The notes below the pieces were generated by a model. The model saw only the letters and a program-made list of their open reading frames with translations, ran no database searches and was not told where the DNA came from. From a virus (Duplodnaviria; Caudoviricetes), in IMG/VR virus record IMGVR_UViG_3300017759_000081, positions 1 through 24,173 of that record: a stretch of DNA of 24,173 bases. One strand, given 5' to 3'. A program made the position numbers and the translations under genes. Each line of letters opens with the position of its first letter. The stretch's first letter is position 1. Of this stretch, positions 1-24,173 are shown one piece after another.

Positions 1-574
1 GCCCAGCACCGGCAACTGGGATAGCCCGGTCACCAAGGATATTAGAACCTGTGTACTCAGGATCGAATGCGGCGCCTAATAATGATCGGATATCACGTGG
101 GTCGAACACCGCTTTATCTCGCGCTCCTGCAGCCTCGTTAATTGCAGTTATACCCAGCTCTCTCAGCTCTGCATTTGTGTCAGGCATTTGAGAGATAGCG
201 GTATCAGGATATTGAGCAAAATAATCACGCATACCGATTGTTTCGCCGCGCGTTAAAACCGGCATCACTTGCGCGCCTTCCTCTGGGTTATACAAGTTAC
301 GGCTTGCGTAACCAGAAGCCACCTCGGGATTTGCGCTCATGTAAACGCCGGGGCCAACATTACCAAATTCGCTAGGTGCAAAGTCTGTAAAATCTGCTTT
401 AGTACCGTGATACTGCACGTCGGCGGGATCAAAGCCCATAGCCTCGGCACGCTGCATACGGGAAGCGGTGTCCATTGGTAGGTCGCCAGAAGCAATACGC
501 TCGGCAACCTGCTCGGGATACCCGGTAGCGATTAACTCATCAAGAATACCGCGTAAGCGTGTGCCAATTGCCAT
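1..574 (-). CDS. ADP-ribosyltransferase-like protein (ART-PolyVal-like), 3' end outside the window; absent from the supplied ORF track
   Basis: Manual translation from ATG at 574 (GGAGG RBS just upstream) is open for 191 codons to the edge: MAIGTRLRGILDELIATGYPEQVAERIASGDLPMDTASRMQRAEAMGFDPADVQYHGTKADFTDF...GPGVYMSANPEVASGYA...QVMPV...RDKAVFDPRDIRS...AAFDP. The YHGT / GxGxYxS / AxxYA / VFDPxxIRS / AAFDP pattern matches the HY-type ARTs of phage polyvalent proteins. Confidence 0.75.
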   Translation of the reverse strand, partial: MAIGTRLRGILDELIATGYPEQVAERIASGDLPMDTASRMQRAEAMGFDPADVQYHGTKADFTDFAPSEFGNVGPGVYMSANPEVASGYASRNLYNPEEGAQVMPVLTRGETIGMRDYFAQYPDTAISQMPDTNAELRELGITAINEAAGARDKAVFDPRDIRSLLGAAFDPEYTGSNILGDRAIPVAGAG

Positions 575-595
575 GAAGCCTCCAGTGTGAAGGGC

Positions 596-606
596 CAATT
601 ATATCA
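596..606 (-). promoter_or_regulatory. Extended -10 promoter (TGnTATAAT) upstream of the ART gene
   Basis: Minus strand reads TGATATAATTG; the TGA is the terL stop codon. The same 11-mer occurs at 21022-21032. Confidence 0.55.
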
Positions 607-1890
607 GACAATGCCCTTGAGGTTACGTCGTATAGGCGCGCCCCAGTCGGAGAACTCTTTCCTGCCAATCGCTAGGTATCTAAATGCGTCTGCGCAGTGT
701 GATGTCCAGTCGTGCAATGGTCGCTCATTCCATACCTGCATGGTCTCGTTATACTGCCGGCGATACTGTCTCAAACAGTCGATGCCCTTCTCGCACTTGT
801 CCTTGTCAAAGTAACAGAGATCTAGCAGAGACCTTACAGCCTGGATGCCATCGTCTACGTTCAGTTGTGGAGCTATCGATACCGGCGTTACGCGTAAGTT
901 ATCCAATACCTCTAAGCGTGACCGGCCGCTGCCGAGCTCTCGTACCCGGACGTCGTGAGGTAGGATGTGTTGCTCGTAGATGTAGCCTTTCTCTTGCAGT
1001 ATGCGTGCGTAGTGATCGAGGCCAACACCGGCATTCTCGTAGTAATCTATCAGCCTAACCTCTGGACCGACAAACTGAGCAAACCAGATCGCCGTGCTAT
1101 CACCAACACCTAAGTCCCAGGCCGTCACCACGCCCACTGAGCGCTCGTATGGGACACGATCAATGCGACCCTCGTGCAATGCATTAGCCATTTCATTGGT
1201 GTAGTAAGCGCCTTCTGAGAAGATTCTGAAGTCACCTTCCCATATATGATCGTAGACATCCGGGCGCTTCTTAAAATCGTCCTGTCGCTCCTGTTCGAGT
1301 ACGTCAGGGAACCACGGGTTGTCCCGCCAGTTCATATCCACAATCTTGCACTGCTCTGGCATGTTGACCCGGAACCGGTGATGCGTAGCAGAATGCTTGT
1401 TCTCAGGGTTCCACGTGACCCATATCTCAGAGTCGTCCTCTCGCACAGTAGGTATAAGCTTCTGCCACGCCGTCTCAGTAACAGTCTCGGCCTCGTCTAC
1501 CCAGCATAGTAGGATGCGCGCCTTTGACTTGATGCTATCCAGGTTGCGTCTAAGGCCGGCGAACACGTACGTAATGCGACCATCTCGGGAACGTATGTAA
1601 CGCTCACCGATCTCGTAGTAGTCCATCAGGCAGGGAACAGAGCGGATAGCAGACTTGACCTCTTCCATAGAGGACTCGTCCAGAGAGTTAAGGTGCTCAC
1701 GTGCGCAGAGTATCTGTCCCTGCTTACCGGCTACACCCCAGCGCATACCCCATACAGCAGTCATCAGAGCAAAGGATCGTGTCTTAGCAGAACCTCGGCC
1801 ACCGTATGAGCAGCGGTATCTAGCCTCCCCAGTGAATAGGTCAGCTAGTTTAGGAGGTAGTTCAATCGAGACCTTTTGCGACAAGTTCAA
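604..1890 (-). CDS. terL: Terminase large subunit (PBSX-like)
   Basis: Walker A YGGRGSAKT, Walker B CWVDEAE, TWNP coupling motif, RNase H-like nuclease motifs AWDLGVGDSTAIW and HDWTSHCADAFRY. Confidence 0.95.
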   Translation of the reverse strand: MNLSQKVSIELPPKLADLFTGEARYRCSYGGRGSAKTRSFALMTAVWGMRWGVAGKQGQILCAREHLNSLDESSMEEVKSAIRSVPCLMDYYEIGERYIRSRDGRITYVFAGLRRNLDSIKSKARILLCWVDEAETVTETAWQKLIPTVREDDSEIWVTWNPENKHSATHHRFRVNMPEQCKIVDMNWRDNPWFPDVLEQERQDDFKKRPDVYDHIWEGDFRIFSEGAYYTNEMANALHEGRIDRVPYERSVGVVTAWDLGVGDSTAIWFAQFVGPEVRLIDYYENAGVGLDHYARILQEKGYIYEQHILPHDVRVRELGSGRSRLEVLDNLRVTPVSIAPQLNVDDGIQAVRSLLDLCYFDKDKCEKGIDCLRQYRRQYNETMQVWNERPLHDWTSHCADAFRYLAIGRKEFSDWGAPIRRNLKGIV

Positions 1891-2167
1891 TTACCGTAGG
1901 TGGAGTCATGGAACCATCGCTAGAAGATAGATCAGCGTCTACTTGCTTCAGGTCAGGCAGCGTCTTAGCGAGCATCTTAAGCCGTAGTTCAGCCTGTGTC
2001 TTCTTCTGCTGTACCTTAGCTTGGAAGTGATCGTCTGTTTGCGGGTCAAGCTCTCCGATTTCGTCAATCAAATCAAAGATATATTCTGCCTTACCCCTAA
2101 CGCTTAATGCGCGTCTGTTCTCTTCGTCCTTAACAGCGCGTATCTTATGCCGTCTTGTAGTTGCCAC
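1862..2167 (-). CDS. Probable terminase small subunit
   Basis: 101-aa helical protein directly upstream of and overlapping terL; C-terminal KTLPDLKQVD...TVIELV strand typical of TerS. Mainly a positional call. Confidence 0.6.
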   Translation of the reverse strand: MATTRRHKIRAVKDEENRRALSVRGKAEYIFDLIDEIGELDPQTDDHFQAKVQQKKTQAELRLKMLAKTLPDLKQVDADLSSSDGSMTPPTVIELVAKGLD

Positions 2168-2170
2168 CGG

Positions 2171-2377
2171 TTAGTCCTCATCTGGGTGCGGTATAGATTC
2201 AGCCCAGTACAGCCCCATGCTGCGTCCTGCGCGTACTTCGCCGTCCATAATGTCATTAACGGTAAGAGGCCACGACTCGACGGTGCTATCATCGAATGCG
2301 ACCAAAACGGTTTTCTCTTCTTGCGGCATGTTACCAGCTTCGATGACGTGCCACTCAATATTAACCACTTGCAGCAT
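2171..2377 (-). CDS. Small hypothetical protein, DUF551-like
   Basis: W..(x)..MP.....VLV N-terminal and YWA...P C-terminal pattern; GGGG RBS upstream. Confidence 0.55.
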   Translation of the reverse strand: MLQVVNIEWHVIEAGNMPQEEKTVLVAFDDSTVESWPLTVNDIMDGEVRAGRSMGLYWAESIPHPDED

Positions 2378-2407
2378 AGCCCCCGCCTCACTGCCAATGA
2401 CAGTGCT

Positions 2408-2435
2408 ATTTTACTCTAATCGTCTGTTTTCTCAA
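2408..2435 (-). promoter_or_regulatory. Putative sigma70-type promoter upstream of the DUF551-terS-terL cluster
   Basis: TTGAGA-N16-TAAAAT on the minus strand, followed by the small hairpin CACTGTC-ATT-GGCAGTG before the RBS. Confidence 0.4.
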
Positions 2436-2604
2436 CATATTGTGGATTAGGTGTGTACATAGACTCACCATATAGTTCGAACTGGCGTAGGTACTTGCGC
2501 ATAGTGTCGTAGTGAACACCGAAGGCTTCGGATAAAGACCACACGTCAACACCCTTGTCATAGAGCGAGCGTGCTTCTTGCATTTCTTGTTTTGATATTT
2601 TCAT
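2416..2604 (-). CDS. Small helix-turn-helix protein (62 aa)
   Basis: Start moved to MKISKQEM (AAGGGGA RBS). ARSLYDKGVDVWSLSEAFGVHYDTMRKYL is an HTH signature. Confidence 0.7.
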   Translation of the reverse strand: MKISKQEMQEARSLYDKGVDVWSLSEAFGVHYDTMRKYLRQFELYGESMYTPNPQYVEKTDD

Positions 2605-2622
2605 TTGATCCCCTTGAGTAAA

Positions 2623-2703
2623 GCAGCAATTGTATCCACCGGGATGCTGCCAACCGGCTTGGCGATAGCGCTGTAAGGCCAACAGAGGAAAACCCCAGCG
2701 CCA
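2623..2703 (-). ncRNA. Candidate structured intergenic RNA element (three adjacent hairpins)
   Basis: Inverted repeats GCAGCA/TGCTGC with inner ATCC/GGAT, GCCAA/TTGGC and TAGCGCTG/CAGCGCCA fill the 2605-2713 gap. Strand assumed from the flanking genes. Confidence 0.35.
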
Positions 2704-2713
2704 TACGGATTCT

Positions 2714-2974
2714 TTAATGGGCTTGTGGCGGCTCTTCATCAAAGCTTTCTAAAAGCTCTCGTAAGTAGTCTATGTCAGCGCCTGCCTGTTTCAGACACTC
2801 TACGGAGCCGGTGAATACAAATAACCACGCGAACTTTTCGTCTGAGCCTGGCTCTCGCTCTAGAAACATCTCTACACTCGCGATAAGGTCATCCCTAAAG
2901 TCGTTAATCGCCTTAACAAAGTGCGCGTTTCGCGTCTCTGGTGTTTCAAAGTTACCGTCTACTACTTCTCCCAT
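2714..2974 (-). CDS. Hypothetical acidic protein
   Basis: 86-aa ORF with GGGAGG RBS; overlaps the stop of the upstream gene. Confidence 0.7.
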   Translation of the reverse strand: MGEVVDGNFETPETRNAHFVKAINDFRDDLIASVEMFLEREPGSDEKFAWLFVFTGSVECLKQAGADIDYLRELLESFDEEPPQAH

Positions 2975-3138
2975 GATCTTGCCTCCCTTGGCAATTGATC
3001 AGCCCACGCTTTTAGCTTTTCATTCTTGCGCAATTTCTTGATGGCAGCCTGTTCTAACTGCCGCACTCTTACTCTACTAATACCCAGCTCGTCCGCAACC
3101 TCTTGCTGCGTCATCTCAGTTGATGCTTTATTGTTCAT
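2962..3138 (-). CDS. Stand-alone sigma70 region-4-like HTH protein (58 aa)
   Basis: MTQQEVADELGISRVRVRQLEQAAIKKLR aligns by eye with RpoD region 4.2 ([28 protein letters not shown]). Start moved to MNNKAS. Confidence 0.8.
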   Translation of the reverse strand: MNNKASTEMTQQEVADELGISRVRVRQLEQAAIKKLRKNEKLKAWADQLPREARSWEK

Positions 3139-3328
3139 CGCATTTGATCTGCAGGTTGTACGGTGGATGTCCGAACTCGCCGCGACTCTCTGCGTAACGA
3201 TTAACGCTATCACAGTAGTGACGTTGCGACTGCAGCGCGTCCTCAAAGTCGCCAGTGCCTACCAAGCCGTAAGCGATGATGAATACAACAAGCGCCAAGA
3301 ATAGGTGCTTTCTATCTGTTAGTTCCAT
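3128..3328 (-). CDS. Small membrane-anchored hypothetical protein (66 aa)
   Basis: Start MELTDRK (GAGGG RBS); N-terminal hydrophobic helix LFLALVVFIIAYGLVG; two Cys downstream. Confidence 0.7.
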   Translation of the reverse strand: MELTDRKHLFLALVVFIIAYGLVGTGDFEDALQSQRHYCDSVNRYAESRGEFGHPPYNLQIKCDEQ

Positions 3329-3486
3329 GTGATTACCCTCTTTACTTTTTTTATGCGTGCCGGCAAGTCCTCGATATCGAACTCGTTCAGCGTTGGAAAC
3401 TCTAGCTCTATGATGGACGCGATCTCGTGATCGTAATAACGCGCGCGCAATAGAGATAAGATGCGAAGCTCGATGTCTGCGTTCAT
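3319..3486 (-). CDS. Small hypothetical protein (55 aa), not in the ORF track
   Basis: Manual translation MNADIELRILSLLRARYYDHEIASIIELEFPTLNEFDIEDLPARIKKVKRVITWN*; fills the gap between neighbouring genes; GGGAG upstream. Confidence 0.65.
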   Translation of the reverse strand: MNADIELRILSLLRARYYDHEIASIIELEFPTLNEFDIEDLPARIKKVKRVITWN

Positions 3487-3491
3487 GTCTG

Positions 3492-3638
3492 TTATTGGTC
3501 TCCCTCATACGGATCATGGACGCCAGGATACTTAATCAACCAAGAGCCTTGCACATTCTCGATATACTTAGTGCTGACATCGCTATGTTTACACCAGCGT
3601 AAAGCACTCTCTAAGCTGTTAAATACGATTGTCGTCAT
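3492..3638 (-). CDS. Small hypothetical protein (48 aa)
   Basis: MTTIVFNSLESALRWCK... with GGGGA RBS; tiles with neighbouring genes. Confidence 0.6.
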   Translation of the reverse strand: MTTIVFNSLESALRWCKHSDVSTKYIENVQGSWLIKYPGVHDPYEGDQ

Positions 3639-3653
3639 GCCATCCCCAAGCAG

Positions 3654-3673
3654 AAAAGGCCGCTTATGCGGCC
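3654..3673 (-). terminator. Intrinsic terminator or attenuator after the first early gene
   Basis: GGCCGC-ATAA-GCGGCC followed by TTTT; the stop codon lies in the loop. Confidence 0.55.
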
Positions 3674-3882
3674 AGCTCGATTGCGCGTTCGATAACGTCT
3701 GCATCTAAGAATGCGCCATGAGTAAACTTGTAGCGACCGATGTTCATATCCAGTTTTACAATTTTCTCATTGATGTAGTAGGCGGCAACTTCTTCGGCGT
3801 AGTTGTTAGCGCCAGCAATACGCAGAGCTTCAATCAAGTTAGCTTCAGCGTTTTCGATGCGGATGTTGATGTCGTTGTACAT
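3664..3882 (-). CDS. Early hypothetical protein (72 aa) ending in -LAA
   Basis: Start MYNDIN with GGGAGAG RBS; first gene after the promoter at 3927-3955. Confidence 0.75.
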   Translation of the reverse strand: MYNDINIRIENAEANLIEALRIAGANNYAEEVAAYYINEKIVKLDMNIGRYKFTHGAFLDADVIERAIELAA

Positions 3883-3926
3883 TGTGTCTCTCCCGTTAGA
3901 CAAGCCGGGACATCCCCGACACAGTT

Positions 3927-3985
3927 AAGATAACAACATGTGTTATTACGTGCAAGCGTTTTAGGAAAGTTTTTTACTTTTTTTG
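3927..3985 (-). promoter_or_regulatory. Sigma70 early promoter with UP-like A-tracts and operator TAACA-N5-TGTTA (3931-3945)
   Basis: TTGCAC-N17-TATCTT with TGn extended -10; A-tracts upstream; the palindromic 15-mer overlaps the spacer and -10. Confidence 0.75.
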
Positions 3986-4030
3986 GGGGCAGTAAGCTGG
4001 GGTGTGTCACCCTGCGGGATTCCGGTCTAG

Positions 4031-4225
4031 CTACCGGACGGGATAGTACTTTGCCATTTCGAGTGCTCGCGCGTTCTCCAGCTTGTTAATAGCACAGAGA
4101 TCGAGATACTCGGACTCGGTGAGTCCTTTCAGTCGCCCAACGAGAACACAAACCTCTTCTAAGCTCTCGATGTGCTTATAGCCGTTGCGAGTACAGAACA
4201 TGGCACGCTTAACCTTCGTACACAT
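4031..4225 (-). CDS. Hypothetical protein (64 aa)
   Basis: Start MCTKVK after GGAGG; a TATAAT lies just upstream (about 4250-4255). Confidence 0.7.
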   Translation of the reverse strand: MCTKVKRAMFCTRNGYKHIESLEEVCVLVGRLKGLTESEYLDLCAINKLENARALEMAKYYPVR

Positions 4226-4273
4226 AGTCACCTCCATATAGGCATGACTATTATACTACATATCATGTTATGG

Positions 4274-4693
4274 CTACACGCCAGCCAACCGCTGCTCTTG
4301 TTCTTTTATTCTTCTCTTGTACTCAGCAATTAGTTCCAGCAACTCAGTGTCAGTAAATTTGCGAACCTGATGCTTTGAGGCAACCAGCTCTTTCATGGCA
4401 TCCAAACCATAAGTGTCGATCATAAAAACAGAGTAGCTATCAATGTTTCCGTTCTTATGGTTGTTGCAGCCTTTGCATTGAGGGTGAATATTCTCTTCTA
4501 CAAGAAGCGTAGCGTTGTGTCTGCGGCTAACAAAATGCCCGCCGTCCATGTTTTTATAAAGCTCTATCTTCCCGCAAGTTACACACTGGCACATACCGAA
4601 GTCGTCTGCGTACTTCATGCGAACAAGCTTCTGTAATAGCGTGGCAGCTTCCTGTTTAAGCTTGGCTACTGTCTTCGGCTTCCTGGTGGGCAC
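4274..4693 (-). CDS. ninG: NinG/Rap-like recombination endonuclease (HNH, Zn-binding)
   Basis: CVTCG...MDGGHFVSR...EENIHPQCKGCN motif of the lambda NinG family; GTG start. Confidence 0.85.
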   Translation of the reverse strand: MPTRKPKTVAKLKQEAATLLQKLVRMKYADDFGMCQCVTCGKIELYKNMDGGHFVSRRHNATLLVEENIHPQCKGCNNHKNGNIDSYSVFMIDTYGLDAMKELVASKHQVRKFTDTELLELIAEYKRRIKEQEQRLAGV

Positions 4694-4868
4694 TAGTGAA
4701 CTTCCTCTCTCGATGTATCGCCTTTTCGAATATACCGCACTCTACACATAACCAGCCGCGAAGGTAATGCGGTCGCCTTTTACTAAAGTGTGGCGGCATG
4801 ATGTCGTTGCACTTAATGCACCGTTGTTGCGGAATCCTCGCTGTCGTTAAGTTCTTCAAGCTCGTCAA
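4656..4868 (-). CDS. Small Zn-ribbon protein
   Basis: CIKC...CVEC pairs; TTG start after GGGGG. It overlaps both neighbours, so the start is uncertain. Confidence 0.5.
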   Translation of the reverse strand: MTSLKNLTTARIPQQRCIKCNDIMPPHFSKRRPHYLRGWLCVECGIFEKAIHRERKFTSAHQEAEDSSQA

Positions 4869-5067
4869 TGTCCCCCTGCAGAGCAGCCACCCATATCGAT
4901 GAGAAGGTCTCTACGTCCATGTCTATTGTAAAAGGTTCTGACTCCGTATCGATAAATACGTCAGTCCATTCTGAGTTATGTTTATTAGCAGCAGCCCCAG
5001 TGATGTAGCGCACCAACAGAAATACGTAACCCCCGCTTGCCAAGGGTGCGCGCATCATTTCGATCAT
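4813..5067 (-). CDS. Hypothetical protein
   Basis: 84-aa ORF directly downstream of the phosphoesterase gene; acidic C-terminus. Confidence 0.65.
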   Translation of the reverse strand: MIEMMRAPLASGGYVFLLVRYITGAAANKHNSEWTDVFIDTESEPFTIDMDVETFSSIWVAALQGDIDELEELNDSEDSATTVH

Positions 5068-5073
5068 GGCGGC

Positions 5074-6288
5074 TCACTCTGCAATCATCTTGTAGGAGAT
5101 TGTATTATACGCCACCTGACCATAGTCTTTGTGATATGTGATGACATTCGCCTCTCTACCACTGAGCCAACCGCCCCGGCTACTGTAGGCATCAGCACTT
5201 GCGAGTGTCCGGTGTTGCTCTACAACCATTAGGTTTGTCTCTTTTTTATCGATAGAGTGATAATGACCCATATGCGCGTAAGCGTGCTCTGTACGACCAA
5301 AGACCTCGCGGTACTTGGCAGCAAATACGGTATCGACGTTTGCGACCTTACGCTTATGTCCGTGATGGAAGAATAGCGCTGTCTTGCCAAACTCGTAGCA
5401 GTAATAAGTGTCAGCAGAGTTATCGATAAACACCCTGGGCTCGTTCTCATACAAAGCCATCAAGAGCTCGCGCATCCATATAGCAGAGTAGGGATCGTGG
5501 TTGGCGTCACACCACTTGACGTGTACGTGCTTGTGCTTTTCTAACAGCATCTTAATGACCTGCCGGGTAACTCTAATCGTTGCCCTGACAATCTTAAAAG
5601 CACGCGAGTCGGCATCAAGGAGATGTTTAGAAGCCGGAGTCAATGGCTCTAGATCAAAATGCTGGAAGTCGCCAAGTTGAGCATAAACAGCTGTGTCAGC
5701 ATCCGGGCTTATCCTAATCGCCTCTGCAAACCATTTAACCAATGTGTCCTCAGCAATCTTCAAGTCCCAATTATCGTTCTGAGTTTGACCAGAGGCGTTC
5801 ACTTCGTCGCTGTCGGCCAGCATGCCCATATGGTAGTCAGTTATCACAAAACAGTTGCAAAGCTTCTCAGCGTCAATCTGAGGGGCTTGTACGGGGTTTG
5901 CAGGCTCAATCTCCTCGGTCATGCCCTTAACAATCTCTCGCATGACCTCTATCTGCTGTTGCGCATCCTGCTGCGTCTTCACCCACGTCATAATAGGCTT
6001 ATTCTCAGCATCGTAAAGGATCGACTCGCCCCTGATGATTTGACCTGGGGGCGCCGGGTTTACCTGATCGTGCTTAGGAGAATAACCTTGTAAAGCGCTC
6101 TTTTTAACGACAGCTCTCAGCCTATCTTTTATGGCCTGCCGATTTACGTTTAAAATCTCCGCCGCACCTTTTATTGATGAGCCTTCAACCCAACATAGTT
6201 GCACGATCTCTCGTTGTTTATCAGTTAGGTCGATTTTGTCGAGTATCTCAAGCGCTTGGCTTGATGTGTAAGCATTCCCGTAACTCAT
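5074..6288 (-). CDS. Calcineurin-like metallophosphoesterase with N-terminal sigma4-like HTH
   Basis: Motifs ITDYH, LGDFQHFD, ANHD, HHGH, GHYH; N-terminal LTDKQREIVQL...SIKGAAEILNVNRQAIKDRL HTH. Confidence 0.8.
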   Translation of the reverse strand: MSYGNAYTSSQALEILDKIDLTDKQREIVQLCWVEGSSIKGAAEILNVNRQAIKDRLRAVVKKSALQGYSPKHDQVNPAPPGQIIRGESILYDAENKPIMTWVKTQQDAQQQIEVMREIVKGMTEEIEPANPVQAPQIDAEKLCNCFVITDYHMGMLADSDEVNASGQTQNDNWDLKIAEDTLVKWFAEAIRISPDADTAVYAQLGDFQHFDLEPLTPASKHLLDADSRAFKIVRATIRVTRQVIKMLLEKHKHVHVKWCDANHDPYSAIWMRELLMALYENEPRVFIDNSADTYYCYEFGKTALFFHHGHKRKVANVDTVFAAKYREVFGRTEHAYAHMGHYHSIDKKETNLMVVEQHRTLASADAYSSRGGWLSGREANVITYHKDYGQVAYNTISYKMIAE

Positions 6289-6306
6289 AATTCCCCCCAG
6301 AACCTA

Positions 6307-6690
6307 TCACCGGCCAAACCTCACATCTACGTCATGAGTTTCAGCTAGGTGTTTAGCAATGACTCGAAACACGTCGTCTACGTCGTGCATCTTTAACTGC
6401 GTCACTGACTTCTTACCCAAAAGAGCCTGCTGTACAGGGCGCCACATAATCTCTTTTACGAGCTTGCCTGTAGGCTCTATAGGTAGCGTTACCACTTGCT
6501 GCATGTCATGTCCCGAGGCCGCGAGGGTCCGGGCTATGTCGTCGCAATAGGCGTGGATTGCCTTGTTTTGTTGTGATGTTAGTTTTGGCTCGAGAATTTC
6601 GTACACCTTGCCAGAATCTCGATGCTCCATGATGTACTGACAAAACTGCTCTGCTTGATACTTATTGTTAACAATCCAGCGCTGACTCAT
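6307..6690 (-). CDS. NinB/YbcN-like recombination protein
   Basis: LTSQQNKAIHAYCDDIA and KSVTQLKM resemble the NinB motifs RSxxQN...W/H and STxxL; located upstream of ninG. Confidence 0.6.
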   Translation of the reverse strand: MSQRWIVNNKYQAEQFCQYIMEHRDSGKVYEILEPKLTSQQNKAIHAYCDDIARTLAASGHDMQQVVTLPIEPTGKLVKEIMWRPVQQALLGKKSVTQLKMHDVDDVFRVIAKHLAETHDVDVRFGR

Positions 6691-7082
6691 ACTTCTACCC
6701 TATCTCCATCAAAGCTCATGTACTGGCCGTATGTAGCCAGACAATGCTGTCGAAACGATTCGGATTTCATAAAGTCGTGAGTTAAGCAATCTATGCTAGT
6801 CCAGGCTCTAAGGCCAATTTTATCACGAACTTGGTTATGAGGTATTTGGGCTGCAAAAGGGCTTATACCGCGCTCCTCCTTGCTTGCTTTATTACACCAA
6901 GCAGCTATGAATCTTTTGCATCCAGCACGAGTTTTGCGTTTCTTTGGGTTGGCATCAGCCCACGCAGCCATCGCTGAGAGCTCACGATACACGTCTATGT
7001 CTGGGTAGCTTTTCTGTAGGTAGATAGAGTATTCATCGTCTATCTCGAAGTACGTACCGTCATTTAAAATAATCATCCACAC
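6687..7082 (-). CDS. Stand-alone C-terminal domain of a phage replication initiator
   Basis: ILNDGTYF...YPDIDVYRELSAMAAWADANPKKRKTRAGCKRFIAAWCNKA matches by eye the conserved C-terminal module of phage replication (O-like) proteins. There is no N-terminal HTH, and an in-frame TAA lies at 7119-7121. Confidence 0.7.
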   Translation of the reverse strand: MWMIILNDGTYFEIDDEYSIYLQKSYPDIDVYRELSAMAAWADANPKKRKTRAGCKRFIAAWCNKASKEERGISPFAAQIPHNQVRDKIGLRAWTSIDCLTHDFMKSESFRQHCLATYGQYMSFDGDRVEV

Positions 7083-7362
7083 TTTCCCTTTTGATGTCGC
7101 TACGCGACAAGCAATCCGTTAGTTAATAATGACGAGCTGTAATTACCGTATCGAATCTTGTCGTCTGTCCCCGTTACCTGCTCTCGGCACTAGGGGGCGC
7201 ATCATGAAGAGGGTCAACTCCGCCTCCGAGGTTCTTTGGTTCCTCGGCCTAACGCCCGGTAATTTCTGACTAAGGAAGGAGACAAGAGTAGTCTAGAGGT
7301 GTCCAGGGGTGTCCAGAGACGTCCCACTGAGTGTATACTACCCTTGTCTTGTTTCTTAGCCG
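7083..7362 (-). ncRNA. Candidate structured leader RNA / replication-origin region
   Basis: 25-position stem 7268-7292/7337-7361 (20 Watson-Crick pairs); multibranch domain closed by AATTACCG (7141-7148)/CGGTAATT (7257-7264) with inner stems; hairpin 7095-7109; no ORF of 60 aa or more. Confidence 0.55.
7287..7326. repeat. Four degenerate tandem 10-bp repeats (iteron-like)
   Basis: AGTAGTCTAG / AGGTGTCCAG / GGGTGTCCAG / AGACGTCCCA. Confidence 0.55.
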
Positions 7363-7368
7363 AGTACG

Positions 7369-7398
7369 AGACTACCTACTCAGACATACCCTAGTCAA
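7369..7398 (-). promoter_or_regulatory. Putative promoter for the structured leader and rep operon
   Basis: TTGACT-N18-TAGTCT; predicted start at about 7362, which is the base of the long stem. Confidence 0.45.
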
Positions 7399-7411
7399 GT
7401 AGGACTCCCGT

Positions 7412-7437
7412 AGCCCCTCTTTTGAGGGGCTTTTTTT
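7412..7437 (+). terminator. Intrinsic terminator on the plus strand
   Basis: AGCCCCTC-TTTT-GAGGGGCT followed by a T-run; no T-run in the minus orientation. Confidence 0.8.
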
Positions 7438-7444
7438 GTACCTT

Positions 7445-7476
7445 AAAAAAGCGCACACCCGTTATATGGACGTGCG
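7445..7476 (-). terminator. Intrinsic terminator closing the upstream early operon
   Basis: CGCACGTCC-ATATAAC-GGGTGTGCG (two G-U pairs valid on the minus-strand RNA) followed by CTTTTTT. Confidence 0.6.
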
Positions 7477-7519
7477 GTTTATCACGAAAAATCTGATACC
7501 CAATGTATGGGCAACAGAA

Positions 7520-7798
7520 TTACCACTGGTTAGCGATCTTAAACTTCTTACGTGGGTAACGACTTTCACCGCCATTGTTCCACTTGAAGTAAATAGTCCT
7601 GCCGTCCTTCTTCCAGCAGCCAGACTCGGTATTACCCTCGCCGTCGTACCAGTAGGCTCGCTGCATGTCGCCAGCAATAATGCACGAGTCATCCGTTAGG
7701 ACAATCTCGCCGCCATTTTTCAAGCCTTTGTAGGCTTTAGTGTCAGCGAATGCTTGTACAGCCAATAGGCTGATAACTACGGTAATTAAATATTTCAT
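7520..7798 (-). CDS. Small exported (signal peptide) protein, 92 aa
   Basis: Start MKYLITVVISLLAVQAFA|D with AxA cleavage site; two Cys; AAGGGAG RBS. Confidence 0.75.
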   Translation of the reverse strand: MKYLITVVISLLAVQAFADTKAYKGLKNGGEIVLTDDSCIIAGDMQRAYWYDGEGNTESGCWKKDGRTIYFKWNNGGESRYPRKKFKIANQW

Positions 7799-8019
7799 TT
7801 TTTCTCCCTTACCTCCGTAGAGGTTTTTGTTTTGAGCAAGTGATACGTAGCGTAACGCTTGCCGTTTCGTACAGTTGTCTCGGTGTGTATCTTGTGGCCT
7901 CGCATACGAAGCTCTTGGATACGTGCTGCTAACCGAAAACAACCAAACTTATCCAAAGCATCCAGAGCCGTTATTGGCTCCTTCCGCAAGTGGTTAAGTA
8001 TCTGCGCCGAATGACTCAT
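7795..8019 (-). CDS. Winged helix-turn-helix protein (HTH_39-like)
   Basis: QILNHLRKEPITALDALDKFGCFRLAARIQELRMRGHKIHT...YATYHL family signature; GGAGG RBS. Confidence 0.8.
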   Translation of the reverse strand: MSHSAQILNHLRKEPITALDALDKFGCFRLAARIQELRMRGHKIHTETTVRNGKRYATYHLLKTKTSTEVREKK

Positions 8020-8237
8020 TTTTCTTCCTCCCAATTTAAGAACTCGTCGATGGTGTAGCCAAAGTAATTAGCTAACTGCGTAAGGCGCGACAGAGCCATA
8101 TCCTCGCTGTTTTTCCATCGATAAATAGTCATAGGTGTGACCTGCAGCTTCTTAGCCATGACGGTGCCCAAAGGGTCACCGCATGAGTCTAAAAGCGCTG
8201 TAAGTGCTGCACCTGGGGTTTTAGAAGGGTATGTCAC
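8016..8237 (-). CDS. XRE/Cro-like HTH transcriptional regulator
   Basis: MAKKLQVTPMTIYRWKN...RLTQLANYFGYTIDEFL; GTG start after GGAGG. Confidence 0.8.
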   Translation of the reverse strand: MTYPSKTPGAALTALLDSCGDPLGTVMAKKLQVTPMTIYRWKNSEDMALSRLTQLANYFGYTIDEFLNWEEEK

Positions 8238-8481
8238 TAGTGTCAGCCTCCTGTTCAAATACCTGACGAGCCTGCTGCATACCCTTTGCATGAACCTCGT
8301 CTTTAAGCTTAGTGCTCAGCCGCATGTAGCTGTTGCCGTTCTTATCCTTGGCTATCCAAGCATTAAGCCAGTGATCGGCGCCATCAGCGTTCATGTAGCT
8401 GCCCTTGTAGTCAGGATCAGTGTCCTTTGACTTTTCGTTGTTCTTAAACAGAACACCGCGATTGGTGTTGTCATACTCCAT
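8221..8481 (-). CDS. Small single-stranded DNA-binding protein
   Basis: GVLFKN...PDYKG...AW beta-rich domain with the acidic SSB-type tail DTSDIPF; next to the annealase gene. Confidence 0.7.
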   Translation of the reverse strand: MEYDNTNRGVLFKNNEKSKDTDPDYKGSYMNADGADHWLNAWIAKDKNGNSYMRLSTKLKDEVHAKGMQQARQVFEQEADTSDIPF

Positions 8482-9077
8482 TAGCTTTCTCCTAAAATAA
8501 GCTTTCTAGCTTCGTTAAACTCATTTGACTTAAGATCAGTGCGCTCAGCAGTTGTGAAGATTCCGCCCTTACTAGGTGCAACCCACAATGCCTTCTTGTC
8601 GTCGTTACTGATCTCGCCCCATGCCTCTGCTACGGTTTCCCACGCTCGTAGAGCAAGATGCTCTTTGATGAAGTACACAGACGCATAGTTACGCTGTAAT
8701 GCTTCGTTGTGAGACATGAGAGGGCCAACATTGTCATTCTGCTGTTGCAGAGCATTAACCAACTCGTCTGCGCTTGCATACTGACTACCGCCAAGCCCTA
8801 GCGCACTCAATGCGCGACCGATTGCTGAGGTCTCCGCATTTTCGAGTGCTGAAGTGCGATTGATTTTACTGGCTGCACGCACCTCCTCTGCGTAACCAGT
8901 AGCGAGCAATCTGCTCTCAGTGTTGAATATGCTGGCCTTTACAATAACCAGCACATCGTTTGCTTCGACAAGGTCTGTCTGTATCGTGAAGTCCGGGTAT
9001 TGCTCCCGAAACTCGTTGACACGGTACGCGACAGTTTTGTAATCCTTGCCGTGTATGCTGACTATACCCTCAGTCAT
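8481..9077 (-). CDS. Rad52/Sak-like single-strand annealing protein
   Basis: GKDYKTVAYRV...ATGYAEE...ALENAETSAIGRALSALG motif. Confidence 0.7.
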   Translation of the reverse strand: MTEGIVSIHGKDYKTVAYRVNEFREQYPDFTIQTDLVEANDVLVIVKASIFNTESRLLATGYAEEVRAASKINRTSALENAETSAIGRALSALGLGGSQYASADELVNALQQQNDNVGPLMSHNEALQRNYASVYFIKEHLALRAWETVAEAWGEISNDDKKALWVAPSKGGIFTTAERTDLKSNEFNEARKLILGES

Positions 9078-9273
9078 TATTTGCTCCTTCCATTTGTGCT
9101 AACTCGTAACCACGCGCATCCCCCTGCGAGTAGGCATCAGACATGCGTGGTGCAAGTTCCATATAGCGGCCGAAATAGCCGCACTCAAAGCCCTGGCGAT
9201 ACTCCCGCGCAAGAAGAGGCATAATCTCCTTCCAGCCTTCGGTCATAGCGTCCTCGTAGTTGGGCAAGCTCAT
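9070..9273 (-). CDS. Hypothetical protein
   Basis: 67-aa ORF overlapping both neighbours (ATGA junction at its start). Confidence 0.7.
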   Translation of the reverse strand: MSLPNYEDAMTEGWKEIMPLLAREYRQGFECGYFGRYMELAPRMSDAYSQGDARGYELAQMEGANND

Positions 9274-9608
9274 TGGTCTTCACCATAGGCGCGTGCGTTG
9301 ATCACGTAATCAAACGCATCCTGCAGATTCTCTTCAATGGTGGGACGTGCGTAGCTCCAAAGTGTTTCGCGCAAGCCGTCAATAAACGGGTCGCTAGGAC
9401 GCTCTGGTGCGTACAAATTTAGAATAAACTCAGCGGGGTTGTTAGCACGTAGCAGCGCTTCGGAGAGTATCTCCCCATACTGCTCTTGTACCTCAAGGAC
9501 AAGGCAGCCCTTGTCTATCATGTCAAACTCATCGATGCGGTCGATGTCACCGTCTACTTGGTCATACAAATCTACTCGGTCGTAGAACACCTTTACTGAT
9601 CTTGCCAT
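9270..9608 (-). CDS. Hypothetical acidic early protein
   Basis: 112 aa; first gene after the promoter at 9646-9674; GGGAGAAAGG RBS. Confidence 0.75.
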   Translation of the reverse strand: MARSVKVFYDRVDLYDQVDGDIDRIDEFDMIDKGCLVLEVQEQYGEILSEALLRANNPAEFILNLYAPERPSDPFIDGLRETLWSYARPTIEENLQDAFDYVINARAYGEDQ

Positions 9609-9645
9609 TAGCCTTTCTCCCGTAGTGCATCATTGCACAAGAGAG

Positions 9646-9683
9646 AATATAACAACATGTGTTAGATATAACAACCCTTGTTA
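9646..9683 (-). promoter_or_regulatory. Early promoter with two tandem TAACA-N5-TGTTA operators (9650-9664, 9669-9683)
   Basis: TTGTTA-N17-TATATT with TGn extension; one operator overlaps the -10 and the other the -35. Confidence 0.75.
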
Positions 9684-9697
9684 TTATTTATATGGGT

Positions 9698-10069
9698 TTA
9701 GTTATAGTAGGTCCACATGACAGGCGTGCCTTCACGCATATCCAAGTGAATAAAATTCTTGTGAACCCCTATGCCGTTGAACACGCCCATCTTCAGAGCC
9801 TCATGCACAATGTTCATTCTTTGGAAGCCGTCAGATACTGCGATATCGGCTGCAATTCCACGGGTATGGTTGCCAGGGCCATTTGGCTTATTGACCTCCA
9901 GGCTGTGATTAACAGACCTGTAGCCGCTGGTGATGCGGAAAGGGAATCCACAGATGCCTCTAAGGGTGTCTAGGTGCTCGACGAAGGTTAAATCCATTGA
10001 GTTCTCCTGCGTCTCTCGACACCGGAATTCAGCTATCTGGAAGTGAATCAGCTTCTTCATATCGTACAC
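9698..10069 (-). CDS. Endolysin, peptidase M15 family
   Basis: ITSGYRS...H-x6-D (HTRGIAAD)...FIHLD Zn-binding motif. Confidence 0.88.
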   Translation of the reverse strand: MYDMKKLIHFQIAEFRCRETQENSMDLTFVEHLDTLRGICGFPFRITSGYRSVNHSLEVNKPNGPGNHTRGIAADIAVSDGFQRMNIVHEALKMGVFNGIGVHKNFIHLDMREGTPVMWTYYN

Positions 10070-10226
10070 ATACGAGCTTGGTAACTATTTCGGTAGTACA
10101 TAATAGCGCGCCATATAGCGGAATGCACTTCTCGCGCTCCATTGTTACCGACTTGAAATCTACGCACTCGCGGTCATCTTGGCTGGCGCATCCTGCTACA
10201 AATAGAAGACACGCTAACCATCTCAT
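10029..10226 (-). CDS. Small lipoprotein in the lysis cassette
   Basis: Lipobox MRWLACLLFVAG|C; four further Cys in the mature part. Confidence 0.7.
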   Translation of the reverse strand: MRWLACLLFVAGCASQDDRECVDFKSVTMEREKCIPLYGALLCTTEIVTKLVCVRYEEADSLPDS

Positions 10227-10618
10227 TGCCGGGCTACGTTCTTTGTCTTTTCGTAGGTTCGCAAACCGCCTAACCCAAGCATGCCGAGCAGAACAGGCAT
10301 CATCTCAGTAAGATCAAGAGCTGGGACAGTGATGGGATGATTATTGATAGTAAGTATAAAATTGCAAATAGGAACAAACAGGTAATTAGTCGCAAGGCCA
10401 ATAGCAGTAATCCAGCCGACAGCCGGGCGCCACCCGCTGACAAACATTGAATGACTGCTTGCCTCTGCTTTGTTAACTTCGATTTGAGCCTTAGCGATTT
10501 CATGCGCCTGCTTCTCTGCCAAAGTTGCTATCTCAAATGACAACCGACGTCGCTCGTCAGCGTCTGGGATAACCTTATCGAGAAGCTTCGATATTGGACC
10601 TATTAGTAGGTCAAGCAT
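10223..10618 (-). CDS. Holin (3-TM, GTA-release type)
   Basis: FVSGWRPAVGW and GMLGLGGLRTYEK family motifs; hydrophobic segments. Confidence 0.85.
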   Translation of the reverse strand: MLDLLIGPISKLLDKVIPDADERRRLSFEIATLAEKQAHEIAKAQIEVNKAEASSHSMFVSGWRPAVGWITAIGLATNYLFVPICNFILTINNHPITVPALDLTEMMPVLLGMLGLGGLRTYEKTKNVARQ

Positions 10619-10950
10619 TACATGCCGCCTTTAATCCACAGGCCGATGCAGGTCATGACGCCGGCCATAATAATGCGCTCGATCCATTGATTTTTAGCGA
10701 TGTTAATTTCTATCGCCTGGATGCGCTTCTCGTGATTCTTTACCTCGTCCTTTAGGACTGATTGAATCTCATCGATTCGCTTGTGTGCCCTTGTTACCGT
10801 CTCGGTCAAGTGAACCTGCCTTTGCTCCATACTGGATAAATCTTGTAGCGTCTGTGCAATGCTTGTCAGCGCAGACTTCATCTCGCTAACGTCTTGCGCC
10901 ATCGCCTCTTGCTGAGCTTCTAGTTTGGCAACTGAGCGCTCGATAGTCAT
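10618..10950 (-). CDS. Coiled-coil protein with C-terminal TM helix (lysis-associated)
   Basis: Heptad-rich body, C-terminal IIMAGVMTCIGLWI; directly upstream of the holin. Confidence 0.65.
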   Translation of the reverse strand: MTIERSVAKLEAQQEAMAQDVSEMKSALTSIAQTLQDLSSMEQRQVHLTETVTRAHKRIDEIQSVLKDEVKNHEKRIQAIEINIAKNQWIERIIMAGVMTCIGLWIKGGM

Positions 10951-10952
10951 GG

Positions 10953-11240
10953 TTAGACAGTGCCTTCCACGATGCGCAGCTTCTTAAAATCAGGATCATT
11001 GAGCTTGCGCATAATTAGCTTCTTGCGACCCTCAATGTCGTCCCAAGCAATACGCTCTTCTTTCATCCACTGCGCCAAAAGGTGCATAGGGATTGATCCA
11101 ACACACCATGAATCAGGCAGCTTGCCGGCACCCATAGATCGCAGCTTTGCTGTGCGCTCTAAGTAAGGCGTGTTATCGAACTGCTTCTCTACGACAAAGG
11201 TGCCGTCGTGGTTGTTGTGGAACTTCTCTTTAACCTTCAT
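10953..11240 (-). CDS. Hypothetical phage protein downstream of the capsid gene
   Basis: 95-aa ORF with VGSIP...W...LNDPD pattern, which I recognise from podovirus-like head modules. Confidence 0.7.
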   Translation of the reverse strand: MKVKEKFHNNHDGTFVVEKQFDNTPYLERTAKLRSMGAGKLPDSWCVGSIPMHLLAQWMKEERIAWDDIEGRKKLIMRKLNDPDFKKLRIVEGTV

Positions 11241-11412
11241 CGGAAACCTTTTTCTTGCGCGTTCGCTTAGGCTTTGGCTGTGGTGCTAACTCTAAATTTA
11301 CGCCGTACGGCACAGCCTGCTCTTCTGTCAATTTTACCACGTCTCCGCGTGAATATTTAACGCCGTCGATAAACAATGTGCCAATCGTAACTTTATACAT
11401 AACTTTTCCCAT
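11230..11412 (-). CDS. Small hypothetical protein with basic C-terminus
   Basis: 60 aa (start may be the second Met); PKPKRTRKKK tail. Confidence 0.65.
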   Translation of the reverse strand: MGKVMYKVTIGTLFIDGVKYSRGDVVKLTEEQAVPYGVNLELAPQPKPKRTRKKKVSDEG

Positions 11413-11435
11413 AAAAAAAGGGGGCCGAAGCCCCC
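11413..11435 (-). terminator. Intrinsic terminator after the major capsid gene
   Basis: GGGGGC-TTCG-GCCCCC followed by T7 (cUUCGg tetraloop). Confidence 0.9.
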
Positions 11436-11450
11436 GGAGCCTTAACTAAA

Positions 11451-12407
11451 TTAAGACGTTGTGTTGTCAGCGATCATGCCTGAAGCCTTCTCATTCTTAC
11501 AAACAAGAGTAAGCTCAGTGGTAACCTGACGTGTAGTCGCATCACCAGTCTTCGCGAGTGCGATGTTCTTGGTTGGACGAAGAACACCAACAGCCCACAT
11601 ATCGTCTTGCATAATGAAGACGTCACGCGAACGATTCTCTCTCGATGGAATGAATTCAACGCTACCCCAGGGCGTAATGTAAACATCCATGTGCTTGATT
11701 ACGCGCTCATCTTCGGCTTTGATAGTTGAACGCTGGTTGTTGTTACCAGTAAAGCCAAGAGCTACATTCATCTGGAAAGCTGACAGGTAAACAGAGTCAG
11801 GGTTTCCACCTTGCTCCCAGATTGACTGCATTACGGTGTCAAACTTAGCTTGAGAAAACGCTGTCAGAGCAGTGGTTTCATCAGTACGTGCGTCAGTACC
11901 GTCACCAGTGGCGTCAGCACCTTCGTTAGCACCGAAGCTAGTGTTGGTGATAAGCCATGCAGGAGCGCCAGCAAGCTCACGTGCCGCACTGGCGCTGCCA
12001 GTTACTGCCGCGTTGTTAGCAAAAAGAGCCTTCTCAATATCGAGCTTCTGCTCTTTTGCAATCTTGAGTGTCTGGTACGCCATTTCAGCAGACCGACCCG
12101 CTTTGTTCAAACCCTCGTCAGTGTCAGGAATGACAACCGCGTTCTTAAAGATTTGAGTTCGATTTCCTAAGCGAGTAGTCGCTACGCGAGCTTCAGCAGT
12201 AGTCGCATCTCCCTCGATATGGGCATTGGTAGTTGAAGAGCGCAGAGCGTCCGTTTGCCACTCGTGGAAAGTTGCAGTCGCTTTGACTTTTGCACACCTA
12301 GAGTAGAAGGGCGTTTCTTCCGGCGATACATCGTAGATCACGTCGGACAAGTCCTCACGGATACCGACAGCATCATAGCTGTCAAAAGTGTTGGTTGGCT
12401 GTGCCAT
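11451..12407 (-). CDS. Major capsid protein (SU10/DUF5309-like)
   Basis: REDLSDVIYDVSPEETPF, HEWQTD, NRTQIF, LAKTGDA motifs; follows the scaffold gene; strong terminator downstream. Confidence 0.9.
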   Translation of the reverse strand: MAQPTNTFDSYDAVGIREDLSDVIYDVSPEETPFYSRCAKVKATATFHEWQTDALRSSTTNAHIEGDATTAEARVATTRLGNRTQIFKNAVVIPDTDEGLNKAGRSAEMAYQTLKIAKEQKLDIEKALFANNAAVTGSASAARELAGAPAWLITNTSFGANEGADATGDGTDARTDETTALTAFSQAKFDTVMQSIWEQGGNPDSVYLSAFQMNVALGFTGNNNQRSTIKAEDERVIKHMDVYITPWGSVEFIPSRENRSRDVFIMQDDMWAVGVLRPTKNIALAKTGDATTRQVTTELTLVCKNEKASGMIADNTTS

Positions 12408-12413
12408 GGTTAA

Positions 12414-13376
12414 TTACCTCTCATTAAGGATTAAGCTCATCGCATCTTTGATGCTGCCTGAGCGTTTTAGTTTCGATCTAGCTTGTCTTGAAGAGTCACG
12501 GTTTGACGCTGTCTTCTTGGCACCCGGTTTAACAGTACGCTTTGGCTTTGCCTTAGCTTTCTTGATTGCTTGTTCCTTGCCGCCTTGTGCCGCCCTGTAT
12601 TGGATGGCGTCGTGCAGTACCCGGAGTACACGCGAATCAGTCACCGCTGCGATCTCTTGCGGGTCAAACCCGTAGACATCTTGGCTTACCTTAAACATAT
12701 TGTTGCGAAGACCTTCGGCCTTCTGCGGGTCCGCAAAGTCAGGAATAGCCTGCCTCAACGTCTCCATTTCTCTTTGTAAATAAGCGTTCCTAGCTTGCAG
12801 CTCCGCTTGGGAATTGCCTTCTAGTGCCTGCTGAACCTCAGCGATCCTCTGCTGGTATTCATTAGCCTCCCGGTCGTACTTCATTTTCGCTTCCATATAA
12901 CCTACTGGGTCAGACGAAAATTTCTCTTCACTAGGGGGCACAGGGGCTGACGGTATTTGCATGTTTTGCACTTGGGCAAAAATAGCTTTCGCTTGCTCGC
13001 GCTCATTCAGGAAATCACCTGCAATCTGCTCAAACTGCTTGCGCATCTCGGCAACTTGCTGCATTCCCTGCTGGACATATTGCTGACCGCTGTATCCTCG
13101 CTTGAGATCCTCTAGGGTGACCGTCTGCTCTATACCGTCAACTTTGACAGTAAAGGTTTCAGGCTCCTCTGGATCGGCTTCCTCAGCGTCCTCGTCGTAG
13201 TCCTCTTCTACCTCGTCATCCTGTTCTGGCTCATCAACCTCCTGCTCCTCGTCCTCATAGTCCTCTTCAGGCGCCTCAGCGACTTCTTCAGGTTGCTCTT
13301 CGGTCTCGGGTTGTATCAGTTGGCTTATAGCCGATTCGATGCTGCCATCGAATGTCATTTCGTCAGTCGTATCCAC
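12414..13376 (-). CDS. Capsid scaffolding protein
   Basis: Very acidic N-terminus, TVKVDGIEQTVTLEDLKRGY motif, coiled coil, basic C-terminus; between portal and capsid genes. Confidence 0.85.
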   Translation of the reverse strand: MDTTDEMTFDGSIESAISQLIQPETEEQPEEVAEAPEEDYEDEEQEVDEPEQDDEVEEDYDEDAEEADPEEPETFTVKVDGIEQTVTLEDLKRGYSGQQYVQQGMQQVAEMRKQFEQIAGDFLNEREQAKAIFAQVQNMQIPSAPVPPSEEKFSSDPVGYMEAKMKYDREANEYQQRIAEVQQALEGNSQAELQARNAYLQREMETLRQAIPDFADPQKAEGLRNNMFKVSQDVYGFDPQEIAAVTDSRVLRVLHDAIQYRAAQGGKEQAIKKAKAKPKRTVKPGAKKTASNRDSSRQARSKLKRSGSIKDAMSLILNER

Positions 13377-13618
13377 GGTACTGATCCTCGCTCTTGCTGT
13401 TTGTCGAACATCGCCTCATCCGTAAGGATGACTGCCATGCGATCCTCGATCTTCGCTAACGCTCTCACTATGTGATGCGCTTCTTCCCGGTCCTGACATG
13501 AGGAGTGCGGGTTTAGAAAGACGTTGGCTGCGTCTTCTCTAATTTCGTCTACCAGCGTGTTGAATGCCTCGTCTTGCTGGAGGCGCTTAACGTGCGCTGC
13601 TCGATCTTTTATATTCAA
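13355..13618 (-). CDS. Small hypothetical head-module protein
   Basis: 87-aa helical ORF between portal and scaffold, overlapping both. Confidence 0.75.
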   Translation of the reverse strand: MNIKDRAAHVKRLQQDEAFNTLVDEIREDAANVFLNPHSSCQDREEAHHIVRALAKIEDRMAVILTDEAMFDKQQERGSVPWIRLTK

Positions 13619-15705
13619 AACGTGCTACCTACTGCCGCTTGTGCCGGCCGCGCTTCTGGATATCGTGGCTCGTTCTGTAGCTGCTTGATGCGCTCTACGT
13701 CCACCGCAGTGCCGTACTTGCCGATAATCTCTGCCGCAGATAGCAATAGGTCTTGATCCATCTCATCGCGCTTACGGTCGTCTTCGGCAATAGCCTTCTG
13801 CGCCTCTAACTGTAGCTTTAATTGGTCAGTCTGCATCTTGGCCTGGGCCTTGATCTGCTCCGCCTGCAGGTAAGCCGCGTTTGGATCTGCCTGCTGACCC
13901 TGCTGTGCCTGCTGCTGTTGCTGCATCATTTGCTGCTCGATCATTGGGTCCATCGGTGCAAAGTATCGATCTGAGTTTCGGACTCCATTGATAGCCAAAA
14001 TGTCAGATAAGGTATTTCTAATGTTGGTTAGAGAGACCATGCCATTACCCGGACCATACGTCTGGAATATCTGAATCTGCGTCTGTAACGTTTGGTTGAG
14101 TACAGCTACCTTCTGGTCCTCTCTGCCTGTACCGAGGCCGACATTAATAGACACATCCATCGTGCTGTTCCACGACCGGGGATCAACAGGCACGTAGCTG
14201 TTGCCTTGGAAGCGCATCATCTGCTCCTCGTCTACGTTCTGCGTCATGCACTGCAGCATCAGCTTAAACATCTGACGCATGCCACCTTCTGCAAGGTTGC
14301 GCGCCATGACCTCTATCTGAGCCGCCTGAGCCTGCACAGTGGCATTTACGGCTGTAGCAGTAGTTGACTGTAGGCTGTCAGGAGAAAGCCCTGTAGAAGC
14401 TTTTGTGACGCCTGTCTTGTCTTCTACCTGCTGGTCGAAATACTGCAAAGCGCCGAGAGTCTGACCTGCCACAAACGGAATTGATTGCGGCTGTATTGTG
14501 CCGGCCTGCTTCACACGGATGACACCGCCGATCTCATTGTTCAACAGGTCATCGATGTTTACCGCGCCGTCTACTACCTCAACACGTGGGTTGTTAGTTA
14601 GTGCCACGTTATCCAGAACACCGCGCAGCATAGCTGTAGCAGCGTCTTGATCGTTAATGATTAGGTCTGCAACAGACCGACCGTAGAATGTGTGCGGCTC
14701 AGGATCTACCTCAAAGACAGCAAACGGCAGGTGCGAGCATGGCTCGTAATCTAATAGCTTGTATTTGTTGCCACCCAAGACAACCTTGTGCATTTGAGCA
14801 ACACCAGTGCCCTCGACGTCGATCTTCATGTACGCCTCAGTAATCGCAACTAGGCGCATTGAGGGGTCTTGTACGTCCTCGTCAGAGTAATCTGACTCGT
14901 AACCACGGCGCTCATACTCTTCAACTTCTGAGAAGGTGTCAGAGTGCTGCAAGCCACTCAGATCATATACTTCCTCATAATCATAGCCCATAGCCACCAG
15001 GTCACTAACACGCATCTCGGTACGATGAGCAACACAGTAATAGTCATCGATAGAGCGCGAGTTGCGATCAATAAAAAACTCTTCTGGGGGGACGCTTTCA
15101 ATGCACATCTTGCCGCGTTCCATTGTTCGAGAAATCTTGAGGTCATGGATAGGATTGTCAACCTCCATCCCAGACTCGTCGATTTCGATAGAAGTACGGG
15201 CGGTGTGCTTGATAACCTCGACGTCGGGCTCGTTAACAAGCAGGGTGAACTCCATGTCGTTGAGGTCTTGGAAGTCATAAACCTCTTGTTCTTGATACAT
15301 GTCCCAATAAACTTTAACAATTCCAGACTTCTTAACCAGGGCGTCATGAAAAGCATCGTTAAGCACTCGATATCCGTTTAGCTCATTAAACTGGTAGTGC
15401 ATGTACTTTGTAGCTTGCTCTGCAGCCTGCACGTCTTCTGTTCCACGTGGAACATATTCAACAGGCTTGTCAGTAGATAGAAACACGCGCATTAAAGATG
15501 GCTTAATAGCACGGATAGTATCTCGAACTTTCGTAGCTACCACCTTTGATCGACCGTCTTCCTCACCGATATCGACCTCTCCATCGAAGTATCTTTGCGC
15601 CTTGATTCGGTCCTCAGCAATCTCGGACTCACAGAAATCAACAGCGTCTTGAACAGCCTCGCGTGCGATGCCTTCGATCTCTAGGTCTGTCATTGGTTTT
15701 AACAT
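13615..15705 (-). CDS. Portal protein (P22-like)
   Basis: 696 aa; DALVKKSGIVKVYW, VPPEEFFID, FYGRSVAD motifs; Q-rich C-terminal barrel. Confidence 0.9.
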   Translation of the reverse strand: MLKPMTDLEIEGIAREAVQDAVDFCESEIAEDRIKAQRYFDGEVDIGEEDGRSKVVATKVRDTIRAIKPSLMRVFLSTDKPVEYVPRGTEDVQAAEQATKYMHYQFNELNGYRVLNDAFHDALVKKSGIVKVYWDMYQEQEVYDFQDLNDMEFTLLVNEPDVEVIKHTARTSIEIDESGMEVDNPIHDLKISRTMERGKMCIESVPPEEFFIDRNSRSIDDYYCVAHRTEMRVSDLVAMGYDYEEVYDLSGLQHSDTFSEVEEYERRGYESDYSDEDVQDPSMRLVAITEAYMKIDVEGTGVAQMHKVVLGGNKYKLLDYEPCSHLPFAVFEVDPEPHTFYGRSVADLIINDQDAATAMLRGVLDNVALTNNPRVEVVDGAVNIDDLLNNEIGGVIRVKQAGTIQPQSIPFVAGQTLGALQYFDQQVEDKTGVTKASTGLSPDSLQSTTATAVNATVQAQAAQIEVMARNLAEGGMRQMFKLMLQCMTQNVDEEQMMRFQGNSYVPVDPRSWNSTMDVSINVGLGTGREDQKVAVLNQTLQTQIQIFQTYGPGNGMVSLTNIRNTLSDILAINGVRNSDRYFAPMDPMIEQQMMQQQQQAQQGQQADPNAAYLQAEQIKAQAKMQTDQLKLQLEAQKAIAEDDRKRDEMDQDLLLSAAEIIGKYGTAVDVERIKQLQNEPRYPEARPAQAAVGSTF

Positions 15706-15706
15706 A

Positions 15707-17830
15707 TTAAAGCCCCATGCCTGCGCGTACCTGCTCGCTCATCTCAACACCTGCCGGCACCAGTGATCTCTGCAGAACTTGATTTACATAATTTGCTTTG
15801 GCCTCAGTGATCTGGCCTTTTTGCATGGCCTCAGAAACATAAGATAAGGCAATCTCAGCATCTCGGCCGCGCTTAGTTGTTAAAGCCTGTGCCACCTCTG
15901 TCAGTATGTCATTCCTGCGCGCCACCATAGCCTCGTCGGTCATCCCTGTGAGGGCCTGGATTACCTTCTGTCCTGCCTGTAATGGCTCACCACGGAGAGC
16001 GCTACCGACCATGCCTAGACCGCTAATTTCTTCGATGTCCTTCATGATCTGCTGGCGTATAGCCGTCGCGCTGTTAGGCGCCACGTTGGCCTGTAACTCT
16101 AGCGCTGCACGAATCTCATTTAGCTTGGTGTTAAGCTGGCCGTATCTCTGTGGCGTTAGGATCATCTGTAGCTTCTGCCGGTTGGCGCCGCTCGATAATT
16201 GGCGTAGTAGTTTGCGTGCTTCTTCAATTGAACCTTGGTCGCCGGAAGATATAGATGTTTTGACGTTAGCCATAAGTTCATCAATCTGGTTGCGCACGCC
16301 TAAACGCAGAGCATCTATTTCGGTCTTAGAGGCGCCTCTAACGGCCTCCGTAAGCTCGTCTCGGGTAATCCGGTCATTAAGCAAAACATTGCCAAGCTCG
16401 CCTGCCTGGCGCTCTCGTATGGCATTCCCACCCATAGACACAGCACGGTCGTAAGATGGCACCGCGCGACCCAGAGCGTCACGTAATTTGCCTGCCACTA
16501 TATTTAGGTCTGCACCTTTTCCGGTAGGTCGGCCAAACTTGTCTGTGTACTGGTCAGAATATGCGATCCTCTGCATAGCACGTTTCAAGAAATCAAGCTG
16601 AATAACGTTTGGCATCTCTTGGTAATCAATGCTGCCGTCGTCGTTGATCGTCGCTCTAATCTGTTGGTTTTGGATGCCTTGCAACTGCATTACGTCGTTG
16701 GCTTCTTTAAACGCAGTTCGTAACTCGTCTGCCGGTACTCGCCTTATTAAGTCTTCAATTTCCAAGCCCGCAGCGCTTGTGTAGTTAATAGGTGAAGCGT
16801 ACGCTTCTGCGTACGACAATCGTGTCATTGGCGCATACCGTGCCGCCGCCTGCTCTGCTGCTGTTCTCATTCCAACAGGCTCAGCACCCAAAGCTCGGGT
16901 CATAGCGCCACTGAGTTGCTCAGACTGCTCTGCAGCGCGTTCTGTTACAGCGCCTCGACCGACAGTAGCTGCCTCGCCGCCTGATGCGATTACAGCATCC
17001 AATAGCTTTGCCGTAGCAATGTCTGCGTCAGCAATCATGCCTTGATCGCCAGCACGTCGTATGTTTTGTAGCGCATCTTCGAGTGAGCTACCTTCTCGTG
17101 ACAGCGTTTGGCCTATAACCATCGCTGCCTCTTTTGATATTCCTAACTCACTTGCGACTTTGCGAGCGGCTGCGTCTAGCCCTGCAGTGCTAGTAGTGCC
17201 TTTTGTAAACATCCCTATGAGACCAGCCATTCCGCCGCCAAGCACTGCGCCAGTAATTCCGGTAGGTATAGCTTCTCGGCCTCTTTCAAAGACATCGCCT
17301 TCTGCCGCGCCAAACCCGCTTACAGCAGCCTCAGAGCCACCAAAAAGCGCTCCTCGACCTAAAGCTCCAGTAACTGTTGCAGGCACTGTGCCGGGCGCTA
17401 AAAGGCCGGTCATTGCCGCCGATCCCATGCGGCCTACAGCGCTAAGAATGGGATACTCTTCCTCCGTAGCCCTCTGCAAGCGCTCTACGCGCTCTCTACC
17501 CATCGGGCTAACAGTTCCTACAGCTTCCGGCAAAAACTCGCCAACGTAGGGGATGCCTTGGGTTATTTTAGCTGCAGCAGCAGAAAATGGTTGCGTGCTC
17601 ACCATCTCTTGCCTTATTTCAGACTCGGCTAGTTGTCGCGCTGTCTGACCTTGCTCTGCTTGCGCAACAATATCAGCGATTTTTGCAGGATCAGAGGTGC
17701 TGTAACCTGGAGATACGAAAAACTGCTTACCCTCACGCTCTACTAAACGACCACCGGCTACCTCTACAGAATCGGCCGCTACTGGCGGTTTCTTTTTTCT
17801 TTCCTCGATGATCTCTGACACGCTAGGCAT
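15707..17830 (-). CDS. DNA ejection/transfer protein (gp16-like)
   Basis: 707-aa Ala/Gly-rich helical protein with Gly-rich hydrophobic segments; last gene of the ejection cluster. Confidence 0.65.
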   Translation of the reverse strand: MPSVSEIIEERKKKPPVAADSVEVAGGRLVEREGKQFFVSPGYSTSDPAKIADIVAQAEQGQTARQLAESEIRQEMVSTQPFSAAAAKITQGIPYVGEFLPEAVGTVSPMGRERVERLQRATEEEYPILSAVGRMGSAAMTGLLAPGTVPATVTGALGRGALFGGSEAAVSGFGAAEGDVFERGREAIPTGITGAVLGGGMAGLIGMFTKGTTSTAGLDAAARKVASELGISKEAAMVIGQTLSREGSSLEDALQNIRRAGDQGMIADADIATAKLLDAVIASGGEAATVGRGAVTERAAEQSEQLSGAMTRALGAEPVGMRTAAEQAAARYAPMTRLSYAEAYASPINYTSAAGLEIEDLIRRVPADELRTAFKEANDVMQLQGIQNQQIRATINDDGSIDYQEMPNVIQLDFLKRAMQRIAYSDQYTDKFGRPTGKGADLNIVAGKLRDALGRAVPSYDRAVSMGGNAIRERQAGELGNVLLNDRITRDELTEAVRGASKTEIDALRLGVRNQIDELMANVKTSISSGDQGSIEEARKLLRQLSSGANRQKLQMILTPQRYGQLNTKLNEIRAALELQANVAPNSATAIRQQIMKDIEEISGLGMVGSALRGEPLQAGQKVIQALTGMTDEAMVARRNDILTEVAQALTTKRGRDAEIALSYVSEAMQKGQITEAKANYVNQVLQRSLVPAGVEMSEQVRAGMGL

Positions 17831-19077
17831 TACTGAGCACCTCTCATAGCAGCCGCGCCTCGTGGGTCATGCTCTGCGTACCAGTCCATTAATATTTCGG
17901 AGTCTGACTTGCCAGCTGCCCTGTTAGCAGCAACATACTCTTCCAGCGTTACAGGATCATCGCCTTTGTAGATAACGGAACCAACTGTCTGACGCATAAT
18001 ATTGACGTTACGCATTACATTTACGTCGGTTGCGTCAAAGCTTCTGTTAGTGCTTGCGTATGATCCTATCAGCGCGTCTCGAAGGTTACGCGAGTTCATA
18101 TAGCTGATAATTGCGTCGTTAGCTGACTTTTGCTGACCAAGACCCGGCAAGAACGTCTGCGTAAATCTGGCGTCGAAGTCTGTCTGTGGACCTTTGTTTT
18201 GTCGAAGCTCTGCCGCTACTAACTGACTAGCGATAGCATCTACAGCCTGAAGACGACCAAGCTCTTCTGTGTCTACTTGAACTCCTAGCCTGTCAGCTAA
18301 TCCGAGAAGGCTCTTTTTGGTTTCTGCAAAACCACCTGTCTCAATGCCTGATAATGCACGTCCTAACTGGCCTATTGAATTTAGCTGCGCACGCGCATTA
18401 GCACCGGTGTCTGTAACCTCTTTGAATGCAACAGGAAGCTGCTTCATGGCAGCCTCACCTGCAACATCAGGCGCTGGAATGTTTACTGTAGTTCCTGATT
18501 CTTTCATCTGCAGGAACTGTTGATAACTTAGCTCTGGGTTTTGTGATCGTGCGAACATGTACTCTTGCAGAATAGAAGGCGCAGCCGCAGGCTTACGGAA
18601 CATCGCTTTAAGAGCCTCGTTGCCTACACCAGGAACTTTCTCGATCAGCGAAGCTACTTCTGGCTGGCCTTGCTGTCTAAAGTATTCAGCAGTCATGTTA
18701 GCTTGATCCGCCTGCTGGCGTCGTGCTTGTATATCTCGCCCGCGCTGCATTTGGCTTTGAATAAATGCCTGATTAGGGTTTAACGTCATAGACTGCAGGC
18801 CGGCAGCTAGACGTGAGCGCACCGCTGGATCTTGCAAAGCATCCATAGCGCGACGACCTAACTTAGATAGCCCACTAACAAACGGATTAGGTGGACGGCT
18901 ACCGGGTGCTGGACCCACAGCCTGTAGAGGCTGCATCGCCTGCTCTCTGGCAGCTATGAAACTTTCTTGGCTTGCCTGAGCCTCTGGCGTCATAGAGGCT
19001 GCTAACAGAGCATTCGGAGAGCGCATCTGTTGTAGGCGCTCCATCTCCATCATCATTCTTCGCTCTTCTGGTGTCAT
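17830..19077 (-). CDS. DNA ejection/transfer protein (gp20-like)
   Basis: 415 aa, Q/A-rich; PSILQEYMFA and KGPQTDFD motifs; position in the cluster. Confidence 0.6.
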   Translation of the reverse strand: MTPEERRMMMEMERLQQMRSPNALLAASMTPEAQASQESFIAAREQAMQPLQAVGPAPGSRPPNPFVSGLSKLGRRAMDALQDPAVRSRLAAGLQSMTLNPNQAFIQSQMQRGRDIQARRQQADQANMTAEYFRQQGQPEVASLIEKVPGVGNEALKAMFRKPAAAPSILQEYMFARSQNPELSYQQFLQMKESGTTVNIPAPDVAGEAAMKQLPVAFKEVTDTGANARAQLNSIGQLGRALSGIETGGFAETKKSLLGLADRLGVQVDTEELGRLQAVDAIASQLVAAELRQNKGPQTDFDARFTQTFLPGLGQQKSANDAIISYMNSRNLRDALIGSYASTNRSFDATDVNVMRNVNIMRQTVGSVIYKGDDPVTLEEYVAANRAAGKSDSEILMDWYAEHDPRGAAAMRGAQ

Positions 19078-19367
19078 GCGCCCATCCCCATAGCCTTCAT
19101 AATTTGCATGATCTTTGACATCTTATCCTCTCGGCTCTGGTTAGAGTCGTAACCCATAATGCCTGCGCCGTACTGCATCTGTGGGACAGGAAGTTGCTGT
19201 AATAGACCGCCGCCCATTTGCACTGGCATAACCTGAGTGTTCATTTGCTGACCAGCCAAGCCCTTAGCCGCATTGCCGAGGCGATCCTTATCTGCGAGAT
19301 GCTTTAGTAGCTCATCGAGTAGACCTGGATCTTTTTGCTGATCAGTTGCGACCATCTCAGCCCCCAA
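19074..19367 (-). CDS. Small Met/Gln-rich virion-associated hypothetical protein
   Basis: 97-aa ORF overlapping both ejection genes. Confidence 0.6.
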   Translation of the reverse strand: MGAEMVATDQQKDPGLLDELLKHLADKDRLGNAAKGLAGQQMNTQVMPVQMGGGLLQQLPVPQMQYGAGIMGYDSNQSREDKMSKIMQIMKAMGMGA

Positions 19368-20169
19368 ATGCTAGTGAGAGGAAATCGAACAAGCCCGGGC
19401 TGCGTGACGTTGTCTGTGTCTGCGGCACAGGAGTCGCACCTAACGCAGAAGCTAAGTACCCCAGCGAACGCTCTGGGAAAGATGAGTAGCCCTCAAACTG
19501 ACCGCGCGCCTGATCGAATATCTGCTGGTTAAGCATCTGCTGTAACGCGCCTTGTTGCGCCATATCTTGCTGTAGGTTACGGCCCATGCCAAACGCTTGC
19601 TGTGCTAAACCACCAAGCTGACCTGCCGCTGCAAGTCTTTGGCCAGCGCCGGCAAGTCCTGCGCTTTGATTCGCTAGGTCTGCACGCATTGTGTTAGCAA
19701 TGTCCTGACCAGCCATTTGTTGAGCATTTTGGAATCCACCAAGACGTAAATTAGCGGCTGTGCGTGCTGCTTGCTGCATTGCAGCCTCATTAGCCTGTGA
19801 CTCTAGTATTGCTGACCGTGAGCCACCGAATGCACCTGCACGCTGCGCTTGCGAGGCCAGTTGATTAGCTTGCATTTGACGCGCTTGCTCAATGTCTCCA
19901 AGCGACTGTTGAACTACGGTTTGCTCAAACGGATTAAAATATGGGTTGAGATCGGTTTGTCCGATTTGTCCGGCTTGCACTTGTGCTGGCTGGTAACCCA
20001 TGCCTACTGCAGTGCCAAGCATGGCTCCGGTTTGACCCTGCTGAGCCTGCTGGAATACGTTAGGAGCTACTTGACCGCCTCCTTTGCCGCCTGGCGCTGG
20101 AGCGACACTACCTGTGGTGCCCATCTCTGGGTGTCCAGTAGTGCTCATGGTAGGTGTTAGTGGTGTCAT
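19357..20169 (-). CDS. DNA pilot/ejection protein (P22 gp7-like)
   Basis: GGKGG near the N-terminus, YFNPF, AGAFGGSR, Q/A/G-rich, hydrophobic C-terminal tip. Confidence 0.7.
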   Translation of the reverse strand: MTPLTPTMSTTGHPEMGTTGSVAPAPGGKGGGQVAPNVFQQAQQGQTGAMLGTAVGMGYQPAQVQAGQIGQTDLNPYFNPFEQTVVQQSLGDIEQARQMQANQLASQAQRAGAFGGSRSAILESQANEAAMQQAARTAANLRLGGFQNAQQMAGQDIANTMRADLANQSAGLAGAGQRLAAAGQLGGLAQQAFGMGRNLQQDMAQQGALQQMLNQQIFDQARGQFEGYSSFPERSLGYLASALGATPVPQTQTTSRSPGLFDFLSLAFGG

Positions 20170-20654
20170 TACGAGCGACCTCCTCTAAAAGACGGCATAG
20201 AACCGCCGCCAAGCACTGGATTGCCAAACTGCGAAGGTAAGTAACCACCCATAGGGCCAGTCGGCGCAAGTAGTCCGCCAGCTTGTGGTCCAGTAAATAA
20301 TTGACTGAATGATGCGGCTTGTGCCGGCTGGTTAGCAGCAAGTTCTGATAGTGCCTGCTCAAACATTTGACCAGTTCCGTAACCCTGGATGCCTCCGAAG
20401 TCCTGCGCCTCTGGCATGCCTGCGGTAACGTCCATCTGTGGAGCCAAACCAAAGGCTGCAGCAGCGTCTGCAGTGGACTGCATGGCTTGTGTCTGCATAG
20501 GAGTGAAGGCGGCTACAGAAGGCCCATAATAAGGCATGTAACCGACCTGCGCTAACTGCTCCGCGCGCTGTAAGTTTCGACGAGCCGGTCCTTCAATAAA
20601 CTCCGGGATCTCGGTCTTTGTTGTTTGGCTTCCGCCTTTTCCGCCACCTGACAT
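20169..20654 (-). CDS. Pilot/ejection protein, gp7 N-terminal-like
   Basis: MSGGGKGGSQTTKTEIP start and PYYGPSVAAFTPMQTQA motif. Confidence 0.65.
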   Translation of the reverse strand: MSGGGKGGSQTTKTEIPEFIEGPARRNLQRAEQLAQVGYMPYYGPSVAAFTPMQTQAMQSTADAAAAFGLAPQMDVTAGMPEAQDFGGIQGYGTGQMFEQALSELAANQPAQAASFSQLFTGPQAGGLLAPTGPMGGYLPSQFGNPVLGGGSMPSFRGGRS

Positions 20655-20655
20655 A

Positions 20656-21024
20656 TCAGATATCCTTTCCTAGAACTGTGAAGGTCTCTTCGTAACCTTT
20701 GTTTTTTAAAACTCGTTTCCAACCCTTACGGCCGGCAATGCTCATTCCTGTGCATCCATTCATCTTTGCAAACTCGACAGCGGAATCATCCATGTCGATT
20801 ATTTGTTCCATCTCGCCACCTGCAAGAAAAATGTGTAGCACTTTCTTGCGCGGGTAGTTGACGATCTCCGTTACTGCGCATCCTTTCGGCGCCGGCCAGA
20901 ACTGCATCTCGCCTTTTATAATGGCCTGCACGACGTCGTCTAATGTGTGCGTGCCACCTGATAATTCTAACGCTGCCTCCAGCCAAGGCTTACAACGAAT
21001 TAATTCTTCTACAACATTTGTCAA
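20656..21024 (-). CDS. GNAT-like fold protein (P22 gp14-like position)
   Basis: LHIFLAGG...FAKMNGC...GRKGWKRVLKNKGYEE pattern; TTG start with AGGTG RBS; directly upstream of the gp7-like genes. Confidence 0.65.
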   Translation of the reverse strand: MTNVVEELIRCKPWLEAALELSGGTHTLDDVVQAIIKGEMQFWPAPKGCAVTEIVNYPRKKVLHIFLAGGEMEQIIDMDDSAVEFAKMNGCTGMSIAGRKGWKRVLKNKGYEETFTVLGKDI

Positions 21025-21032
21025 TTATATCA
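21022..21032 (-). promoter_or_regulatory. Extended -10 promoter motif, second copy
   Basis: TGATATAATTG, identical to 596-606. Confidence 0.45.
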
Positions 21033-21689
21033 CCTATGGACGCGTATAATCGTTAAAGTCGTTGCTGGGCATACAGACTCTGTTGCGATACTGCTTGCTG
21101 CGAACGATTTTAGGCTCGCATGACTATGATTATCGGTCGCAGTAAACGCCTCTAAATAGTCATTTGTATTTAAATGGAATAGGGCTGAACGACTCACAAC
21201 TGTAGTTGCGCCGTTTTGATGTAACGCCGCTCTAATAGTTGAGCCATTCGCTACGTTTGTGCCGTTAATCTTAGGCCAAAACACAAAATTTACAGTGCTT
21301 GCAGATGTAGAGTAAATTTGCGCTGTAAAGGTAATTAAAAAGTAGCCAGTGTCTTGAAAAATTATGCGCGAGCCGCTTTGCGTAAAACCTTCGTTGTCTG
21401 ACCCGGCTGTGTAAGTAATCGCATACTCAGTGTCAGATGCGGTGTAAGTAAAATCACTCGACACCGTAAAGTCGCCGTGGCCGTTCGCTAGTACAACCTG
21501 CTTAAATGCACCGCCTACACTTACGACGGGGTAGCTGTTGTCGTTGTCCCAAAGCAATATGCCATCATCGCCGGCGCTGTCACCGCTGAGCTTCCATGCT
21601 AAACGTGAACGTATGCGGTTGAGATGCTCTACAAGCCGCTCGCCCCAGCCCTTCCATTCTGGGCCTAATGGTGGAGGCGCTAGGCTCAT
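21030..21689 (-). CDS. Tail needle or tail-associated protein
   Basis: 219 aa; short N-terminal helix then a beta-rich, C1q/TNF-like-looking domain; occupies the gp26 position after the nozzle gene. Confidence 0.55.
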   Translation of the reverse strand: MSLAPPPLGPEWKGWGERLVEHLNRIRSRLAWKLSGDSAGDDGILLWDNDNSYPVVSVGGAFKQVVLANGHGDFTVSSDFTYTASDTEYAITYTAGSDNEGFTQSGSRIIFQDTGYFLITFTAQIYSTSASTVNFVFWPKINGTNVANGSTIRAALHQNGATTVVSRSALFHLNTNDYLEAFTATDNHSHASLKSFAASSIATESVCPATTLTIIRVHR

Positions 21690-23164
21690 CTATTGCCGCC
21701 AGGAACAACATTTAAGCGTGGTATACCGAAGCGCCAGTTATTAAACTCAGTGCCGTTTACTCTAAGGCGTAGCTGCCGGCCTGAGAAGCGAGCGCTTGTC
21801 GGGTTGCTTGTGGTGAAAGGCCCGTGCGTAGACTCACTGCCGTTTGGATAGAATCGAGTCTTAAAGGTTAGCGTGGCTTGACCCTGCGTCTTCTCGTCAG
21901 GAATGATCTCATTTACCTTAACCACACTAGACCCAAAGACAACAGGCCCAGACTCTGCATGAGGCGCCACACCGTCGTGCGAGTATCCAATCTCGTGATT
22001 AAAGTGCTTGCCGCCATTACAGAACATAATAGGCTGTCTGAAAACGCCAGCATCAAATCCGCTAGTACGTGCGAGCTCTCCGATGTTCCAGTAGTTCTCT
22101 TTGTAGTTGTAAATAACGTAACGGTCGTTTTCGTTTGATCCGCCGCTGGGGTAGAACCACCACGCCTCGCCAAACTGCGAATTATTCATTGCAAACACTT
22201 TAGAGCGCTGTGCTGTGTTCATGTCGTTAAACACGTAATCGAGGACATCGCACTGCATTTCCTGTACTGATGACCCGTTATACATGAAAAAGCCTTTCTG
22301 ACCCATCCAGAACGCGCCCTCTGCATTAGGGATGCACGCATGACGCGATATAGCGCCGCAGGAGGTGCCTACACGCTCAAACTGGAACACAAGCTGCGGT
22401 CCAATATACGTCGCTGTATGAGCGTCTGTGGTCGTCAGGATAAGGGTCTTGCCTCGCAGCCTGTGACCACTAAGAATCTCACCGTTTGTGCTCAGCTCAA
22501 AGTCGCCCGCCTCATTCGTCGCCGAGGGGGTCCAAGCGGTGTTATCTTCTTTATCGCACCACTGGACCTTCCTCGGATTGCCGCCTGCCCCTAAAGCAAA
22601 TAGGAATCTCTCAGCCGTTGTAACAAGACCTAAATTAGAAGTCGGAGCATTGCTAATCTGCGCAGCGACTACACTGGTGTTTAGCTGCCACTCGTAAAGC
22701 TTACCGTCATCTACTGAGCAAGCGACCAGGTACTCGCCCCACGTATCGAGAGACCACGTCGTAGCTTCTTGGTAAACACCACTAGAGATGCGCTGCGTCC
22801 CGTAGTAGTCGGTCCCATAAAAGCCGCCACCGAAGCCAATGTTAAGGGCTGCGTCTTCTGCGCCTGCTGTAAAGCCTGCAGGGGTTATATCTGTTACAAC
22901 TCCCGATGGTGAGATATGAAAAAGCTTGTTGTACGTTCCTACTGCTATTTTTGTATCGAATGAGTTGTCTACCCACCCAAGAGAACCACGCACAGGCTTG
23001 TCTAAGGTTGCACCGCTCTTAACACGCTCCTGCCAGCCGCCTATTGGCCCTAGCGAGCCGCTACGCCATCGGACGAGGTTTACGTCACGCCAACGGCCGG
23101 CGCCCTCTAGGTCAGTTCCGTGGCGGAATACGCCGGGCTGTATATCTACTGCTTCAATAGCCAT
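21686..23164 (-). CDS. Tail nozzle / packaged-DNA stabilization protein (gp10-like beta-propeller)
   Basis: Start moved to MAIEAVDIQPG (TAATG overlap); WSLDTWGEYL, KVQWCDKED, FWMGQKGFFMYNG, WWFYPS motifs. Confidence 0.75.
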   Translation of the reverse strand: MAIEAVDIQPGVFRHGTDLEGAGRWRDVNLVRWRSGSLGPIGGWQERVKSGATLDKPVRGSLGWVDNSFDTKIAVGTYNKLFHISPSGVVTDITPAGFTAGAEDAALNIGFGGGFYGTDYYGTQRISSGVYQEATTWSLDTWGEYLVACSVDDGKLYEWQLNTSVVAAQISNAPTSNLGLVTTAERFLFALGAGGNPRKVQWCDKEDNTAWTPSATNEAGDFELSTNGEILSGHRLRGKTLILTTTDAHTATYIGPQLVFQFERVGTSCGAISRHACIPNAEGAFWMGQKGFFMYNGSSVQEMQCDVLDYVFNDMNTAQRSKVFAMNNSQFGEAWWFYPSGGSNENDRYVIYNYKENYWNIGELARTSGFDAGVFRQPIMFCNGGKHFNHEIGYSHDGVAPHAESGPVVFGSSVVKVNEIIPDEKTQGQATLTFKTRFYPNGSESTHGPFTTSNPTSARFSGRQLRLRVNGTEFNNWRFGIPRLNVVPGGNR

Positions 23165-23697
23165 TACACACCACCGTCTACCGTAATAGTGATTGTTGCT
23201 GTGTCTTGCACTGTGCTGGTAGCAACATCTTGCACCGTCACAGATAGGGTCACAGACTGCTGTATGGTGCTTGTAGTAAGCGTCCATGACTGCGCAGATG
23301 ATATGGTCGTGTACTGGTTAAGTGTGCCAGTCAGTGACGATGTATCGCCTGTAGCTGTAACCCGAACTTTATAATCTGAGCCGATGCTACTTGTTGTAGG
23401 CTCAAACCAATTTGTATCGCTGTAACTTGTCAGGTTGCCTGTCGCTGTGATGGTACCGTTGGTATTCAGCCTAAATGTCGCTGACGATGTAGTGCCAACT
23501 CTACTATCAGACAGTGAACCGTTATTGATTGCGACGGCTGCGGCAGACGTGCCATAGAAGTCAGTAATGGCGATCTCGCCCGAGGCAGGCACTCCGGTTG
23601 CTGCTGAGTAATACTCAGATATAGCAATAGGATTAGAGCCACCAAACTCCGTTTGGATTTCGCTGAGAGATATTGCACCACTACTCTGCAAAGCCAT
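23164..23697 (-). CDS. Tail-fibre tip/adhesin-like protein
   Basis: MALQSSGAISLSEIQTEFGGSNPIAISEYY attachment-type N-terminus followed by a Thr/Ser-rich beta domain. Confidence 0.65.
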   Translation of the reverse strand: MALQSSGAISLSEIQTEFGGSNPIAISEYYSAATGVPASGEIAITDFYGTSAAAVAINNGSLSDSRVGTTSSATFRLNTNGTITATGNLTSYSDTNWFEPTTSSIGSDYKVRVTATGDTSSLTGTLNQYTTISSAQSWTLTTSTIQQSVTLSVTVQDVATSTVQDTATITITVDGGV

Positions 23698-24173
23698 TAG
23701 ATAGTACCAAATGCGGTTACGTCGTTAGCTGATGTTACTGCGCCGTTTGTGCCGACCTTGAACACCTCTGTGCCGTCATAGACAAATACAAGCTCATCGA
23801 TGTCTGTTTTGATTACCCAGTTACCTAAAGACAAGGTAGTTGCCTTTACATCACCTGCAGCGCTGTAAATCACGCCTTTGCTGTTTACTACTGTGCCTGC
23901 CAGGGCGCCATCTAAGACGTTTACTTCAGCTGCTGATGCTGAGATAGCGTTAAGCTTGTTAAGATTGCCTGTGGTCGCTACAGAGCCGTCTAGGACGTTT
24001 ATCTCAGCCGCTGTAGCCGTGACACCGTCCATGATATTCAGCTCAGCAGTAGTCGCCGTAACACCGTCTAGGATGTTTAGCTCAGTCGCTGTGGCGGTAA
24101 CACCATCCAATATATTTAACTCTGCGGCAGTTGCTGTTACGCCATCTAAAATGTTGAGCTCAGCAGCCGTAGA
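23697..24173 (-). CDS. Tail fibre protein, C-terminal part (5' end outside the window)
   Basis: Frame is open to the edge (159 codons); 13-aa repeats ELNILDGVTATAA; C-terminal GAVTSANDVTAF. Confidence 0.8.
   Translation of the reverse strand, partial: STAAELNILDGVTATAAELNILDGVTATATELNILDGVTATTAELNIMDGVTATAAEINVLDGSVATTGNLNKLNAISASAAEVNVLDGALAGTVVNSKGVIYSAAGDVKATTLSLGNWVIKTDIDELVFVYDGTEVFKVGTNGAVTSANDVTAFGTI
23905..24173 (-). repeat. Coding tandem repeat with 39-nt period
   Basis: Five near-perfect and two degenerate ELNILDGVTATxA units with divergent third codon positions. Confidence 0.85.

Follow-up and report, generated by a model that had tools for sequence, protein, structure and literature searches.

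In the replication of ColE1 a structured transcript forms a persistent hybrid, which RNase H cuts and Pol I extends, and RNA I inhibits the process (PMC5043065, in the sections accessible to us). Large structured motifs tied to replication regions are also described from plasmids: ARRPOF, PAGEV and GEBRO span 223-349 nt, the ARRPOF region replicates independently of Rep, and whether the motifs act as RNA or as single-stranded DNA was left undecided (accessible sections of Weinberg 2017, PMC5737381). DnaT and DnaD bind single-stranded DNA and help to load helicase at origin-independent structures (PMC5778457, accessible in part). Replication organisers of the lambda O/SPP1 type (phrog_1032 and the Phage_rep_org_N, HTH_36, DUF6291, Lin1244_N and DUF1376 fusions) have the same C-terminal domain and the same gene position as the protein described here; in our case, however, the N-terminal DNA-binding domain, the iteron linker and the adjacent P/DnaC-like loader are absent and a structured element lies upstream instead. 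Elsewhere among phages, the R-loop origins of T4 are primed by a transcript, T4 encoding its own replisome, and we know of no such conserved fold at those origins. The put RNA of HK022 exerts leader control through RNA alone, is far smaller and is not known to be tied to initiator loss, and the attenuators of pT181 and pIP501, in which antisense RNA switches a hairpin and U run, control a full Rep.

The present locus resembles ColE1 (PMC5043065, as far as accessible) in a structured transcript from a host-type promoter and a convergent short RNA against its 5' end, both predicted here, and in having no origin-binding initiator. Unlike ColE1, it belongs to a tailed phage, its element measures ~180-290 nt as against 550 nt, it encodes an initiator C-terminal domain of its own, and the predicted antisense overlap is ~17 nt as against ~110 nt for RNA I. 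It differs from ARRPOF, PAGEV and GEBRO, which are plasmid-borne, also in its link to truncated initiators, of which the accessible sections of PMC5737381 make no mention.

The window, that is the whole stretch of 24,173 nt that was analysed, is part of a tailed-phage genome. It has genes for terminase, portal and major capsid protein, and its early region is lambdoid-like, with the order SSB, Cro-like, HTH_39, gap, ORF, NinB-like, exonuclease-like and NinG. The ORF is found at 99% identity on a 34.4-kb contig, contigs 99% alike are present in seawater and marine runs, and the closest cultured capsid is that of Octadecabacter Antarctic DB virus 2 (75.5%). As an earlier note on this DNA had stated, the gap is the longest non-coding stretch: it covers 7083-7519, 437 nt as against 97 nt for the runner-up, when minus-strand ORFs of at least 50 aa are counted and an overlapping 76-codon ORF (7462-7692) is omitted as a second-frame ORF. 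That note proposed that a structured RNA or single-stranded DNA in the gap replaces the origin-binding half of an initiator, the small protein encoded downstream recruiting the host helicase under antisense control. The genes concerned are the following.

8016 to 8481, minus strand: Cro-like gene and SSB, the commonest upstream neighbours of the element
7795 to 8019, minus strand: winged-helix HTH_39 protein, found upstream, downstream or not at all in relatives
6687 to 7076, minus strand: stand-alone C-terminal domain of phage replication initiators, 129 aa from ATG 7076 (131 aa from GTG 7082)
6307 to 6690, minus strand: NinB-like gene, the usual downstream neighbour (weak Pfam match, E 2.4e-4, below cut-off)

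A split initiator made of HTH_39 and the ORF was considered and is weakened; HTH_39 is not a fixed partner, since its position varies or the gene is absent. The exonuclease/phosphoesterase-like protein of the same region (phrog_704, 5074-6288) carries an N-terminal HTH resembling sigma70 region 4.

The ORF itself has no Pfam or PHROG match. The 131-aa frame described earlier is present, but its start is probably ATG 7076 and not GTG 7082, since most homologues, including most of the 61 of nearly the same length, begin at MIIL. A profile search with the ORF family returned 8,994 representatives at E<=0.001; 72 of the best 150 of these have at least 193 aa, and 37 of the 72 carry an N-terminal Pfam domain of initiator type, a few of them below cut-off (Phage_rep_org_N 13, DUF6291 13, Lin1244_N 8, HTH_36 2, DUF1376 1). 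Full-length initiators with the same C-terminal domain are also encoded by cultured phages (322 aa in Vibrio VPBES; the 272-aa replisome organiser of Ruminococcus phiRgIBDN1), and at locus L487 a 263-aa full-length form is followed by a P-like loader gene. By homology, and as the note had it, the ORF corresponds to the C-terminal domain of an initiator and lacks the DNA-binding half. An N-terminal origin-binding HTH of the lambda O type is absent here, the in-frame TAA at 7119-7121 being present as previously described; no repeat family that could represent iterons lies within 6687-7082 beyond a two-copy 10-mer; and there is no adjacent P/DnaC-like loader or helicase, the neighbours being the NinB-like and exonuclease-like genes.

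Residues ~1-75 of the ORF are weakly DnaD/DnaT-like. With the predicted structure (pLDDT 86.6), the DnaD-like 2zc2 ranked second (Z 4.2, rmsd 3.5, 67 aligned) and DnaT 4ou6 ranked seventh (Z 3.9, rmsd 3.6, 62 aligned), both within background and tied with unrelated rows. Neither Foldseek on the PDB nor a PDB sequence search gave a match, and BFVD and ESM Atlas returned unnamed phage proteins only. The likeness to the PriA/PriB/DnaT primosome at the phiX174 pas and to Gram-positive DnaD is a weak fold resemblance with scores within background; unlike those proteins, the one described here is phage-encoded and has no PDB or Pfam sequence match. We infer for it a DnaD/DnaT-like function.

Upstream of the ORF lies the core of the structured element, here called type I, with these parts, all on the minus strand.

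7086 to 7264: core element, likely RNA, ~180 nt, in which P1 closes a junction of P2 (bearing P3 and P4), P5 and P6, with a pseudoknot (PK1), a 3' hairpin and an AAAAGGG tail
7257 to 7264: 5' strand of P1, pairing with 7141-7148; two-sided change in 6 of 7 pairs, 99.6% paired
7226 to 7247: P3 hairpin with an A-rich loop; two-sided change in 5 of 6 pairs
7206 to 7221: P4 hairpin with the conserved loop UUGACCCU, a candidate for a second pseudoknot (PK2) with the AGGG tail
7169 to 7195: P5 hairpin, whose loop pairs with 7134-7137 (PK1); all 3 PK1 pairs covary, 100% paired
7150 to 7168: P6, a short stem with the most conserved bases of the alignment (AUAG...CGAUAC)
7095 to 7109: 3' hairpin ahead of the tail, in relatives often with a cGNAg, cGNNAg or CTTG loop
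7086 to 7092: AAAAGGG tail, in the position of a ribosome-binding site here and 60-90 nt from the next start in a distant clade

Support for this fold was taken from covariation, since the folding energy alone is unremarkable (z -1.4 for the minus strand; -2.5 for the plus strand with its terminator). In a close set of 32 copies the 36 pairs are kept at 98.9%, 11 of them with two-sided changes. In a diverse set of 36 copies (63% mean column identity) P1, P3, P4, P6 and PK1 are 98.7% paired, with two-sided change in 18 of 23 pairs, whereas slid pairings reach 32-43%; none of 500 shuffles was as high, a figure that is not a probability because the helices were chosen from the same data and the sequences are related. 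P2 and P5 were counted in the close set only, as MAFFT shifts both by two columns between clades in the diverse set. P1 and PK1, however, are kept through many different sequences. PK2 was not accepted, the candidate resting on a single variant (an ACCU/ACUU loop with an AGGU tail in L017, L021 and L485) and hence on too few events. One-sided changes of G-U type place the fold on the sense strand. When a model is built from the close copies alone, its matches include the gap of distant phages, where the protein has ~50% identity to a different query, and these matches fall on the sense strand without exception. The core is bounded at P1 because in L340 (2190-2505) the element overlaps the 3' end of the upstream ORF and has no 5' module.

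An 18-nt pattern recovered 88 viral loci, a gapped pattern recovered 120, and the collection is estimated to contain ~450; 148 distinct type I core sequences were obtained. At the nucleotide level no cultured phage carries a type I copy. A genome scan for the host gave 8 pattern matches, 7 of which were rejected by the model, and L392, a 5.8-kb phage-like contig in an Opitutales MAG, was not accepted as host evidence. Comparison of the upstream region with Rfam 15, which the note had called for, gave no match in the window at the gathering threshold and only weak, terminator-driven ones at E<=10, and no family matches the diverged type I loci or the type II and Vibrio loci described below. Neither homology to ColE1 RNA II/RNA I nor a covariance-model match to ARRPOF, PAGEV or GEBRO was found in these scans, the latter families being, we presume, included in Rfam 15. 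A group I intron was considered and rejected: there is no Rfam match, and the nested P1/P2 topology differs from the group I consensus, a P3-P7 core with a G-binding pair plus a P4-P6 domain. The element is likely an RNA and would form a compact, strongly covarying pseudoknotted class absent from Rfam. No paper on it was found; the part of the supplements of Fremin 2023 (PMC10690425) that was searched gave no match, and the motif may be among the unnamed candidates of that work.

The element is closely tied to the stand-alone domain. From 139 pattern loci with at least 1400 nt of downstream sequence, 7 cellular ones were dropped as chance matches; in 129 of the remaining 132 viral loci, which are partly redundant, the domain lies downstream on the same strand, near the N-terminus of ORFs of at most 171 aa. 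The exceptions are L049, where cargo genes run to the edge, L308, where such a gene was not seen, and L340. In the last, a temperate phage, the element (79.7 bits) is followed by a 123-aa ORF matching only positions 174-286 of the 383 of phrog_270, and so only the C-terminal half of that replication initiation protein. Together with the covariation, this linkage bears out the claim that the upstream structure is conserved with the ORF. Among loci found by the protein, type I is present in 65 of 80 close ones (the others having type II in 11, no upstream DNA in 3 and neither type in L177) and, at E<=0.01, in 67 of 80 distant ones, the remaining 13 of which end within cargo genes. L177 and L501 have the short protein and no type I match. 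Each of the near-complete genomes G001, G004 and G005 carries one copy.

By contrast, 0 of 80 lambdoid loci with full-length initiators have the element by either model. These controls are of another C-terminal type, with 0 copies of this domain, and for that reason a matched, blind set of 18 loci was fetched by a stretch of the protein: all 3 stand-alone forms of 125 aa have the element, and the 14 fused forms and a single 152-aa form are without it. Kinship could explain part of this split, as most of the fused-initiator controls belong to other phage lineages. Element and protein are often separated by cargo genes. Of the idea that the element stands in for the origin-binding half, two parts are supported, the half-initiator and the conserved fold; the adjoining ORF is often a cargo gene and not an initiator fragment. 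Varied cargo genes of 57-207 aa occur at the start-codon position behind the AAAAGGG tail, a hot spot of insertion ahead of the initiator fragment (L021, L024, L033, L041, L068, L081, L085). In the distant clade (L189-L265), 60-90 nt past the tail, an AT-rich tract precedes a highly conserved GGCGAGGCTTGCCGAG ahead of the ribosome-binding site, together a candidate unwinding element plus hairpin.

Other elements occupy the same position. In 11 of the 80 close loci a fold of ~250 nt and unrelated sequence, type II, sits in the same place behind the same 5' module (L126:1250-1495, L172:745-1010, L184:1735-2000 and L502-L528 are examples); of 25 type II loci, 10 have this protein downstream, 9 have a phrog_16 helicase there and 6 have neither. 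A third large conserved non-coding element (L105:1720-2167, L482:1900-2358, L483:3001-3342) occurs in the cultured Vibrio phages 1.122.A/B, 1.275.O and NF. Phages 1.122.A/B and 1.275.O have a stand-alone homologue and a gap of ~600 nt made up of a variable hairpin, a U run and a conserved core of ~400 nt; NF shares that core at 75%, and its 185-aa protein matches phrog_391 in the C-terminal part only. The third element, conserved in sequence, precedes stand-alone C-terminal domains of two families, and no plasmid match to the Vibrio element was found. The 5' part of the Vibrio gap (L105:1564-1700) is 72-82% identical to stretches of other Vibrio phages that bear a tRNA annotation (Und, Trp, Met). 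L177 (680-1080) has a gap of ~360-400 nt upstream of the same protein, with a terminator-like hairpin and an antisense TATAAT, that neither model matches; a fourth element type is possible there.

In the window and many relatives the core is preceded by a 5' module.

7445 to 7476, minus strand: terminator-like site of the upstream operon, in the closest relatives only (7476-7452 in the scan)
7412 to 7431, plus strand: terminator-like site with a T run (7412-7437 in the earlier note)
7369 to 7398, minus strand: predicted sense promoter TTGACT-18-TAGTCT, start near 7362
7346 to 7437, plus strand: predicted antisense RNA of ~90 nt, of which ~17 nt are complementary to the 5' end of the sense transcript; it includes a hairpin that spans the sense promoter, and the terminator
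7334 to 7339, plus strand: predicted antisense -10 TATACT, start near 7346
7300 to 7326, plus strand: three 10-bp phased repeats of lineage-specific sequence, covering the -35 region of the predicted antisense promoter
7270 to 7359, minus strand: optional 5' hairpin of variable sequence, then a pyrimidine/U run; mean z -3.8, 69 of 69 distinct relatives (mononucleotide shuffles)

The features that the note had described here are all present. Its back-to-back terminators were both found, in a scan that gave 7 terminator-like sites where 1.3 were expected; the long stem (7270-7295/7334-7359) has 26 positions, 81% complementary; and the phased repeats (TGTCCAG at positions 7300 and 7310, CGTCCCA at 7320) recur every 10 bp, with a lag-10 dinucleotide autocorrelation of 0.25 against 0.08 for shuffled sequence (69 distinct relatives). 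An inverted repeat, 6996-7015/7369-7388, was found as well and was set aside, as the promoter spacer varies among relatives. The convergent promoters emerge only from the comparison of relatives, a strict consensus scan of the window giving 0; the sigma70 matrix used was approximate. The plus-strand CTGACT-17-TAGTCT (7268-7296) is not conserved and was dropped in favour of the TATACT at 7334-7339. In the 5' hairpin TATAC is conserved, the reverse strand being TATAAT/TATACT-like in 108 of 132 terminator-bearing loci by a pattern set after inspection of the alignment. The predicted antisense body has a mean z of -2.2 (n=108), and the hairpin in the DNA across the sense promoter covaries and would be usable only by the antisense transcript or as a cruciform.

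In 26 of 171 loci, which are module-less, the best sense site has its sigma70-like -10 at 12-13 nt upstream of P1, while in most loci with the 5' module the best site is 86-125 nt upstream of P1; an A-run with hairpin occurs in 98 of 142 far-promoter loci as against 1 of 29 near-promoter loci. These conserved promoter positions favour an RNA. Contigs from 4 of 7 RNA runs have a depth of 3-12 and cover coding and non-coding sequence alike, and are hence uninformative on transcription. The antisense control proposed earlier finds its counterpart in a conserved, predicted convergent unit; that unit is optional, however, and absent from most of the distant clade. The module as a whole, with its variable hairpin, 10-bp repeats, convergent promoter and predicted antisense RNA, fits copy control.

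The window had been said to hold no phage polymerase, primase or helicase, and the near-complete genomes add none: DnaB_C had no match in any of 5 records rated at least 98% complete, and a PHROG scan of G001 (49 of 55 ORFs), G004 (59 of 68) and G005 (8 ORFs outside the window), in which many ORFs have no family, recognised no helicase, primase, polymerase or full initiator. A ColE1-type replicon has no origin-binding Rep, and none was seen here, the ORFs downstream of the element being of 171 aa or less and no full initiator being recognised in G001 and G004.

On balance we think it probable, if by no means assured, that the locus is an RNA-primed, ColE1-like origin with a phage-encoded DnaT/DnaD-like adaptor. 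This RNA-opened origin is favoured because of the covarying fold, its linkage to stand-alone domains, its absence beside full-length initiators and the lack of any other recognised replication gene. The element would be an RNA acting in cis as the phage replication origin and primer. Host RNA polymerase would start at or upstream of P1, and the fold would promote a persistent RNA-DNA hybrid near the AAAAGGG tail and the AT-rich tract; the hybrid would prime the leading strand, as ColE1 RNA II does, while the DnaT/DnaD-like protein would bind the displaced single strand and deliver it to the loader and helicase of the host. In loci with the 5' module, the convergent ~90-nt RNA, or convergent transcription itself, would limit initiation by switching the 5' hairpin and U run, with the 10-bp repeats as a putative operator for a phage HTH protein.

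Alternatively, the element could regulate the early operon in cis as its 5' leader and take no direct part in priming; it might then be an antiterminator comparable to HK022 put, or a translational switch under possible autoregulation by the small protein. It does lie directly behind a promoter at the head of a long operon with a variable first gene; in the close clade the AGGG tail sits where a ribosome-binding site would be, and it could form pairs with the loop of P4; 15 of the 25 type II loci are without this protein; and the 5' hairpin, U run and antisense RNA resemble plasmid attenuators. In the distant clade, however, 60-90 nt separate the tail from the next start, and that start has an SD of its own; a general leader is not expected to track the loss of the initiator DNA-binding half across C-terminal families, and the origin would be left unexplained in genomes with no other initiator. 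We regard a leader as unlikely.

It is also conceivable, though we hold it to be quite unlikely, that the sense strand of the DNA adopts the fold once transcription has exposed it, and that this acts as a single-strand signal for initiation or primosome assembly, read by the small protein with host primase or PriA, the transcript serving only to open the duplex. Covariation cannot separate RNA from single-stranded DNA (PMC5737381, accessible sections), and members of the DnaT family bind single-stranded DNA and load DnaB at the phiX174 pas hairpin (PMC5778457, accessible in part). In the relatives the loops of the 3' hairpin are mostly cGTAg (26), cGTTAg (9), cGACAg (9) and cGATAg (6), counted over redundant loci with a script that missed the CTTG class. 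Loops of these types are unusually stable in single-stranded DNA. Against such a signal, the predicted start site is at the 5' end of P1 in module-less loci, and the fold has a pseudoknot, multiway junctions and many pairs of G-U type, features that are more usual in RNA.

Very unlikely, in our view, is a trans-acting ribonucleoprotein of RNA and small protein, serving as an origin-recognising guide or as a decoy for the host helicase loader in place of a cis primer. The compact tertiary fold with its invariant unpaired bases, the conserved basic residues R49 and K50 of the protein, and the N-terminal fusion of the domain to a helicase-loader-like domain (phrog_2289) with no DNA-binding domain in P0130, P0160 and P0171 would suit it, but no terminator is conserved at the 3' end of the core in the alignments, and a specific RNA-protein pair is argued against by the occurrence of the same RNA with a different C-terminal family and of the same protein with unrelated RNAs. 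The place of the region between cro-like and nin genes and its phased repeats might suggest a lambda O-like gene whose coding N-terminus and iteron linker have decayed here, but this is contradicted by stops in all frames, single-base indels in relatives, strong compensatory change and conservation of the DNA where the protein is only 45-55% identical, and has next to no probability.

What is new here is the anatomy, a structured element joined to a half-initiator; the chemistry proposed for the RNA-primed origin borrows from ColE1 and from restart primosomes. More tentatively, and with rather less than even confidence, we suggest that a widespread class of tailed phages has replaced the DNA-binding half of a lambda O-like initiator by interchangeable pseudoknotted RNAs, of at least three unrelated folds, that open and prime the origin, that a small DnaT/DnaD-like adaptor captures the host helicase, and that the optional, variable antisense RNAs are determinants of copy control and incompatibility. 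The cultured Vibrio phages of the same layout make the design testable and are the best experimental handle. For structure work the element adds a compact, covarying, pseudoknotted class of likely RNA, and for genomics it may be a marker by which the origins of such phages can be located. It offers a possible answer to how replication starts in small phages in which no polymerase, primase, helicase or full initiator is recognisable, and an RNA standing in for a domain of an initiator protein would, if true, be a new replicon design.
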